A stretch of 64,000 nucleotides of DNA, from IMG/VR virus record IMGVR_UViG_3300027126_000006, one strand, 5' to 3'. Of the stretch, positions 1 to 64,000 are shown piece after piece. The notes beneath the pieces were generated by a model, which saw only the letters and a program-made list of their open reading frames with translations, was not told where the DNA came from and did not search any database. Source of the DNA: a virus. A program made the position numbers and the translations under genes. Within the stretch, counting starts at the first letter, position 1. Every line of letters begins with the position of its first letter.

Positions 1-77
1 TTGAGACCTTCCGGAAGAATGCAGTCGTCAATTGTTTGTGGTCTGTATTTTTCCGTCCAAATGAAATGTTCACTCAT
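1..77 (-). CDS. gp44: Clamp loader large subunit (T4 gp44-like), 5' part only; runs off the window
   Basis: Manual translation MSEHFIWTEKYRPQTIDDCILPEGL has the RFC/gp44 W.EKYRP motif; GGAG RBS; follows gp45. Confidence 0.9.
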   Translation of the reverse strand, partial: MSEHFIWTEKYRPQTIDDCILPEGL

Positions 78-108
78 AATATAACTCCATCACAAAAACA
101 ATATTATA

Positions 109-771
109 TCAGAAATCAAATGTAGAGTCAAGTTCGATTGCAGCAAAGTACACGAGCTTTTGAGATGTGGAAGCGAACCTGCTAATCTTCTTGCCACCGA
201 TGTCAACAATGTAATCGCCCGGCATCATCTTCATATTCTCAATCTTAAAGTTGACTTTGAATGATTTGTCGGTTGTACCAATTTCCGAACTAAAGCTATT
301 GCCTGTTGGATTGGTCTTATCTCCAACAGCAACACTGATTACCTTACCGTCTCCTACTACCGAGAAGTCAGATACACGAAGGATTGAAGATACTCGTTGA
401 ATTTGGCTGAGCATCTGACTTGATAGATTAAATGAGATATCGGGTGTAGGAAACTGCTTAATGCTTGGTACAACAGTAAGCACAGATTGACTAGCAGCAA
501 AGTATCGAACACTGTTCTTCCCTTCATAGATGGTTACATATTTATCGTTGAAGTCCAATTCCGGTGAATCAAACAGAGACATAGCTCCGAGGAACTCATT
601 CAAATCGTAGATGCCAAAGTCTGTTGGGAATGTCTCAACAATGGTGGCTTCGCTGATGATGTTCTTGCCAGATGAAATTGTAGTAAGTTTTGATCCTGGT
701 TTGATTGTTAGGTTGCTGTTGATGTTAGCAAAGTTCTTAAAAATTGCTAGTGTATCTTTCGATAGTTTCAT
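109..771 (-). CDS. gp45: DNA polymerase sliding clamp (T4 gp45-like)
   Basis: MKLSKDTLAIFKNFANINSNL...FGIYDLNEFLG; start moved to ATG 771. Confidence 0.93.
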   Translation of the reverse strand: MKLSKDTLAIFKNFANINSNLTIKPGSKLTTISSGKNIISEATIVETFPTDFGIYDLNEFLGAMSLFDSPELDFNDKYVTIYEGKNSVRYFAASQSVLTVVPSIKQFPTPDISFNLSSQMLSQIQRVSSILRVSDFSVVGDGKVISVAVGDKTNPTGNSFSSEIGTTDKSFKVNFKIENMKMMPGDYIVDIGGKKISRFASTSQKLVYFAAIELDSTFDF

Positions 772-779
772 AGTGTATC

Positions 780-1301
780 TCACTTGTTGTGGTATTTTGC
801 TTCATCAGGCTTTGCTTGGCCCGACTTATCAAATCCATACGACCCATTATATTCATGCATCATCTCAGCATTGAAGCTGAGGTACTGTCCGATCCGTGTT
901 CCTTGTTTGATCTTGGCAGGCCCAACAGTTACATGAAGGACGCCAGCCATTGTACCATGGTAACCTGAATCATACAACCCCGATGTTAGATATAGACCGT
1001 TGCGATTTAGAGTCGACCTGGTGATCACCCACCCAGCTTCATTCTCTCCGACTTTGATGATGTTCTCCATTACAACTTCATAGTGACCAATCTCGAGATA
1101 AAAATACCCATCTTTATCTGCAATCAACTCACGGCCACCACGATGTTTTTTATGTTCATTCGAAATCTCGAAAATATTCTCATCGTTAATTTTAAACACT
1201 TTACCTAAACGTAGATCTACAGCATTAGGCTGCACATCTTCATTCTGAACTTCCGTGAGAGAAGATTTAGAATTAGGTCCCATAATATGTTTCATGCTCA
1301 C
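780..1301 (-). CDS. Trimeric dUTPase / dCTP-deaminase fold enzyme
   Basis: QPNAVDLRL, RSTLNRNG, DSGYHG motifs; no Glu at the position of the Dcd catalytic Glu after GY.G. Confidence 0.8.
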   Translation of the reverse strand: MSMKHIMGPNSKSSLTEVQNEDVQPNAVDLRLGKVFKINDENIFEISNEHKKHRGGRELIADKDGYFYLEIGHYEVVMENIIKVGENEAGWVITRSTLNRNGLYLTSGLYDSGYHGTMAGVLHVTVGPAKIKQGTRIGQYLSFNAEMMHEYNGSYGFDKSGQAKPDEAKYHNK

Positions 1302-1882
1302 TCCTTTACTAAGGCAACTGTTTGTAAAATTTTATGCATCTCTTGTACTGCTAGTTGGTTATACTGATCCAGTGTTAGATCGACATTGTTAATGATGCTG
1401 TGACACAGTTCATCAGGGAACTCAGTCTCTGTTACATGGCCATCAAATGCCACGCCTCCTCGTTTGATCTTAACAATGATTCCATCAAGTCGTTTGGTGA
1501 TTGATTCCAGTTCATTATGAAACCGCAAGTCAGTGATGCACCAAATCCCTGTACGATCTCGATTGATAGTATCTTCCACATATCTAACAAACTGCTGTTC
1601 GTCAAATGATCGCATCATCATTCCAATCTCGCGAACAACACGTCGACCATCAACAGAATGAGTTAGGTATCCTGGAAGTTGGTAGTCAACTTTCGTTCGC
1701 TTGAATGCATCATATTGTTCTTCGGTTACAAGATCGAAGATACGAGACACCTCGATTTTGATTGGATCAGCATATGCAATCTTACGCACTTGCAGTTGAG
1801 GAAAGGCATCTTTTACAGCCCTGTAAAACTGGTCTTTACCAGATCCTTTTGCTCCATGTAATCCAATCACCAACCCCATCAT
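1298..1882 (-). CDS. Deoxynucleoside monophosphate kinase (T4 gp1-like)
   Basis: IGLHGAKGSGKD P-loop, YADPIK, ITDLRFHNE, H.TE motifs. Confidence 0.88.
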   Translation of the reverse strand: MMGLVIGLHGAKGSGKDQFYRAVKDAFPQLQVRKIAYADPIKIEVSRIFDLVTEEQYDAFKRTKVDYQLPGYLTHSVDGRRVVREIGMMMRSFDEQQFVRYVEDTINRDRTGIWCITDLRFHNELESITKRLDGIIVKIKRGGVAFDGHVTETEFPDELCHSIINNVDLTLDQYNQLAVQEMHKILQTVALVKE

Positions 1883-2751
1883 TCACCTCTACACAATTTG
1901 TCAACTAGTCCCATATTATAGTTGATGTCCTTTTGGCTTTCAACTTTATCTGATAGCGAAATATCAAAATCCACTTCTTTTTCAAATTTACCAAATCGAA
2001 GACCAGTTGGACTATTGTCGTATCGGATTCCAGCTAGTGCATGCCATACAGCAGTTGAGCTGTCCCACGAGAAGATGTGGTTATGATATTCGCGAACCAA
2101 AGAAATCTCACGTGGACCATCGGTCATTCCTAGACAATGAAACCTTTTCCGTGTGGCTGGCCCAAGAAGACCACGAGACTTCAGCTCTTCGAAGATAGCC
2201 CAACGAGACAGATACCGTTGCATCATATAACCATCATCTCGTACCTGATGAGGACTGTGCTTAGTTTCATTGACACCAAGAGCAATTGGACATGCGAGGA
2301 TAGAAACACCAATGTAATCTACATCTGGATTGTTGATAGCCCACTCAAACCCTTTCATCAGACCATCAAGATCTCCGAGAGATGATTGAGGGCAGAAGAA
2401 TGTTTTGAAACCAGCTTTCTTAAATTTCGGAGCAAGTTCTTGCGCCTTGTCTGTAGTTTTCATCCAATGGTGCTTCGGATAATCCGTCATCACAATAGAA
2501 TCAGCACTAACCAGTTTACCCATCTCGATCAACTTATCTGATGGGTACATATCAACCCCTCGCTTGAACATCTCGAATGCTGAGTTGTCAAGATGATAAA
2601 CTACATTTGGATTGTCTCGTTTGAGCTGAGCATAGAACTCACGATACTCCTTGTTCTCTTCTACAAGATGTGCTAGAAGAAGATGAACTGGATATGACCT
2701 CACGAGAGGAAGATATGATACAGGTACAATATGACAAAAATTAATCATCAC
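1879..2751 (-). CDS. tRNA-guanine-transglycosylase-like TIM barrel (DpdA-family, divergent)
   Basis: LDNSAFE (cf. TGT DSGGFQ), HCLG, WDSSTAVW motifs; sits in the folE/queD/queE cluster. Confidence 0.7.
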   Translation of the reverse strand: MMINFCHIVPVSYLPLVRSYPVHLLLAHLVEENKEYREFYAQLKRDNPNVVYHLDNSAFEMFKRGVDMYPSDKLIEMGKLVSADSIVMTDYPKHHWMKTTDKAQELAPKFKKAGFKTFFCPQSSLGDLDGLMKGFEWAINNPDVDYIGVSILACPIALGVNETKHSPHQVRDDGYMMQRYLSRWAIFEELKSRGLLGPATRKRFHCLGMTDGPREISLVREYHNHIFSWDSSTAVWHALAGIRYDNSPTGLRFGKFEKEVDFDISLSDKVESQKDINYNMGLVDKLCRGE

Positions 2752-3137
2752 ACAACCTCATAGTGTTTCACACAACCGTTTTCATTGTCCTCAGCAACGG
2801 AGATGATGAAACAACGATCGGGATATTTCGCATGAATGCTTTCAGCAATGTCGTCTGCAATCATCTCGCAGCTCTTGTAGTTTAGCTCGAGGATACCATC
2901 ATCAAAAAGACGCTCTAGCCAACGCTTAAACTGGATAAACTCCACATCACGATCGTCGTGGAACACATCAAGTTCAACACGGAAGTGGAAAATGTGTCGA
3001 TGTGGTGTTCCTAGAAAACTAACATCATCCCAGCCACCAGTCTTCAGTTTAGGATCTGTTGCTGCAGCTGGGTAGCAATGGATCCCTTCCTTTTGGAAGG
3101 TAACCCAAATACGATTACGTTTCACGATATAACTCAT
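2748..3137 (-). CDS. QueD paralogue (T-fold), DpdL-like candidate CDG decarboxylase
   Basis: LGTPHRHIF (LxxxHRHxF) replaces the QueD CxxxHGH motif; SCEMIA and C-terminal V.ED.ENG T-fold motifs. Confidence 0.72.
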   Translation of the reverse strand: MSYIVKRNRIWVTFQKEGIHCYPAAATDPKLKTGGWDDVSFLGTPHRHIFHFRVELDVFHDDRDVEFIQFKRWLERLFDDGILELNYKSCEMIADDIAESIHAKYPDRCFIISVAEDNENGCVKHYEVV

Positions 3138-3149
3138 TACAATTCCTTT

Positions 3150-3836
3150 TTATTTTGGTAGACGCGCAATATTCAAAAATTCACGTCGAATGTCTGAATT
3201 GGCTTCAGCAAACACTCCTCGTGTTGATAGTGTGACAGTCGATGATCCTGTATCTTGAATACCTCGACTTTTAACACAGTAATGTGATGCATCAACATAT
3301 ACAGCAACATCAGGTGAGTCGGTGATGAAGCTAATAGTTTCACAGATCTGTTCTGTTAGACGCTCTTGCACTTGTGGTCGTTTAGCAAAGAACTCCACGA
3401 TTCGATTGAGCTTGGATAGACCAAGAACTTTCTTATGTGGAATGTATGCTACAGTTGCAAGACCATCAATTACTACAAAGTGATGTTCACAATTAGATTG
3501 TACATTAATATTACGCTCTAACACAAATGAATCTTTGTAATCCATCTTGTTGTCGATTGCAGTACATTTTGGAAACTTTGAGTAGTCCAATCCCCAAAAG
3601 ATTTCATTGACATACATTTTTGCAACACGGTTGGGTGTGTCGATCAACGAGTCGTCAGTGAGATCCAATCCTAGGATTTCCATGATCTTAGTAAAGTGAG
3701 GAACAATCTCTTTGATCTTTGCTTCAGAAGAAGCAGACACCATATCAGTGATTGGCGTTTCGATACCTTTAGATACTAGGTGACGATGGACTGCCATACC
3801 AAGTTCGGCATTACTCTTATGTGCTGGATGTGACAT
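3150..3836 (-). CDS. folE: GTP cyclohydrolase I
   Basis: TPNRVAKMY, CEHH, GLSKLNRIV, RPQVQERLT, HYCVKSRG. Confidence 0.97.
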   Translation of the reverse strand: MSHPAHKSNAELGMAVHRHLVSKGIETPITDMVSASSEAKIKEIVPHFTKIMEILGLDLTDDSLIDTPNRVAKMYVNEIFWGLDYSKFPKCTAIDNKMDYKDSFVLERNINVQSNCEHHFVVIDGLATVAYIPHKKVLGLSKLNRIVEFFAKRPQVQERLTEQICETISFITDSPDVAVYVDASHYCVKSRGIQDTGSSTVTLSTRGVFAEANSDIRREFLNIARLPK

Positions 3837-3849
3837 TTTTATTTCCTAT

Positions 3850-3917
3850 CTTGACCATTCAGGTTCGTGTGTAGTATCGCAGAGGTGGAATGGTCAAGGA
3901 CGGACCCTACGATACTA
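3850..3917 (-). ncRNA. Candidate cis-regulatory pseudoknot / two-state RNA switch in the folE leader
   Basis: P1 3917-3905/3884-3872 (13 bp, 2 G.U) interleaved with P2 3898-3888/3860-3850 (11 bp perfect); ends 2 nt before AGGA SD. Confidence 0.6.
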
Positions 3918-3921
3918 TGAA

Positions 3922-4218
3922 TCATTTCTTCGGTGGTTTAGGAGGAAGGTTGGGATATGTACCCCAAGGAACCTTCATCCAATCATCTAAACTAATATTT
4001 TGAATTGGATCTTCAATCCACATTTTAGATATACAATAGTAGCAAAATTTATCCCAGATGAACATTCTAACTTTCGTATGATCGTCGTCGAATGCACCTG
4101 CCTCAGTCATCCAAGTGTGAGATGGGATCTCACGAACATATAGGTTAGCTTTGATCCCTTCTACTATACATTGAATTTTGTCAGAAGACAACTGTCCCAT
4201 TACATTTTCTCCCACCAA
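3922..4218 (-). CDS. Hypothetical protein in the deazaguanine cluster
   Basis: ORF tightly packed between PRTase and folE; start may be the downstream ATG near 4200. Confidence 0.6.
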   Translation of the reverse strand: MVGENVMGQLSSDKIQCIVEGIKANLYVREIPSHTWMTEAGAFDDDHTKVRMFIWDKFCYYCISKMWIEDPIQNISLDDWMKVPWGTYPNLPPKPPKK

Positions 4219-4649
4219 AAGTCAAAATACCTCTTCTCCAGTGTGCGAGTGAATGGGGTACCAAAGTAATGGTCAACTCCCATCTTCACGTCCGTGTTGT
4301 GAAGGAGTGTTGCAAGGGATGTATGACAGAAGATCTGAGATGTGTTGCACACCCATTGAACTGTCTTACCGCTATCGATTAGGTCATCTACAACCAAGAT
4401 CCTAAAGAACTTTTCACTCAAGTTTTCAAAGTACTGGTATAAGTTCAGATCAGTAGTAACACCATCTCGTGTAGATAAGTTAAGCATTGTTGCCGGGATG
4501 CCCATCTTATGGGATAACGCTACTGCTGGAATACATCCACCTCGAGTCAACCCTACGATGATATCAAACTTTCGTGATCCAATATTTTCGACGATTGTAT
4601 TGATGTCCCTTGTAAACCTTTCAAAAGTATAAAGAATGTGGTCCATCAC
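4200..4649 (-). CDS. Type I purine phosphoribosyltransferase (Gpt-like)
   Basis: IVGLTRGGCIPA and the PRPP-binding loop ILVVDDLIDSGKT; C-terminal FWWE. Confidence 0.88.
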   Translation of the reverse strand: MMDHILYTFERFTRDINTIVENIGSRKFDIIVGLTRGGCIPAVALSHKMGIPATMLNLSTRDGVTTDLNLYQYFENLSEKFFRILVVDDLIDSGKTVQWVCNTSQIFCHTSLATLLHNTDVKMGVDHYFGTPFTRTLEKRYFDFWWEKM

Positions 4650-5152
4650 TGATCACCAAACAGATCTTCGTTCCACTCTCGATGACCTTCGCGGAAAGCC
4701 ATATTGGCTTGAGTCTCTCGAACTTCTACTCGGAAGCACCACAACCGCTCGGCTTCTCCAGGGCCCCAATAGTCTGGGATGTACACTCCATTGACAAACT
4801 TATATAGTTGATCTGCCAGTCCTTCACACCCAAGCCTCGGGAGGATAGTTAGCTTAGCCATCTTCTTTTCTTGAAGGAGCAAGTAAGTTTCTAGCTCAGG
4901 ATCGTCTTCTGCCACAAGTAGTGTATGATCAAACTGATCTTGAAGGATCTCTTTGAGGTCTTTAAGACCACCATAGTCTGCTGCCCAATTGCGAACATCG
5001 AGATCGTTAGTGCCAAAGTAAAACTTCATCGAAAAACTATAACCGTGAATCAGGTTGCAATGCGAGTCTGCTCTCCACTGCCTATAAGCACAAGGAAATG
5101 CATCCACATACTCCTTTGTGCTGACAAACTTATATGTTACTGGTTGAACCAT
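4646..5152 (-). CDS. queD: 6-carboxytetrahydropterin synthase (QueD, variant motif)
   Basis: SHCNLIHGY, DYGGLK, FDH, CEGLA, VRET; start at ATG 5152 with GGAG SD. Confidence 0.85.
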   Translation of the reverse strand: MVQPVTYKFVSTKEYVDAFPCAYRQWRADSHCNLIHGYSFSMKFYFGTNDLDVRNWAADYGGLKDLKEILQDQFDHTLLVAEDDPELETYLLLQEKKMAKLTILPRLGCEGLADQLYKFVNGVYIPDYWGPGEAERLWCFRVEVRETQANMAFREGHREWNEDLFGDQ

Positions 5153-5163
5153 ATTGCACTCCA

Positions 5164-6042
5164 TTATTTACCAATCGCGTTTCCAAAAATATGTACATGA
5201 GCTCGAGTAGAATAGTTGAACCCTCGCTCGATTGATTGTTCGGCGATCGCCGCTTCTGTAACTTTCAATCCTTCAAGAGTGCCTCCAATACCCATAATCC
5301 AAATATCCCAGTTAACGTCAACTTCTCGGAATAAGGAGATTACTTCGTCAAGCTCATCCCATGCAGCTCGACTACCATTGACGACAAACTTAAGCTGTCC
5401 TTTCGAACTCGCCTTCATATACTTAGCAACATTCTCCGGTTTGATAGCCTTACTTCTCTTCTCTCCTGCTACATTCCATAGTTTAGGAGAAATCGACCAC
5501 ATCCATTCAACACCATGCTCATTACGCAATTCCTGGATTAGGTTGAATAGAGGTTCACTAAGAGTTTGAGTGCCATTTGACTCAACAGTAATGAACTTTG
5601 GAATGTTACCTCGATCAATGAATTCAGTTAGCAGCTCAACAATTGCTTTCTGATTCTGTTTCATTAGAGGCTCGCCACCAGTGATACAAAGATGTGTTTC
5701 TTGACCACTTCGTGCATGTTTAAACTTACCAGTAGGAAGTTTACTTTCTAGCTCATCGACTGCTTCGACAGCAGTCTTATCATGCATCAGGTGTTTAAAC
5801 CTCGAGCTCCAAGTGTATGATGAATCACATCCCTTTTCGAATACAGGGAGATCCTCTACACGAGTGATGTTGCTAATATCGATCTTCTCGTATGGAAGAT
5901 CCCATGTATCTGGTTCAGTGGGACAGCTCTGCCCAAAACCATCGCACTGAAGATTACAAAGAAAGAATCTAATCCACAACGACGATACACCACAATACAT
6001 ACCCTCCCCTTGTGGGGAGTAAAAGGTCTCAGAATATTTCAC
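5164..6042 (-). CDS. queE: 7-carboxy-7-deazaguanine synthase (radical SAM)
   Basis: ETFYSPQGEG, CNLQC...CDSSY, ITGGEP, ESNGT, SISPK, QLKFVV, R.H..IFG. Confidence 0.93.
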   Translation of the reverse strand: MKYSETFYSPQGEGMYCGVSSLWIRFFLCNLQCDGFGQSCPTEPDTWDLPYEKIDISNITRVEDLPVFEKGCDSSYTWSSRFKHLMHDKTAVEAVDELESKLPTGKFKHARSGQETHLCITGGEPLMKQNQKAIVELLTEFIDRGNIPKFITVESNGTQTLSEPLFNLIQELRNEHGVEWMWSISPKLWNVAGEKRSKAIKPENVAKYMKASSKGQLKFVVNGSRAAWDELDEVISLFREVDVNWDIWIMGIGGTLEGLKVTEAAIAEQSIERGFNYSTRAHVHIFGNAIGK

Positions 6043-6209
6043 ACAAGCTCCTCAATGATCCCAACCGCTTCTGCTAGAACTAGTAGCACACCAGCCCATA
6101 CAAATGGGCCACCAACAAGGATTAGTATACCACCAGCCGCAAACCTAAATCCACTTTTAATAAAGCTGACATAGGCATGTAGATTAGGGTTGGGTTGTTT
6201 AAATTTCAT
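6039..6209 (-). CDS. Small two-TM membrane protein (56 aa; below the ORF-track cutoff)
   Basis: Manual translation MKFKQPNPNLHAYVSFIKSGFRFAAGGILILVGGPFVWAGVLLVLAEAVGIIEELV; GAGG SD; stop overlaps the queE GTG start. Confidence 0.8.
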   Translation of the reverse strand: MKFKQPNPNLHAYVSFIKSGFRFAAGGILILVGGPFVWAGVLLVLAEAVGIIEELV

Positions 6210-6218
6210 ATGGACCTC

Positions 6219-6226
6219 TATTTATA
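6219..6226 (-). promoter_or_regulatory. T4-type late promoter TATAAATA
   Basis: Exact gp55 consensus in the intergenic gap heading the que cluster. Confidence 0.7.
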
Positions 6227-6227
6227 A

Positions 6228-7370
6228 TCAAAACGGGATGTCGTCGTTGCTATCTTCATTTTTAGTTTCGGGTTGTGCTGTAGGATCTTCACCAGCAGAT
6301 ACCTTATCGAACAGGTCAATGAACGCGTTCTTGGTATTGGTGTCGAACCGATTCACGCACAGCTCGATAGCCTTCTTAGTGTTCTTGAACACTGCGTATG
6401 CATTAACGATGTGAACAATACGACGAGTGGTAATGTTCTCATCCACACCACCATCTTCGAATGTCCGACGAATGGCATCCGCCCACTTAACAAGGTCACC
6501 AGCAAACTGTTCATTGACACAGTTCATACTAGTCATCAGATTGTTAATGATCTTCAGTTCCGTCTTAGCAGGAGGGTATTCTTGGTTGAATGTAATCGGG
6601 AATCGCTCGAGGAAGGCCTCGTTAAGGACATTCGTTCCAATGTACCGACCATCATCCGAACCCTTGCCTTTGGTATTGGCAGTCGCGATGATATTGAATC
6701 CACGAGCCGGAGTGATCAACTCGTTCTTCAACTTGAAGTAGTAAGGCTTGCCCTCAAGGATCGGTTGCAAGCACAGGAGAGTGTTCGCTCCACCAGCATC
6801 GATCTCATCGAGAAGCAGAGTCGCACCAGTTCGCATTGCAATCAGAACCGGACCTTCAACTACTTTCACAGTCCCATCTTCAAGAGTCTTTGATCCAATC
6901 AACTGCTCCTCATCAGACAGCATGTTAAGATTAACACGAATCAGAGGACGCTTGTGCTTAGCACAGATCTGCTCGACCATAGTCGACTTACCGTTACCGG
7001 TAGGACCAGCAATGTAGAGAGGATAGAACACTTGGCTCTTGATGATAGTTTCAACATCATCGTAGTTGCCGAACGGCACGTAATTCGAATCTCGCTGAGG
7101 GACAAGCGAGTCAATGTTGTCGTAGTTAACTTCAACGGCTTGAGGCTTCGCTGAAGCGACTTGAGTGTTGAGCACAGTTACATTTGTCATAGGAGAAGCT
7201 CCAATTGAGGCACCATCAATGGAATACGTTCCACGCGATACTGTGTTAGCAGACATCCACTGAGGGACAAACGAAGATACTTCGAGGACTTGAGCTCGAG
7301 TAACCACTCGTGAAGTGGCCACGTCGGGGAACTTCTCAATCAGCTTGGTGATGAACTTTTCGCGACTCAT
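6228..7370 (-). CDS. MoxR/CobS-like AAA+ ATPase
   Basis: GPTGNGKST Walker A, LLLDEID Walker B, ATANTKGKG, LNEAFLERF. Confidence 0.9.
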   Translation of the reverse strand: MSREKFITKLIEKFPDVATSRVVTRAQVLEVSSFVPQWMSANTVSRGTYSIDGASIGASPMTNVTVLNTQVASAKPQAVEVNYDNIDSLVPQRDSNYVPFGNYDDVETIIKSQVFYPLYIAGPTGNGKSTMVEQICAKHKRPLIRVNLNMLSDEEQLIGSKTLEDGTVKVVEGPVLIAMRTGATLLLDEIDAGGANTLLCLQPILEGKPYYFKLKNELITPARGFNIIATANTKGKGSDDGRYIGTNVLNEAFLERFPITFNQEYPPAKTELKIINNLMTSMNCVNEQFAGDLVKWADAIRRTFEDGGVDENITTRRIVHIVNAYAVFKNTKKAIELCVNRFDTNTKNAFIDLFDKVSAGEDPTAQPETKNEDSNDDIPF

Positions 7371-7406
7371 ACTTTCTCCATTACAAAATAATCACATTGA
7401 ACATAT

Positions 7407-7435
7407 ATTATAGGCCAACTGGCAATTATTGTCAA
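7407..7435 (-). promoter_or_regulatory. Sigma70 early promoter TTGACA-N17-TATAAT
   Basis: Perfect consensus upstream of the AAA+ gene. Confidence 0.88.
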
Positions 7436-7442
7436 CAGCTGC

Positions 7443-9527
7443 TTACGCAACGCTGTCGATGAATTTTGACAGTAGAACCCGAGAGGTTTTCTTGGTAGTC
7501 AGGTACTTCGTAAACTGCTTTGCGATAGTCCGAGTAGAGGCCTTTTCGCTGATGTTCATCTCATCATAATTGATCTTCGTAGTCGTAGCTGCAATCAAGA
7601 ACATCTTGTCACGATTAGTGCCTTGCAAAGATACAAAACCATCTTGGCGAAGTTTAGTCCGAACTTCCTCTGTCCTATTCCACGACTGCTGACGAGAAAT
7701 GTCAGGGTAGTGACTGAGGATTGCATCCATCACATCGCGCCGGCGATTCGGAAGAACATAAAATCCCATGATGACACAATTGTGACGGTCCTTAATCATC
7801 TGAATCAGAGTTTCAGTTTGAGCTGCTGCAGGATATGTCGGCCAATTATATACTTTACGTGTGCGCTCATCCGTCACACAATGTTTAAGTGCAACTCGAC
7901 GCTGACGACCCTCTGCATCAAGTTTATATTTAAAATCATCTTGGCGGTCTAGAATTCCACCCTCTCCATCGCTGAATGTAATCAGAGTCGTTTTCTCTAC
8001 ACGATACTTCTTGTGGAATGAATCGAGGTAGGTGTTGTAGAGATACAGTAGAGCTTCGTTAAGCGGAGTACCACCAAGACCGTACTCTCGACGCAGTCTA
8101 CGGCTACGGACAAGCATTGACATTGAAGTGAAGTCTGTGTTTGACATTTCGCTGCTAAACAGCTCGAGAAGTGAGAACCCCGATGTATTCGGATTGATAT
8201 CGGTATTACCATGTCGACTAGCTTCGACATTCGCACGTCGAATTACCTCCATGTTGAGCACGCTAGAATGATTGCTGAACGCAACAACCGAATGGCGGAT
8301 ACCAGCACGGCGACAGAATGTAACGAGGTTGATCAATTGATCAACAGTGTCGTCGAGGTGATCCATCATTGATCCAGACCAGTCCAACAGAAACACCATT
8401 CCATGGTTCTTGCCTTCAGGTACAGTGGCAACCTTACGGAAGATATCATCGCTCAACTTATACCGCCACACTTTATTCATATCCAGTGATCCGGATTTAG
8501 TAATCTGCGTTCGTTTATAACTGCTCGCAGCTTTCTTCATCTCGAATTCTTTGACGAGGTAGTTGACGTTGTTGTCTGTATTCTGACGGAATGATCGATA
8601 CGCCGTCACAATTTCAGAGTCTCGAGTAACAGGAGTATCGTAACTCACTTCAACGCGAGAGATGATCTGTTTGTATCCAATAACCGGATCATACTCGAGT
8701 GGCACAAACTTGTGGTAGACGTGTTCAGTATTACCATCGACAGTCATCTTCAGCGATTGTGCAAACGCCTCGTTGGTAACAGGTTGAACATCATCTTCTT
8801 TCGCATCTTCTCCAATGTCTTCATTTCCAGATCCCGAAGATGGCTCACCATCTTCATCCTCTTGATCATCCTCCTCTTCTTGCCCCATATCCTCTCGATC
8901 ACCTGACATCGAGGTACCATTTTCTTCGTCTTCGTCCCCAAACTGAGGTTGGGGATCAGGCTGCAATTCGGGTTGACGATTCTCCTGGAGGTAACCATAC
9001 AGCTCTCGCGCCAGGTCAATTACCTCAGGAAGAGTTTCAAGGCGTTCAGCCTTCTCGACGAAGTAAAGCTCAGCTTCCGTAAATTTAATTGGAGTACGAT
9101 AGCCCAACTTGAAGTGGAGGTTGATTCGATCAGCGAGATTCAACTGATCGACATCCACATTGCCGATCTTAAAGAAATCTCGCTCGTGGAGCATATTGTA
9201 TGCCGTGTTGAATACACGACGAAGACCGATGTACTTGTTTTTGATCAGTTTCTCGATGCGAGCATCCTCGAGAATGTTCATGCACCCAGCAAGATTGGGC
9301 TCTTTCTTAGCAGCGTCGACATACAGCTCATCTGTATACAGAGCATGGCCAACCTCATGAGCAACAAGCAGCTCATCTACGATGGGAGGGAGGTCCTTCC
9401 AGAACGGAAGGATCAGAGTACGGTTAATGATATCAAACGCAGCAGTTTCGACTGTGTCTCGAACTACGTTGATGTTCTCGTTGGCCAAGAGCTTGGCCAC
9501 TAGCTGTAGCGATTGCTGTTCGTTCAT
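7443..9527 (-). CDS. CobT-like protein: N-terminal HExxH metallopeptidase-like domain, acidic linker, vWA domain
   Basis: HEVGH...NILEDARIE; LDWSGSM MIDAS, GGTP, SDGEG; partner of the adjacent AAA+. Confidence 0.88.
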   Translation of the reverse strand: MNEQQSLQLVAKLLANENINVVRDTVETAAFDIINRTLILPFWKDLPPIVDELLVAHEVGHALYTDELYVDAAKKEPNLAGCMNILEDARIEKLIKNKYIGLRRVFNTAYNMLHERDFFKIGNVDVDQLNLADRINLHFKLGYRTPIKFTEAELYFVEKAERLETLPEVIDLARELYGYLQENRQPELQPDPQPQFGDEDEENGTSMSGDREDMGQEEEDDQEDEDGEPSSGSGNEDIGEDAKEDDVQPVTNEAFAQSLKMTVDGNTEHVYHKFVPLEYDPVIGYKQIISRVEVSYDTPVTRDSEIVTAYRSFRQNTDNNVNYLVKEFEMKKAASSYKRTQITKSGSLDMNKVWRYKLSDDIFRKVATVPEGKNHGMVFLLDWSGSMMDHLDDTVDQLINLVTFCRRAGIRHSVVAFSNHSSVLNMEVIRRANVEASRHGNTDINPNTSGFSLLELFSSEMSNTDFTSMSMLVRSRRLRREYGLGGTPLNEALLYLYNTYLDSFHKKYRVEKTTLITFSDGEGGILDRQDDFKYKLDAEGRQRRVALKHCVTDERTRKVYNWPTYPAAAQTETLIQMIKDRHNCVIMGFYVLPNRRRDVMDAILSHYPDISRQQSWNRTEEVRTKLRQDGFVSLQGTNRDKMFLIAATTTKINYDEMNISEKASTRTIAKQFTKYLTTKKTSRVLLSKFIDSVA

Positions 9528-9832
9528 TTCGTATTCAGAGTGGGATTGTAGAGGGCGATGAGCTCTCGCTCGCGTTGATGAGCAGCCTTGCGACCACGGA
9601 CGACTTCAATCACTGCATACTCGAGCTCAGGATCAGTGCGAAGGAATTCCGCAAACTTCCAATCCTTGGTCAGTCGCCGAGCTTTCGATTGATGGTTCTG
9701 CAGTCGAATCTTCACTGATTTGAGGTAGGCTTGGCCTCGAGCCACAGTCAAGCCGATGTATGTATCCCCAGTGGTCGGGCAGTGGATGCCGTAGATCACA
9801 TGGTTTCTGTCTGAGCGTTTTTTCCGATTCAT
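9524..9832 (-). CDS. Small GIY-YIG family endonuclease
   Basis: VIYGI...YIGLT, R...H, ERELI, LN motifs. Confidence 0.82.
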   Translation of the reverse strand: MNRKKRSDRNHVIYGIHCPTTGDTYIGLTVARGQAYLKSVKIRLQNHQSKARRLTKDWKFAEFLRTDPELEYAVIEVVRGRKAAHQRERELIALYNPTLNTK

Positions 9833-9838
9833 ATAGAC

Positions 9839-9867
9839 ATTATAGCATAGTTGCGAATTAATGTCAA
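9839..9867 (-). promoter_or_regulatory. Sigma70 early promoter TTGACA-N17-TATAAT
   Basis: Perfect consensus; -10 box lies 6 nt before the GIY-YIG ATG. Confidence 0.88.
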
Positions 9868-9871
9868 CCCC

Positions 9872-10507
9872 TCATTTCCAGGGGAGATTAAACCGTTTTG
9901 CACAGATCGGACCATACCCAACTGCCTTCGAACGATCGTCATCCAGCGTCTTCTTGCAGAAGCAGCAAGATCCGGTCAGGCGACCATAGTTAGCAGCAAC
10001 AACCTCAGGATCTGCAGAGAATTCTTTGATCAGATCAATCACAGGCTGGGTTGCCTTCTGAGTGGGGAGAAACTCACCATTCTCCTGGATGCGACCGAAG
10101 AACATAGCAGCACCAAACGGACCACCATCGCTGATCATAATCTGACCGGCATACTTACTGGTAGGACCAGCAATCTTGCAGACAAGTCGCTGACCCGTAG
10201 AGGTCCGCAGTTCGACCTTAACTCGCTTGACGCTAGCCAAAGCCGCAGTCATCATCGAGAAGATTTTCTGCGCGTCAATACGCACAGTATCTGGAAGTTT
10301 GACTGGGTTCTCAATCCGAGTGATGATTACGTTCACGAGATTGATCTGCTTGTCGGTCAAGCGACCATACCGATTGTATCCCATCACAAGGCTACCAGCG
10401 ATCTCAATATCGCGAACAGACATCTTCTCTTTGAGAGAAGCGAGCTTCTCGACGATCGGGCGCTGAGAAGGGTCTTTGGCAACAGGCTTGCTGTAGATGC
10501 GTTTCAT
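9872..10507 (-). CDS. Hypothetical protein with C-terminal DUF6011-like Zn module
   Basis: CCFCKKTLDDDRSKAVGYGPICAKR. Confidence 0.75.
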   Translation of the reverse strand: MKRIYSKPVAKDPSQRPIVEKLASLKEKMSVRDIEIAGSLVMGYNRYGRLTDKQINLVNVIITRIENPVKLPDTVRIDAQKIFSMMTAALASVKRVKVELRTSTGQRLVCKIAGPTSKYAGQIMISDGGPFGAAMFFGRIQENGEFLPTQKATQPVIDLIKEFSADPEVVAANYGRLTGSCCFCKKTLDDDRSKAVGYGPICAKRFNLPWK

Positions 10508-10534
10508 CTGTGTTCCTTTCGTGACAGTAGGGAC

Positions 10535-10563
10535 ACTATAGGATACATCAGAATTAATGTCAA
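10535..10563 (-). promoter_or_regulatory. Sigma70 early promoter TTGACA-N17-TATAGT
   Basis: Near consensus; shares GGGTTGACATTAATTC with the promoter at 9867. Confidence 0.85.
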
Positions 10564-10573
10564 CCCCCGCTTT

Positions 10574-10972
10574 CTACAGGGGTTTTCCGCGATATCTATA
10601 CCAACTCCGCTTCGCTTCTATCCGTTGAACGATTCGTTGGCGATTGATAGCCATGGCGGCCCAATCAGGTTTCCAATCTGATTGAGGAAATCTATCAAGC
10701 TCTCTCCAACTTACCTTCCTGGATGCCGGGTCGATATTGAACCCTCTATCGTACAACTCAGCAATCAGATCAAGCCACCTGTCGAGTAAGAACTTCCGCT
10801 TGTCATAAAAGAACGACACGTGACCCTTGTTCAGAGTGTATGCAGTCCTGATCACATGCTTGGCAGGATCAGATCGTCGAGCCGACGCCATCACCATTGG
10901 CAGCTCACGATACTCTGCCATTAGGTGTTGGTCTGTCAACTCTTGAACAGGGATTACGTTAATACGAGTCAT
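10574..10972 (-). CDS. denV: Pyrimidine-dimer DNA glycosylase (endonuclease V)
   Basis: MTRIN...L.DQHLMAEYRELP, YTLNKGHVSFFYDK, WYRY. Confidence 0.95.
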   Translation of the reverse strand: MTRINVIPVQELTDQHLMAEYRELPMVMASARRSDPAKHVIRTAYTLNKGHVSFFYDKRKFLLDRWLDLIAELYDRGFNIDPASRKVSWRELDRFPQSDWKPDWAAMAINRQRIVQRIEAKRSWYRYRGKPL

Positions 10973-12684
10973 GTGATTACTGAGAAGTCGTTTTTCTTTT
11001 GTACACGGATCACATTATCGAACTTATCAACCATTTGGTCAACTTTATGACTGATCACGAAGATGTTGGTGTGCTCGCCAAACTGATTCATAATCGATAG
11101 GAAGTAATCTATCCCTCCTGCATCCAGGGCACCATCAAGAACTTCATCCAAGATCATAATGTTTGTGTTGACAGAGTTCTTCATCTTAGCCACCTGTCGC
11201 CATGTAAACAGGATTGCTAGATCGAGCCTTCTCTTTTCTCCTTCTGAGAACGACTCGTATGTGAATGTGTCTCTACCTCTTGACTTGATTGTCTCTTGGA
11301 ATGATTCATCAAGCTCAAACTTAGCAAAGAAGTCCATCGCAGCAAGGTACTTGTTGATAAGTTTGTTGATCACAGGCAGGTACTCGTGAATGATTGCCGT
11401 TTTAATTCCAGTATCCTTTAGTAGGATGGCGGCAACGTCATGTAGTTGCTTTTTCTCAAACAATTCAGTCTTCTGAGTAACCATATCGATCGCTTGCTCA
11501 GCCAATGACCTCAACCTTCCCTTCTCAGCAGTAACACTTGATTGATCTCCGTTAGCTGCGTCAATCTCTTGTTGAAGGGATTTGTTCTGTTCAGTCAATA
11601 GCGTGATGTTGTTCGTTTGCACACTCAAAGCGATCGACTTATCATGTAGAGCGTCAAGATATTTCTTTAGCTTATCCAATTGACCCTGTAGTTTAGTTTG
11701 CACAGCATCTGCTTCATCAAACTTTACTTGATGCTCCCTGATCTTCTCGTTGAGTTGCGAGATGATTGTATCCTTGTGAGATTGTTCAATATGTTGATTA
11801 CAGCTTGGGCAAGTTGTGTTCTCGGCAAAGAATCCAATAGTATGGCTGCAAGTATCGATGTTCGTTGCTGTCATAACTTTCATCTTAGATACTTTGGTGA
11901 TAGCATCAGCAACTTTATCTTGTTGATTCTTCTTAGCGCTAAGCTCCACTATTTCTGCGGTCAATTGAGTGACAGTAGTACTTGCCGTATCAATCAAGAC
12001 GTTATTCGCATCGATCTTTTGTTGTAGGGAGTTGATAGCGCTCGTGCGAGACTTCTCAATAGTCTCCACCAACTTTTTCTGGGCAAGGATCTTCTCGCGA
12101 TGAGACTTTATATCATTCTCGAGAGAATCGATCTGTGTCTTAACCTCGCTGATCTTCTCTTTCAAGATGTTGTTCATTAACGAAAACACTTTGATGTCGA
12201 GAATGTCTTCGATCACTTCACGTCGTTGTTGAGCAGGTAGCTGCATGAATGGAACAAATGTCGCTGATCCTAGAATAACAACTTGTGTGAAAGTCTTGTA
12301 GCTAAGTTTGAGGATTTGCTGCTCAAGTACTTGTTGGTAGTCACGAAGAGCTGCATCCTGATTGACCAGCTCACCGTTGCAGTAGATCTCAAACACGTTT
12401 GGTTTGATTCCTCGCTTGACAATGTAGTCTCTGCCGTTGGTGCTAAACTCAATCTCAACGAGACAGTTCTTCTTATTGATTGAGTTTACAAGCTGACCTT
12501 TGTTAATGTTTCGAAATGGCTTACCAAATAGAACGAACGTCAGCGCGCACAGTAAGGTAGACTTACCCTCTCCATTCTTCCCTGTAATCAGGGTTGACGA
12601 TGAGGTGTTAAGATCGATACTATTGGCTACACTTCCTGTACTTAAAAAGTTACGCCACGTGATACGCTTAAAAATTAACATCAC
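10969..12684 (-). CDS. gp46: Recombination endonuclease ATPase subunit (Rad50/SbcC-like)
   Basis: GKNGEGKST, CPSC zinc hook, FSEGEK signature, LDEVLD, ISHK. Confidence 0.95.
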   Translation of the reverse strand: MMLIFKRITWRNFLSTGSVANSIDLNTSSSTLITGKNGEGKSTLLCALTFVLFGKPFRNINKGQLVNSINKKNCLVEIEFSTNGRDYIVKRGIKPNVFEIYCNGELVNQDAALRDYQQVLEQQILKLSYKTFTQVVILGSATFVPFMQLPAQQRREVIEDILDIKVFSLMNNILKEKISEVKTQIDSLENDIKSHREKILAQKKLVETIEKSRTSAINSLQQKIDANNVLIDTASTTVTQLTAEIVELSAKKNQQDKVADAITKVSKMKVMTATNIDTCSHTIGFFAENTTCPSCNQHIEQSHKDTIISQLNEKIREHQVKFDEADAVQTKLQGQLDKLKKYLDALHDKSIALSVQTNNITLLTEQNKSLQQEIDAANGDQSSVTAEKGRLRSLAEQAIDMVTQKTELFEKKQLHDVAAILLKDTGIKTAIIHEYLPVINKLINKYLAAMDFFAKFELDESFQETIKSRGRDTFTYESFSEGEKRRLDLAILFTWRQVAKMKNSVNTNIMILDEVLDGALDAGGIDYFLSIMNQFGEHTNIFVISHKVDQMVDKFDNVIRVQKKNDFSVIT

Positions 12685-13733
12685 TCAACTTCCATAGTTA
12701 TTGCTTCTACATACAGACTCTTCATAAACGATTTGATCTTCTCTTTGTCTGCATCTGTTTCGATACTATCAATGTAGTTGCTCAACACATCCATAGTATC
12801 TTCGAGATTGATCTCTTCACCAATCTCACCATCAGCAAACTCTGTCATATCCTCAACAATTTTGATTTCATAACATCCTCTACTGTATAGCTTTTGGATG
12901 TAGTTGTCAAATTTATATAAGTCTGTCTTATTGGATACTACAACTTTAACGAACTTATCTTCGAGGTCTTGAGAGTTGATGTCAACAAGATCCTTTGTGT
13001 CGTCATAGTCAATACGAACAAACACAGTATGAGGATTTTGCACAAACTCTAGCTTCCTCGTTGAGGTATCAAATACATGGAATCCTCGAGGATCATTATG
13101 GTCCTGCCATGTCATCTCATAAGGTGTTCCAACATAAGTGATGTTTCCTTTATGGGACTTGGTATGATAGTGGCCACTGAATACATGCTCGTACTTCTCG
13201 AACATCTCCATCGAGAGACCTTCATGAGATTCCATCCCTCTATACATCGCAAAGCCAGCGATCTCAAAGTGACCCAGACAAAGGTCAGACTTACTAGCCT
13301 TAATGAAGTTTATAATCTCAACTTCATTGTCCTTGCAGATCCAAGGAATGATGTCGATGCTTGTACCATCCATTAGAGTGTGCATCGTCGGCTTATCATA
13401 GATCCACACATTACCGTACTCAGCAAGTACTAGAGATGGAGAGTTAACCTCGAGACTCTCTCTTAGATAGATGTCGTGGTTGCCAATCAACGTATGTAAG
13501 GTAATGCCTGCGCTTGATAGTCGGTCGAACAAGTAGCGCTTCGATTCCTTCAGTGATTGGAAGTTGATGTACTTCCTCCGATCAAACAGATCGCCTAACT
13601 GAAAGATGTGCTTGATGTTTTCAGCAGCCATGTATTTGAGCAGGTCATCATAGAACCGCTCAAAGTGTTTGTGGAACAGGCTTAGATCATTGCGACACCC
13701 GATGTGAGTGTCGCCCAAAACGACAAACTTCAT
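12681..13733 (-). CDS. gp47: Recombination endonuclease nuclease subunit (Mre11/SbcD-like)
   Basis: DTH, GDLFD, GNHD, GHFE, SGHYH. Confidence 0.95.
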   Translation of the reverse strand: MKFVVLGDTHIGCRNDLSLFHKHFERFYDDLLKYMAAENIKHIFQLGDLFDRRKYINFQSLKESKRYLFDRLSSAGITLHTLIGNHDIYLRESLEVNSPSLVLAEYGNVWIYDKPTMHTLMDGTSIDIIPWICKDNEVEIINFIKASKSDLCLGHFEIAGFAMYRGMESHEGLSMEMFEKYEHVFSGHYHTKSHKGNITYVGTPYEMTWQDHNDPRGFHVFDTSTRKLEFVQNPHTVFVRIDYDDTKDLVDINSQDLEDKFVKVVVSNKTDLYKFDNYIQKLYSRGCYEIKIVEDMTEFADGEIGEEINLEDTMDVLSNYIDSIETDADKEKIKSFMKSLYVEAITMEVE

Positions 13734-13741
13734 ATTAATCC

Positions 13742-14272
13742 TTATTCAATGATATCGTCTAGCGTAGCCTTTCGCTTTTGCTTTGCCTTTGCTTTCCGTT
13801 GGTCATCTTTCGCGGCGGCCTCTACGAAGGAGCTTTGGCTTTGAAGGAGAGCCATATAGCCGGATGCAATAGCATCATCCTCATACCCAAGAGATTCAAT
13901 GAAATCTGGGGGAAGATCAAGGATTAGTTTGCCCTTAATCGTGGATTGTTTACCCTCTTTCTGGATTCGCCTGATGAAAGCGAAGTACACAATCTGGGTA
14001 AAGTATGAGAATGGATTTGACGACTTGGCAGGATCAAAGTTGTCGATGTACATCAAGCAGTTCTCGACCCCATCGGAGATCATCTCGTCTTTGAACGAGT
14101 AGTTGATGAAGTTCGATTTGTACGAAAGGTGCCTCGCAATCTTGAGGATACACTCGCCGATGTAGTTGCTAATTCCTGGTTTTTCTTTACCAGCAGCTAC
14201 AGCTTCTGTAACTTGTTGACGGTACTCGACGAGAGCTTTCAAGAATTCTTCATTGTTCACGTAATGGGACAT
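13742..14272 (-). CDS. gp55: Late-transcription sigma factor
   Basis: HYVNNEEFL, NFINYS...EMISDGVENC, NPFSYFTQIVYFAFIRRIQKE. Confidence 0.95.
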   Translation of the reverse strand: MSHYVNNEEFLKALVEYRQQVTEAVAAGKEKPGISNYIGECILKIARHLSYKSNFINYSFKDEMISDGVENCLMYIDNFDPAKSSNPFSYFTQIVYFAFIRRIQKEGKQSTIKGKLILDLPPDFIESLGYEDDAIASGYMALLQSQSSFVEAAAKDDQRKAKAKQKRKATLDDIIE

Positions 14273-14301
14273 ATTGTACTTCCTTGTTTGTAGTTTTATT
14301 A

Positions 14302-14330
14302 ACTATATACCCAAACAACTTGTAAGTCAA
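14302..14330 (-). promoter_or_regulatory. Sigma70-type promoter TTGACT-N17-TATAGT for gp55-47-46
   Basis: Near consensus in the intergenic gap. Confidence 0.75.
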
Positions 14331-14384
14331 GAAAAAGTTGACTCATATAAAAGTACAGCGTGATAATCAGTATGTCCGGTGTGA

Positions 14385-14747
14385 TTAATGCTTTGTGTCA
14401 TTACCAGAGACATAATTGTTCTGCTTTATAAGAGCCTCTAGTCTATCTGCGTAAGTGTCTTCTTCTACAGATTCTTGCATGGCTTCGGCTTGGAACGCAT
14501 CTATCAAGTCTAGGAATCTGTACGATATACTTCTCGAGGCCGGCAGGCAAAACTGTACCCGGGCTTTTGGTATGTGGAATACAATTTCATCAGTGAGAGA
14601 ACAATACGGCAGTGTCATCACGCCATACTTTTCATCCATCCTAACATAGTAGGGATGCTCAACGATGAAATATGTATCTGTCTCTTCTAACAGGAAAGCT
14701 AGAAGGTCGTGACCGTCATGTAGACGGATAACTACTACTTCGGTCAT
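14385..14747 (-). CDS. Hypothetical protein (conserved T4-like position between uvsW and gp55)
   Basis: Beta-rich N-terminus, acidic tail; syntenic position. Confidence 0.7.
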   Translation of the reverse strand: MTEVVVIRLHDGHDLLAFLLEETDTYFIVEHPYYVRMDEKYGVMTLPYCSLTDEIVFHIPKARVQFCLPASRSISYRFLDLIDAFQAEAMQESVEEDTYADRLEALIKQNNYVSGNDTKH

Positions 14748-14756
14748 ACGAACACC

Positions 14757-16232
14757 TCATAAATCGATTGTGGTTATCTTTACGGGAAATCCTTCTTCAG
14801 CATAGAGTTTATATCGTTCTGCCCCGTGCTTTAAGGTATGGTTCTTCCAACTCTTCCAGTGTAGGTCGTCAGTGATATCGAATAGGTTGCAGTACTCCTT
14901 ATTATTATTTAGGCGCAATCCACGACCGATTGATTGAAGGTTCCTGATACGAGACTTCGAAGGAGAGGCAAAGATGATGTTCTCAATTGACGGAATGTTG
15001 ATTCCTGTAGAGAATACCCCAAACGATGCCACAACGATTGCGTTGTTTATGCTAGACAGTGATCGTCTGACTTCCTCGCGTGAAGATACATCGGTGCCAC
15101 CATGAATAAAAAACACCTCTCTATCACCTGCTTTATTACGAATCATATCAAACAAAACAGTGCCATGCTTCTCAACGAATTGAAATAGTACAAGAGTGTT
15201 ACCACTACAGCTCAGAGAGAGGTTGCGGATTGTTCGATTCCTCTTCTCGTTTGTTACAAGAAAATCAATCTCATCCTGGTACTCCATCTTGTTGCATGCT
15301 TTGCGAACCTCATCAGGGTACTGCAGGAGGAGAGCCTTAACTTTCAGTTGAGCTAGCTTACCTGAGTCCTGTAACTTCTTTGTGGTAGTTACCTTATGTA
15401 CAGGACCAAATATACCCTCAAGTACAAGTCTGTTGATCTTCTTATCGTCAAGAGAACCTGTCGTACCAATCTTGTATGATGTAGCAGACATCTTCTCCAT
15501 GATTGTTGTTAGCGACTTTGCTTTGAATAAATGTGCCTCATCGCCAATCACTACACTAAACTGATCAAACCATTGCTTTGGCTGTTTGTATATAGATTGC
15601 CAAGTTGTAAACAGAATGTCTGTTTGAAACTCTTTTGGGAAGCCAGAATATAACTTTTGACAATGGTCTTTTACTTGCCACTGATTGGCCGACGAATAGT
15701 CCTCAAAATCTGAGAACATTTGCTCAACGAGAGACGTAGTAGGGACAACGACCAAGCACTTATGCGACTTATCAAGAAGCCAACGACAAATGGCATATAT
15801 GATAAGAGACTTGCCAGAACCAGTAGGACTAAGTAGCACCCGACGATGATAACGGAGAGCAGTATGTATAGCATCGTGCTGATAATCTCTAACTTCAATA
15901 GGAGATCCTCTCCCCTGTAATACAAGTCCTCTCGTAAAGTCTTCAATCTGCTCAATAGTGATGCCATCATCTCTTTTAACTTCGTTGATATGTTCAAGTT
16001 GATATCCATTGTTGTCAGCAAACTTAACTAAGTAGTCATATAGACCAACATAGAGAGTTTTTCGTATTTGGTCGTAGAGCCTAATTTTGCCATCCCAAAG
16101 TCGAGCCCGGTATTGTGGTGTAAACTTTGCCCCAGGATATTCAAAAGTAAAGTAGTCTGCTAGTTCAGACTCTACCCCACTCTCTGAATAAACTCGAAGA
16201 TGAACCTCATTCACTTTCTCGACTTTAATCAT
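14757..16232 (-). CDS. uvsW: RNA-DNA/DNA helicase UvsW
   Basis: RDYQ, SPTGSGKS, DEAH, QSIGRGLR; start moved to ATG 16232. Confidence 0.95.
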   Translation of the reverse strand: MIKVEKVNEVHLRVYSESGVESELADYFTFEYPGAKFTPQYRARLWDGKIRLYDQIRKTLYVGLYDYLVKFADNNGYQLEHINEVKRDDGITIEQIEDFTRGLVLQGRGSPIEVRDYQHDAIHTALRYHRRVLLSPTGSGKSLIIYAICRWLLDKSHKCLVVVPTTSLVEQMFSDFEDYSSANQWQVKDHCQKLYSGFPKEFQTDILFTTWQSIYKQPKQWFDQFSVVIGDEAHLFKAKSLTTIMEKMSATSYKIGTTGSLDDKKINRLVLEGIFGPVHKVTTTKKLQDSGKLAQLKVKALLLQYPDEVRKACNKMEYQDEIDFLVTNEKRNRTIRNLSLSCSGNTLVLFQFVEKHGTVLFDMIRNKAGDREVFFIHGGTDVSSREEVRRSLSSINNAIVVASFGVFSTGINIPSIENIIFASPSKSRIRNLQSIGRGLRLNNNKEYCNLFDITDDLHWKSWKNHTLKHGAERYKLYAEEGFPVKITTIDL

Positions 16233-16669
16233 CACATCCCTGCTAAGAACGCTTTCCACTTGATTCCATTGGATAGCTGGAAGTCTCTCTGTTTGATTTG
16301 CTGCATGATAGATTCAATTGCTTGGATCATAATATCTATGTAATCAAGACGTGATTGAATTTGCGAGAGATCCTCGTCTCCTTTGAGGAACTCGTCCATC
16401 TCAGCTTTGAGGGGCTTGTTGTATTGCCATGGCTCCCAACCAAGTTCTTTAAGTTCTTCACGAGATAGTTCTCCTCGATAGAACCTAAACTTAGTTTTGC
16501 GTAGGCTGTTATAATCAATATCCAGCTTAGTCTTTTTTAGCTTGGCGTCGATTAGTAATCTGAGGTATTTAGAGTGCAACTTTGCTGTTGCAGTGGAAGC
16601 CTCACCGAGATGGTTGTCATCTATAGCACTATCGGCCTCCCACATAATCAAGATTTCATCAAGTTTCAT
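16232..16669 (-). CDS. uvsY: Recombination mediator UvsY
   Basis: W..DS.ID, LHSKYL, C-terminal I.W..F.AG; adjacent to uvsW. Confidence 0.9.
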   Translation of the reverse strand: MKLDEILIMWEADSAIDDNHLGEASTATAKLHSKYLRLLIDAKLKKTKLDIDYNSLRKTKFRFYRGELSREELKELGWEPWQYNKPLKAEMDEFLKGDEDLSQIQSRLDYIDIMIQAIESIMQQIKQRDFQLSNGIKWKAFLAGM

Positions 16670-16685
16670 AACAAACCTTATAGTG

Positions 16686-17231
16686 TCAAGTTATTTCAAA
16701 TAATGTATACAAGAATGTTGCCTGTCCTGCTAGATATGTAGTGTCGTTTGTTGTCGACTGGAGCATAATCGAACCCAATGAAGTTGGGTAGATGTCATGG
16801 AAGGTCACTGTGCGGATAGGATTGTTAAAGTTATTTAGTATCTTCAAAACACCATCCGAATATCCTGCTTGCAAGTCACTAGCTTGAGGAATCGGCTTTT
16901 GACTGGATATGTATGATGCATATTGAGTGCGCGACTTGGGGAATCCCAAACCGACCATCCAATCATAGATAGCCTTATAGTTGTTCATGGTTTCATCAAT
17001 CATAAACACAATATCAAGTTGGCCAAACTCAAGTTTATCACCTGGAATATGTGCGTTGGATAGTGGCGTTGCAAATTCCGCTTGAGGAAGGGTCAAGCTT
17101 GGGATAGTTGCTTCTTGGCAGAAGAACGATATGTCTGGTAGTTTATTTACAGCAAACATGAATCCATTTGACTGAAGAGGATTGATATTTGCTGGCACTG
17201 GGCAAGATAAGTTTCTTATGCTCATATTCAC
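16686..17231 (-). CDS. gp3: Tail completion / tube terminator (gp3-like)
   Basis: FFCQEATIPS, PGDKLEF, NYKAIYDWM, F.DIYPTSLG. Confidence 0.85.
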   Translation of the reverse strand: MNMSIRNLSCPVPANINPLQSNGFMFAVNKLPDISFFCQEATIPSLTLPQAEFATPLSNAHIPGDKLEFGQLDIVFMIDETMNNYKAIYDWMVGLGFPKSRTQYASYISSQKPIPQASDLQAGYSDGVLKILNNFNNPIRTVTFHDIYPTSLGSIMLQSTTNDTTYLAGQATFLYTLFEIT

Positions 17232-17257
17232 CTTGACTGCTATAGTTGGCTGTTATA

Positions 17258-17265
17258 TATTTATC
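17258..17265 (-). promoter_or_regulatory. Late promoter variant GATAAATA
   Basis: One mismatch to TATAAATA, between the gp23 terminator and gp3. Confidence 0.55.
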
Positions 17266-17267
17266 AA

Positions 17268-17296
17268 ATGAAAAGGGCCCCGAAGGGCCCTTTCAT
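17268..17296 (-). terminator. Rho-independent terminator after gp23 with cUUCGg tetraloop
   Basis: GGGCCC-TTCG-GGGCCC-TTTT on the minus strand. Confidence 0.9.
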
Positions 17297-17319
17297 ACTA
17301 CCTAGTAAAGATCCAAATC

Positions 17320-18606
17320 TTACATTAGATTTGTAACTTTAACTTTGCGATAGTAGTAGTTGGAGTTAGCTTGTAGATTGCTGTTATCGCCATCAAGCTG
17401 AACAAATGGATTGCTCACTAGGCCATAACGTGTCTTGAAGCCAATCTTTGGCTGGAATGTGTTTGGATCAACTGCACGAACCATTTGTAGAGGAACGTAT
17501 GGGCAGTAGAATAGACCAGCATCAAAGGCTGAAGTGCCTTTGTAACCAACTAGGAAGAACTGAGTAGCAGCAACGTTGGCCTGATATGGATCAACGTATA
17601 CACGATACTTGCCATTTAGAACACCAGCAAATGTTGTTGATGTGTCATCAACATTTAGACCTGTTGAAAGGGCTGGAGCATAGTCGAGAACACCGGCCAT
17701 GGCTAGGGCGGAAGCTACGTCAGCTGTACAGATGAGTAGGTTACCGCGGCCACGACGAGTCTGCTGGCCAACGGCGTTAGCTTCGCGCTCGATTTGGAAC
17801 AATAGACCTTTGAACTTCTCAACTGACCAACGGCCGTTGGCGTCAACGTCAAGGTCGAATGTACCAGCAGCAGCTGTACCAACCTGAGCACCAGCCTTAG
17901 CGACTGTGTAGATTGTACGAACGACTTCACGGTTGATCTCGGCGGTGATCTCTGTTGAGAGGATGTTGCTGAGTTCGCCTTCAGCGTCAAGACCATGAAC
18001 AGCCTTTAGGTCTTGTGCTAATTCTGTTGAGTACTCAGCCTTTAGAGCACGAGTCTTAGCAACAACGCTGGTCTTCTCAACTGAGAAAGCCATTTGTGGG
18101 AAAGTCTCGTTACCTTCAGCTGTAGCTGTAGCAATACCAGTACCTGTTGTATCGGTACCTGAGGTCCAGTTGGAACCTGCGTGTGTACCGGCACCGGCGA
18201 AGTCTGTATCAGCTTCATTGAAGAGAGCCTCACCACCGTTTTGTGTAGAATACTTGCTCTTCATTGCGAAGATTAGACCTGTTGGCTGTGTCATTGGCTG
18301 AACGCCGCAAACATCGAAGGCCATCATCTGTGGGGTTGAACGACGAACTAGGCTGATTAGAACTGGATCATAACCAGCAACGCCGCCTGTTGTGCCACCG
18401 CCGATGGTACCAATCTGACCTGAACCAACACCGTTAACTGGGCTAGCTTCGAATAGGGCTTGAGCTTGCTTGCCCATTTCGCGCTCTTGGTTCTCGAGTA
18501 GAACAGCGGTAACTTCCTTGCGGTAGTTGTCTTTGATTTGTGGTAGAGCGTCGTGGTTTAGAACTGGTGACCACTTCTCTACTAGTTGCTTACGATTTTC
18601 GGACAT
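17320..18606 (-). CDS. gp23: Major capsid protein
   Basis: KWSPVL, LLENQ, GVQPMTQPTGLIFAM, YCPYVPL, FQPKIGFKTRYG. Confidence 0.98.
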   Translation of the reverse strand: MSENRKQLVEKWSPVLNHDALPQIKDNYRKEVTAVLLENQEREMGKQAQALFEASPVNGVGSGQIGTIGGGTTGGVAGYDPVLISLVRRSTPQMMAFDVCGVQPMTQPTGLIFAMKSKYSTQNGGEALFNEADTDFAGAGTHAGSNWTSGTDTTGTGIATATAEGNETFPQMAFSVEKTSVVAKTRALKAEYSTELAQDLKAVHGLDAEGELSNILSTEITAEINREVVRTIYTVAKAGAQVGTAAAGTFDLDVDANGRWSVEKFKGLLFQIEREANAVGQQTRRGRGNLLICTADVASALAMAGVLDYAPALSTGLNVDDTSTTFAGVLNGKYRVYVDPYQANVAATQFFLVGYKGTSAFDAGLFYCPYVPLQMVRAVDPNTFQPKIGFKTRYGLVSNPFVQLDGDNSNLQANSNYYYRKVKVTNLM

Positions 18607-18617
18607 TTCTGTTATCC

Positions 18618-19517
18618 TTATTTAAGGTTGTCGAGTACTGACAGATAACCTCTCATATGAGCAGGAATAACCTTCTCTTCTGTTAGGGTGACTGGAGTAT
18701 CGGTGACTACGGATTCAACAACAGTTGTTGTTGCCTTCTTGTTTGTGAAATAGCTTTCACGAATTGTCTGAGCTTTCTTGGTAAATGTTTCAACGCCATC
18801 AAACTCGAGCTCTTCAACTAAAGCGTGGAACTTTTCTTTGTCAGTTTCGACGAGACCTTCTGAGAGTTCTGCGACGATCTGTGCAACCTGATATGTTGAT
18901 AGCTCTTTGTTCAACTCAACGTTTGAAGCAACTTGCTCATTTAGCTTAGCCTTTAGGTCTTCAACTTCCTCTTCGAGAGTTCCTAGTACATCAAACTTCT
19001 CTTCAGGAATATCAATGTAATGCTGCTCAAAGAGTGATTTTAGACCACCGACAAAGCCTTCAAGAATTTCAGACTTCATACCACTTTCAAGGGCAATCTC
19101 ATTCTGTGTCATCCACTGCTCGACTACGTAGTCAAGGTATCCATCAACTTTTTCAACTAGACCCTCTTTGATCTGTTCGACTTGTTCTACTAGTTTTGCT
19201 TCGTAGGATTCGTCGAGTTTAGCAACTTCTTGCTTAACACGGTTCATAACAGCAGCCTCAAAAATTGTAGCGGCTTTCTGTTTGAATTCTTCTGAAAGAT
19301 CTTCACCGTCAACTAAGGCGGCTACATCTTCTTGAATAGAAGCGATAGCTGGTTCTTCCTGAACTTCTTCAGTCTGCTCAGCTACAACTTCTTGACCCTC
19401 TTGCTCAAGATCAACGTTTTCTTCGATCTCTACTTCAAGAGTCTCTTCGACTTGTTCTTCCGCAACGTCAGCTTTTGACTCGGCAAGAATCTTCGCAATT
19501 TTTTGTTCGATAGACAT
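18618..19517 (-). CDS. gp22: Prohead core scaffold protein
   Basis: LSEEFKQKAATIFEAAV, VDGYLDYVVEQW; acidic coiled coil. Confidence 0.93.
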   Translation of the reverse strand: MSIEQKIAKILAESKADVAEEQVEETLEVEIEENVDLEQEGQEVVAEQTEEVQEEPAIASIQEDVAALVDGEDLSEEFKQKAATIFEAAVMNRVKQEVAKLDESYEAKLVEQVEQIKEGLVEKVDGYLDYVVEQWMTQNEIALESGMKSEILEGFVGGLKSLFEQHYIDIPEEKFDVLGTLEEEVEDLKAKLNEQVASNVELNKELSTYQVAQIVAELSEGLVETDKEKFHALVEELEFDGVETFTKKAQTIRESYFTNKKATTTVVESVVTDTPVTLTEEKVIPAHMRGYLSVLDNLK

Positions 19518-19540
19518 AAAAATCTCCTGTTAACTTTTAT

Positions 19541-19548
19541 TATTTATA
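19541..19548 (-). promoter_or_regulatory. T4-type late promoter TATAAATA
   Basis: Exact consensus upstream of gp22-gp23. Confidence 0.88.
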
Positions 19549-19580
19549 AAAACTTTTACTTCACATTATCCATTAATGTT

Positions 19581-20234
19581 TCACTTCAAGCTTTTCAGGA
19601 ATGCGTCAAACATTCTTGCTTGAGATTCCGCAACCTCCTTCGCGGACATTTTGAGAATATTTTCTTTGATGACTTCAGCCTTTCTCCATGAGTTGGTAGA
19701 AGCCTCATATACCCACTCAGCTCCTTCCATAACGCCATTGACAAATGCATCTGGTGCTGAAGGATCTGCTACAATATCTGCAGCAGTAGCTAAAACAAAG
19801 TCATCTTGTACAACGTTAACACCATCTTTCTCGACGAGAGACCCTAGGCCTCGAGACGACACTCCTAGATTAGCTCCTTCATCAATTAGAGCCTTGACAA
19901 TGTTACCGTATGGTGTGCTTAGAATTTTAGCACGACCAATCCAATTATTGCCATCTTCCTTGAGGGACTTAATCATCATACAAACGCGATCAAGGTTGAT
20001 GGTAGGTGAATCTGGATGACCTAGTTCTCCGTAAGCCTTATTCTTATCAATGTATTCTTTCGTATAAGAATTGACTGCTTGCTCCATGATCTTTTTGTCA
20101 TACCTACGCTTATTGCGGTTGGTGACATCTGCTTGAAGAAATACGCCTTCAATGAAGTAGTCCTTACTGCCTTTGCTATCCTTAGCTTCAACAATAAGTT
20201 TTACTTCTTCTGTATGTTCTTTAATAAGTCTCAT
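19581..20234 (-). CDS. gp21: Prohead protease
   Basis: IEGVFLQA..NRN.R.Y, GELGHP, GVSSRGLGS, DIVADPSAPDA. Confidence 0.97.
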   Translation of the reverse strand: MRLIKEHTEEVKLIVEAKDSKGSKDYFIEGVFLQADVTNRNKRRYDKKIMEQAVNSYTKEYIDKNKAYGELGHPDSPTINLDRVCMMIKSLKEDGNNWIGRAKILSTPYGNIVKALIDEGANLGVSSRGLGSLVEKDGVNVVQDDFVLATAADIVADPSAPDAFVNGVMEGAEWVYEASTNSWRKAEVIKENILKMSAKEVAESQARMFDAFLKSLK

Positions 20235-20238
20235 CTAA

Positions 20239-20661
20239 TTAGCTCCCTGAAACTGCTGGATTGTCAAGGGAACCAAACTGTTCTGGTTCAATAGTAGTCT
20301 TATAACCACCAATCTTACGTAGTTTTAGCCAACACTGACCGACCCCGCCAGTAATAGCAACTACAATATCAGAAGTGTTTCCTGTTGCTTCAGGTGGTAG
20401 TTGCTGTCCACTAAAGTCGATTGAATCTGCGGCAGATCCGAGTAGTGTCATTACTACTGTACCATTGCGTGTTATGGTAATAACTGAGGCAGCATCCCCT
20501 GTCCAGGTAACACCAACAATGTTAACAGTCTGAGTGCCACCATCAACTACTTGGCCTGTAGCTTGTAGTGTGTTGATATCAATCGTCTCTGTAGTAGAGG
20601 CTGCCCCGTAAACTTTGACGATTGTCTCAGCGTGAGTGTTTTTAACAGTGGCTTGTGCCAT
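20239..20661 (-). CDS. Hypothetical virion/head-module protein
   Basis: Beta-rich ORF packed in the head operon. Confidence 0.7.
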   Translation of the reverse strand: MAQATVKNTHAETIVKVYGAASTTETIDINTLQATGQVVDGGTQTVNIVGVTWTGDAASVITITRNGTVVMTLLGSAADSIDFSGQQLPPEATGNTSDIVVAITGGVGQCWLKLRKIGGYKTTIEPEQFGSLDNPAVSGS

Positions 20662-20664
20662 ATC

Positions 20665-21210
20665 TTATTCCTCTAATAGATTAAGTACTTCAAGAAAGTT
20701 GTCCTTACTTTCTCTCATATACTGAACAACATCTTGATGCTCTTTGAATATATTATTTAGCTGTCGTTGTGTGCCCTCAGATATAACTACAACACTGCCG
20801 TCATCTAACTTATAATCCACGCACCCTTCTACAATCTTATCAATTTTGTTAAGAAGTCTAATGTCTAATGACACAGGATCAAGAGTAAAAAATTTAGAGG
20901 AAGCCAGCTCAACATATGACTCAATTAGAGTGTTAGTAACCTTTACTGAGCTATGATGAGATCTAATAATATCAGCAATTGTTGTGTCCGACATCTCTTC
21001 ATATAACTCTTGTTGGATGTTCTCTTTTATAATCTGCTGATTGATATGATCTCTTGCTTCCTCTACACAACTAAATTCTGTACACTGGCCGTCAATAAAA
21101 ATGCCATTCTTAGTTTCAACAATACTATGATTGAAAAACTGGGACTGAGATATAAACTCCTCTCCAGTTACAGCTTCACAAACAAATGATCGGAACTGTT
21201 TGAATTGCAT
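20665..21210 (-). CDS. Hypothetical head-module protein (gp68 position)
   Basis: Start moved to MQFKQF (21210); position between gp67-like gene and gp21. Confidence 0.65.
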   Translation of the reverse strand: MQFKQFRSFVCEAVTGEEFISQSQFFNHSIVETKNGIFIDGQCTEFSCVEEARDHINQQIIKENIQQELYEEMSDTTIADIIRSHHSSVKVTNTLIESYVELASSKFFTLDPVSLDIRLLNKIDKIVEGCVDYKLDDGSVVVISEGTQRQLNNIFKEHQDVVQYMRESKDNFLEVLNLLEE

Positions 21211-21211
21211 A

Positions 21212-21400
21212 TTACTCTTCTGTGGTACCTTCTGTGGTGTCTGCATCTACTGCAGGAGACTTAAACATATTCTGTGCGACATCTTGTCGCATCACATCTA
21301 AACGATCAGCAATACGACTGGCCATAGCAGCCTCAAAAGAGGACTGAATAGCAACCGAATCGCCCGACTCAATTGCATCAATTAATTCACGTGTACTCAT
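21212..21400 (-). CDS. Small prohead core protein (gp67-like)
   Basis: LIDAIESGD...F..AM..RI; directly after portal. Confidence 0.7.
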   Translation of the reverse strand: MSTRELIDAIESGDSVAIQSSFEAAMASRIADRLDVMRQDVAQNMFKSPAVDADTTEGTTEE

Positions 21401-22938
21401 TGTTTTTGGTCTCCCTGTTGTGTATCAACTCCTGCAGCCTGATCTTTAGCAGCCTGCATCTCACCTTGATGGGAAGCAAAGTCAATTTGACCTTCTCTAT
21501 CATCCATCATCTCTTCATCCATCGTCTTAATGTCATCCTCACTCTGCATAAGAATGTTTTTACGTATCCAGCTGACTGAATAGTACTTTCCTACATATGG
21601 ATCAATGTTTTGTAGCAGAGCAATTCGGTTGTTTATGATCTCAGCGTTCTTCAACTCTGTGAAGTGGTTGTCTCGCTGGAAGTCAAACCTAATCTGATTG
21701 ACTAAATCATCCCACTCTTCAAGTCTAATGATACCTTTTGCAACCAACTGAACCCTTAACGCATCCTTAAAGATTCCTGAGAACTTTTTACGAATACGCT
21801 CAATAAACTTGTTGAACTTGATTTCTTCGCGAGTAATTTCTGATGCGCGACCAAGACTAAAGTTCTGCTGTGGTTGCAGTCTTGTAAGAGGTACGTTTAG
21901 AGCTTGGTAGAGCTTTGTCTGGAAGTACTGGATATCTTCAATTTGACCTAAATTTTGACCGCCAGCTAGAGTAGTAATCTCTGTTCCTTTGCCGCCTTCA
22001 CGACGAGGCATCCAAAAGTCTTCCATAAGAGATAGATGCTGGCGGTTATCTTTAATCTCACCAGTTGCAGCATCATAAACAACTTTGTTTCTAAACTTGT
22101 TCATAATGTCATTGACGTACTGCTCTGCTCTTTGTTTTGGCAAAGTACCTACATCAATGTAAAAAATTCTACGTTCCGGTGCTCGACTAATACGATAGAT
22201 GACTAGTGAGTCCTCCATCATCTTGAGTTGATTGACAGGCTTAATAGCCTTGTGTAGATAACTCAATGTGAGACCAGTATTGGAGTCTAACAATCCTGAT
22301 GACGCCATGATAACTGAATCAAGAGATAGCTTCACACCTTGTGAAGTAGACTCGTTGATTCCCTTATCGTTATAGATGTAGTATTCATCAACAGTCTTAA
22401 CTACTTCTACGCCTTGTGCATTCTTTTCACGCTTAACATTCTTAATCTTACGAATCTTGCGTGGGTCAATGTATCGAAGCTCAACAATACCATTCTTTGG
22501 GTTCTTTTCATCTATTACAATATGGTAGAACATACGGCCGTCAATATACCACTGACGGAACATATCATGTCCTCTATCAGAAAACTTATACAGAGTTAGT
22601 ATCTCTTCAAACTCATCTGTAATTTTTTTCTTAATCGAGTCTGATAGCTTGACGTCTTCGAGGTCAATCGATACAGGAGGGATGTTGGAATCAGCTACGA
22701 TCGCTTCATTGACAATATCTTCGATTGCAGCATCACAATCAGAGTATTGAGCTGACTCACGGTACCTTCTGATGAGATCATTCTCATTCTTGATGGTACC
22801 CTCAATGTCTACTGTTAGCCCGTAATGTGCAGCTGTAGTGACAACAGTAGATCCATCCTCAGCAGACGGAGCAACCACACTAGCGGCTTCCGTCTGAGAG
22901 GACTTCTTACGTTTTATTTCAAATCCGAAAACTTGCAT
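21397..22938 (-). CDS. gp20: Portal vertex protein
   Basis: YRISRAPERRIFYIDVG, EDFWMPRREGGKGTEITTL. Confidence 0.98.
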   Translation of the reverse strand: MQVFGFEIKRKKSSQTEAASVVAPSAEDGSTVVTTAAHYGLTVDIEGTIKNENDLIRRYRESAQYSDCDAAIEDIVNEAIVADSNIPPVSIDLEDVKLSDSIKKKITDEFEEILTLYKFSDRGHDMFRQWYIDGRMFYHIVIDEKNPKNGIVELRYIDPRKIRKIKNVKREKNAQGVEVVKTVDEYYIYNDKGINESTSQGVKLSLDSVIMASSGLLDSNTGLTLSYLHKAIKPVNQLKMMEDSLVIYRISRAPERRIFYIDVGTLPKQRAEQYVNDIMNKFRNKVVYDAATGEIKDNRQHLSLMEDFWMPRREGGKGTEITTLAGGQNLGQIEDIQYFQTKLYQALNVPLTRLQPQQNFSLGRASEITREEIKFNKFIERIRKKFSGIFKDALRVQLVAKGIIRLEEWDDLVNQIRFDFQRDNHFTELKNAEIINNRIALLQNIDPYVGKYYSVSWIRKNILMQSEDDIKTMDEEMMDDREGQIDFASHQGEMQAAKDQAAGVDTQQGDQKQ

Positions 22939-22959
22939 AATATGATGTATTACCTATCT

Positions 22960-23481
22960 TTAGGCTGGTTCGAAGTAGTTGTATACAAACTCAACATCAA
23001 ATGTTTCAATCTGATTGTTTGCATCAAAATCTAGTCCAATCTCACCAATTACAACTGGATATGCGTCACGGAATATATACGACTTTGTTGGGTTGTCGTT
23101 TCTATCGAGCTGCGTAACACTTAAATCAACTTGATAGTTGATTGGCATTGTGGCGCCATTTGTTGATCCATAATTGATAATTGTATTATGCCAATCTTCA
23201 AACGCATTTCTAATACCAAAGTTAGCTTCATTATAGATAGTTACACGCCATGGAGCAAATGATCTCTCACCTGCAAAATGCACAGGGCGGCCTCGGTAGT
23301 TAATTGTAATGTCTTCAATTGACGACCCTGGTAAAGACGTGGCCTTACAAAGGAATTGGGATTGTGATGATGCAAATACACCATTTTGAATGAAGGCTGG
23401 AAACATTAACGATACTGTAAATTGGTTTGGTCTTGCACCACCAAAGGCCAATCTGGATTTGAAATCTGAAATCGTTGCCAT
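22960..23481 (-). CDS. gp19: Tail tube protein
   Basis: GGARPNQF, AGERSF.PW.VT, QLDR, IETFDVEF.Y. Confidence 0.95.
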   Translation of the reverse strand: MATISDFKSRLAFGGARPNQFTVSLMFPAFIQNGVFASSQSQFLCKATSLPGSSIEDITINYRGRPVHFAGERSFAPWRVTIYNEANFGIRNAFEDWHNTIINYGSTNGATMPINYQVDLSVTQLDRNDNPTKSYIFRDAYPVVIGEIGLDFDANNQIETFDVEFVYNYFEPA

Positions 23482-23499
23482 CTATATTTCTCCTTAAAG

Positions 23500-23518
23500 G
23501 GGGATCTAAAAGATCCCC
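23500..23518 (-). terminator. Hairpin between gp18 and gp19 (terminator or mRNA-stabilising stem)
   Basis: GGGGATCT-TTT-AGATCCCC followed by only a short T run; late-promoter variant AATAAATA at 23522-23529. Confidence 0.55.
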
Positions 23519-23527
23519 GTTTATTTA

Positions 23528-25240
23528 TTAAGCAATTTCGTTGAAAGAAATTCCAGAGCGGACAGCAACGAAATTTAATGTGATGAAGTTAATAGAACGG
23601 GCAGGCTTAATGTAAATATCAGCCACAAACTCATTCCTATCAATTACTTCGCCGGTGTTGTTTGTCGCATCACATACAACACGGAAGTCTACCACACCAC
23701 GACGACCTTGCACGTCGCGCAAGAATGGCTCTATCATAGAGCGAAACTGAGCACGTGTCATGTCATCATTAAATTCAAACAACTGGAACTTAGCTGCTGT
23801 TGCTATTGCCTTTTCAAGAACAATAAACAGACGGCGCACGTTAATACGATCAAAGGCTGAAGGCTTAGTTAATAGAGTCTTATCACCAAACAGAACTGTT
23901 CCTTGACCGGGGAATGATACCACAGGGTTGATACCGGCCTTGTATAGTGTATCTCTTTCAGCTTTGTTTGGATTGAAAGATAACTTGACGACATTTTTGA
24001 TTTGCCCGCGATTTAATCCGCCAGGAGACCACCACGCATCATTTGTATAATCAGTTCTAGCGCAAAGACCAGCAATATCACCATTTAGTGGAACCCAGCG
24101 ATACTTGTCATTATAGCGGTCGTATTGATATTTGAATCCTGAATCAAGAACAGCATATGATGAATTGACGTTGAAGTTAACGCTATTTCTAAAGGCAACA
24201 GTATCTGTTGCAATAGCAGCACCTGTAATCATAGCCCCCGTGCTAGCATCTACAGGAGACACAAACACCATACAATCCTTACGAACTTCAGCGACGTTGT
24301 CAATTACATACTTAGCTGTAGCGGCTGTTACCTTACCTGTAATTACTAATGAGATGTCATACAACTCTGTATTAGCATATAAAGCATAGGCAGTTTGGAT
24401 CTGTCCTTCTGTAGGGTTAGTACCATTGTTGCCGTTAGCTAGTGTAAAGGTTATACCTGGCGATGTCATAGCAGCAAACACATCAGCTCCGGCTGCATCT
24501 ACAACCTGCTGGAATGTTTGACCCCAAGCTTGGTTAGCATCAATACCAGATGTTGGATAACCAGTCCACCAAATATACTTTGATTGGGTGTTAATCACAT
24601 CTTTGTAAAAGTTGTTTGATCCATCTGAACGTCTTGCATTTGATGCTTTGGATACAAATGCAAACTTTTCGAGAACAGTTCCTGATTGACCAGAGAAAGT
24701 GCCTTTACCGTCAACAACTACAACATGCAGCTCATCTTTGGTTACGTTGTACTCAGCAGCGGCAGATGATTGTCCAGGAGCACTGTCAAATAGTGATTTA
24801 TATGCCCATGACGTCCATCCATCACTATCACAGATTGATACAATTAACCCGTTACCTAAAGATCCTGGATACTTTGCTGTAAACACATGACCGGAAATGC
24901 CAGTTGATTCGTATGTAGCATAATAAGAATCTCTGTTGATAATGCTTGCACTGGTTGAAGTTGAAGCATTTGTTGCAGATGTAGCCACGGCTCGAGTAAC
25001 ATACAATGAATTGCTATATGCTAGAAAGTTTGCGGCCGCCCACCAACTAGAACTATTGTCGTTCGTAGGTGTACTAAACAGCTCAACAAGGCTACGCTCT
25101 GAAGTAACAAGTTGTGGGTCTGACATTGGACCCCAGTAAAAATGTCCAGCGAATGCACCAGTGGAGGTAGCAACTGCCGGCACAATATTTGTTAGGTCTT
25201 TTTCGGTGACCAACACCCCTGGTGAAAGCTGAAAAGCCAT
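23528..25240 (-). CDS. gp18: Tail sheath protein
   Basis: MAFQLSPGVLVTEKDLT, SAFDRINVRRLF, IKPARSINFITLNF. Confidence 0.98.
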   Translation of the reverse strand: MAFQLSPGVLVTEKDLTNIVPAVATSTGAFAGHFYWGPMSDPQLVTSERSLVELFSTPTNDNSSSWWAAANFLAYSNSLYVTRAVATSATNASTSTSASIINRDSYYATYESTGISGHVFTAKYPGSLGNGLIVSICDSDGWTSWAYKSLFDSAPGQSSAAAEYNVTKDELHVVVVDGKGTFSGQSGTVLEKFAFVSKASNARRSDGSNNFYKDVINTQSKYIWWTGYPTSGIDANQAWGQTFQQVVDAAGADVFAAMTSPGITFTLANGNNGTNPTEGQIQTAYALYANTELYDISLVITGKVTAATAKYVIDNVAEVRKDCMVFVSPVDASTGAMITGAAIATDTVAFRNSVNFNVNSSYAVLDSGFKYQYDRYNDKYRWVPLNGDIAGLCARTDYTNDAWWSPGGLNRGQIKNVVKLSFNPNKAERDTLYKAGINPVVSFPGQGTVLFGDKTLLTKPSAFDRINVRRLFIVLEKAIATAAKFQLFEFNDDMTRAQFRSMIEPFLRDVQGRRGVVDFRVVCDATNNTGEVIDRNEFVADIYIKPARSINFITLNFVAVRSGISFNEIA

Positions 25241-25294
25241 TATTTTCTCCTTGTTCTTGTAAACAACGAATATAGTTCCACACTAATTCTCTTT

Positions 25295-25302
25295 TATTTA
25301 TT
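25295..25302 (-). promoter_or_regulatory. Late promoter variant AATAAATA
   Basis: Upstream of gp18; the same variant recurs at 23522, 29328, 45931, 53704. Confidence 0.7.
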
Positions 25303-25306
25303 AAAA

Positions 25307-26938
25307 TTAAGATTTCAGAAGCCAGACCTGATCTTCCGTTAGTTGCTGACCTGCTTCTGGATACTTCCTATTTCGTTCCGCAATTGAATCAAACTCATCT
25401 GGTTTGTTGTCCTGATAGAACCCAAATGGTGTCATTGTGGAATCAATATAATCTTGTTTCTTCTCTGTTAGAATTGACCTCAGATTGATATTAGTCACTT
25501 CTTGGAATACATCTTGCTTTGTCAACCAGGCAAGAAGCCAGAGAGTAGTGCATAAGTCATCATTGACGGATGTGTCTTGAGAAGCATAGCTCTTTCTGTG
25601 TTGTACAAATAAGCCGAGCTCTTCAATAATTCTATATGAGTTGACAGTAAGTTGATCCTTCTCAATCAACTCCTTGAGAACTGAACAACCCAAGCTTTTG
25701 ACTTTAGATGTTGTTCTTACTCCTGGATAGCCTCGAGTCTGAGACAGAGAGTTTCCTTGCGTGAAGTATAAGTTTTCATATTCATACTCATACCAGATCG
25801 TATTTGATACTTCTTCTCCAAGATCATTAATCTCTACCAACACATATGCATCGTTATACTGACGCGCTGTATTATATATGAGATGAGGAAACTCTAGTGT
25901 TGTGATCTCGTTGTTTTTGTATGTAGCAACTACCTGGTATGGCATCTTTGTTACATCTGCAATCGTGAAAGCAGAGTAGTCCATATGTCTACCGCGTGAC
26001 ACATCCACAGTGATTACATAGTTTCTATCTTTAGCCGGCTTCTCAAATACCTCAAGCCCATCCTTTTCATAGATTGGTGTGGTGATTGGTAAAGTAGAAA
26101 GTTTTGATCCATCTACAAGGGTATATGAAGATCCCTCAAAAGAACATTCAATCTCTTGACGGTACTTGACCTCGCCCAGCTTCTTCCGTTGGCTCTCTGC
26201 CCACTCTAGCGTCCTCTTTGGATTCTCCTGCCACTTACCATCTACTGTAACGAAGTCATTATTTCCGCTCTTTGCCTCGGCCCAAAGTTTATAGTAGTGG
26301 TTTAACCCGTTAGGTGTCGAGATAATCACCAATTTAGATGTCTCTGAGGACGATAGGGTCGGAAAGACGGAAGCAATGAATTCTTCAGCTAGATTAGGAT
26401 GTAGGTGAGCAAACTCATCAAGAAGGAGAAGGTTTACCGACATACCACGAACTGCAGAGGCAGACGTTGCTGCCGCTATACATCGTGAGCCATTCTCGAG
26501 TGCTAGAGATTTTTTATTCCATTCTACAACACCTTGCTGTAGCCAGTGGGGTAGGTTTTCTATAATGAACTGGACCCTACCAAAAATCTCAATAGCAATA
26601 GCCTGCTTGTTGGCTAGAATTACTGCTGTTTTGTTATCGTTGAAAAGAACATACCAGGCAAAGTACGCAGCTACAATAGTCGACTTACCTGCTTGGCGAA
26701 ATAGCTTACCAAGCGTATTTTTGTTATTATGTATCGTTTCAATGATCCTCTCTTGATATGGGAATGGATTGAAAGCTACAATCCCATCATCAAGAGATAC
26801 AATCTTAGCATACCTGTTTATAAAGTATAGTGGATCCTTCGCACACTTAACATACTCTTGAACTTGTTGTTGCGTAAACGCTACCTGAACACCAGCAGCT
26901 TTTAAGTTACGATTTGCATTATATACCTGAGGCGTCAT
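25307..26938 (-). CDS. gp17: Terminase large subunit
   Basis: RQAGKST, LLDEFAH, ISTPNG, DVSRG..DYS, DDL. Confidence 0.97.
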   Translation of the reverse strand: MTPQVYNANRNLKAAGVQVAFTQQQVQEYVKCAKDPLYFINRYAKIVSLDDGIVAFNPFPYQERIIETIHNNKNTLGKLFRQAGKSTIVAAYFAWYVLFNDNKTAVILANKQAIAIEIFGRVQFIIENLPHWLQQGVVEWNKKSLALENGSRCIAAATSASAVRGMSVNLLLLDEFAHLHPNLAEEFIASVFPTLSSSETSKLVIISTPNGLNHYYKLWAEAKSGNNDFVTVDGKWQENPKRTLEWAESQRKKLGEVKYRQEIECSFEGSSYTLVDGSKLSTLPITTPIYEKDGLEVFEKPAKDRNYVITVDVSRGRHMDYSAFTIADVTKMPYQVVATYKNNEITTLEFPHLIYNTARQYNDAYVLVEINDLGEEVSNTIWYEYEYENLYFTQGNSLSQTRGYPGVRTTSKVKSLGCSVLKELIEKDQLTVNSYRIIEELGLFVQHRKSYASQDTSVNDDLCTTLWLLAWLTKQDVFQEVTNINLRSILTEKKQDYIDSTMTPFGFYQDNKPDEFDSIAERNRKYPEAGQQLTEDQVWLLKS

Positions 26939-26941
26939 TTG

Positions 26942-27682
26942 TTATAGATCTCTTAACCACTCTTCTGTAATTGTTCCAGTTGTAGGATTACCTTCTGCAG
27001 TATAAGTTTGACTATTGTTGTTGGTATTAGAATTAAGCTTGATATCAGCAATGCTAGTGTAAATTGGTGTTGCAGGAGATACATTACCAAAGAGATTAAT
27101 CTTTGCGGTAAATGTCAAAGTGTGAGTTACAAATCGACGAGTCTGAAAATCACCATCATACTCATCTGATACTTGTATACTGTTTAATGTAATAGGAATG
27201 TCTTGTACTACATTCATATCAGGTATTGCGTTGATTGCGATTGTATACTCTGGAGCAAATGTAGGTAGAATCTGCTCAATAATCTGCAATGCATCTTCCT
27301 GCGTCTTAGTTAGCACATACAAAGAGAAGTCAAGATTATATGGTACTGGTGAAAATACAGATTCGGCTTGACCTTGTTGCTGGCATACCAACTTCTGCAT
27401 CTTTCCTACTTTTCGCTGAGAGTCGTAATTATATCCTGTAATCTCAAACGACATTCTTGGAAGAGATGTGTAGGTGTTGTTTTCAAGATTGGGGTCCTGT
27501 TCTAACCGGACAAGCCACTTTTCTTTTGGTGCATATGCAATAGGGATATGAAGCCTCTGTACCGCTGTTCCCGTGACAGAATTGCCTTGCCGACGATCAA
27601 TGTAGATGCTGGAAAATAGCCGGCCAAATGCAACTACCGTTTTCCGAATCACTCCATGATAGAATACGTTATTGTTTAACAT
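26942..27682 (-). CDS. gp15: Tail sheath stabiliser / terminator
   Basis: FYH..IRK.VVAFG.LF, LPRMSFE, PVPYN, QIIEQILP.F. Confidence 0.95.
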   Translation of the reverse strand: MLNNNVFYHGVIRKTVVAFGRLFSSIYIDRRQGNSVTGTAVQRLHIPIAYAPKEKWLVRLEQDPNLENNTYTSLPRMSFEITGYNYDSQRKVGKMQKLVCQQQGQAESVFSPVPYNLDFSLYVLTKTQEDALQIIEQILPTFAPEYTIAINAIPDMNVVQDIPITLNSIQVSDEYDGDFQTRRFVTHTLTFTAKINLFGNVSPATPIYTSIADIKLNSNTNNNSQTYTAEGNPTTGTITEEWLRDL

Positions 27683-28341
27683 CAGTTCACATCACCAAAA
27701 GGATTGTTCTCGTTAAACATAATTTCAGTGCCCTGCTGTAGGAACTTAGTATTGTCGCCAAAGGAATCTACTTGATCGACTTCGGCATTTTGTGTAACAT
27801 CAAGAGTCTTCAGATCCTCAAATTGATCAACCTCTGCGATACCGGTGTTGATGCGTTCGGAAGAATATTGGAATAGTTCTACTTGAAGCTTATAGACGTA
27901 TAGCTTACCAAGTTGGTAAAATGGATCCTGATGCTTTACAAACTTAATCTCAAACAGCCCCTTCGTAAGAGGGAAGTATAACAGATCGCCCTCACAAGGC
28001 CTGGTAGGTACTATTGTTTGACCGTATCTACCAACCATCTGATCCCACCTTCTTCTTGCCACCACAAGAGTAGCAGACTGTTCCATCATCAATCCAAATT
28101 TTTGTATGAATGCACCTTGACCATCAAATGAATCTACGTTCTCAAAATACATTTCAATAGGATACAAAACCTTAAACTCTGATAGTCTATCCTCACCCAA
28201 TATGTCATCTTTGGATACCAGCTTACGAGGAATATAGAACAGCTCTTGACCATAGATCTTTAGAGATTCTATGATGAGATCCTCAACAAGGTACTGTTCA
28301 TTTCGAGTACCTTGCGAAAAGTAAACATTAACGGTTGACAT
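27682..28341 (-). CDS. gp14: Neck protein
   Basis: EQ.LVEDLIIESLKIYG, EGDLLYFP, PFYQLGK, NPFG. Confidence 0.95.
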   Translation of the reverse strand: MSTVNVYFSQGTRNEQYLVEDLIIESLKIYGQELFYIPRKLVSKDDILGEDRLSEFKVLYPIEMYFENVDSFDGQGAFIQKFGLMMEQSATLVVARRRWDQMVGRYGQTIVPTRPCEGDLLYFPLTKGLFEIKFVKHQDPFYQLGKLYVYKLQVELFQYSSERINTGIAEVDQFEDLKTLDVTQNAEVDQVDSFGDNTKFLQQGTEIMFNENNPFGDVN

Positions 28342-28342
28342 C

Positions 28343-29305
28343 TTAGCCTAAGAAAAATTCAAGAGGCGCACTCTTGTTTAATAGATCATCTTCAAGGTCT
28401 TTGATCTCTTGCATAGCTTCCACATACATGCTTTGTCCATCTAGAGTAACACCGCCTGGAAGCTGAATTCCTTGAAATTTCTTTAGATTAGTGGCCCACT
28501 GCTTTTTAAACAACGCAGTGGCATAATGCTTCAGCCACGTCTCACTCCAAACGCGCGTAAAGCTTGTTGGATCAAGAGCTCTATAGCATTCAAGTACAAC
28601 ATACTCGCCAGCAACGATATCATTATTCCAACTAATATCGGGATACACTCTACCTTGAAGTCTGTTGAACCTGAACATTGGCTTACCATTTAGTTCTAGG
28701 TCAAGTAATGACAGATGTGACATCACTTGCTTATAGTATATGATTGACGTTGATGCAAGATCGTATAAATCATTGAGTCGAAGCTGATATTGAACATCAA
28801 ACATCGACTTTGACGTTTGTGTACCCGCAAATGGTAGCATTCGGATAACGCCATACACTGCATCTGGAAGAGAGATGTATTTGTTATCCATCTCTCCTGT
28901 AAATACTGCATTTGTTGCTGCAAGCGTGGCAGTTGCTGTGCCGTTTGTAACAGTCTCGCCGTTTGTGAACGTACCACTGGTCAATGTTACGTAAATTGTA
29001 TTTGATGCTGGCGTTGTGTTGACCTGAGAAACTACTGTTGCATTTGCCCCGGACGTTTGACCTGTGATTGTAGTGCCAAGTGCAAATGAGCTGCTATTGC
29101 TAGTGGTGATGGTTAATGTTGAAGCTCTCATTTGTTGCTTCAAGTATACCTTTTCTACCCCTTCGTGATGGTAGGTATTCCAGTATTGAAGGGCTTCATC
29201 AATCCGGTCTTCAAGTTGATCATCATCAACGTTGATTTCCAATACTGGAGCTCCAAGTGCTCTTAGACAGTATTGTTTGAACTGATCTCTTGTAGTGACG
29301 GCCAT
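28343..29305 (-). CDS. gp13: Neck protein with a beta-rich insertion
   Basis: YCLRALGAPVLEINVDDDQ, KQWATNL.KF, LPGGVTLDG. Confidence 0.95.
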   Translation of the reverse strand: MAVTTRDQFKQYCLRALGAPVLEINVDDDQLEDRIDEALQYWNTYHHEGVEKVYLKQQMRASTLTITTSNSSSFALGTTITGQTSGANATVVSQVNTTPASNTIYVTLTSGTFTNGETVTNGTATATLAATNAVFTGEMDNKYISLPDAVYGVIRMLPFAGTQTSKSMFDVQYQLRLNDLYDLASTSIIYYKQVMSHLSLLDLELNGKPMFRFNRLQGRVYPDISWNNDIVAGEYVVLECYRALDPTSFTRVWSETWLKHYATALFKKQWATNLKKFQGIQLPGGVTLDGQSMYVEAMQEIKDLEDDLLNKSAPLEFFLG

Positions 29306-29327
29306 GGCAACCCTTTAGTGTTTTGAT

Positions 29328-29335
29328 TATTTATT
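29328..29335 (-). promoter_or_regulatory. Late promoter variant AATAAATA
   Basis: Upstream of the gp13-17 operon. Confidence 0.7.
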
Positions 29336-29339
29336 ATAA

Positions 29340-30512
29340 TCAAGAGTAGGAGTAGTAAGTTGGATTCTTTCTAAGAATAATCTGTGCTCGTACAATTAAC
29401 CCTCCCAAATAAGGAGACGTGTTATTAGCAATGACAGCCAAACCTTCTCCACTACGTATGACAAATCCTTGAAGTCCATCATCACTAAATGAATATCCAT
29501 ACGCTGTATAATGATCTGTATATTGCATTGCAGTCTGCATTACCCCCGGCAACACGTTACCTGTGAATCCATTCCCATGTTGCAACAGTCTTTGGCCAAA
29601 TGTCCTTGCTCGCCTATAAGCCGTGGTATTAGACGCTGGATATCCCAAATCATCAGGACTAAGACCGCCTATAATTGAAAGAGTAATAGGTAATAAAAAG
29701 GTTCCTTGACGAACACTCAAAAAAGGTGGTGCATCTGATCCATTATGTGCAATAGGGGTGACTGCTTCTCCCTCTGCACGAACATCATTGACTCGTGTCA
29801 CTCTAACGGTTGGTTGATCTAAGTTGCTAGTATTAACAGTACTACTTCCAGGTTGCCAAATTTCTATTTTAACAACTGTAACAGTTACACCAGACCCCGT
29901 TCCGTTGAAAATAGCAAACTGGGAGTTTTGGCCAGTAGGAGGATATAGTTCAAATAGTCCCGTGTAAGTGCTAGCACCTATTACTATAGTAATCTGACAT
30001 ATAAAGCTAGCATTAGCAGTATCATATCTTGGAGCTAGAGCTACACCTTCGCCTTCAGCCAAAACAATACCATCGTTTCCATCAAATCTACCAGAATCCC
30101 AGACAGTGGCATTTCCACTACGAATACTGCCACCCATACATCCAAATTGGTTGGGGTTAGATTGTATTGTTGATAAGTTCTGCACAAACCTTGTAAACCC
30201 CCGCAATGTACTACCACTTACAAAAGTCACACTAGATGGTAAATTTACAATTCGAACTTGGCTGGGTATAGCATTGGCACTAGTATCATGGGCAATCATA
30301 TCGATATCATCGCCGCCTAAAACCTCTGTAATTTTTTCAAGTTCAGCAGCTGATGGTGCGGCGACTAGATCATACGAAGGGACTGTTCGAATGTCAATTC
30401 CTCTAATTTCAAATTCATATTGACCAGTAGTGTCATCATTGAGGAAGGTCAGTAGTCCGCCCTCCTGTCCGGCGGAACACCTAGCTCTAACTGTCCAAGA
30501 TTGTTGTGCCAT
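29340..30512 (-). CDS. Hypothetical virion protein with two internal beta-sandwich repeats
   Basis: Repeated motifs (IAH.., L/I..GEG.A); paralogous to the next ORF. Confidence 0.65.
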   Translation of the reverse strand: MAQQSWTVRARCSAGQEGGLLTFLNDDTTGQYEFEIRGIDIRTVPSYDLVAAPSAAELEKITEVLGGDDIDMIAHDTSANAIPSQVRIVNLPSSVTFVSGSTLRGFTRFVQNLSTIQSNPNQFGCMGGSIRSGNATVWDSGRFDGNDGIVLAEGEGVALAPRYDTANASFICQITIVIGASTYTGLFELYPPTGQNSQFAIFNGTGSGVTVTVVKIEIWQPGSSTVNTSNLDQPTVRVTRVNDVRAEGEAVTPIAHNGSDAPPFLSVRQGTFLLPITLSIIGGLSPDDLGYPASNTTAYRRARTFGQRLLQHGNGFTGNVLPGVMQTAMQYTDHYTAYGYSFSDDGLQGFVIRSGEGLAVIANNTSPYLGGLIVRAQIILRKNPTYYSYS

Positions 30513-30522
30513 CGTAATTGTA

Positions 30523-31038
30523 TTATGTGTTGGTAAATTCTATTTCGAGGTCAGCTACACCTGTGGTTTGGTTAATACTTTGGATTGTATATCCTTCATT
30601 CTGACCGGCTCTACAAGTTACCGGCTCAACAACAGTATCGCCGTACCCCGAATTCCAGATCTCTGCAAACGGAACCAAACACATTAGAGCATCCCAATCC
30701 GCAGTCGATACAGTGGGTTCATCAGGGCTCATTAACAACCTACGGAACTGTGAAGTAGTTGTAACGGTCCTACCAGTCCCGGCCGAAGTATTAGCATTCA
30801 ACGCAACATTAGCTGTATTATGTGCTACCGGTGTCACGTTGCCGGTACTAGCTGCACTAGTTCTAAAAATAGATACAAAGTTTAGTGCACCAGTAACACC
30901 AGTTGTTTGGTTATTAAATAACCACGCACGATAGATTTTCACAGTTGCAGTACTGGCTGAACTATTAAAAATATCCAACATATGTTTGGTACTTGCATAT
31001 GCTACACCACTTGCAAAAGCATGCCATGTATTTGCCAT
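30523..31038 (-). CDS. Hypothetical virion protein, single copy of the same domain
   Basis: IFN.S.S..TV.I, VTPVAHN, EG..I motifs shared with 29340..30512. Confidence 0.65.
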   Translation of the reverse strand: MANTWHAFASGVAYASTKHMLDIFNSSASTATVKIYRAWLFNNQTTGVTGALNFVSIFRTSAASTGNVTPVAHNTANVALNANTSAGTGRTVTTTSQFRRLLMSPDEPTVSTADWDALMCLVPFAEIWNSGYGDTVVEPVTCRAGQNEGYTIQSINQTTGVADLEIEFTNT

Positions 31039-31050
31039 AATTATCTTTCC

Positions 31051-31353
31051 TTATATGTGTTGTGGTAGACTGATAATCTTACCAGTACCCTCTGTTGATT
31101 TAAAGAGATCAACACCTCTTCCCATATCATTTACGATTAACTTTAGACTGCCAGGCTGAGATAGTTTCTCAATCCTGTCTTTAAACTGTTTCTTTCGCTC
31201 AACGTCAGCATTGCTAGGAATCTCCCTTGCCAACATTATCTTATAAGCCTTAATCCTAGCCGACTCAACCATAGAGTTATTAATCCAGCAGTGATGTGTC
31301 AACTCCCATTGCTGCCTCTCTTGATTGAAGGCAATCATCATCTCTTTCTTCAT
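31051..31353 (-). CDS. Hypothetical protein
   Basis: ORF overlapping its upstream neighbour by 4 nt. Confidence 0.6.
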   Translation of the reverse strand: MKKEMMIAFNQERQQWELTHHCWINNSMVESARIKAYKIMLAREIPSNADVERKKQFKDRIEKLSQPGSLKLIVNDMGRGVDLFKSTEGTGKIISLPQHI

Positions 31354-31547
31354 AGCGGTCTTTCAAAAATGTATCCATTATCTAGTTCAATTGTTGAGGA
31401 AAAGTTTAGGTTTATGTCAGTTAGATTACATACTGGACATGTGGTGTTGCCGTTAGGATCAACTCTAACTCCTTCTGCAACGGATTCAGGAACAGATGCT
31501 GTCGCACATGTTTTATGTTTGATTTCTGATCTTACAATAGTTGGCAT
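31350..31547 (-). CDS. Small possible zinc-ribbon protein
   Basis: HKTC...CPVC; GAGG SD. Confidence 0.55.
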   Translation of the reverse strand: MPTIVRSEIKHKTCATASVPESVAEGVRVDPNGNTTCPVCNLTDINLNFSSTIELDNGYIFERPL

Positions 31548-31562
31548 ATTTATCCTCGTTTA

Positions 31563-32318
31563 TCATGCTGTTTGTAGTTGGCAACTCCAATCTGCTGCCC
31601 CTGATACGGTGTCGATGTCGCAACGCAATAGATCGCCAATAGCCAGTGATCCGCTAACAGATGTGGTTGCGACATAACCAGCACCCGCCAAAATTGATAT
31701 AGTCCCTATTGTTGTTGCAAACGTTGATCCATTATCTGACGATTTCTTGATAGTGACAGTAAACACATCTGTTGGCGGAGTCTTAGCTGTCAGTGTTAAC
31801 GTTGAACATGTCGCAGCTGCCCTAATCATAATCCAAGGAGTAACATCAGTCCCTGCAATTGGTGTACCTGTTCCGCCAAATGTGAATAGCGATGCACCCC
31901 CTCCACCTCCACTTGACCCTGTATATCCAATAGGACCCTGACTACCTGTGTACCCAACATCTCCAGGTGTACCAATACCAACTGACCCAGTGTATCCAAT
32001 TACACCTTGTGAACCTGTGTACCCTTGGCTACCAGTGTATCCAATTACACCTTGTGACCCGGTATATCCTTGGCTACCAGTGTATCCAATTACACCTTGT
32101 GAACCTGTATACCCTTGCGATCCGGAGTATCCAATTACACCTTGTGAACCTGTGTACCCTTGACTTCCAGTATACCCTTGTAAACCAATGGATCCTGTAT
32201 ATCCAGGCTGCACGGCCACGAGAACCCTTCGCCAAGAATTACTGGCAGAAGTGTATTGGTAGGTAATGTTATTAACTACCGCTGTCTGGCCATTTGTTGG
32301 TGAAGTTGGAAAGCTCAT
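31563..32318 (-). CDS. Short collagen-like (GYTGSQ) fibre protein
   Basis: MSFPTSPTNGQ N-terminal module, Gly-X-Y repeat, beta-rich C-terminal domain. Confidence 0.8.
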   Translation of the reverse strand: MSFPTSPTNGQTAVVNNITYQYTSASNSWRRVLVAVQPGYTGSIGLQGYTGSQGYTGSQGVIGYSGSQGYTGSQGVIGYTGSQGYTGSQGVIGYTGSQGYTGSQGVIGYTGSVGIGTPGDVGYTGSQGPIGYTGSSGGGGGASLFTFGGTGTPIAGTDVTPWIMIRAAATCSTLTLTAKTPPTDVFTVTIKKSSDNGSTFATTIGTISILAGAGYVATTSVSGSLAIGDLLRCDIDTVSGAADWSCQLQTA

Positions 32319-32339
32319 GTGTTTATGTCCTCGTTCTGG

Positions 32340-32347
32340 TATTTATA
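32340..32347 (-). promoter_or_regulatory. T4-type late promoter TATAAATA
   Basis: Exact consensus upstream of 31563..32318. Confidence 0.85.
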
Positions 32348-32364
32348 GTGTACATAAACTCTAG

Positions 32365-33153
32365 TCAGAAAAGGAATATACTTCCTTGCCGATAAGCATT
32401 TGCACTAGGTTCTTGCTCTACAGGAACCCATATCCGTCTTGGTACGGGGACAGGAAGGAACACTTGCCACGGATCCTGATATAAACTTTGTATTTCTGCT
32501 GCTGAGAGTGATCGTGTCCATAGATAGTTGCAGTAAGTTGGATAGCCGGTATTACGATTTCCTCCCTCGCAATCATTGATAAATGCAAAAGCATTGCTTT
32601 CTGGATTCAAAGTTCTTGTATCAGTATTCGCAGAATTAACATTCACACCATTCACGTAAGCTTTTATTCCATTCGTTGTATTGTATTGATATGTCAATGC
32701 TAGTCCTAGTTTACTGTTATTATTACCTTGACCGTGAGCGAAACCATTACTTTGAGAGCTATAGTCACTATAGGTTATTGTCCAACCCGCATTAAGGTTA
32801 TTACTATAACTTGATATCCCTATGCAAAATGTTATGCTGTTAACATTATCCTGCCTCCTTAATCTAATACCAAATTTTCCTGAACTGGGATTTGCCGTAC
32901 CATTAACATATCCTATACTAAAGGTTGTTAATCCCAGCGGCGGGTTATATGCATAAGGAATTCTAAAATTTAGTTGTGTAGGGTTTATTCCACCGTTCGA
33001 AATTGGACTAGTTAATGTTTCAAATGTATTCGTGCTTTTACTAAGTTCCGGAGTAAAGTATTGATTTGCTGCACTATTGAACGCTATCACTAGATTTTGA
33101 GTAATAGGATTCGCCCAATTGATAGGTAAACTAGACTTTGGCTGGACGTTCAT
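32365..33153 (-). CDS. LamG/concanavalin-like lectin-fold protein
   Basis: IKAYVNGV, LWTRSLSAAEIQSLY, DPWQ. Confidence 0.7.
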   Translation of the reverse strand: MNVQPKSSLPINWANPITQNLVIAFNSAANQYFTPELSKSTNTFETLTSPISNGGINPTQLNFRIPYAYNPPLGLTTFSIGYVNGTANPSSGKFGIRLRRQDNVNSITFCIGISSYSNNLNAGWTITYSDYSSQSNGFAHGQGNNNSKLGLALTYQYNTTNGIKAYVNGVNVNSANTDTRTLNPESNAFAFINDCEGGNRNTGYPTYCNYLWTRSLSAAEIQSLYQDPWQVFLPVPVPRRIWVPVEQEPSANAYRQGSIFLF

Positions 33154-34715
33154 CTAGCACCACCTATAAGCCTAGTGGGAGGTCTGAATATCTGCCATGG
33201 ATTATCTGTTAGACTGTAGATTTCCTGCACTGATAATTCTCTAAGCCAAACATAGGAACAGTAGATTCTTGTACTTGCACCACCTCCGGTTGTAGTTATG
33301 CCGGCAAATGTGTATGAAGAATTAATATTAGTTTGTGTGGAAGTGTCAACTCCTATCAATTCTTTATTAATATATAATTCTCTATAATTTGTACCGAATC
33401 TTTGTTTTCCTACTGCATAATAGAGTGTGTTCAAATTTAAAGGAGATGAAGTAATGAACCCCCCACTATTACTATTATAAGTGTAGGATATTGAATTATC
33501 GTTGTTTTTAGTAAATTTGTTATAAACTGTGCTACTAACTCCGCCTCCTAACATAGTCTGATTGCCACCAGTTGTTGGAATTTCAAAAACTGTGAAGGTA
33601 GTAATACCCGGGTATGAGGACGGCGGTCTATATTTTGGTATTCTTCCGGAAGGATTTCCTATACTGATATTACTTACCGGGGTATTGTAATATCCTAACT
33701 TGCCTACACCAAACGTACTTCCTATTCCTGTATCAAATAATCTAGTCACTGCATCAAATATTCTACCATTTGGTCCATAGCTAGGAATAAATGCAGTTGC
33801 CAACTTATCAGTGATTGAATTCTCCCAATTGATTATAGGCAATCCCTGTGGTTGTGAAGTACGAACAGATTTAAAACTGGTTATGATGGCAGACTTGTTG
33901 CTCATGGTGCTTGAAGTACCAAGAATAGTACTTTCTCGCTGCTGCCATGGTGTTCTTTGGTTCAGTGAAGTTATGAAGATACTTTTTGCCGAAAGAAATA
34001 ATTGCCAAGGGTTTTGCGTGAGTCTGGTTACTTCCTCTGCACTCAACGGTCGATTCCAAACAAAACCTACGCTGGTAGCAATTGTAGCGGTGCTTACATC
34101 TTGTCCCTGATCGCTACTACCAAAACCAAAACACCTATTCCTAAAACTTGAGTCATAAGCGGTCATGGTATAAACACCACTGGCTACGACATTCGCATCG
34201 TAATAAAGAGTTGCTGTTGTGCCATTCGCAGTAATAGCAACCGTTCGCTTCTGCAAAGTGGTTCCGTGGTTTGCTAATGGGGATGCAAAAGTTCCCCAAA
34301 TACCGTACGCTCCATCAACACTACCACTATGTAGGCCAATGCCCCAGTTTTGGCTACCAGCAGTGGAGGCTCTTCCAATCCCGATATTTGCGTTTTGTTC
34401 GCTATCCTGCGATGCAACAATCAATGCAGATCCTATAGTCAAATCAAATCTTGATCCATATGGATAGGTAACGCTGGGAGGCTGATATGTGTACATCCCG
34501 CCTTTGAGAGATTTCCCTCCAATTCCTGGCCTAATTTGTACAGTAGGAGGAATAAAATCAGTATACATAGCTACCCCGTCAACTATATTAATTGGATAAC
34601 CGGGCAGAAACGCTCCAATCAAACCCCTACTTGAAGGATTCATCCAATTAATTCTAGGAACAAATTGAGGTTGTTTTGTTGTATCAGATATATCTAGAGG
34701 ACCTATAAACGCCAT
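33150..34715 (-). CDS. Tandem LamG/concanavalin-like domain protein
   Basis: Two units P.INW.N...VW.R.LS..E...L..NPWQ. Confidence 0.7.
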   Translation of the reverse strand: MAFIGPLDISDTTKQPQFVPRINWMNPSSRGLIGAFLPGYPINIVDGVAMYTDFIPPTVQIRPGIGGKSLKGGMYTYQPPSVTYPYGSRFDLTIGSALIVASQDSEQNANIGIGRASTAGSQNWGIGLHSGSVDGAYGIWGTFASPLANHGTTLQKRTVAITANGTTATLYYDANVVASGVYTMTAYDSSFRNRCFGFGSSDQGQDVSTATIATSVGFVWNRPLSAEEVTRLTQNPWQLFLSAKSIFITSLNQRTPWQQRESTILGTSSTMSNKSAIITSFKSVRTSQPQGLPIINWENSITDKLATAFIPSYGPNGRIFDAVTRLFDTGIGSTFGVGKLGYYNTPVSNISIGNPSGRIPKYRPPSSYPGITTFTVFEIPTTGGNQTMLGGGVSSTVYNKFTKNNDNSISYTYNSNSGGFITSSPLNLNTLYYAVGKQRFGTNYRELYINKELIGVDTSTQTNINSSYTFAGITTTGGGASTRIYCSYVWLRELSVQEIYSLTDNPWQIFRPPTRLIGGAR

Positions 34716-34734
34716 TTACTGCTCTTTATACCTA

Positions 34735-35241
34735 TTAGTTGTAGTACATTTCTTGTACAGCAACAGAGTGTCCTGAAGCTGCTAAGGCAGCACCGGCTTG
34801 ATTCTGTGCTACAATCACATACTTGGCAGGTACAGTTCCGCCGAATGCTGCGGCAATTGACAGTATCTTACTCTTATAGGCTACGCTGGTACCAGCAGCT
34901 GTTGCTACTAGAGCAACCGATCCTAGATAGATGCCATTGTTTCCGTTTGCAGAAAACGTAATAGCTTTATCAGTACCATCAACCAACTCATTAGTTGCGC
35001 CTGATGTACCAGACCAATTTGTTCCATCAATTGATCCATACGCAAAAAAGTTCACTACCGTCGTGCTGCTTGCAGTAAATGTTGCTGGACCATTGATAGT
35101 GATCACAACCTCGTGATCTGTTACATTGGCACTTGCACTACGAGTAATGGCAGAACAAGATGCTACTGCAGTGGTGCTGGATCCTAATGTGTTCCAGCTG
35201 GTATTAGTAGGTGGTGTAAGTGCTGTTCCGTTTAGTGCCAT
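34735..35241 (-). CDS. Hypothetical virion protein
   Basis: Ala/Thr-rich beta protein in the late operon. Confidence 0.65.
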   Translation of the reverse strand: MALNGTALTPPTNTSWNTLGSSTTAVASCSAITRSASANVTDHEVVITINGPATFTASSTTVVNFFAYGSIDGTNWSGTSGATNELVDGTDKAITFSANGNNGIYLGSVALVATAAGTSVAYKSKILSIAAAFGGTVPAKYVIVAQNQAGAALAASGHSVAVQEMYYN

Positions 35242-35243
35242 GA

Positions 35244-35651
35244 TTATTCTCCTAATTCTATTGCGCGTTCACACTCTTGCCAACTGACTGGATCACTCAC
35301 AGTGACAGCAGCAATTATTGTATTTAGGTTTGATTGAGGTATTACGTTAGTATTTACAAGATCCTGCAACATAGAGATGGTAGCCGAAGATCCAAAGTCT
35401 AGCTTATCTTGTTCCAACAGCTTCATTGACCAATTAACAGCCGAATTTGTTGTAGCTGCTTGTGTTAGCACATCCAAAAAAGTTCCGCCTACACTAGGAG
35501 TTAGTGTTTCTAACACCCAACCAATGCCTCCTAATTTAGAAGCAACCTTTGTTCTACCTACACTTACAGTTGCAGCAATGTCGTGATAGTTGCAGGGTTG
35601 TGTTAACTGCTGTTGAGAACACTTTGATAAAATTTCTTGATATAAAGTCAT
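35244..35651 (-). CDS. Hypothetical protein
   Basis: ORF with GAGG SD in the late operon. Confidence 0.65.
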   Translation of the reverse strand: MTLYQEILSKCSQQQLTQPCNYHDIAATVSVGRTKVASKLGGIGWVLETLTPSVGGTFLDVLTQAATTNSAVNWSMKLLEQDKLDFGSSATISMLQDLVNTNVIPQSNLNTIIAAVTVSDPVSWQECERAIELGE

Positions 35652-35670
35652 TATTTTTCCTCTAGATCGT

Positions 35671-38600
35671 TTATTGTTGGTTTACAGATAGTATATCCCA
35701 GTATCCATCTGCTCCGTTGTAAATTAAACCTACATACAAGTTCTTACCTGACACTGTCGTTGTAGGTAAACTTACTCCCACGGCTCTATATGCACCTGCA
35801 GACGTTGTCCATGTAATTGCAACAGCGGATCCTGCATCCTTAAACCTCAGAACTAACTTTTGACCACCAGAGGGTGTGCCGCTTGGAGCATTTACAGTCA
35901 CTGGTCCAGTCAATCCCAACAACTCGTATTGGGTATTGGATCCCGATGGAGTTATACTTCCCGAATAAGTTGTTCCATTGTTACCGACAGAGTTACCTAC
36001 TCCAACTGCTACACCAGTATCAACTACTACAGGTCCAGTGACATCTATCCAGTAGTTTGTAGTGCCATCACTTGTCCACCTATAGATGACATCATTAGCC
36101 GTATCATACCAAATGTCTCCGATAGATGGTAGTGCAGGAGGGGTAGTGCTTGAGGTGGAAGTTCCTCCTCCACCTGTATTATCAGTAGCGTTAACCCAAA
36201 TACTACCGTTATATTTTAATACCTGACCATTAATTACATCAGTGATAGTAACATCAGTGAGATCATTAAGAGCAGATGCTCCAGCGCCTCCAGCAGATCC
36301 AGTATATCCTATTGGACCTTGTACGGTCGAAGCCGATCCTGTATATCCTTGCGATCCAGTGTACCCTTGTGACCCAGTGTAACCCTGTGAGCCGGTGTAT
36401 CCTATTGGACCTTGAACTGTTGACGCAGAACCTGTATATCCAATATCACCTTGAGACCCAGTATATCCTTGCGATCCAGTGTACCCCTGTGATCCTGTAT
36501 ATCCTTGAGAGCCGGTGTATCCTATTGGACCTTGAACTGTTGACGCAGAACCTGTATATCCAATATCACCTTGAGACCCAGTATATCCTTGCGATCCAGT
36601 GTACCCCTGTGATCCTGTATATCCTTGAGAGCCGGTGTATCCTATTGGACCTTGAACTGTTGACGCAGAACCTGTATATCCAATATCACCTTGTGATCCT
36701 GTATATCCCTGTGACCCAGTGTACCCTTGGCTACCAGTGTACCCTCTTGGTCCTATTGATCCAGTATATCCAACTTCTCCTTGAGACCCAGTATATCCTT
36801 GCGATCCAGTGTACCCTTGTGACCCAGTGTAACCTACAAGACCTTGGGATCCTGTATATCCAATTGATCCTGTATATCCAACTACTGTTAGGTCCCCTGA
36901 ACCTACAAGCGATTGACCGGTGATTGATTTAATATTAACACCAGACACCAATGTAGCTTGCTTACCATCCAATGCAGTTTGTAGACCAGTAATGGCGCTT
37001 ATTGGGTGTGCATCATCGGCACTACGACCTGTTAGTGCATTGTGCGTTGTTGCACTTGCCGAGCTAACAGAACTCGTTGCTACCTTTGCAAGGATCTTCC
37101 GCACGCCAGCAATCTGTATTCTAGCATCATTGCCAGTATAAGCTGAGCTATACTTGACAACAATTTGATACATGAATACTTGTTCGGCGAAGCTTAGTCC
37201 GTATTCGATAAAGCTTTCATTATACGCAGCATCGACTGTATCAAACATCTCTCGACCGAGCACAAGCTTAATTGATCCTCTACCTGCACGGAAGTCGTTG
37301 GTAGCAAGTAACCAATAAGAAATGTACTTACCTTCCGTTACGTTAGCAAGAGATCCACTACCAGTAGAGATTAAGTTGTAGCGAGCCACATTGCTGGAAT
37401 GTACCCAAGGAGTAGTGCTGCCCGATACAGTTGTATATGCTGTACCAGAATAATGTACCACTTCTAGGTTAGCAGCGGTTAAAAGAGTTTGTTCCCAATC
37501 TGCTGTTGGGGAAGCCGCATGTGTGATTGTGTGAACAAGATCCTCATCGGCAATCACAATTGGAGCACCAACACTTAACTGAACAGCTGTATCATCATTT
37601 AATGTGTATGTTAGACCACCACCGCTTCTCCAAACCGTACCGACATTGCTATGTTGGTTGACGTGCCATGTAGTGTCGCGTTTTGATCCGTGGCGTTCAT
37701 CGCCAACAATAACAGCTTTTCCTGTTGTTGAATTCCAATAAACATACGCAATGTTGACGTGCGTATCAAACATTGGTACCGACGACTCTACAAGATTCAT
37801 TGTAGTAGGCTCAATGTATATGAACCTTGCACCGTCTGTGTTAGCTATAGTAATAGTTTTGGTTGTTGATACAGTATATAATGTACCAATGTGATAGAAC
37901 TGCCAACTTCCACTAACTGGTGTCGCCGTAAGCTCTCTAGTGCTTTCATTGAACGACATCGTTAGTTGAGTTCTGTCAACTACGCCATGGATGTCTCCAG
38001 TAGCTGTGGCTACAGAAATCAATACGTTGGTAAGATCGGCTGATGATCCTGTATATCCAATTGGTCCTTGGACTGTTGAAGCAGATCCTGTATAACCAGT
38101 AATACCTTGTGAACCAGTATACCCTATATCACCTTGACTGCCTGTATATCCTCTAGACCCCGTGTATCCAGTATAACCACGTGGTCCTTGACCACCAGTA
38201 ACAGAATCAATGATTGCAACATAATCAAGTTGTGTGGCGTGAGCTACATTACCCGCATTAGAATGGTAGATCCTAACAGTTACGTTGCCGTTATTAATGT
38301 AAGGTGTGCTTGATATCACACCTAATTGAAACTGATAAAAAGATCCTAATCCAGTATACGCCTGTATGCTGTCCCAGCCAGTTGTGACATAATTATATAA
38401 TTGAACATATATTGTATGATTGGAACTCGCAGTGTAGTTAATATTAACAGCAACAAGATTAAACGATGTAACCCCTGTAAATCCTACATCAATATGCCAT
38501 GCAGGGGCTGAACCTGACCCATCAGTTATATTATATGAATCACCATCACTAAAGTTTTGAATACTAGCTAGATTGCCAGAAACGTATACGCCACCAGTAA

Positions 38601-39648
38601 GATTAATACTCTGAGCTGTATAGAGCACTGATTCAGGAGTTGCACCCACTGATCCAGTGTATCCTTGTGAACCAGTGTACCCTTGTGAACCCGTATAACC
38701 CTGGCTACCGGTGTACCCTTGTGAACCCGTATAACCCTGGCTACCGGTGTACCCTTGGGATCCCGTATAACCCCGGCTACCGGTGTATCCTTGGGATCCC
38801 GTATAACCCTGGCTACCAGCATACCCAACAGATCCCGTATAACCCTGGCTACCGGTGTATCCTTGTGAACCAGTATAACCCTGGCTACCGGTGTACCCTT
38901 GGCTGCCAGTGTACCCTTGGCTGCCAGTGTAGCCCTGGGATCCTGTATAACCCTGGCTACCGGTGTACCCTTGGCTGCCAGTGTACCCTTGGCTGCCAGT
39001 GTAGCCCTGGGATCCTGTATAACCCTGGCTACCGGCATACCCAATAGATCCTGTATAACCCTGGCTACCGGTGTATCCTTGTGAACCAGTGTATCCTTGG
39101 GATCCAGTGTATCCATCAGGCCCTTGGACTGTTGAAGCAGATCCCGTATAACCCTGGCTACCAGTGTACCCTTGTGAACCAGTGTATCCTTGGGATCCAC
39201 TGTATCCCTGACTGCCAGTATACCCCAGTGAACCAGTGTATCCAGCAGATCCAGTATATCCTATTGGACCTTGTACGGTCGAAGCCGATCCTGTATATCC
39301 TTGGCTACCGGTGTATCCTTGACTTCCAGTATAGCCCTGGGACCCAGTGTATCCATCGGGCCCTTGGACTGTTGAAGCAGATCCAGTGTACCCTTGGCTG
39401 CCAGTATATCCCAGTGAACCAGTGTACCCTTGGGATCCAGTATAGCCGTCACGGCCAACATACCCTGATGATCCAGTATATCCAATATTCCCTTGGGATC
39501 CAGTATAGCCTCCAGGATCTCCTCTAGACCCTGTGTATCCAAGTGGACCTTTGATTAGGTTTGATGGCGCACTGATATGGACTCCATCAGTCGATACTGT
39601 AGTTGATACAGTATCGACTTGTTGTACTGTGACTTTTATATCAGACAT
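35671..39648 (-). CDS. Large collagen-like (GYTGSQ)n fibre protein with globular inserts
   Basis: Long Gly-X-Y tracts; fibre motifs HNALTGR...HPISAITGLQTALDGK, LNDLTDV, GQVLKYNGS.W, GDIWYDT. Confidence 0.85.
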   Translation of the reverse strand: MSDIKVTVQQVDTVSTTVSTDGVHISAPSNLIKGPLGYTGSRGDPGGYTGSQGNIGYTGSSGYVGRDGYTGSQGYTGSLGYTGSQGYTGSASTVQGPDGYTGSQGYTGSQGYTGSQGYTGSASTVQGPIGYTGSAGYTGSLGYTGSQGYSGSQGYTGSQGYTGSQGYTGSASTVQGPDGYTGSQGYTGSQGYTGSQGYTGSIGYAGSQGYTGSQGYTGSQGYTGSQGYTGSQGYTGSQGYTGSQGYTGSQGYTGSQGYTGSQGYTGSQGYTGSVGYAGSQGYTGSQGYTGSRGYTGSQGYTGSQGYTGSQGYTGSQGYTGSQGYTGSQGYTGSVGATPESVLYTAQSINLTGGVYVSGNLASIQNFSDGDSYNITDGSGSAPAWHIDVGFTGVTSFNLVAVNINYTASSNHTIYVQLYNYVTTGWDSIQAYTGLGSFYQFQLGVISSTPYINNGNVTVRIYHSNAGNVAHATQLDYVAIIDSVTGGQGPRGYTGYTGSRGYTGSQGDIGYTGSQGITGYTGSASTVQGPIGYTGSSADLTNVLISVATATGDIHGVVDRTQLTMSFNESTRELTATPVSGSWQFYHIGTLYTVSTTKTITIANTDGARFIYIEPTTMNLVESSVPMFDTHVNIAYVYWNSTTGKAVIVGDERHGSKRDTTWHVNQHSNVGTVWRSGGGLTYTLNDDTAVQLSVGAPIVIADEDLVHTITHAASPTADWEQTLLTAANLEVVHYSGTAYTTVSGSTTPWVHSSNVARYNLISTGSGSLANVTEGKYISYWLLATNDFRAGRGSIKLVLGREMFDTVDAAYNESFIEYGLSFAEQVFMYQIVVKYSSAYTGNDARIQIAGVRKILAKVATSSVSSASATTHNALTGRSADDAHPISAITGLQTALDGKQATLVSGVNIKSITGQSLVGSGDLTVVGYTGSIGYTGSQGLVGYTGSQGYTGSQGYTGSQGEVGYTGSIGPRGYTGSQGYTGSQGYTGSQGDIGYTGSASTVQGPIGYTGSQGYTGSQGYTGSQGYTGSQGDIGYTGSASTVQGPIGYTGSQGYTGSQGYTGSQGYTGSQGDIGYTGSASTVQGPIGYTGSQGYTGSQGYTGSQGYTGSASTVQGPIGYTGSAGGAGASALNDLTDVTITDVINGQVLKYNGSIWVNATDNTGGGGTSTSSTTPPALPSIGDIWYDTANDVIYRWTSDGTTNYWIDVTGPVVVDTGVAVGVGNSVGNNGTTYSGSITPSGSNTQYELLGLTGPVTVNAPSGTPSGGQKLVLRFKDAGSAVAITWTTSAGAYRAVGVSLPTTTVSGKNLYVGLIYNGADGYWDILSVNQQ
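36391..36693. repeat. Exact 120-bp tandem repeat (about 2.5 copies) in the collagen-like gene
   Basis: 36391-36510 equals 36511-36630; partial third copy. Confidence 0.9.
38650..39540. repeat. 18-bp degenerate tandem repeats encoding GYTGSQ
   Basis: Periodic units such as ccagtgtacccttg.g in coding frame. Confidence 0.9.
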
Positions 39649-39652
39649 TTAA

Positions 39653-39994
39653 TTATGCACCCTGTGTTATTTGGGGTGTGATTGTTACAATACCTTCAAT
39701 GATACGCTTTCTATATCCTTCAACAGTGTGATTAATTTCCACGTCATATAACCATCGTCCGGCCGGAATCACTTCCGATTGAGATGCGGTAAGGGATAAT
39801 TTAAGTTGACCAGCCACTGCGTTTATAATTGTTGCAGTGAAGTTGTATGCTACTGATGAGCTGAAGGACTTCCTCATTTGTGAAGTGGCCGCGTAATTGG
39901 TCAGATCGAGGGGAGTGCCGTCTGATGATGTTACAGTGATTATAGTTGCGAAGTCAGATCCTTGATCTACAAACAGATTGCTAATAGCAGCCAC
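39653..39994 (-). CDS. Small virion protein (BppU N-terminal-like)
   Basis: NLFVDQGSDF, DLTNY.A.SQMRK, GRWLYDVEI, RIIEGIVTITP. Confidence 0.75.
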   Translation of the reverse strand: MAAISNLFVDQGSDFATIITVTSSDGTPLDLTNYAATSQMRKSFSSSVAYNFTATIINAVAGQLKLSLTASQSEVIPAGRWLYDVEINHTVEGYRKRIIEGIVTITPQITQGA

Positions 39995-40031
39995 AACGGT
40001 ATCTCCTATACAGATTTGTATTTAATCTCAA

Positions 40032-40060
40032 TTGCATATATAATTGATCAATGTTATATT
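40032..40060 (+). promoter_or_regulatory. Candidate sigma70 promoter TTGCAT-N17-TATATT with extended -10 TG
   Basis: Upstream of the glycosyltransferase ATG at 40079. Confidence 0.5.
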
Positions 40061-40064
40061 TATA
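40057..40064 (-). promoter_or_regulatory. T4-type late promoter TATAAATA
   Basis: Exact consensus heading the fibre operon. Confidence 0.8.
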
Positions 40065-40078
40065 CTATTGGAATCTAC

Positions 40079-43000
40079 ATGATCTCAATCGCAATTATCG
40101 ACGTTATTGGTTTGACTTATGATGGTAGCACTCTTCAAAAAAGAGGCCTTGGCGGCTCTGAATCTGCTGTCATTCTCATGGCCAAAGAACTCCACAATCT
40201 AGGGTTCAAAGTAACTGTTTTCAACAACTGCATCGACAGAGAAGCCTCTCCGGGTATCTATGATGGGGTCGAATACATCGACTTAAGTCAAATTGAAACT
40301 CTAGAGGATCCGAAGTTCGACGTTGTTATCGGATCACGAACAGTTGCTCCATTCCTCCCACCACACATTTGGCCTAATTGGAGCTACCGAGTTGACATCC
40401 ATGAAAGGATTCGAAGACATGCTAAACTAAAGGTTCTTTGGCTCCATGATACGTTTTGTGCTGGTGATGAACTTCTTGAAGACCTAGTAGTAAACGGTCA
40501 CATTGACGAAATCTTCACACTATCTGATTTCCACACTTCGTATGTGACAAACTGTGATCACGGACGCAAACGGAACTTTGAGGTCCTTAAACATAAGGTA
40601 TTTATCACTCGCAATGGTATCACCAAGTACCATGATGAGGTCGATATTGCCTCCAAAGATCCCAATCTCTTTGTATATAATGCATCCGTCACTAAAGGGA
40701 TGATTCCTCTCGTCGAACGAATCTGGCCTCAATTTAAGGCGCGAGTTCCTGATGCTCAATTGAAGATCATCGGTGGATATTATAGATTCCGAGAGAATCT
40801 TGAACCAGATGAACAAGAAAAGAAGTGGCGATTGCTCGCCAACGATCCATCCAATCCTGAAAAAGGAATTGAGTTCACTGGGATCATTAAGCAAAGTGAA
40901 ATTGCAGATATCCTTGCCAAAGCTTCTTACATGCTTTATCCAGGAGCATTCCCTGAGACGTTTGGCATCTCAACTCTCGAATCACTTGCATACAATACAC
41001 CGTTAATCACTTCTAGGTTTGGTGCCTTGGAGGAGACTGCTTTTTCAGAAGCATGTTATCTACTCGATTATCCAATTGAGCCTAATGGTCTATTCCCCCA
41101 CATCAATGTTGACAGTCAAGCATCTAAGTTCACGGAGATGGCAGTTGCAGCATATCACAATAAGTACTTGCATCAGCAGAAGATGTATATGTGTTCCGCT
41201 GTAAAGGACATTTGTACATGGGATACGGTTGCGCTACAATGGAAACAACACTTCTTCAGAAAGCTTGGTCTATACCTCTCGAGGGACGAGTATAGGAAGG
41301 TTACCAAAATTAATTCTCGCGTAAAACAGGTGTTTGGCCGAAGGTTTTCCAACACCGAAGATGTATACATTCCTCGAAGCACTCAACAAAAGATTGTTGT
41401 TGTGACTCCTGCCTATAATGCTGAGCAGTATATCACCAAGTGTATCGAATCAGTAGTATCACAGGATTATGATAACTGGGAAATGTATATTATTGATGAT
41501 TGTTCCACGGACAATACGTTTAGTGTAGCAAGTCAAGCAGCGATGTTATCGGATAAAATCACTGTGATCAGGAATCCGATGAATATGGGAGCAGTGTATA
41601 ATCACGTGACTACTATCAAACAGTTTTGTGATCCCGATGATATTGTAATGTTAATTGATGGTGACGATGCTCTTGTTAACGACAATCAAATCTTCCAGTT
41701 TTACAACAACCTATATGATGGATCAACAGAATTCTCTTACGGTTCTTGTTGGTCGATGATTGATAAGATTCCTTTAGTAGCACAACACTATCCGAAACGC
41801 ATCAAAGAAACAAAATCATATCGCGGTCACGTATTCAACTGGAACATGCCTTACACACACCTTAGAACCTTCCAAGCGAAGTTTCTATTGCAGGTTGATG
41901 AAGATGAGTTCAAAGATGAGAATGGTGCATGGTATAAAGCTGGAGGTGATGGCGCTGTATTCTATTCTGTGATTGAGCAAGTAGATCCAGATAAGATTAA
42001 AGTTGTGCAGGACATTGTTTACTTGTATAATGACATGAGTCCAATTAACGACTATAAAGTAAATGGTGCTGAGCAAACACGAAATGCCAATCGAATTAGG
42101 TCTTCAAACCGCGTGAAGGATAAGTTTTCTGTTGTGATTCCAACAATGTGGCGGGCAATGGATCTAATGCCAGAGTTGCTTGAAAGTCTCGTTGCCCATG
42201 AACTTGTAGGCGAAGTGATCATCATCAACAATGAAGTAAACAATACACCGACATTGAGTGTGTTGAGGCACCCTAAGATTGTAATGATTGATCAGGAAAC
42301 CAATATCATGGTCAACCCTGCATGGAATCTTGGAGTGGAGATTGCCAAATACAATAAGATGTGTTTCTGTAATGATGATATTGTATTTGATGTTAGGTTG
42401 TTTAATAAAATTTACGATCGAATTACACCAGAATATGGACCGCATGGGATCATATGGGGTAAAGAAGAATTTAACCAACCTCCCACAACTGATGGATCAA
42501 TCGATTTTATCGAATGGAAGCCTGGAGATGTAATCCACTGCTTTGGACAACTCCACTTCCAACATAAAGATAGCTGGATACCCATTCACTCCGATCTAAA
42601 GATGTTTTACGGTGATGATTGGATCTTCCACAACGCACTATCTCGAAACTTAACGCCTTGGTTGATCTACAACATCAACTTCAAGTCACGTAACTCTGCT
42701 ACAGGTCTATGTGAAGATATTGTTCCTCTCGTCAATGAACGATATAAGTTAGAAACCCCAATTTATCAGAACTGGGCATCACAACATGTCGCTAACCAAA
42801 CTAATAGTAGGCTCACTATGAAAAAAATCTTGATTGCTATTCCAACAAACAAGTACGTTGAAACAACGACGATGAAGGCAGTATATGATCTTGAGGTGCC
42901 AGAAGGATACACAACAGACCTTCAGTTCTTCTACGGCTATCAAGTAGATCAAATCCGTAATCTGATTGCTGATTGGGCTAAGCACTATGACTATTTGTTT

Positions 43001-44113
43001 TCAGTAGATTCTGACATTGCATTCCCTTCCGACACCTTAAAGCGACTCCTATCTCATAACAAAGACATTGTGTCAGGGTTGTACATTCAACGTAAACCTG
43101 GTCAGCACATTCTTGAGCTGTATAGGAATGGAACAAACGTACCTTACCAAGACATTGAAGGTCAAGGTCTAGTGGAAATTGACGGATGTGGTTTTGGATG
43201 TGTTCTGATTAACTCCAACGTGATTCGTGCAATGGAGTATCCACACTTCGTCTACAAGTCAGCAATCGATCACAGTAATACTCTTTCAGAAGATGTATAC
43301 TTTTGTTTGAAGGCAAAAGAGAAGGGATTCAAACTATATGCAGATACAGACGTTCGCTGCGATCACTATGGTACCACAGCATTGAAAGTTCAATCACAAA
43401 AGCCTCCTGTGATAGAGCAACCTAAAACAAACAGAGATATTGATTTTCTACTTAACCTCAGCAACACTAGGATGATTCCCGCCGAACACGTGAACTATCT
43501 CTTTAGGATGAGAGATAGCGGATCCCAACCTCGCGTGATATACGATATCGGTGCTTGTGTACTACATTGGACGCGCGAGGCTATCAACGCATGGCCCCAC
43601 GCCAAGTTTATTGCTTTTGATGCCATGGAAGAATCCAAAGCAGTATTCGATCATTTTGGATTCGATAGCCACATTGGTGTGTTGAGCGATAGAGATGATG
43701 ACTATGTAACATTCTACAAGAACGTCACTTCACCTGGAGGTAATTCTTACTACAAAGAAAGTACGCAATACTCTCCTGCTGCCGATCAGATGTACGGTGA
43801 CTTTAATGCCCATATGCTTAGGACATTTACTCTCGATAGTATTGTTGAAGCAAAAGGGTTTCCACTCCCTGATCTAATTAAGATCGATGTGCAGGGTGCT
43901 GAACTAGATGTACTTAAAGGAGCGACGAAAACACTAGCATCATGTAAAGATATTATTGTAGAGCTTCAGTTGGTTGAATACAATGAAGGAGCTCCTTCTT
44001 ACATTGAGGTGATTACATACCTCAAGTCACAAGGATTTGAGCTGGTAGGGTCTTCATACTTCTCGAAGAATGGAGACACAGATGCCGACTTCCATTTTAC
44101 AAAGGTGAAGTGA
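40079..44113 (+). CDS. Multidomain glycosyltransferase: GT4(GT-B) + three GT2/GT-A domains + FkbM methyltransferase
   Basis: GLGGSE...ETFGISTLES; VVTPAYN...IDDCSTD...DGDD; VVIPT...NDD; IAIPT...DSD...GFGC...SED; YDIGA...IKIDVQGAE; start moved to MISIA. Confidence 0.9.
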   Translation: MISIAIIDVIGLTYDGSTLQKRGLGGSESAVILMAKELHNLGFKVTVFNNCIDREASPGIYDGVEYIDLSQIETLEDPKFDVVIGSRTVAPFLPPHIWPNWSYRVDIHERIRRHAKLKVLWLHDTFCAGDELLEDLVVNGHIDEIFTLSDFHTSYVTNCDHGRKRNFEVLKHKVFITRNGITKYHDEVDIASKDPNLFVYNASVTKGMIPLVERIWPQFKARVPDAQLKIIGGYYRFRENLEPDEQEKKWRLLANDPSNPEKGIEFTGIIKQSEIADILAKASYMLYPGAFPETFGISTLESLAYNTPLITSRFGALEETAFSEACYLLDYPIEPNGLFPHINVDSQASKFTEMAVAAYHNKYLHQQKMYMCSAVKDICTWDTVALQWKQHFFRKLGLYLSRDEYRKVTKINSRVKQVFGRRFSNTEDVYIPRSTQQKIVVVTPAYNAEQYITKCIESVVSQDYDNWEMYIIDDCSTDNTFSVASQAAMLSDKITVIRNPMNMGAVYNHVTTIKQFCDPDDIVMLIDGDDALVNDNQIFQFYNNLYDGSTEFSYGSCWSMIDKIPLVAQHYPKRIKETKSYRGHVFNWNMPYTHLRTFQAKFLLQVDEDEFKDENGAWYKAGGDGAVFYSVIEQVDPDKIKVVQDIVYLYNDMSPINDYKVNGAEQTRNANRIRSSNRVKDKFSVVIPTMWRAMDLMPELLESLVAHELVGEVIIINNEVNNTPTLSVLRHPKIVMIDQETNIMVNPAWNLGVEIAKYNKMCFCNDDIVFDVRLFNKIYDRITPEYGPHGIIWGKEEFNQPPTTDGSIDFIEWKPGDVIHCFGQLHFQHKDSWIPIHSDLKMFYGDDWIFHNALSRNLTPWLIYNINFKSRNSATGLCEDIVPLVNERYKLETPIYQNWASQHVANQTNSRLTMKKILIAIPTNKYVETTTMKAVYDLEVPEGYTTDLQFFYGYQVDQIRNLIADWAKHYDYLFSVDSDIAFPSDTLKRLLSHNKDIVSGLYIQRKPGQHILELYRNGTNVPYQDIEGQGLVEIDGCGFGCVLINSNVIRAMEYPHFVYKSAIDHSNTLSEDVYFCLKAKEKGFKLYADTDVRCDHYGTTALKVQSQKPPVIEQPKTNRDIDFLLNLSNTRMIPAEHVNYLFRMRDSGSQPRVIYDIGACVLHWTREAINAWPHAKFIAFDAMEESKAVFDHFGFDSHIGVLSDRDDDYVTFYKNVTSPGGNSYYKESTQYSPAADQMYGDFNAHMLRTFTLDSIVEAKGFPLPDLIKIDVQGAELDVLKGATKTLASCKDIIVELQLVEYNEGAPSYIEVITYLKSQGFELVGSSYFSKNGDTDADFHFTKVK

Positions 44114-44700
44114 TGTACATATATGATTCGCAGGTGTGGGATAAAGTAGATGCTAATGATTTGTGGATCTACGATAAGCTGATTCTTTGTAGGAAGTTAG
44201 GCTATGTGTGTGGTCCTGCTGGGGTACCTCTTCCAAAACCAGGAACATACATTGTAAAACCTATCACCAACATTCTAGGAATGGGCGTTGGTTCTTACTT
44301 CCATGAATTTACTGATACTGACACCGACTTCCTTGCACCAGGAACATTTTGGATGGAAGTGTTTACAGGACCGCATGTTAGCGTTGACGTGGTCGACGGC
44401 AAAACGGATATCGTATATGAAGGTATTCGAGATGGTCTCCAACGGTTTAGTCGTTGGACCAAACTAGACATCGAACCACAGCATGAGCCGTTTGTAATTG
44501 AGATGTCGAAGAAGTATGGCGTTGTCAACTATGAGACGATCGGCGGTAAGATCATCGAAGTCCATCTCAGAGCCAATCCTGACTGGCATAAGCACAAGGC
44601 AAGGGAACTAATCCCTGTTTGGGAAGGCGAGGAGATCCCTAAAGAAAATTTCGTATCAGATCCAGATATTGGAAGACTTGGGTTTGTAGTAGTCAGATAA
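44110..44700 (+). CDS. ATP-grasp-like protein
   Basis: IVKP...GMG, MEVFTG..VSVD, NYE...IIEVHLRANPD; overlaps the GT stop. Confidence 0.6.
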   Translation: MMYIYDSQVWDKVDANDLWIYDKLILCRKLGYVCGPAGVPLPKPGTYIVKPITNILGMGVGSYFHEFTDTDTDFLAPGTFWMEVFTGPHVSVDVVDGKTDIVYEGIRDGLQRFSRWTKLDIEPQHEPFVIEMSKKYGVVNYETIGGKIIEVHLRANPDWHKHKARELIPVWEGEEIPKENFVSDPDIGRLGFVVVR

Positions 44701-45565
44701 CTGGCTTAAGAGATACTACATAGAACACTGGATAGGGGTGGCCGTTCTTGATTGGCTGAACGGTAACTCTGTATGATGGGTCGCGTGGTAGAGTCTGATC
44801 GAAGATATTACCATCCTTAACTACTTCCCACACCACATCATATATCTCGGGATTGTGTAGTATCTCTTTAACGTGCTTACCAATTGCATCTTTGTAGTTT
44901 GATATGTGGAAATACTTTAATGATTCATCGTTGCAGAAGAACACACATGAGTTTTTGTCTATAATGAAAATTGGATGGCTTGCGGAGTTCATCGCAATGT
45001 AACAAGCCTTAGTTCTTTCATGTTCAAGATATGGCTCTGTAATATCGCGACCTACGACGATGAGCTCTTTTGGTTCACCGGCATCATATGTTGGTGTCTT
45101 AATTACATCAAAGTATCTTGTGTTACCTGATGCATCCTTTATTATCTCGATCGTTCTATTTGAATGGCCTCGTCGCCATGCTTCAGTATCTGTCTCAACA
45201 CACACCTCTAATGTATCTTTGAGATGGGGTTTGATTTTACCTATATCCTCGTCTGTTTTGTTATAGTAGTCATCGAGGATAATATCAAACAACTTCTGTC
45301 CATATATGTTCAGAGTTTTCCAGCGGCCGCTGCTGTCTTTAATTAGCAGCAGGTCATCAATCGCATCGATGGTAGTATAAAACCTCTGCGTGTAGCTGGA
45401 TAGTTCCTTTTCAATATTCTGAGATGCAATACTAGCAACCTCAGACAACTCTGCTGTTGCTCGCTTCAACATGGTCAGCCCTGTATCGAGTTCGTGGGCG
45501 AACAATGACGGCATATCTTGATCAAACGCAACACTAATCTTACTTCTACCAGAAAACCAACCCAT
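44693..45565 (-). CDS. Stand-alone tandem PAS/PAC domain protein
   Basis: IDAIDDLLLIKDSSGRW...KTP...VGRDITE and MNSASHPIFIIDKN...CN...IGK. Confidence 0.82.
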   Translation of the reverse strand: MGWFSGRSKISVAFDQDMPSLFAHELDTGLTMLKRATAELSEVASIASQNIEKELSSYTQRFYTTIDAIDDLLLIKDSSGRWKTLNIYGQKLFDIILDDYYNKTDEDIGKIKPHLKDTLEVCVETDTEAWRRGHSNRTIEIIKDASGNTRYFDVIKTPTYDAGEPKELIVVGRDITEPYLEHERTKACYIAMNSASHPIFIIDKNSCVFFCNDESLKYFHISNYKDAIGKHVKEILHNPEIYDVVWEVVKDGNIFDQTLPRDPSYRVTVQPIKNGHPYPVFYVVSLKPVI

Positions 45566-45576
45566 AATAAACTCTC

Positions 45577-45855
45577 TTATTTTTTAGCGGCTTGGAAGGA
45601 AGTAAGAACGATCTTGATTTCGTGCAGGGCATGAATAAGATCAATATTACCCTGATGGTATCGTTCAATGATTTGACGAGTGGCCTCGAGTTCATGGTCT
45701 TTAGCTCCGACGTACTTGTCGGTTATCTCGTTCATTTCCTTTAGTATATGTTTGCGGTCCCATATCAGGGCACCAATGATGGCAACCAGGATTACAACAA
45801 TCGCTGAGTTACCACCTTGGACTAAAAACTCGACAAACAGCTTAGCGAGATCCAT
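45577..45855 (-). CDS. Small single-TM membrane protein (holin-like?)
   Basis: AIVVILVAIIGALIW then a charged helical C-terminus. Confidence 0.6.
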   Translation of the reverse strand: MDLAKLFVEFLVQGGNSAIVVILVAIIGALIWDRKHILKEMNEITDKYVGAKDHELEATRQIIERYHQGNIDLIHALHEIKIVLTSFQAAKK

Positions 45856-45930
45856 CTTAGATCCTTATAGGTCTTTTTGTATTTGTTATGACAAGGATCA
45901 ATCGGAGCCAAAGATATGATTCAGATGCTT

Positions 45931-45938
45931 TATTTATT
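45931..45938 (-). promoter_or_regulatory. Late promoter variant AATAAATA
   Basis: Upstream of the membrane protein + PAS pair. Confidence 0.6.
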
Positions 45939-45999
45939 AAAACTCACTATTCTCTTCTTAGAAGCTACACCATAAGATTAATTTTAGATATCATATGGG

Positions 46000-46281
46000 T
46001 TATAGCTTCGTTTCTGCTGCACGGGCTTCTATTTCCATGGGATTGTTCTTGTACCCGTGCCGCAGATTAAGCCAGAGGTACTGAACATAAAACCGGATCA
46101 CACCGAGCCTTTGCGCCTGCTCCCAGTGCGCCTGTTCGTGACGAATTAGACGCTGGTCATTGATACGCTCGCTGAGAATAAAAATACCAAACGGTGGCAG
46201 TGTGATTCCAGCGTACTTGGTTGTACGGAGCCACCATCTAATTAGCCCAGATGCGCGGATTACCTTGGGAATTGTATCCAT
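46000..46281 (-). CDS. Small HExxH metallopeptidase-like protein (DUF4157-like)
   Basis: GITLPPFGI, LIRHEQAHWEQ, NPMEIEAR; start moved to MDTIPK. Confidence 0.72.
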   Translation of the reverse strand: MDTIPKVIRASGLIRWWLRTTKYAGITLPPFGIFILSERINDQRLIRHEQAHWEQAQRLGVIRFYVQYLWLNLRHGYKNNPMEIEARAAETKL

Positions 46282-46366
46282 AATGCGAGACCTCGTGTGT
46301 TTATTGTTATACAATGGGTTCCCAGTCACTAACTAGTTACTGCATGGACTGACACAACTTATTATA

Positions 46367-47803
46367 TCACAAATAAGTAATGTTTGTCGAAAATGTAGAA
46401 GTAACCTGTGTTAGACTTGTAGTCACAATACTCAAAGTGGCTGTACTTGTAGTATTTACACCAGCAGAATCTGAATCTGTGAGTGTGCTTACTGTAGAAG
46501 ATCCAGACGCCGGGCCGTAAGTGAAGTTACCGAATGTTCCAGAGAAAGCTCCATTTATAGTTCCGTTTCCCGGCAACTTCGCAACTATCCAATCAGTGTT
46601 ACCAACTGTTTGAGTGTCTTGGTATCCTGCGATATATACATTCCCAAAACTGTCTATACCGACACTCGTTCCCGTATCCGATCCCGTTCCATCAAGTTGT
46701 CTAGACCACTGCCAAGTCCCAGATGAGTTAAATTTGACTAAAAAGAGCTTGTTAGTAGTAAAGCCATGAGTTCCTATGCAATAAATATTATTGGACGAAT
46801 CTATAGCCACTCCTGTAAAGTTGTCAACTGAACTTGACCCAATGGTTCTCTGCCATTGAATTACACCAGAAGAATCATACTTAGCTATGAATGCATCATT
46901 AGATCCAGCGCCTTGTGAAGAGGTGAAGCCCACAATATAAACGTTTCCAGAAGAATCAACTTCTACTGCCTGTCCATTATCTGTAGCGGTTCCGCCTAAG
47001 GAGCGTTGCCACTGTAACGCTCCAGAAGAATTGAACTTAGCGAGAAGTATATTCTGGATACCAGATCCTGATGGCGGAGAAATTCCACTTACGTACACAT
47101 TTCCAGAAGAATCTACAGCAACATCACTAAATTGATTAGAGCTAATGGACCCAAACGTTACTTGCCATTGAAGAGTACCAGAAGAATCATACTTAGCTAT
47201 CAAAGCGTCGGTACCACCTGCACCTTGTGAGCTGGTTTGCCCTGCACAATAAATGTTGCTTGCTGAATCTATTACAATCCCGGAAAAACTTTCACCGCCC
47301 CCGCCGCTAAGCGAACGCTGCCATTGAAGAGTACCAGAGGAATCATACTTAGCTATCAACGTATCGGAGTTTATACCTAAAGTGGTTCCGACACAATATA
47401 CATTTCCTGAAGAATCTACAGCAACATCTTGAAAGTCTGTATAAACACTCGCCGATGTGCTTCCTAAAATGCGTTGCCATTGGATGACGCCAAATTCATT
47501 AAACTTGATTAAAAGAGCATTAGCAGAGCCGCCCGGGCCTTGCGAAGCGGTGGATCCCACAACATAAATGTTTCTAGACGAATCCACGACCAAGTAGTTA
47601 CCAAAATCATTATTGATCCCACCAACAGTGGCAATCCAGTAATTAGATTTACCATGAAGGTTGTTAAATCCAATGGCCCCGCTAGGAACACCAGCGAGCG
47701 CCCTAACAGGGGCATCATTAAGACTGGTCGCAGCAGTGGAATCACGCCCTATTTCGAGGTTGATTTGCGACATCGAAATTTCACCACTAGCTGGCAGTGT
47801 CAT
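46367..47803 (-). CDS. Tail-fibre tip adhesin-like protein with SBBP-type beta-propeller repeats
   Basis: MTLPASGEISMSQIN N-terminal module; repeats VAVDSSGNVY..G...IAKYDSSG.LQW. Confidence 0.78.
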   Translation of the reverse strand: MTLPASGEISMSQINLEIGRDSTAATSLNDAPVRALAGVPSGAIGFNNLHGKSNYWIATVGGINNDFGNYLVVDSSRNIYVVGSTASQGPGGSANALLIKFNEFGVIQWQRILGSTSASVYTDFQDVAVDSSGNVYCVGTTLGINSDTLIAKYDSSGTLQWQRSLSGGGGESFSGIVIDSASNIYCAGQTSSQGAGGTDALIAKYDSSGTLQWQVTFGSISSNQFSDVAVDSSGNVYVSGISPPSGSGIQNILLAKFNSSGALQWQRSLGGTATDNGQAVEVDSSGNVYIVGFTSSQGAGSNDAFIAKYDSSGVIQWQRTIGSSSVDNFTGVAIDSSNNIYCIGTHGFTTNKLFLVKFNSSGTWQWSRQLDGTGSDTGTSVGIDSFGNVYIAGYQDTQTVGNTDWIVAKLPGNGTINGAFSGTFGNFTYGPASGSSTVSTLTDSDSAGVNTTSTATLSIVTTSLTQVTSTFSTNITYL

Positions 47804-50800
47804 TTTGCCTCCAATTCTTTTACACGAGCGGAGAGTTCCTTCACGGCCTCGACCAGCAGGCCGACCATATTGCCGTAGGCCAGCGATAATTGCTCGCCTT
47901 GCAGCACAGCTTCCGGCAACACTTTCTCAACCTCTTGAGCAACCAATCCAGTCTGGCGCTCTCCTGTGTCTGTACGTGTATATGTATATCCGGTCAGTTG
48001 CTCGACCTTGGCAAGCGCATTAGGAATTTGTTGCAGGTCGGTTTTCAGACGAATGTCAGAGTAGGCAGTGACGTTGCCGTAGGCAACAAAATTTCCTGAA
48101 ACGTCGGTGTACCACCGATTAATACTTGCAGTCTGGTCGTATAGCCCGGCGTTCGTCCCTGCCGCATTGTTGTACAAATAAACTGTGCGCGAATCATTGC
48201 TCAGGAATAACTGCTTTTCGCCAGATGTGGCATTACCGATGTTAATACTATTTCCTCTGATAGTAAGGCCGCCAGTTTCGAGTCTACCTGTTTCGGTTCC
48301 ATTTGATTGCCATATGTGCTTTGTTACGGCGTTGTAGTAAATATCCTGCGTTTTGTCGGCGTTATTTCCTACTGCACTGATTATGCTGCCAAACGTGGTT
48401 GAGTCTGTCGCCGTGTCTGTAAACGAAATCTGACCTACAGAAGAAATCAGACGACTTGATGTTGAGGTTCGTAAGAACTGGAAAACACCCGGGGCAGTAT
48501 TAGCGGTTGACGTAGACTCTACAACAATTCTTGAAGTAGATGCGCCGGTACCGACAACGTGCAAAGGATAAGACGCTGTTGTCGTTCCAATGCCAATCCT
48601 GTAAGTGCCGACAATATTCCCTGTCATTGTGCCGCCGGCTAGCGGCAGGGCATCGGTGATACCATATCCGGACAATGTAGTTGGGTTGGTTCCAGCGGTG
48701 ACCCGTCCTTTGGCGTCAACCGTCACGCTTTTGTACGTGCCTGCTGTGGCACCGCTATTGGCTAGCGTAAGGCTGATCGATGTAGATCCAGATCCAGTGG
48801 CGTCACCAGTGACCGAGATGCTTTGGTTGCCAGTGATGTACGTGCTGGTATCAAGCGTCCAGCTATCGGCCGCAGTTTTCTTTAGAAAGCCAGTAGTTCC
48901 AGCTAGTCCTGCAATCGCGGTCAGATCGGCGTCGAGCGCCTGTGCATCGGTGATGCCGTATCCGGACAGCGTTGTCGGGTTGGTTCCACCAGTCACACGT
49001 CCTTTGGCATCAACCGTTACGCTCTTGTATGTTCCAGCAGTGACACCACTATTGATTAATGATAAGCTAATTGATGTAGATCCAGATCCGGTGACGTCGC
49101 CAGTGACCGAGATGTTTTGGTTGCCAGTGATGTACGTGCTGGTATCAAGCGTCCAGCTATCGGCCGCAGTTTTCTTTAGAAAGCCAGTAGTTCCAGCTAG
49201 TCCTGCAATCGCAGTCAAGTCAGCATCTAGTGGTTGGGCATCGGTGATACCGTATCCGGTTAGCGTGGTCGGATTCGTTCCGCCAGTGACACGTCCTTTG
49301 GCATCAACCGTTACGCTATTGTATGCACCGGCTGTAACACCACTATTAGTTAGCATTGTGGTTGTTACAGTGGCTGAATCACCTGATGTGATTACTGTAC
49401 CAGTTGTTGCTGGTAGCGTGATTGTTGTTGTGCCAGCTACTGCCGCTGCTTGTAATGTTACGGTACCAGAAGTAGATCCAGAAAAAGCGGTACTTGTTAG
49501 TCCACTTATATCTGTTGCTGTAGATCCAAGAGAGATCGCCGTTGATCCAATTGTAACGGAACTGTTGGAAAGCTTAGCATTTGCAATAGAACCAGCCAAC
49601 ATGGTATTGGTAACTGTGCCAGTATCAGTCGTGTATACACCATTTGTTACCGTAGCAGCATTACCATTAATACTACCAGAAATGGTAGATGAAAATGTTT
49701 TTGTTCCAGCTATTGTTTGATCACCAAGGGTATATACACCATTTGTTACCGTAGCAGCATTACCATTAATACTACCAGAAATGGTAGATGAAAATGTTTT
49801 TGTTCCAGCTATTGTTTGATTACCAAGGGTATATACACCATTGGTTACCGTAGCAGAATTACCAGTACATTCTGATGATGTGGTAGATGAAGACGCATTG
49901 CCAGATAAAGATCCGACAAAATTTGTTGAAGTTACGCTTGTCAGCCCCGATAGAGTCGTGCTAGTTCCACCTAAAGCAATCGCCGTTGATCCAATTGTAA
50001 CGGAACTGTTGGAAAGCTTAGCATTTGCAATAGAACCAGCCAACATGGTATTGGTAACTGTGCCAGTGTCGGTTGTGTAAACACCATTGGTTACCGTTGA
50101 AGCGTTCCCGACAAAATTTGTTGAAGTTACGCTTGTCAGCCCCGATAAAGTCGTGCTACTTCCACCTAAAGCAATCACCGTTGATCCAATTGTAACGGAA
50201 CTGTTGGAAAGCTTAGCATTTGCAATAGAACCAGCCAACATGGCGTTAGTTACAGTACCTGAATCACCTGATGTGATTACTGTACCAGTTGTCGCCGGCA
50301 ATGTGATTGTTGTTGTGCCAGCTACTGCCGCTGGCTGTAATGTTACGGTACCGGAAGTAGATCCAGAAAAAGCGGTACTAGTTAGTCCCGATAAAGTGGT
50401 ACTTGTTCCACCTAAAGCAATCGCTGTTGATCCAATTGTAACGGAACTGTTGGAAAGCTTAGCATTTGCAATAGAACCAGCCAACATGACGTTAGTTACA
50501 GTACCTGAATCACCTGATGTGATTACTGTACCAGTTGTTGCTGGTAGCGTGATTGTTGTTGTACCAGCTACTGCCGCTGCTTGTAATGTTACGGTACCGG
50601 AAGTAGATCCAGAAAAAGCGGTACTAGTTAGTCCCGATAAAGTCGTGCTACTTCCACCTAGAGAGACTACAGTCGATCCAATTGTAACGGAACTGTTGGA
50701 AAGCTTAGCATTTGCAATAGAACCAGCCAACATGTTATTGGTAACTGTGCCAGTATCACTTGATGTGATTACTGTACCATCAACGTTTGGTATTGTCAAT

Positions 50801-51225
50801 ACGCGTGTGGTGCTAGGTGAAATGCTCGCCAGCTGAAACTGGAGTTTCTTGGAAGCGTCAATGTTATCTGTAAAGTAAGTGGAGCTATCATCAAGACTTT
50901 TGTTAGATAGTGTTTGACTTGTTGATAGATCTACAGTCCCTGATGTGTTAATACTCAGAGTTCCGCCACTCAATGACAACCCCGTACCTACGGAAATTTG
51001 CTCAATTGACCCTGAGCCAGCAGTTGTTCTACCTAATATCCTAGATGTTGACATTGTCAATAGAGATGACCCTACAGCACCCGACACAGCCTTGGTATCT
51101 AAATCATCGGCAATAGATTTGAAGTTACCATCAATCTCCAAATTTGTTAGAGGAGCATTTGCTGCTGTAGTGCTCCCAGGCTTTGCAGGAGTTGTTGTAC
51201 TCCCTCTGTACTTAATGAATGCCAT
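47800..51225 (-). CDS. Long tail fibre with C-terminal intramolecular chaperone (peptidase S74)
   Basis: VTVDAKGRVT..TNPTTL.GYGITDA fibre repeats; SDIRLK...GLVAQEVEKVLPEAV...LVEAVKEL. Confidence 0.9.
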   Translation of the reverse strand: MAFIKYRGSTTTPAKPGSTTAANAPLTNLEIDGNFKSIADDLDTKAVSGAVGSSLLTMSTSRILGRTTAGSGSIEQISVGTGLSLSGGTLSINTSGTVDLSTSQTLSNKSLDDSSTYFTDNIDASKKLQFQLASISPSTTRVLTIPNVDGTVITSSDTGTVTNNMLAGSIANAKLSNSSVTIGSTVVSLGGSSTTLSGLTSTAFSGSTSGTVTLQAAAVAGTTTITLPATTGTVITSGDSGTVTNVMLAGSIANAKLSNSSVTIGSTAIALGGTSTTLSGLTSTAFSGSTSGTVTLQPAAVAGTTTITLPATTGTVITSGDSGTVTNAMLAGSIANAKLSNSSVTIGSTVIALGGSSTTLSGLTSVTSTNFVGNASTVTNGVYTTDTGTVTNTMLAGSIANAKLSNSSVTIGSTAIALGGTSTTLSGLTSVTSTNFVGSLSGNASSSTTSSECTGNSATVTNGVYTLGNQTIAGTKTFSSTISGSINGNAATVTNGVYTLGDQTIAGTKTFSSTISGSINGNAATVTNGVYTTDTGTVTNTMLAGSIANAKLSNSSVTIGSTAISLGSTATDISGLTSTAFSGSTSGTVTLQAAAVAGTTTITLPATTGTVITSGDSATVTTTMLTNSGVTAGAYNSVTVDAKGRVTGGTNPTTLTGYGITDAQPLDADLTAIAGLAGTTGFLKKTAADSWTLDTSTYITGNQNISVTGDVTGSGSTSISLSLINSGVTAGTYKSVTVDAKGRVTGGTNPTTLSGYGITDAQALDADLTAIAGLAGTTGFLKKTAADSWTLDTSTYITGNQSISVTGDATGSGSTSISLTLANSGATAGTYKSVTVDAKGRVTAGTNPTTLSGYGITDALPLAGGTMTGNIVGTYRIGIGTTTASYPLHVVGTGASTSRIVVESTSTANTAPGVFQFLRTSTSSRLISSVGQISFTDTATDSTTFGSIISAVGNNADKTQDIYYNAVTKHIWQSNGTETGRLETGGLTIRGNSINIGNATSGEKQLFLSNDSRTVYLYNNAAGTNAGLYDQTASINRWYTDVSGNFVAYGNVTAYSDIRLKTDLQQIPNALAKVEQLTGYTYTRTDTGERQTGLVAQEVEKVLPEAVLQGEQLSLAYGNMVGLLVEAVKELSARVKELEAK
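48650..50750. repeat. Nested intragenic repeats in the tail fibre (about 300-, 99- and 240-bp units)
   Basis: 48841-48900 equals 49141-49200; recurring MLAGSIANAKLSNSSVTIGST and ATVTNGVYT blocks. Confidence 0.85.
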
Positions 51226-51229
51226 TGTT

Positions 51230-51442
51230 TTAGCCTATTTTCTTAAGAAGAGTTGCGATCATTTCTTTAAGCTCATCTACTTGAGTTTGAAGTTTACTGA
51301 TAGATGTCTTTTGTTCAAGTATACTGTCACGTTGCTTAACATATTTATCATACCCATCTCTATCGCTTACTATAATAGATCCATTACTAGCTCTATACAA
51401 CCCAGGAATTATATTTCCCTGATCATCTTTTACCCTCATCAT
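51230..51442 (-). CDS. Small coiled-coil protein following DUF4815/VrlC
   Basis: GLYR...I...D..GY..Y then coiled coil. Confidence 0.7.
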   Translation of the reverse strand: MMRVKDDQGNIIPGLYRASNGSIIVSDRDGYDKYVKQRDSILEQKTSISKLQTQVDELKEMIATLLKKIG

Positions 51443-53679
51443 ACAATTACAATTACCCTATAACGATTGACAACTGGAACAATGGCGGGATTAACAGACC
51501 TCATTACGCATTTCAGATTGTATGTATCAAATGGTGTGATGTCATCTAAGTAAAAAGTATATTCGTAGAAGCTGTTGGGAGAGCTAGATTTATTACGATC
51601 GACATCACACGATAGCAACTGCCACTTAGCATCTTTGTGTTGTGTAGCTCCACCCGAAATGCTAGTTTTAATGTACCAGTCAACGCTTGTATCTCTCGTT
51701 GAATATAGATCAACAAGAAGACGCACCCCCGTAGATACATCCGTCAGGGTAATTGGTTTTGTGATGTACCTACTGTAAGCGTTTCCTACGTCATTCAAAA
51801 TTTCAGAATTTACAGCTGGATTCTCAATATCCTCATCATTTTGATTATTGATAGCATTGCCATACATTGTAAGTGTAGGTCTAGCTGCTAAACTAATAAT
51901 TGGCGATACGTTTGGGTTAGTTGTTGACATAGTAACTGCTAGCTTTACTGACTCATCTCCTGCACGCTGTAGTGCTTCATTACGAGTAGACATCATCAGA
52001 TTGGTAGTCGACGTGTCATATGGAAGTCTTATATTAAAATCACTATATGGATCTAGAACGCTGTCGGTACCTGCTATGTTTAGTACTGATTGGATATCAG
52101 TATCCTTATATATCTTATGGGTGATTGAAGGGACAATTCTGTGGACAGGTCTATTCATAGCAACGGAAAACACAGCATCAACAACAGCTTTTAGCTTGGC
52201 GTTGGATCCACTACCAGATGTAACTGTTACTGTAGGTGGAGACGTATATCCACTACCTGGATTTGTTATTACAACATCCGTTATCACTCCATTTGTTACT
52301 ACAGCAGTGGCAGTTGCAGTAGTGCCAGTTGGTGGTGGACTTACTGTAATAGAAGGTAGAGTGATGGAACTATATCCAGTACCACCATTTTCTATTGCTA
52401 TTTTTTGTAGGAATCCACAACTCTCAATAGTACCTGTACTCGTAGCAGTACCTGCTGATGCTGCAAACGAAAACCTATATGGATTAATAATTGTTATTCC
52501 AAAGTTGCCATTAAGGGCCGATCCGTTTAACCCGTTATATTTTGTCGCAGCTGTTGTGCTTGTTATAATTGATACTTCATCATTGATACGAAAGCCATGT
52601 TGGACAGGAGAAGTTACTGTTACAATGTTGCTGCCGCTTGTGGTAGAGAATGAACTACCATTCAAATACATATAGTTTGCGCTACCGACTAAACTGAGAC
52701 TAGAAGATCCTGTAGTGAATTGAGCAACGTTTAATTTGAACTTAATATCTTCTAATTGCTCAGCAGTCCATGTGATCTTATTTTCAGATTTGAACATCGA
52801 TCCGACAAACGGTTGTTCAAAGATCGTCTGCCCTGTTTCATTTGACTTTTCGCCCATCTTCGAGGTGAAGATGTTATACTTGTTGCTATTGGAGTGCACA
52901 ACAAAACAATAATCTCGGTCTTGCTCAAGATATGCGGGTTGCGGGAAAGTAAACTTAGTGGAGACAGAAGCATCCGAAGAGATGTTAATGTCAGCCGATG
53001 CCTTCCATGCAATGTAGTTTGTATTTGCTTGAGGTTTGGATGATGGATATCCATTGACCATTTCACGTATCTCAACAGACACAGGCACGGAAGGATCTTT
53101 TGTGTAGAACCAAAGTTCAATTGAGGTCAAGAAGCATCCGCCATCAACACCATATGTGAAGAATGATTGTGCAAGGGGATCGGATAGTTGTGGAGGCGGC
53201 TGGATGTATCGAGGAATCATCACAGGCGCTGGTGTTGGCTTTGTTACATACTTGTCTTGCGTTCGAACTACTTCTTGCACTCTAACAGTTGTATTGGTAA
53301 CTGTCGTTTGATATATTTCTTTTAATCCTAAGGTTGTAAATGTAGCTGATGCAGATCCATTAGTGTTACCGGCTACATCTAGTAACGCCAGGTCACTGAC
53401 GTCAGCTACAACAATATTACGCTTACCAACATTGAAGGTACCGGGTGGGATTCGAAGGGCAAATTGAGCAAATCCACTATTATCGGCAATCAGATTGCCA
53501 CCCTCCACTCCACCATTTGGAGTAACAAGATGGTTTACTGCTGTTCTGTCAAAAAACACGTACAGTTTGGAGTTAGGCCTAACTCCGTTTGCGGTGATTT
53601 TAAGTACCTGTGGTCTAATGAATGCAATAGCATTTACATTCACTAGTTCCCTGGTTGATGATGTTGTCGTAGTTGCCAT
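51439..53679 (-). CDS. DUF4815/VrlC-like virion protein, C-terminal half as a separate gene
   Basis: DPLAQSF, FLTSIELWF..KD, EIREMVNGYP, GSMFKSEN..TW...Q.EDIKF, YITKPITL. Confidence 0.82.
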   Translation of the reverse strand: MATTTTSSTRELVNVNAIAFIRPQVLKITANGVRPNSKLYVFFDRTAVNHLVTPNGGVEGGNLIADNSGFAQFALRIPPGTFNVGKRNIVVADVSDLALLDVAGNTNGSASATFTTLGLKEIYQTTVTNTTVRVQEVVRTQDKYVTKPTPAPVMIPRYIQPPPQLSDPLAQSFFTYGVDGGCFLTSIELWFYTKDPSVPVSVEIREMVNGYPSSKPQANTNYIAWKASADINISSDASVSTKFTFPQPAYLEQDRDYCFVVHSNSNKYNIFTSKMGEKSNETGQTIFEQPFVGSMFKSENKITWTAEQLEDIKFKLNVAQFTTGSSSLSLVGSANYMYLNGSSFSTTSGSNIVTVTSPVQHGFRINDEVSIITSTTAATKYNGLNGSALNGNFGITIINPYRFSFAASAGTATSTGTIESCGFLQKIAIENGGTGYSSITLPSITVSPPPTGTTATATAVVTNGVITDVVITNPGSGYTSPPTVTVTSGSGSNAKLKAVVDAVFSVAMNRPVHRIVPSITHKIYKDTDIQSVLNIAGTDSVLDPYSDFNIRLPYDTSTTNLMMSTRNEALQRAGDESVKLAVTMSTTNPNVSPIISLAARPTLTMYGNAINNQNDEDIENPAVNSEILNDVGNAYSRYITKPITLTDVSTGVRLLVDLYSTRDTSVDWYIKTSISGGATQHKDAKWQLLSCDVDRNKSSSPNSFYEYTFYLDDITPFDTYNLKCVMRSVNPAIVPVVNRYRVIVIV

Positions 53680-53703
53680 ATAGGTGCCTTGTGTTGTTCC
53701 TAC

Positions 53704-53711
53704 TATTTATT
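53704..53711 (-). promoter_or_regulatory. Late promoter variant AATAAATA
   Basis: Lies between the two DUF4815 halves. Confidence 0.65.
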
Positions 53712-53732
53712 TGATGGTTATATCTATCAAGA

Positions 53733-56700
53733 TCATTTATCTGTTGATATAAACAACCCTGTCACAAAGAACTGTATACACCTCCACGATACCTTCAAAG
53801 CAACTTTGGCATTGCGTTTTTTACCTGTGAAGAACTCCACAAAATCTTTGAATTCTTGATAGTATAGGTGAGCTGTGCCATTGTTAACAACACGACTACC
53901 GTGGAATCTATATCCTCTTCTAAAGGCCTCTCCCCACCATTTATGATGTAAGTTGTTTACACACCAAACTACTGCTTGTTGTTTTTCTTCTGGGGTAAAC
54001 GATCCCATTGACACAGCATGTGTTGCAATAACACATCCCCCACCTCCGCCATCACCACCACCTCCGCCATCACCACCACCTCCGCCATCGCCTCCTCCGT
54101 CACTACCCCCGCCACCATCTGCACCATCAGATCCGTTACTACCATCTGAACTAGCATCTGATGATGAATCGGAGGATGAATCAGCCGATACAGACACACT
54201 GGCATCACTAGTACTAGCATCAGCAGTATATCCGCCATCAGAAAGTCCTCCAATATCACCAATACCACCATCAAAAATAGGAGGAGGTTCCCAGAGTACT
54301 GGCATGGTGGGCGGATGTTCTATGAAGATTTGTAGTGGTTCTAGATACACATCATAATATATTGGAGCAGGTTCAGGAACATCAAGATATATTGTTCGCT
54401 CAACAAACTTCTCAACAGTTTGTGTTTGAATTACTTCATTGACTACTAGTGGTGCTTCTTCTGTAACAGTCCAAGTGTCCAGAGGTGGTACAATGTTCAG
54501 AGTACCATTCCAGGCTAGAATCATAAACGGTTGTAGGTTAGTGATTCTTGAACTTACTGGTTGTTGAGCTAAAACCCTTTCTACATAAGGTCTTGTGATC
54601 AAATTACCAGTGATCTGAAAGTTTCCGGTATTTGATTCTAATGCAAGATTACATTCGCTTCTTTCTCTTCCGGCATTTAAGCAGTTATTTGCAAATACAC
54701 TGTTGAACCCTGGAGCTGTGATGTCACCTATGGTCAATGGATAATTAAAGTCTTCGACTAAGAATCCCGTCTTAAATCTATCAAGCCCTGTAGCAGCATC
54801 AACAACATTATAGGTTCTTAAATTATTTTCCACCGCAGTTAATGTTGAAAACTGCTCAAGTTTATATACACGATTCTCAAGCCGGCCGATATCCGACATT
54901 GTATATCTTGTAGTGGCTCTCCGTCTTAGTGTTATCTTTTTAACATCCCAAGTGTAAGCAGGTACAAAAATTGATGCTAGAACATACAATCCTTGTTTAA
55001 CAGGAGGATCAGAGGGTACATCAGACGGTGTTCCTTGAATTACACTTATCTCTCCCATCTTATCCACAACCACATGATCTCTTCTTGGCACGTAGTAATT
55101 GATGCCTGAAGACTGAATAAAGTAGTCGTTAGCTAAGGTGCTAGCAATATGAGCTCCTGTCCCTGTGAAGGTGCCGTTTGTTCCTACTGATGGTCTAAAG
55201 TCCAGACACTTGAGTAAGTTGAAGGTTCGACCTGAAGCCGACGCCTTATAAGTGGTACCATACTTCTCCCCACTGACCCCGGCATAACTATTGATAGAGA
55301 AATAATCACCGGCACCGTGGGAATAATAATCATAAGTGATTGACAACGTGCCTTGAGGGGCTGGTTTACCTGGTTTGAGGTTTAGAATACCTCTCAAGTA
55401 TGCGTAATCTCGCTGCCCATTATCAAGTGTAAAATTATCTGTGATGTTAGTTGTTACACTGAGGTATGTTTGTGTGATGGATACAATTTTGATCACATCA
55501 TTGTGGAGCAATGTAATCCTAGATCCAATTACACCAGTGCCATTGTTAACTAGATTAATTGCATCACCGCCAGCAGTAGTTGCTAGTTGGAAGGTATCAA
55601 GTGTTGCATTTTTTACGTAGTATACAGTACCGGCAGTTATCCCCGTAGTAGTCGTTATGCTACTGAACGTAATCGGAGATCCATTAACAAACTCATGCGA
55701 CGCAAGAGTCACAAGATTAGTAGAATCTGTAAATGTAACGTTGCTTAACGTAGCAGATTCTGTAAAGTTAGCAACAAGAGTTTTTGTCGCAGGGTTTGCA
55801 CTTACTTTACTAAGTACGTAAATTGTAACTGTTTCACTTCCTGCTGTTGGATTGTACCCATTCATTTGAATCGTTGATGAGTTAACGCCCGAACTATATA
55901 CCGTAAAGTACGTGGTTGGAATGATACCTGTAGTTGCGTTGTTAGGTCCCGTCTTGTTGCTAACAGCGACCAATATACCGGGTTCAATAGCCGGAACTTC
56001 TCCATCGACTGTAAAGCTACCATTCAGTCCTGTACCATACGTGATTGTAGCAGTAGTATTTTGCCATGCATAATATGTGATACCAGGAGCCGATTGCACT
56101 TCTGCTACAGGTAGAGGAAAAATATAGTTACTTCGACCTACGGATGATAATTGAACAACATCAGTTACTGTGCTTACAACCTTTCCTGCTTCATTAACGC
56201 TAGCGCCGTTTGTTACACTATCGTGTAATTGTAATGGGGCTAAGGATGCAGTAGATTTATGAGCATATACCTCATCCGTAGATATATTGTGGTATCCTAC
56301 AGTAACTCTTCGAAGTGGAGTTGTTCCATCAGACCCATAGTGGGTCAAGTTGGTTCCATATGCAAACTGAAATCCATTAGATGCTATAGTATATTTGTAT
56401 AACACCTTAGCTGCAAAGTTAGCTAACCCTGTTGTTGCTCTAATACCTCCAACATCATCAAATCCCTTACCAGCCTCAAACGTAACATCATACACCCAAA
56501 GTTTATAAACAGCATGGGTTGTTTGATCGCCATCATGATAATCAAACGCCATCACTTTAGCTGAACCTACAAGAGTAGGTGATCCTACTGTGACATCACT
56601 TGTATTATAGAGATTAACTGTTGTTCTTTGTTTTGGATTGATGGTAGACCCAAACATATCGGTAACAAAGAAGTACTGACCATACTCTGGCTTGAATGAT

Positions 56701-57782
56701 ATCGCTTTAGTCTTTATGTGTGCTGCGGTTCTACCTTTAGGTACTTGTATCAATCTTTGGTATAAGTTATCAACTTCAAAGCCTTCAATATATGCTTTTC
56801 CAGGAGAGACTTTAACCACAAAGTTATCTGCATTGCCAGTTGGCGCATCGTATACTCCGCCATTTTTACCAACACGTAGACTTTCTGTTACAGAGCATCG
56901 TAATCCATTAACCACGTAGTTACCAGACTCATCGTATGTTCTACGAGCAAGAGATTTTTCAAGTTCATTGTATTTTGCGTACCGAAGATGTTCTTCAAGG
57001 ACACCTTCTCTATATCTCATCAGTTCAATATAGTCGTTGCTAATTGTACTTTCATATGGGAGTGTGGTAAGAGTCAGTTTAATTTTATATCGATCTGCAC
57101 CTGGAGCAGCGTAGTTGAAGCTACCTTGGGCAGGATCCAGGAGAGTACCATCATCATCAACAGTAACAACACTCTCGGTGATTTGGAGTAAGACGTGACA
57201 ATCTGGTGTTTGAGTATACTTTGATATTACAACCGATTGTTTATCGACCGTTACAAATGTTCCTCTTGTGTAAAATACACCTTCATTCACAAATGCTAGC
57301 GATCCTATTCCAGTTGCTGCGGTGGCAGCAACGGTGGCTGTGATAGAAGGAGAGTCTTCAATCTCAATTCCTTCTCCAGCTGTAAAACTCAGTGCACCTG
57401 AACTACTACCACTAACGTAACTAACATAAAAAGTAATTGGATCGGCACCGCTTAAGTCTACAGTCTTCCTCACATAAGCTCTTACGCCTGATGTCACACC
57501 TTCGATAATTTTACCTTCAAATGAACTAAGCGATACGCCTGATCCTAACGAAGCTATTTTTACATAAGGTGCATTTGTATCCCCGTAACAATTCCCCGGT
57601 ATGACAACAGATCCCTCTTGAAATACGTGGTTGCCAAACTTTTCTATCTGGCCCCGTAGTATAGTTTGCATCTGAGTAAGTTCGCGTGCTTGAACAGCGT
57701 ACCCAGGCTTAAACAATACCTGATGGAAATTCTTTTGTTCATCAAAGTCATCATAGTAAGGGGCAGTATTGAATGTTTTCAT
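53733..57782 (-). CDS. DUF4815/VrlC-like virion protein, N-terminal half, with Gly/Asp/Ser tail and terminal domain
   Basis: FN.APYYDDFD..KNFH.VLFKPGYAVQARELTQ, LARRTYDESGNY, RYTMSDIG.LE.R, RFKTGF.V..F. Confidence 0.88.
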   Translation of the reverse strand: MKTFNTAPYYDDFDEQKNFHQVLFKPGYAVQARELTQMQTILRGQIEKFGNHVFQEGSVVIPGNCYGDTNAPYVKIASLGSGVSLSSFEGKIIEGVTSGVRAYVRKTVDLSGADPITFYVSYVSGSSSGALSFTAGEGIEIEDSPSITATVAATAATGIGSLAFVNEGVFYTRGTFVTVDKQSVVISKYTQTPDCHVLLQITESVVTVDDDGTLLDPAQGSFNYAAPGADRYKIKLTLTTLPYESTISNDYIELMRYREGVLEEHLRYAKYNELEKSLARRTYDESGNYVVNGLRCSVTESLRVGKNGGVYDAPTGNADNFVVKVSPGKAYIEGFEVDNLYQRLIQVPKGRTAAHIKTKAISFKPEYGQYFFVTDMFGSTINPKQRTTVNLYNTSDVTVGSPTLVGSAKVMAFDYHDGDQTTHAVYKLWVYDVTFEAGKGFDDVGGIRATTGLANFAAKVLYKYTIASNGFQFAYGTNLTHYGSDGTTPLRRVTVGYHNISTDEVYAHKSTASLAPLQLHDSVTNGASVNEAGKVVSTVTDVVQLSSVGRSNYIFPLPVAEVQSAPGITYYAWQNTTATITYGTGLNGSFTVDGEVPAIEPGILVAVSNKTGPNNATTGIIPTTYFTVYSSGVNSSTIQMNGYNPTAGSETVTIYVLSKVSANPATKTLVANFTESATLSNVTFTDSTNLVTLASHEFVNGSPITFSSITTTTGITAGTVYYVKNATLDTFQLATTAGGDAINLVNNGTGVIGSRITLLHNDVIKIVSITQTYLSVTTNITDNFTLDNGQRDYAYLRGILNLKPGKPAPQGTLSITYDYYSHGAGDYFSINSYAGVSGEKYGTTYKASASGRTFNLLKCLDFRPSVGTNGTFTGTGAHIASTLANDYFIQSSGINYYVPRRDHVVVDKMGEISVIQGTPSDVPSDPPVKQGLYVLASIFVPAYTWDVKKITLRRRATTRYTMSDIGRLENRVYKLEQFSTLTAVENNLRTYNVVDAATGLDRFKTGFLVEDFNYPLTIGDITAPGFNSVFANNCLNAGRERSECNLALESNTGNFQITGNLITRPYVERVLAQQPVSSRITNLQPFMILAWNGTLNIVPPLDTWTVTEEAPLVVNEVIQTQTVEKFVERTIYLDVPEPAPIYYDVYLEPLQIFIEHPPTMPVLWEPPPIFDGGIGDIGGLSDGGYTADASTSDASVSVSADSSSDSSSDASSDGSNGSDGADGGGGSDGGGDGGGGGDGGGGGDGGGGGCVIATHAVSMGSFTPEEKQQAVVWCVNNLHHKWWGEAFRRGYRFHGSRVVNNGTAHLYYQEFKDFVEFFTGKKRNAKVALKVSWRCIQFFVTGLFISTDK

Positions 57783-57783
57783 A

Positions 57784-60336
57784 TTAGAATGTTAAGTAGG
57801 TTCTAACAGCCAAAGCTGATGTTGATGAAGGAGTGAATGTAGTTCTGTTTGTGACATATAGTAGATTACCGGAATATTTATCCAGAGTCGGAACGAAAGT
57901 TACAGCAGATACTGTGTATGTCTGAGACGGATTAGATTCACGAGATATCACGCTACCAGGAGGTGGCGTATATTCAATATTACCAAGCAATTGTAACTTT
58001 ATTGTAGTTCCTGATTTAGATATTACTCTAAACCGATGGGTATTGCACACGACAATTTCATCAACCAGAAAGTTATTTGGTGCACTTGTCATCACAACAT
58101 CATACGCCGCAATGATAGATTGAAAGGCAATCTTTTGAAATGTGTTGATGTCAGTTGGGTTTTCAATTAATCCAAATTGCCTATAATCTTGTGTGAGTGC
58201 ATTAAGAGCAATATCATCATCTCTAATTAAGCTATATACTGCAACGGTATCAGCATATAGTTCCTTCATAGCATCAGCGCCATGTCCTCCAGGTGGCGGG
58301 AGTACGGCATAAGCTTTGACATTTATATTAGGCACCCCAAGTCTTAGAGAGTCAGTAAAAGTCAAATTTGCGTATGTATATCCACTTCCTTTGTTTGTTA
58401 CATCAATCCTTGTAATCTTACCATCAACGACTGTACATGTAGCGGTGGCCCCTACACCATCTCCAGTAATTGCTACTGTTGTACCATTACCAGTACTGTA
58501 GCCTGTACCACCATTGACAATATTAAACCCGGTAACTAAACCACTAATATTAACGATTGGAGTAATGTCTGCGTTAAATCCATCACCCGTCACAGTTACC
58601 GTAGTTCCGGATGTTCCGTATCCCGATCCACTATTCACTAAAGTAACACCTGTGATAACTCCGCCTGTAATGATTGGCGTTGCCAATGCACCTGTTCCTG
58701 TTCCATTGATGGTGAGAACAGTTTTAGCGTGATATCCCGTGCCACCTGCTGCAATTATTCCCGTTCCATTGTTAACTAGGTCAATTGTAGCTCCGCCGGC
58801 AGTTAGTGACAATTCGAATGTATTTGCAGTAGCAGATTTGATGTAATATACTGTATTTGCAGTAATCCCAGTGGTAGTTGTTATTGAGCTAAACCTGATT
58901 GGGGAATCGTTAACAAATCCATGCGATTCGAGTGTCACTAGGTTTGTTGTTCCGTTAAAAGTAACATTTCCGCCTGGAGCAACTTTGATTGTGTATATCT
59001 CCCCTGGAATGGCCGTTTGTTCTACATCAGATTGATTAGATGCATAGTCCGCTCCACTAATCACAGCTGAACAGAATGCAGGAGTAGTACTTACTCCAGT
59101 AACCACTAAATTAATATATGAGTAGTCTTGACCGGTAGTACTAACAACAACGTCCACCAACTGGCCGTTATAGATTACAGGAGTGAAGGCAGCACCTTGA
59201 CCATCACCAGTTGAGACTATAGCAGCTCCTGATGAATTTGTTGGATATCCAATACCTGGATCTTCAATATAGATATAGTCGATACGACCATCCTTTATCT
59301 TAGCCCACACTTTTGCTGAGATATTACCTGGGTATTTGGCAGTTCCACCAGCAAGAGATGTTACAGATAGTGTCGGTGCTACGGTCCACCCTGTTCCTGC
59401 ATCAATTACCTTAATTTGTTGTATAGTGCCTGCGCTATCAACCCCAGGGATTAGTATTGGGTTAGCCCCAGCTTTAGCAGTACCTGTACCATCAGTGATT
59501 AAGTTTATAGCAGACCCAGTTGGTGTAGCAGCTAATTGAAAGTAATTGGGAGTTGAGTTGATGACGTAGTACCGCGTGTTGATCGATATACCAGTAGTTG
59601 ACGTGATTGCGGAAAATTCTACTTGCATCCCATTAGAGTATCCATGGGATGTCCAATTCACTCTATTAGTCGAGTCTGTGAATGTGACAGAACCTCCAGG
59701 TAGTTTAGTACCGCCTGAAATATCTATTGATGTCTGTATAGTTCCAGAATATCCTGAACCACTATCTGTAACGATAACTTCTTCAATTGCTCCCCTAGTA
59801 TAGAAGGAGTCAGAAAGAGACTTTTGAACTGGCATCTTACCGCGCGACAAGAACTTCTGCCGCTTAAATGATGGTATGTTATACATATACTTCCACACAT
59901 ACCCATCAGTCAAGTATAGTAAAAAGTTAGTATTTCCTACACCAGTTGGCTTGATGGTGGAAGGAGCTCCATTATTGTTATACAGGCATTTGTATACGTT
60001 ATACTCATCTTCTTCACCATCTGTCACACAATAGAAATTTACACCTTTCATTACCGCTGTGTGATCCCACTCCGCAAACACCGTACCAGATCCCCACGAA
60101 TGGCTTTGCGTCACTGCTGAAATTTCTGATGGTATTACTTTTCTGAGGAATAACATACCATCACGCACATCATTATCATTAATCAAAGCATCATTAGCTT
60201 CCTCTGGAATAGTGTCTGATACACTCCAGGGTTGTGTTCTACCGAGAAAGTAGTAGTAATTTGATCGCTGACGATAGATGTCATTCAACAGTCTAGTGCA
60301 TAGACTCGTTTTAAATTCCGGACGAATGTTTGCCAT
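57784..60336 (-). CDS. gp8: Baseplate wedge subunit (gp8-like, enlarged)
   Basis: YYFLGR..PW, VYKCLYNN, DGYVWKYMY, GGHG.D..KEL, YRQFGLI.NP, DKYSGNLLY. Confidence 0.88.
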   Translation of the reverse strand: MANIRPEFKTSLCTRLLNDIYRQRSNYYYFLGRTQPWSVSDTIPEEANDALINDNDVRDGMLFLRKVIPSEISAVTQSHSWGSGTVFAEWDHTAVMKGVNFYCVTDGEEDEYNVYKCLYNNNGAPSTIKPTGVGNTNFLLYLTDGYVWKYMYNIPSFKRQKFLSRGKMPVQKSLSDSFYTRGAIEEVIVTDSGSGYSGTIQTSIDISGGTKLPGGSVTFTDSTNRVNWTSHGYSNGMQVEFSAITSTTGISINTRYYVINSTPNYFQLAATPTGSAINLITDGTGTAKAGANPILIPGVDSAGTIQQIKVIDAGTGWTVAPTLSVTSLAGGTAKYPGNISAKVWAKIKDGRIDYIYIEDPGIGYPTNSSGAAIVSTGDGQGAAFTPVIYNGQLVDVVVSTTGQDYSYINLVVTGVSTTPAFCSAVISGADYASNQSDVEQTAIPGEIYTIKVAPGGNVTFNGTTNLVTLESHGFVNDSPIRFSSITTTTGITANTVYYIKSATANTFELSLTAGGATIDLVNNGTGIIAAGGTGYHAKTVLTINGTGTGALATPIITGGVITGVTLVNSGSGYGTSGTTVTVTGDGFNADITPIVNISGLVTGFNIVNGGTGYSTGNGTTVAITGDGVGATATCTVVDGKITRIDVTNKGSGYTYANLTFTDSLRLGVPNINVKAYAVLPPPGGHGADAMKELYADTVAVYSLIRDDDIALNALTQDYRQFGLIENPTDINTFQKIAFQSIIAAYDVVMTSAPNNFLVDEIVVCNTHRFRVISKSGTTIKLQLLGNIEYTPPPGSVISRESNPSQTYTVSAVTFVPTLDKYSGNLLYVTNRTTFTPSSTSALAVRTYLTF

Positions 60337-60345
60337 ATTCTGCTA

Positions 60346-60828
60346 TCAGTTGATTGTCACGTTCCAGTTAATCGTAAGAGTGTCGGCAGCTTCCTTGGCC
60401 ACTGCACCAAATACTGTTCTACATAACATCGTACCACTGTTGATAGCACTGCTATTGAAGAGGCCGGCCTCTCTAAGAGCAGCATTGGTACCCTCACCAG
60501 GAGCAAAGATTGCTTGGAATGAAGCTACGTTATTTGAACTTGATGTAGTGCTGAAAGCTTTACGTGTGCTGGCCACTGAACCGGAGGTAATTTCTGCTTC
60601 AAGTCCAGTATTAGCGGCTGCCGGTGCTGTGCTACCAGTGCCTAGACCCATATGAGACATCGCATTATTAATAGTTGTTCCTTTAGCCAAATAGTTGGCC
60701 ATCACATTTTTACCTGCTGTTACAATCAGGTTTGGAATATAGATATGTTGTTTAACATTCTGAGAAGGCCCTAGAAGGATGATTTCTAGCTCACCCTTCA
60801 TTGTGAATAGTTCGTTAATGTTGGACAT
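60346..60828 (-). CDS. Hypothetical structural protein
   Basis: NLIVTAGK, MGLGTG, REAGLF, MLCRTVF, L.I.W motifs. Confidence 0.7.
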   Translation of the reverse strand: MSNINELFTMKGELEIILLGPSQNVKQHIYIPNLIVTAGKNVMANYLAKGTTINNAMSHMGLGTGSTAPAAANTGLEAEITSGSVASTRKAFSTTSSSNNVASFQAIFAPGEGTNAALREAGLFNSSAINSGTMLCRTVFGAVAKEAADTLTINWNVTIN

Positions 60829-60839
60829 TGGTATGCTCC

Positions 60840-63053
60840 TTATCCGAGGGTTAGAGTCTTAACTGCTACGTTATAGTACTCCGAGAAGTATGCTTCTGAG
60901 TCGTATATATCAACTGTTAGTGAGGATGTATCTGCAGAAACCATTGTTGCTGTTTCAAGTAACCCAGTAGGTTCTACTTGCTTAGTTAGGTCTTCGGTTG
61001 CTACTGCACTATCAGATATTGGTTTAACTACTGATATACTATTTATCGCGTCTGTTGGTGCTGATAATGTATCACTTGCAGGTTTATCTAATAATTTAGC
61101 TGCACTATCATTAGATGTGGCAGTATCAGATGCCGGCTTTGTAATCAATTTAGCTACATTGTTATCATCAGATGTAGCTGTATCATCAACAGGTTTAATT
61201 ATTAACCTACTTATTATTGAATCGGTTGGTTCTGCTAACGTCTCATCTCTAGGTTTATCGATGAGTTTTGCAACACTATCCTCTGGAGTAGAGGAGTCTG
61301 TTAACGGTTTTACTAACAGCTTACTAGTAATTTGTTCTGTTAGTGCAATAATTTCAGGAAGTGGTTTCTCAAGTATTTTGTTTGTTAACAAGTCTACTGG
61401 AACACTAAATTGATCAAAGAAGTTCAGTACTGTGTCTTTTGATACAGTACTTGCTGTTATATTAAACGCAAGACTATCTCTTATATCAAATGTAGTGTAT
61501 AATTTGGTACCGGCTGGGTGTAGTGATTGTAACACTCGTTTGAAACTCTTAGTGTTAACTTCACTAAACACATCATAGGAAAACTGCTGATAATATAGGT
61601 TGTCTTGTGTGTGAACCGTTTGATCCGATACAATGCTATTATTGGTTAACCAACTTCCAGGAAGATTGACGATTGTGTCGTATCCAATCTTGACGATTGC
61701 ATGAGCACCATAATAATCTTCTTCATTTAGTAAGTTGATTGCTGAGTCGCCTACAATGTCCACAAATGGCCCACTAGGACCTTCCGTCGCTAGGGTAAAG
61801 GTATTTGTTGTAGCGTTTTGAACGTAATAAAAAGACCTTGGCGTAGTGTCGGTAATTAAGTTTGTGTAAATGGTCGACGTTTTCAGTTCAACGATGTCGC
61901 CGTTTGCTAGACCATGGTTGGCTAACGTAATTGCATTTGTTACTGTATCAATAGTACCAGTCCCAACTACAAGTCCTGTACAGACATAAGGTACAGGAAC
62001 TAGTGCACTAGTGAAGTCTATTACAACACCACCTACAGTGTTTGTGAGTTTTATCTGTTTAGGAGAAAGTACTTCATGGACATAGTACGTTGTCCCTTCC
62101 ACTATTTGTGTAACAGAGTCTTTCGTTATCTTTTGGAATACTATAGGACTATTAACACTAAGCCCATGATTATAAGAAAACTCAATGTAGTTATTTGTTG
62201 TGTCAATGAACCCGCGATTGAACTCAGTCCCTGCAGCTCCGCCAATAAACAGTCCAGTGCCAGAAGTAATCGAATGATTATACCCATGCTTCGTAATTTC
62301 AGCATGTATAATCCCGCCTGTTGGTGTCGTCGATATTACTTTGGCCAGAGATGGTAGAACTGTTCCTGGTATTGTAAACACTTGACCCTTTTGCCACTTT
62401 TCTCCGGGATCAATAACATTGATTGATGCAGGTGATGGTATCAAAGAACCAATGTATATTACTGCGCCGTTACTATTCTTAATATTGACGAGTTGATTTA
62501 CATAGGTAGGTATGCCGTACAAAGTATTGAAGAACAGTCTTACTTCATCATTACCTATATCTGTATATCGTATACATCTAACGCGAAGGTCTTCTCCAGT
62601 TGATTCGCGTACATAAAAGTATTCAAACGTTGATGGAAATTCGCCGTATATCTTACTAACAGTGATGAAGCTCTCTCTTTGCCACTTAGAGTTAGATGCT
62701 TTAAATACCTGATCGTAAGGATACTTTACCGAGGCCAAATCATCTTGATATACAATGCGAAGGAGATTTGTTAGAGCAGCTTCGGACCCTTTAGCACTGT
62801 AAATCTCTTTGATATTTTTAATGTACTTGAGATCAGGTGCGTCATTGAACAAACCATATACGTCTAAGCGATTCCTGAAGTACTGAACAAACTGTTCAGG
62901 CGTTTTATCGATGTCGTTAATTGTTTCGAGGTGGTCGCCGTGGTTCTCTGACAACCACTTATAGTATTGCTTTACGAATTCGACGAAAGCAGGATACTGT
63001 TCCCTGACAAATTCAGGGAACTGATTCTTAACGACAAGTGGTAGAATATCCAT
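60840..63053 (-). CDS. Baseplate wedge subunit (gp7-like)
   Basis: QFPEFVREQYP.FVEF.K.YY.WL, IKNIKEIYSAKGS, QDN.YYQQFSY, LHPAG. Confidence 0.8.
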   Translation of the reverse strand: MDILPLVVKNQFPEFVREQYPAFVEFVKQYYKWLSENHGDHLETINDIDKTPEQFVQYFRNRLDVYGLFNDAPDLKYIKNIKEIYSAKGSEAALTNLLRIVYQDDLASVKYPYDQVFKASNSKWQRESFITVSKIYGEFPSTFEYFYVRESTGEDLRVRCIRYTDIGNDEVRLFFNTLYGIPTYVNQLVNIKNSNGAVIYIGSLIPSPASINVIDPGEKWQKGQVFTIPGTVLPSLAKVISTTPTGGIIHAEITKHGYNHSITSGTGLFIGGAAGTEFNRGFIDTTNNYIEFSYNHGLSVNSPIVFQKITKDSVTQIVEGTTYYVHEVLSPKQIKLTNTVGGVVIDFTSALVPVPYVCTGLVVGTGTIDTVTNAITLANHGLANGDIVELKTSTIYTNLITDTTPRSFYYVQNATTNTFTLATEGPSGPFVDIVGDSAINLLNEEDYYGAHAIVKIGYDTIVNLPGSWLTNNSIVSDQTVHTQDNLYYQQFSYDVFSEVNTKSFKRVLQSLHPAGTKLYTTFDIRDSLAFNITASTVSKDTVLNFFDQFSVPVDLLTNKILEKPLPEIIALTEQITSKLLVKPLTDSSTPEDSVAKLIDKPRDETLAEPTDSIISRLIIKPVDDTATSDDNNVAKLITKPASDTATSNDSAAKLLDKPASDTLSAPTDAINSISVVKPISDSAVATEDLTKQVEPTGLLETATMVSADTSSLTVDIYDSEAYFSEYYNVAVKTLTLG

Positions 63054-64000
63054 TAGCTTCTACTGGAGGTAAACTTGTATGGGTCTGTTGGTAGATCAAC
63101 AATAGCCGAAACTGTTAGTAAGGCCTCATCAATATATGCAAACTGATGCTGGGTTGAAGCCACATCATTCGATTGAGGTTTGATAGTAAATGAGAAATTC
63201 TCATCATCATGACTAATAATATTTAGTCCAGTTATATACATAGTGCCACTACCATAGTCAACTGTACCAACATTCTTTACAGCTATCTTTTCGCCTGTGT
63301 TGTTATAGTAAAACAATCGAAGGGTTCCTTTGAGAGTGTCGACAGGAACATCTTCAATATAACACGTCTCTGTTGTGTCGGCAGCAGTAAATGCTCCTGA
63401 CAAGATAGATTCTTCTGCTACCCCTGAGGAGTATATTGGATTTCCTAATGGGATTGTATATGATGATTCAATCCCATATATTGGTACAATCTCTTTATGT
63501 AGTTTGACGGTTGTAATGTTACCAGTGATTGATCTATCTGTACCATCTATGATACTGTTTAACTTTGAAAACTTAAGAACTGAATTGAAGTCATTCAGAA
63601 CAGTATTGTTGTAGTTGACAATGTTTAGACGAGTGAGAGATTCGATATCCCCTGCCGTCTTTGTTGTATATTGAGGATTATAATATACGGAGGTGTGGAG
63701 TTCAATTTTTAGATACTCCGGGTCAACAATTTCTGCTGATATAGAGAGAACTTTCCTTGGTCCAACTATACTTTCAATTATGTATTTTTTCTCATCTACT
63801 GTCAACTGATCATTTGTCTCCGGAACAACGGAAATGAACACCTTACCGTACTGAGGTGGACTCATAGTCTCCCCACCCCATACATTGACAGACTTAGAGT
63901 TAGAGAAGTTGTTCTTAATTATTGTCTTATAGTCATCAATAGTAACGCATCTATTCTGAGACGCAAACGCTCTTGGTGCTGCCCATCTAATTGATTCTAT
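63053..64000 (-). CDS. gp6: Baseplate wedge subunit gp6, 3' part (5' end outside the window)
   Basis: Frame open to the window edge: ESIRWAAPRAFASQNRCVT..DY...VWGGE...PQYGKVFIS. Confidence 0.93.
   Translation of the reverse strand: MESIRWAAPRAFASQNRCVTIDDYKTIIKNNFSNSKSVNVWGGETMSPPQYGKVFISVVPETNDQLTVDEKKYIIESIVGPRKVLSISAEIVDPEYLKIELHTSVYYNPQYTTKTAGDIESLTRLNIVNYNNTVLNDFNSVLKFSKLNSIIDGTDRSITGNITTVKLHKEIVPIYGIESSYTIPLGNPIYSSGVAEESILSGAFTAADTTETCYIEDVPVDTLKGTLRLFYYNNTGEKIAVKNVGTVDYGSGTMYITGLNIISHDDENFSFTIKPQSNDVASTQHQFAYIDEALLTVSAIVDLPTDPYKFTSSRS

Follow-up and report, generated by a model that had tools for sequence, protein, structure and literature searches.

The THF-II element ('folE motif') of Alphaproteobacteria is a hairpin with internal loops, and the pseudoknot in the leader of gene 32 of phage T4, which lies tens of nucleotides upstream of the start codon, nucleates the cooperative binding of the single-stranded-DNA-binding protein. 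THF-II is a cis-regulatory RNA located upstream of folE, as is the phage leader described here; in contrast to THF-II, the latter is a pseudoknot and gives no match to the THF-II model. The T4 gene 32 leader and the folE leader share more: both contain H-type pseudoknots in the 5' leaders of genes of T4-like phages, both are conserved among relatives, and the former acts, as the latter would act, on translation. However, the folE knot abuts or contains the Shine-Dalgarno (SD) motif, and folE encodes a metabolic enzyme.

The closest known design is that of the type III preQ1-I riboswitch, represented by the E. coli yhhQ leader. Both are small H-type knots in which a pyrimidine loop pairs with an AAGG-type SD motif, in both an 'AC' precedes, in most members, the 3' strand of P1 and L3 contains conserved adenines, and for both translational control of a 7-deazaguanine-related gene is predicted. 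A feature of preQ1-I is an AC or UC, including the specificity C, directly before the 3' strand of P1 (PMC11625349), and this was found: CAC precedes the 3' arm of P1 in the window (the whole 64-kb stretch of phage DNA that was analysed), and A27 and C28 of the family are at least 90% conserved. Another feature is a run of four to five conserved adenines directly before P2, together with a short loop of about 7-12 nt (PMC10622847); in contrast, the folE family has AA-N-CU before P2, and its loops are 14-22 nt long, compared with about 7 nt in preQ1-I. Further differences are the association with folE instead of que or transporter genes and, in the window, stems of 13 bp and 11 bp with the SD motif outside P2. 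By analogy, the folE leader may work like a type III preQ1-I riboswitch, but it is not a member of that class. Sequestration of the SD motif by a pseudoknot helix is also shared with preQ1-II and preQ1-III, and relatives of the window leader that contain two domains, such as L199:912-1032, recall the HLout pseudoknot of these classes, with its embedded hairpin and distal anti-SD:SD helix (PMC11625349); the ten class-defining pocket nucleotides were not identified in the leader, and the upstream domain is entirely absent from the window.

An earlier note on this DNA had not recognised the element as a preQ1 or THF class RNA and had proposed an Rfam search, the outcome of which is in accord with that judgement. 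At permissive thresholds, only chance-level matches were obtained for window positions 3000-5000, six relatives, the L199 leader and a group-B leader. PreQ1-I (RF00522) had no match at E<=10 in the searches of window positions 3000-5000, the six relatives and the 151-nt L199 leader, and the covariance models of preQ1-II (RF01054), preQ1-III (RF02680) and THF-II (RF02977) had none in the window, the relatives and the L199 leader. SAM-II (RF00521) did not match the window, and on the L199 leader it reached 9.9 bits (E 5.5), compared with a gathering score of 36 bits. No paper on a phage folE riboswitch or a folE-leader pseudoknot was found in the literature. The leader family is uncatalogued.

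The window belongs to an uncultured freshwater T4-like virus, and its gp46 is 46% identical to gp46 of Methylophilales phage Melnitz. The minus-strand genes around the leader are tightly packed (Table 1), and homologues of the 98-aa ORF directly precede folE in relatives. The 85-nt gap at 3837-3921, on the minus strand between the stop codon of this ORF and the folE ribosome-binding site, had been noted before as the only sizeable gap in the operon, and it is in fact the sole gap of more than 12 nt in the gene run 109-6042. The same note had proposed that two helices, P1 and P2, interleave as an H-type pseudoknot that begins 4 nt after the upstream stop codon and ends 2 nt before the SD motif; the coordinates bear this out on the minus strand, on which the arms follow each other in the order 5'P1-5'P2-3'P1-3'P2, the H-type topology. 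It had also called the gap nearly all paired, which was right as to the presence of the helices but too generous as to their extent, as the paired nucleotides number 48 of 85. In river metatranscriptome libraries, contigs of 22-30 kb are identical to the region; DNA carry-over is possible in this case, and the contigs are blind to transcript ends, strand and expression.

Table 1. Genes and leader elements around folE in the window, in transcription order, and homologues of the 290-aa protein
Feature	Position	Strand	Remark
QueE-like protein	5164-6042	-	first in transcription order
QueD-like protein	4646-5164	-	after QueE-like gene
Phosphoribosyltransferase	4200-4649	-	after QueD-like gene
98-aa ORF	3922..4218	-	directly upstream of leader; no Pfam or PHROG match
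Stop codon TGA of 98-aa ORF	3924-3922	-	from ORF list
P1 5' arm, 13 nt	3905..3917	-	begins 4 nt past upstream stop codon
L1 linker, 6 nt	3899..3904	-	3904-3902 able to pair with SD GGA in nested fold
P2 5' arm, 11 nt	3888..3898	-	includes the family's conserved pyrimidine motifs
L2 junction CAC, 3 nt	3885..3887	-	nearly invariant across family
P1 3' arm, 13 nt	3872..3884	-	
L3 linker, 11 nt	3861..3871	-	3' end is the conserved AA-N-CU preceding P2
P2 3' arm, 11 nt	3850..3860	-	first 3 nt (GAA) homologous to start of the family's SD-bearing arm
10-nt insertion	3857-3848	-	specific to window type; supplies rest of P2 3' arm
P1 helix, 13 bp	3917-3905 with 3884-3872	-	two G.U pairs on mRNA strand
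P2 helix, 11 bp	3898-3888 with 3860-3850	-	perfect
SD motif AGGA	3844..3847	-	2 nt past P2, 7 nt before AUG
folE start codon AUG	3836-3834	-	
folE, GTP cyclohydrolase I, 228 aa	3150..3836	-	PF01227
129-aa protein		-	after folE in transcription order; PHROG of unknown function
290-aa protein	1879-2751	-	after 129-aa gene; no Pfam or PHROG match
dNMP kinase, then dCTP-deaminase-like protein		-	after 290-aa gene
290-aa protein homologue	G001:C1:205580-206425		
290-aa protein homologue	G002:C1:162836-163684		
290-aa protein homologue	G003:C1:93761-94543		

The nested folding of the gap is unremarkable, with z-scores of -1.6 on the mRNA strand and -1.9 on the other strand, and folding energy alone would therefore not establish the feature; that the leader is more than a chance arrangement rests on homology and covariation. 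The arms of P1 and P2 have no second copy elsewhere in the 64-kb window. No promoter or terminator was called within 3837-3921, in which no GC-rich hairpin with a U run, as expected for an intrinsic terminator or attenuator, was found, and the tail after P2 is purine-rich. A conserved TTGAC-like block was considered as part of a sigma-70 promoter and rejected, as there is neither a -10 element at the proper spacing nor a promoter call.

Relatives of FolE were gathered from IMG/VR, metagenomes and exact-protein look-ups, and in MAFFT alignments (A1-A3) near-invariant blocks are common to the window leader and the folE leaders of a subset of these relatives. Of this family, 26 distinct leader versions were found, in uncultured phages. 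With an nhmmer HMM and a covariance model (R1, 37-61 bits), the motif gives one match per locus, always just upstream of folE, an exclusive association. The window leader is the single match in the 64-kb window (nhmmer E 3e-8; R1 37.5 bits, E 5e-9), and seven sequences from outside the seed were recovered by the model at 37-55 bits. In a pattern scan, the motif also appeared before a GTP cyclohydrolase I from a second FolE clade, with only 35% identity to the window FolE, and six more loci of that clade, representing four further distinct leaders, carry it. The motif-bearing folE loci sit in different gene contexts. Since the motif occurs in two divergent FolE clades and in varied neighbourhoods, it travels with folE, and not with the neighbouring genes, across deep divergence.

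The consensus begins with the 5' arm of P1, followed by L1 (starting with CCU), a pyrimidine-rich 5' arm of P2 (ending with UUC) and L2 (usually CAC), and continues with the 3' arm of P1, L3 (often A-rich, ending with AA-N-CU) and a 3' arm of P2 that starts with GAA. In typical members, P1 has 4-6 bp and P2 has 4-8 bp, the SD motif lies inside the 3' arm of P2, and the canonical core, as at L001:2456-2503 and L418:548-603, spans about 36-60 nt. The bases of the loops and junctions (CCU, UUC-CAC, AA-N-CU-GAA) are far more conserved than the stems, and the position relative to the SD motif and the AUG is constant across the family. In the A1 subgroup, the register of the 3' arm of P1 lies 3 nt upstream of that in the other subgroups.

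Of the folE loci that were gathered, about one in ten carries the motif. Some relatives (L202, L019-L025) have the same ORF-folE junction without any leader, and the element is thus dispensable. In the INPHARED phage collection, the folE coding sequence had only distant matches, with an identity of about 69%, and the leader had none; the exact window-type pattern had no match in IMG/VR. Short degenerate patterns produced chance matches among the matches listed from IMG/VR; chance matches were also among those listed from a pattern scan of genome contigs, which included one weak model match. The latter (L446:5879-5930, 25.8 bits), in a metagenome-assembled genome labelled Candidatus Crickella equi, precedes a gene for a LysR-type regulator and is probably due to chance, because the locus had been pre-selected by sequence pattern and lacks a convincing P1. 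Weak model matches were also seen just downstream of folE, before the next gene, at L425:1326-1370, L208:2232-2276 and L205:1285-1330; each is a short hairpin followed by UAACCUGAAGGAG, and in the related L419 and L422 the next gene is HTH_39. Part of the 3' conservation (CUGAAGGAG-like), which in some relatives is also found before another gene, may represent a generic ribosome-binding-site context. In addition, an identical FolE protein (P0010) is found behind two different leaders, L637:1075-1131 and L638:1141-1203, which differ in both the sequence of P1 and the upstream domain, an indication that the leader has undergone recombination or is mosaic.

The earlier note had staked its proposal on conservation and covariation in homologous leaders, and homologous leaders with covariation in both helices have now been found. 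In the model-fitted alignment of the 26 distinct leaders, 86.4% of the cells pair compared with 73.1% in shuffles, double-change cells number 48 compared with 14.4, and the covariation score is 0.404 compared with 0.169, a value that none of 500 shuffles reached; since the alignments were partly fitted to the structure (hand segmentation, model) and the sequences are related, these figures are supportive and not probabilities. Controls with slid partners scored only 0.06-0.19. The plain MAFFT alignment agrees with the model-fitted picture, and in it P2 alone is 89% paired compared with 78%. A partner-swap test, with segments defined by length only, gave 6.05 bp for P1 with its own arm and 1.65 bp with swapped arms, and 5.79 bp compared with 2.95 bp for P2; none of 20000 permutations reached the observed means. 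G.U and U.G pairs are present on the coding strand of the family alignment, and they pair only there, as do the two G.U pairs in P1 of the window, so that the strand specificity postulated earlier was borne out. Thus, both helices show compensatory changes, and the element is an RNA-level, strand-specific, conserved pseudoknot at the folE ribosome-binding site.

The window FolE protein was found on 23 contigs, which come from several sources, and the leader is identical at all six places at which it was read. Only two distinct sequences of the window type are known, that of the window and that of L404, the FolE of which is 89% identical to the window FolE and the leader of which has the same architecture. 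In L404, P1 has 9 bp and differs from that of the window at four positions changed on both sides, with two G.U pairs replaced by Watson-Crick pairs; this rebuilding of P1 from different bases directly supports the P1 of the window itself. The two leaders share the same P2 and L2, whereas L3 differs in sequence and length, and the invariant extension of P2 is uninformative for covariation. The stems themselves are as described in the earlier note; their lengths of 13 bp and 11 bp, however, are peculiar to the window and this one relative and not the norm of the family. What this analysis adds is the long-stem variant with its covariation, and the finding that the motif spans two FolE clades that are deeply diverged.

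In the window type, the 10-nt insertion separates the conserved GAA from AGGAAA. Its pairing partner is the conserved CUUGACC, which in other members belongs to L1 and is unpaired, and P2 therefore grows to 11 bp and the SD motif moves outside. Accordingly, the SD motif lies 2-3 nt 3' of P2 in both the window and L404, and not inside P2 as in the rest of the family; the distance from the upstream stop codon to P1 is 4 nt in the window and 7 nt in L404. The pyrimidine motifs within the window's 5' arm of P2 correspond to unpaired L1 plus a short P2 arm elsewhere, and conserved bases that other members leave unpaired are thus locked into P2. The stem energies are -15.9 kcal/mol for P1 and -14.3 kcal/mol for P2, compared with -2.4 to -8 kcal/mol and -1 to -6.5 kcal/mol, respectively, in typical members, and the very stable stems of the window are unlike a readily switchable aptamer.

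It should be noted that the two long stems may exclude each other, a caveat raised before and found to be reasonable. In a crude A-form model, the 6-nt L1 of the window type has to span about 42 Å with a maximum reach of about 44 Å, and full P1 together with full P2 is therefore at the steric limit in the window, whereas canonical members are sterically relaxed. The nested fold contains an extension of P2 beyond a 3x3 loop, in which the L1 nucleotides 3904-3902 pair with the GGA of the SD motif, both G's of which have an unpaired probability of about 0.2. This extension uses up L1 and therefore excludes P1. A different extension, covering the first two bases of the SD motif, is found in L404, and the window extension is thus not conserved base for base. 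A major-groove triplex of L1 (UCCUU) with the purine strand was also considered; it is geometrically attractive, but the register that it needs is not the covarying register.

FolE commits GTP to 7-deazaguanine bases, which are presumably put into the phage DNA to escape restriction. Three complete motif-bearing phage genomes (202-283 kb) all encode QueD and none encodes QueC, and in all three a homologue of the 290-aa protein, 53-55% identical, is encoded near folE (Table 1). This combination of QueD and a 290-aa homologue without QueC in all three genomes suggests one shared pathway, which could plausibly end at 7-carboxy-7-deazaguanine or a derivative. With such a possible end point, a deazapurine is the most attractive candidate for a putative ligand, albeit only a guess.

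Our leading reading, held with a little more belief than doubt, is that the gap is a cis-acting structured mRNA leader and a long-stemmed member of an uncatalogued family of folE-leader H-type pseudoknots. Beyond the structure, we infer that the element affects translation, that a ligand exists and that two states compete, in the following form. In the family, P1 closes a pyrimidine-rich loop, the 3' part of which pairs with the purine-rich SD motif (P2), and the folded knot would hide the ribosome-binding site. Since the helices are weak and the loop and junction bases are the most conserved part, the knot would presumably owe its stability to a bound factor. The most likely candidate would be a small molecule on the route from GTP to 7-deazaguanine, which would place FolE synthesis under feedback control. 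In the window, control would more probably operate via two competing states: in one, P2 and the L1:SD extension would mask the site in the absence of P1, and in the other, P1 and P2 would coexist with L1 as a bridge and the site would be free. A ribosome that terminates 4 nt upstream of P1 should be able to open its outer part.

Taken as a whole, the sequence evidence would best be read as pointing to an RNA that controls translation in cis, most likely by sensing a metabolite. A riboswitch appears to be the most likely mechanism for the family, with chances close to, or slightly short of, even. A more specific version, a new riboswitch class that would sense the end product of the QueC-less pathway (7-carboxy-7-deazaguanine, 7-deazaguanine or a nucleotide), with a long-stem re-wiring in the window, is tentative and on present evidence rather doubtful; in that version, the RNA would be the first known riboswitch to control a DNA-hypermodification route, and in the window the ribosome-binding site would be governed by a two-state switch set jointly by a decoy strand, the L1 bridge and termination on the upstream ORF. 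For the hyperstable variant of the window, ligand-free coupling or attenuation is a serious rival.

More generally, the element might sense no effector at all and act by fixed partial masking, by coupling to the upstream ORF or by protection or processing of the mRNA. This would be in keeping with the very stable stems of the window, which would form a helix of about 24 bp if P1 and P2 were stacked, with the short distance from the stop codon (4 nt, or 7 nt in L404), at which terminating ribosomes should melt the outer part of P1, and with the dispensability of the element in relatives. However, near-invariant unpaired bases across divergent motif hosts are rare for simple masking or stability elements, and the marginal helices of typical members, together with possible competing pairings, suggest a switch; for the leader in general, we thus judge a ligand-independent element to be unlikely, if worth keeping in view. 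The bound factor could also be a phage protein (FolE itself or a pathway or regulatory protein) that would repress folE at a translational operator, as gp32 does on its own leader. The conserved loop bases could serve as a protein-recognition surface, a conserved pseudoknot at the ribosome-binding site of a T4-like phage gene would suit such an operator, and a single copy per genome region fits autogenous control. Yet autoregulation would need a conserved RNA-binding surface, and FolEs behind the motif are only 35% identical; the neighbouring genes show no evident RNA-binding domain, and a general repressor should act on several targets, whereas the window has one match. An operator of this kind is quite improbable.

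A feature at the DNA level (a recombination or protein site, or the remnant of a mobile insertion) or chance inverted repeats without any RNA function can be given hardly any weight. The compensatory changes include G.U intermediates, which are paired only on the mRNA strand, the position relative to the SD motif and AUG is constant, and there are no other copies in the window, all of which argue against it, despite the unremarkable nested folding on both strands, the sporadic presence among relatives and the hint of mosaicism given by one FolE behind two leader variants.

For the element, a plausible function would be that of a brake, similar to a riboswitch, at the step with which 7-deazaguanine DNA modification begins. 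A dedicated RNA sensor on folE would, if true, be a new, possibly small, riboswitch class carried by viruses. It would mean that phages regulate their DNA-modification chemistry by metabolite feedback, and structural studies and biosensing would gain a new, compact pair of ligand and RNA. The window represents a natural 'stem-extended' variant, and its comparison with canonical members is a ready-made mutational experiment on the requirements of the fold.

In many relatives, a second pseudoknot (a-b-a'-hairpin-b') is located upstream of the core, right after a T4-late-promoter-like UAAAUA (L199:912-971, L431:5484-5543 and ten other relatives; alignment A6). It covaries as well (85.3% paired compared with 77.4%, score 0.276 compared with 0.136) and has no match in Rfam. 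Other relatives have a simple hairpin, P0, the 3' arm of which overlaps the 5' arm of P1, and the linker before P1 can pair with L1, with changes on both sides seen by eye in four variants. The competing pairings of P0 and of the linker with L1 are of the kind that a switch would need. The window lacks these upstream parts because its leader begins right after the stop codon. At loci of the A1 type (L001:2370-2455, L419:470-550), a compact control cassette precedes the leader, consisting, in this order, of a sigma-70-like promoter (TTGAC..., TAnAAT-like box), a terminator-like hairpin with T7 and a T4-late-promoter-like TATAAGTA. A different conserved leader is present at L062:2430-2503 and about 40 other loci (L054-L080, L249-L278), with FolEs 64-67% identical. 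It contains an (A/G)AUAAAUA box, a 6-9-bp hairpin with an ACA(A/C)(A/G)G loop and an A-rich spacer; no Rfam match was obtained for it, and a small covarying hairpin (AACC/GGUU or AUCC/GGAU) encloses a double SD motif.

Follow-up and report, generated by a model that had tools for sequence, protein, structure and literature searches.

A Gpt-like phosphoribosyltransferase as an optional companion of the phage 7-deazaguanine DNA-modification pathway

A phosphoribosyltransferase (PRT) is encoded within a 7-deazaguanine gene cluster of the viral record IMGVR_UViG_3300027126_000006 (IMG/VR; analysed as one stretch of 64,000 nucleotides, hereafter the window), and adds a new member to a known fold, one that has been recruited as an optional extra to a known phage DNA-modification system. 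The association between such PRTs and deazaguanine genes is real and general, and apparently unpublished. Phage 7-deazaguanine systems are described as FolE, QueD, QueE, (QueC) and DpdA, with a purine PRT as an unlisted component; the earlier note on this DNA, which knew of no PRT among the defined Dpd components, was right in this, the term 'phosphoribosyl' occurring 0 times in the two central papers on phage deazaguanine systems (one of them PMC10516641). From the transglycosylases present in all such phages, PMC10516641 concludes that insertion is post-replicative. A conserved PRT that is often fused to FolE bears on how 100% replacement of G is achieved, and on the failed reconstitution with DpdL and DpdA3 in E. 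coli. It would either close a guanine-recycling loop that makes full replacement affordable, or open a nucleotide-level route. The first of these is tentatively preferred here.

Gene cluster around the phosphoribosyltransferase

All genes of the cluster are on the minus strand, in the order orf56, QueE, QueD, PRT, orf98, FolE, DpdL, DpdA3, deoxynucleoside monophosphate (dNMP) kinase, dCTP deaminase/dUTPase-fold protein, and gp45 clamp. Features and their supporting matches are as follows.

6039..6209, minus: orf56, small hydrophobic ORF upstream of queE (tblastn and jackhmmer)
5164..6042, minus: QueE-like radical SAM 7-carboxy-7-deazaguanine synthase (phrog_2076, E 8e-53; QueE NCBIfam models)
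4646..5164, minus: QueD-like 6-carboxytetrahydropterin synthase (PF01242, E 4.8e-13; phrog_2389, E 1e-34)
4200..4649, minus: PRT, Gpt-like type I purine phosphoribosyltransferase (PF00156, phrog_8995, structure matches, homologues)
3922..4218, minus: orf98 (probable start ATG at 4200, coupled to the PRT stop)
3850..3917, minus: two interleaved inverted repeats in the folE 5' leader (pseudoknot or alternative hairpins)
3150..3836, minus: FolE, GTP cyclohydrolase I (PF01227, E 1.7e-56; phrog_2197)
2748..3137, minus: DpdL, 129 aa, T-fold QueD paralogue (match to phiST CGPG_00067; motif L-GTP-HRH-I-F; phrog_17812)
1879..2751, minus: DpdA3-family TGT-like transglycosylase, 290 aa (match to phiST CGPG_00065, E 2e-8; alignment A2)
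1298..1882, minus: T4 gp1-like dNMP kinase, overlapping the DpdA3 stop (phrog_139, E 1.6e-27)
780..1301, minus: dCTP deaminase/dUTPase-fold protein (PF22769; NF002598, E 1.5e-25, under cut-off; PDB 9w59)

The ORF at 4200..4649 (minus) is 149 aa long counted from GTG. Translation probably starts at the ATG at 4646-4644, giving 148 aa, a start that is preferred because the homologues begin MD or MN. The earlier note had placed a type I PRTase across the queD stop and inside a deazaguanine cluster, and both statements are borne out: the sequence GTGATG contains the queD stop TGA (4648-4646), so that queD and PRT overlap by 4 nt if the PRT starts at GTG and by 1 nt if it starts at ATG, the product scores above the PF00156 cut-off, and QueE, QueD, FolE, DpdL and DpdA3 were identified around the gene. 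At its other end, the PRT stop TAA (4202-4200) overlaps the in-frame orf98 ATG as TAATG, with one base in common, and from these two overlaps QueD, PRT and orf98 were taken to be translationally coupled. A spurious overlapping ORF is ruled out, as the ORF is conserved, has a confident fold, and contains all catalytic motifs.

The gap between orf98 and FolE is 85 nt. No homologue of orf98 was found in any fetched viral locus, and three viral loci (L019, L022 and L023; tblastn, jackhmmer) have an orf56 homologue between QueE and PRT. Searched against Rfam, the folE leader gave chance-level matches only, and its MFE z-score was just -1.1.

DpdL shares 32% identity with phiST CGPG_00067 (E 3e-14) and has the DpdL signature motif LxxxHRHxF (PMC10516641). 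The window DpdA3 was merged by jackhmmer with the DpdA proteins of phiST and immuto, shares 38-50% identity with Aeromonas, Vibrio and Rhizobium phage proteins, and contributes to an alignment (A2) with the invariant pattern LDN...PD...HxxG...D(T/S)S. Since the Pfam TGT model PF01702 matches no phage DpdA, the annotated immuto protein included, the A2 profile served as the DpdA marker, and picked up CP220 DpdA3 at E 1e-62. The dNMP kinase is homologous to phiST CGPG_00044, which adjoins the phiST PRT, and the same position in Vibrio phage D479 is annotated as dNMP kinase. The dCTP deaminase/dUTPase-fold protein, a possible dNTP pyrophosphatase, adjoins DpdA3 or PRT in 9 loci.

QueC was not found in the 64-kb window by tblastn with three viral QueC seeds, and QueF and MazG are likewise absent from the window. 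Because DpdL and DpdA3 are present with no QueC in the window, the cluster is, by its gene content, a phiST-type 7-deazaguanine DNA system; all five components of the phiST dDG system (FolE, QueD, QueE, DpdL and DpdA3; PMC10516641) occur in the window too, with the DpdL motif. phiST also encodes a PRT, CGPG_00045, homologous to that of the window (30% identity, E 1e-16). In the window, queD and folE flank the PRT within one operon; the phiST PRT is 17 kb off, beside a dNMP kinase and ribonucleotide reductase. Beyond the cluster, the window contains CobS/CobT, gp46/47, gp55 and T4-like structural genes, and the similarity of gp46 (46% identity to Methylophilales phage Melnitz, 45% to cyanomyophages) points to an uncultured marine T4-like phage, a myovirus unlike phiST.

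Fold and active-site motifs

The PRT matched Pfam PF00156 (Pribosyltran) at E 2.8e-9 (36.9 bits, gathering cut-off 26.3) and phrog_8995 'phosphoribosyl transferase' at E 3.7e-15. Its best NCBIfam model was xanthine PRT NF006613 (E 1.8e-10, 40.6 bits, far under the 138-bit cut-off), and the HGPRT equivalog TIGR01203 scored 15.5 bits against a cut-off of 150 bits. An AlphaFold (AF2) model with a mean pLDDT of 91.7 comprised the alpha/beta core with PPi loop and a hood subdomain, and top Foldseek matches to this model were 1vdm, S. solfataricus HGXPRT, 7kl6 (H. pylori XGHPRT), and E. coli/Yersinia XGPRT, with a probability of 1.0 and TM of 0.6-0.74 against the small 6-oxopurine PRTs, so that the earlier label 'Gpt-like' is accurate. 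PDB matches were 1vdm and 7kl6, and the PRT family profile aligned end to end with 7KL6, placing WIDFFWEV opposite YFDFWWE. Judged by these profile and model comparisons, the PRT is Gpt-like in fold, yet is no Gpt orthologue.

With the small 6-oxopurine PRTs (XGPRT 1A95-98, 1NUL and 5XTK; 7KL6; 1VDM; HGXPRT 4Z1O), the window PRT has in common a length of ~150 aa, the core fold and hood, the RGG PPi loop, VDDxxDxGxT, and a C-terminal Trp-containing hood. It differs from them in sharing only 16-27% identity, in having Asn for Lys and STRDG for Ser-Tyr, and in being phage-encoded, in a family that is embedded in or fused to the deazaguanine pathway.

Public data contain 23 homologues of the PRT (45-89% identity), and the RGG PPi loop is invariant in the PRT and all 23. 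The PRPP motif ILVVDDLIDSGKT corresponds to residues 84-96, within which D88, D89, D92 and G94 are invariant across 24 aligned sequences (alignment A1); further invariants of this alignment are the VDDLxDSG PRPP motif, the STRDG loop, HNTD, and the C-terminal RYFDFWWE. The Asp near purine N7, three residues past the acidic pair, is D92 in E. coli Gpt and D137 in human HGPRT; D92 of the PRT does not vary within the subfamily and is missing from very few viral homologues. For the purine-stacking aromatic (W134 in Gpt), F144-W145-W146-E147 of the PRT is invariant and aligns to W-I-x-x-P-W / WIDFFWE.

Two positions set the subfamily apart. The Lys that contacts the exocyclic O6 is K115 in Gpt, on the strand following the PRPP motif, and appears from the alignment to be absent from the PRT subfamily, where an invariant Asn (LLHNTD) takes the aligned position, as it does in BUCT-ZZ01; in the alignment, the PRT::FolE fusions retain Lys at this position, as do H. 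pylori XGHPRT, phiST and immuto. The catalytic loop of the subfamily is an invariant, Arg-containing STRDG, whereas Gpt has a Ser-Tyr loop, and QueC-plus-associated PRTs carry Gpt-like Ser-Tyr loops. Together, the Lys-to-Asn change and the STRDG loop could reflect a change of substrate, for example to a carboxylated base; alternatively, the difference could be mere phylogeny, because one QueC-plus locus (L004) has TRDF and one DpdL-type locus (L060) is loop-less. As an observation in its own right, the replaced O6-binding Lys and the Arg-bearing loop of the window's subfamily stand against guanine recycling.

Linkage to FolE and optional occurrence across viruses

Relatives were collected from IMG/VR in a profile scan by PRT similarity alone, giving 80 loci that were collapsed at 80% identity to 48 lineages. 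All were at most 39% identical to the window PRT, and a single-sequence scan of IMG/VR with the PRT gave no match. A lack of linkage to que/dpd genes in related genomes, which the earlier note had named as grounds for refutation, is clearly not what these lineages show: FolE lies within the fetched 8 kb in 32 of the 48 lineages and QueE in 31, FolE is adjacent or fused to the PRT in 26/48, and a single PRT::FolE polypeptide is encoded in 15/48. Both domains of the fusions were confirmed by Pfam, and in two fusions the FolE half is interrupted by inteins. Though compact, the fused PRT domains are complete, with RGG, VDDLxDSGxT, Lys and WIxxxWE kept and only the long loop missing. QueE-PRT is the commonest gene order among the viral loci. 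Equally often, the gene upstream of the PRT is that of QueE, the maker of 7-carboxy-7-deazaguanine (CDG), a further observation against recycling.

As a control, PRT loci of at least 6 kb from bulk metagenomes were inspected, and FolE or QueE was nearby in 4/36 among the matches listed, these 4 being phage-like; among the same listed matches, cellular Gpt-like loci had no FolE linkage, and there were no close relatives of the window PRT. With E values up to 1 admitted, only 14 records among 50,697 phage genomes gave a PRT match, namely the Cellulophaga phiST group, Flavobacterium immuto phages, Synechococcus phage BUCT-ZZ01, two Brevundimonas phages and two uncultured records. In the annotated cases examined, FolE or QueE is always the neighbour of the PRT, except in phiST, where dNMP kinase and ribonucleotide reductase take this place. 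The fold and family of the PRT, its catalytic motifs, and its conserved linkage and fusion to FolE are directly supported by these data.

The PRT is spread across pathway types, and is missing from several close counterparts of the window cluster. QueC-plus clusters account for 18/42 PRT contigs, and the PRT is also found in QueC-minus/DpdL clusters. Among cultured phages, the nearest relatives of the window module, Aeromonas phage Ahp1 and Vibrio phage D479, have FolE-DpdL-DpdA3-dNMP kinase-Dcd-like genes in the same order as the window, at 34-57% identity. DpdL and DpdA3 are encoded by Rhizobium RHph_I1_18 and Vibrio Bakedbeans too; all four are absent from the PRT matches in a tblastn search of the phage collection. 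No PF00156 gene was found at E up to 0.1 in CP220, in which all G is replaced by dADG and which has DpdA3, or in ACP17, which has DpdL. On these genomic comparisons the PRT is an optional part of the deazaguanine system. That it is essential for complete G replacement is ruled out, the fully substituted CP220 being without it.

phiST replaces every G with dDG, and immuto_2-6A with fdPreQ1 (Table 1, PMC10516641). Both characterised PRT-bearing phages therefore show full G replacement, and the PRT would serve as a marker predicting fully substituted phage genomes in metagenomes.

Guanine recycling and the alternatives

The reading we prefer, though at slightly less than even confidence, is that the PRT may be an active 6-oxopurine (guanine-type) PRT, acting as an optional helper that recycles guanine for the 7-deazaguanine DNA system. 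GTP would be converted to CDG via FolE, QueD and QueE, and CDG to 7-deazaguanine by DpdL (the proposed CDG decarboxylase), after which DpdA3 would exchange guanine for 7-deazaguanine, each swap spending one GTP and releasing one guanine. The PRT would then convert free guanine and PRPP to GMP, and kinases would return this to GTP for FolE, closing the loop; it would also clear guanine that would otherwise rival the incoming base and build up to millimolar levels. An illustrative estimate, which assumes a 150-kb genome, the window's 42% GC, a burst of 25-100 and a 1-fL cell, gives 1.6-6.3 million guanines freed, which is millimolar in such a cell. To our knowledge, free guanine can return to GTP only by way of a PRT.

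From the comparative evidence we infer that the substrate is guanine, where this guanine comes from, and what the phage gains. Guanine is favoured because the PRT fuses to FolE, the GTP-consuming entry enzyme of the pathway, and not to QueE or DpdL, and because it keeps most hallmarks of 6-oxopurine PRTs (RGG loop, DDxxD motif, C-terminal stacking Trp). Its presence in both QueC-plus and QueC-minus clusters calls for a substrate that every pathway type shares, which is true of guanine, and its absence from related clusters is as expected of a helper that can be replaced by host Gpt/Hpt. Full-replacement phages bearing the PRT fit recycling as well, because guanine release is largest there. The fusion is no proof of the guanine-to-GTP reading, because two kinase steps separate PRT from FolE.

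An alternative that we consider unlikely, though the strongest of those weighed, is that the PRT resembles TubE/ToyH and is a deazapurine PRT, joining PRPP to CDG (or 7-deazaguanine) to give a ribonucleotide. DpdL would then decarboxylate the nucleotide, kinases, ribonucleotide reductase and polymerase would follow, with genome-wide incorporation of 7-deaza-dGTP, and a dNTP hydrolase would remove dGTP. Its precedent is TubE itself, a proven CDG-specific PRT in a pathway without QueC, in which, on the way to tubercidin, ribosylation precedes decarboxylation (PMC6112128; bioRxiv 10.64898/2026.04.15.718813); TubE uses CDG and PRPP, rejects 7-deazaguanine, and decarboxylation comes afterwards (PMC6112128). 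Compared by cluster content only, the Streptomyces tubercidin/toyocamycin loci resemble the window in having a PF00156 PRT beside FolE, QueD and QueE, in a QueC-less, CDG-ending cluster with a decarboxylase. TubE is 194 aa long, and its pathway runs through a UbiD decarboxylase, GMP reductase and Nudix hydrolase to a free nucleoside antibiotic, whereas the window cluster ends in DNA and relies on a DpdL of the T-fold type and a TGT-like DpdA3.

The frequency of the QueE-PRT order, the replacement of Lys by Asn with an invariant catalytic-loop Arg in the window PRT subfamily, and the (d)NMP kinase and NTP hydrolase in the clusters all agree with a TubE-like step. When DpdL and DpdA were expressed together in E. 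coli, no dDG was formed, and the authors suggest that further enzymes may be required (PMC10516641), and a modified-dGTP route was formerly proposed for Campylobacter phages. However, Ahp1, D479, RHph_I1_18, Bakedbeans, ACP17 and the fully substituted CP220 are all without the PRT, and because it is missing from related DpdL/DpdA3 clusters and CP220, it performs no essential pathway step. A TubE-like enzyme would also have needed several independent specificity changes, as the PRT occurs with QueC-plus preQ0/preQ1 pathways too; the fusion partner is FolE, never QueE or DpdL; and DpdA3 would be left without a role. Of these two readings, both put forward in the earlier note, the comparative data thus favour guanine-to-GMP recycling that feeds FolE over the deazapurine-to-nucleotide conversion. 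Enzymatic production of 7-deaza nucleotides is a possible use.

It is improbable that the PRT is a generic purine-salvage gene supplying GMP/GTP in purine-poor marine hosts, or a non-catalytic, PRPP- or nucleotide-binding regulator of FolE. Under generic salvage, guanine, hypoxanthine or xanthine would come, for example, from degraded host nucleic acid, and proximity to folE would reflect clustering of nucleotide-metabolism genes. About a quarter of viral PRT lineages have no que gene within 8 kb, and in phiST 17 kb separates the que genes from the PRT, whose neighbours there are a dNMP kinase and ribonucleotide reductase; both speak for such a reading, as do a ppGpp-binding PRT-fold protein (5vog) among the best structural matches (Foldseek) and the lack of the long catalytic loop in the fused PRT domains. 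Those fused domains nevertheless retain all catalytic motifs, and adjacency or fusion to FolE (26/48 lineages, 15 of them fused) far exceeds general clustering, with none at cellular loci among the matches listed. PRT matches in the 50,697 phage genomes are, moreover, almost confined to phages with deazaguanine clusters.

In nearly all cases DpdA3 has a P-loop (d)NMP kinase and an NTP hydrolase as neighbours, whose families differ between phages as follows.

Window, Ahp1 and D479: gp1-like dNMP kinase; dUTPase/Dcd-like hydrolase
phiST: AAA_18 kinase; MazG hydrolase
immuto and loci L004, L025, L030 and L031: Tmk-like kinase; PRA-PH (immuto) or Dcd-like hydrolase
CP220: P-loop protein and the P-loop half of an HD fusion as kinase; HD domain as hydrolase

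Across independent lineages (window, Ahp1, D479, phiST, immuto, CP220, L004, L025 and L030), the hydrolases represent no fewer than three or four unrelated families. A kinase paired with an NTP hydrolase is the signature of nucleotide-level replacement, as in T4 (gp56/gp42/gp1) and in Z-genomes (MazZ/PurZ). The cluster kinases and NTP hydrolases hint at nucleotide-level chemistry, and this observation too stands against the recycling reading. By analogy, there is a slim chance that the cluster performs T4-style nucleotide-level replacement in place of post-replicative exchange, with DpdA3 acting on the mononucleotide and the PRT recycling the expelled guanine. The dUTPase/Dcd-like hydrolase (elsewhere MazG, PRA-PH or HD) would convert dGTP to dGMP, DpdA3 would swap guanine for 7-deazaguanine on dGMP, and the (d)NMP kinase would send the product towards 7-deaza-dGTP for the polymerase, while the PRT would return the expelled guanine through GMP to GTP for FolE.

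Kinases and NTP hydrolases beside DpdA3

In independent lineages, a (d)NMP kinase of the P-loop type and an NTP hydrolase flanked DpdA3, the TGT-like transglycosylase, in the window and in the following comparison loci (L numbers).

DpdA3 with kinase and NTP hydrolase
window 780-2751
L168 (CP220) 5543-8036
L083 (phiST) 9601-11763
L084 (immuto) 10398-13121
L169 and L170

The families of both neighbours varied, the kinases being gp1-like, Tmk, AAA_18 or P-loop, and the hydrolases Dcd/dUTPase-like, MazG, PRA-PH or HD; this flanking pattern suggests that the product of DpdA3 is possibly a nucleotide.

DpdL clusters without DpdA3

A second type of cluster encodes DpdL, the QueD paralogue, without DpdA3.

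DpdL without DpdA3
L001 (BUCT-ZZ01) 9921-14603
L015 9266-15383
L087 (ACP17) 6698-8997

These clusters contain a conserved protein of 416-456 aa, for which Pfam gave no match, a GT1-like glycosyltransferase and an Rv2179c-like exonuclease, with an NAD-dependent epimerase added in the marine loci, and may carry out further decoration of the final base.

PRT::FolE fusions and endonucleases

The phosphoribosyltransferase (PRT) and FolE formed one polypeptide in 15 of the 48 viral PRT lineages.

PRT::FolE fusions
L038:8010-9800
L044:7923-10700
L026:8001-8918
L062:7899-8801

The FolE domain is split in L038 and L044 by inteins bearing HNH or LAGLIDADG endonuclease domains. One small window ORF, between cobT and a DUF6011 protein, is probably a homing endonuclease.

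9524-9832, minus strand, GIY-YIG-domain ORF

The folE leader, orf56 and gene-content variants

Two interleaved inverted repeats precede folE, which starts ~14 nt past their end.

3850-3917, minus-strand leader of folE, comprising
3850-3860/3888-3898, repeat 1, 11 bp, perfect
3872-3882/3907-3917, repeat 2, 10/11 paired

The layout of the repeats corresponds to an H-type pseudoknot or a pair of hairpins that exclude each other; an Rfam search of this leader gave no match, and the nested-fold z-score was unremarkable.

6039-6209, minus strand, 56-aa hydrophobic ORF (orf56), upstream of queE

Because homologues of orf56 (47-49% identical) lie between QueE and PRT in three viral contigs (L019:6951-7127, L022:217-393 and L023:3692-3868), this ORF possibly encodes a small membrane protein that is conserved in deazaguanine/PRT clusters.

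L024, the viral contig most syntenic to the window, carries a DAHP-synthase-family gene between queD and folE (4422-5285), and L025, a 154-kb viral contig also encoding DpdA3 and a Tmk-like kinase, has two tandem QueC paralogues (3580-5120) with PRT directly downstream.
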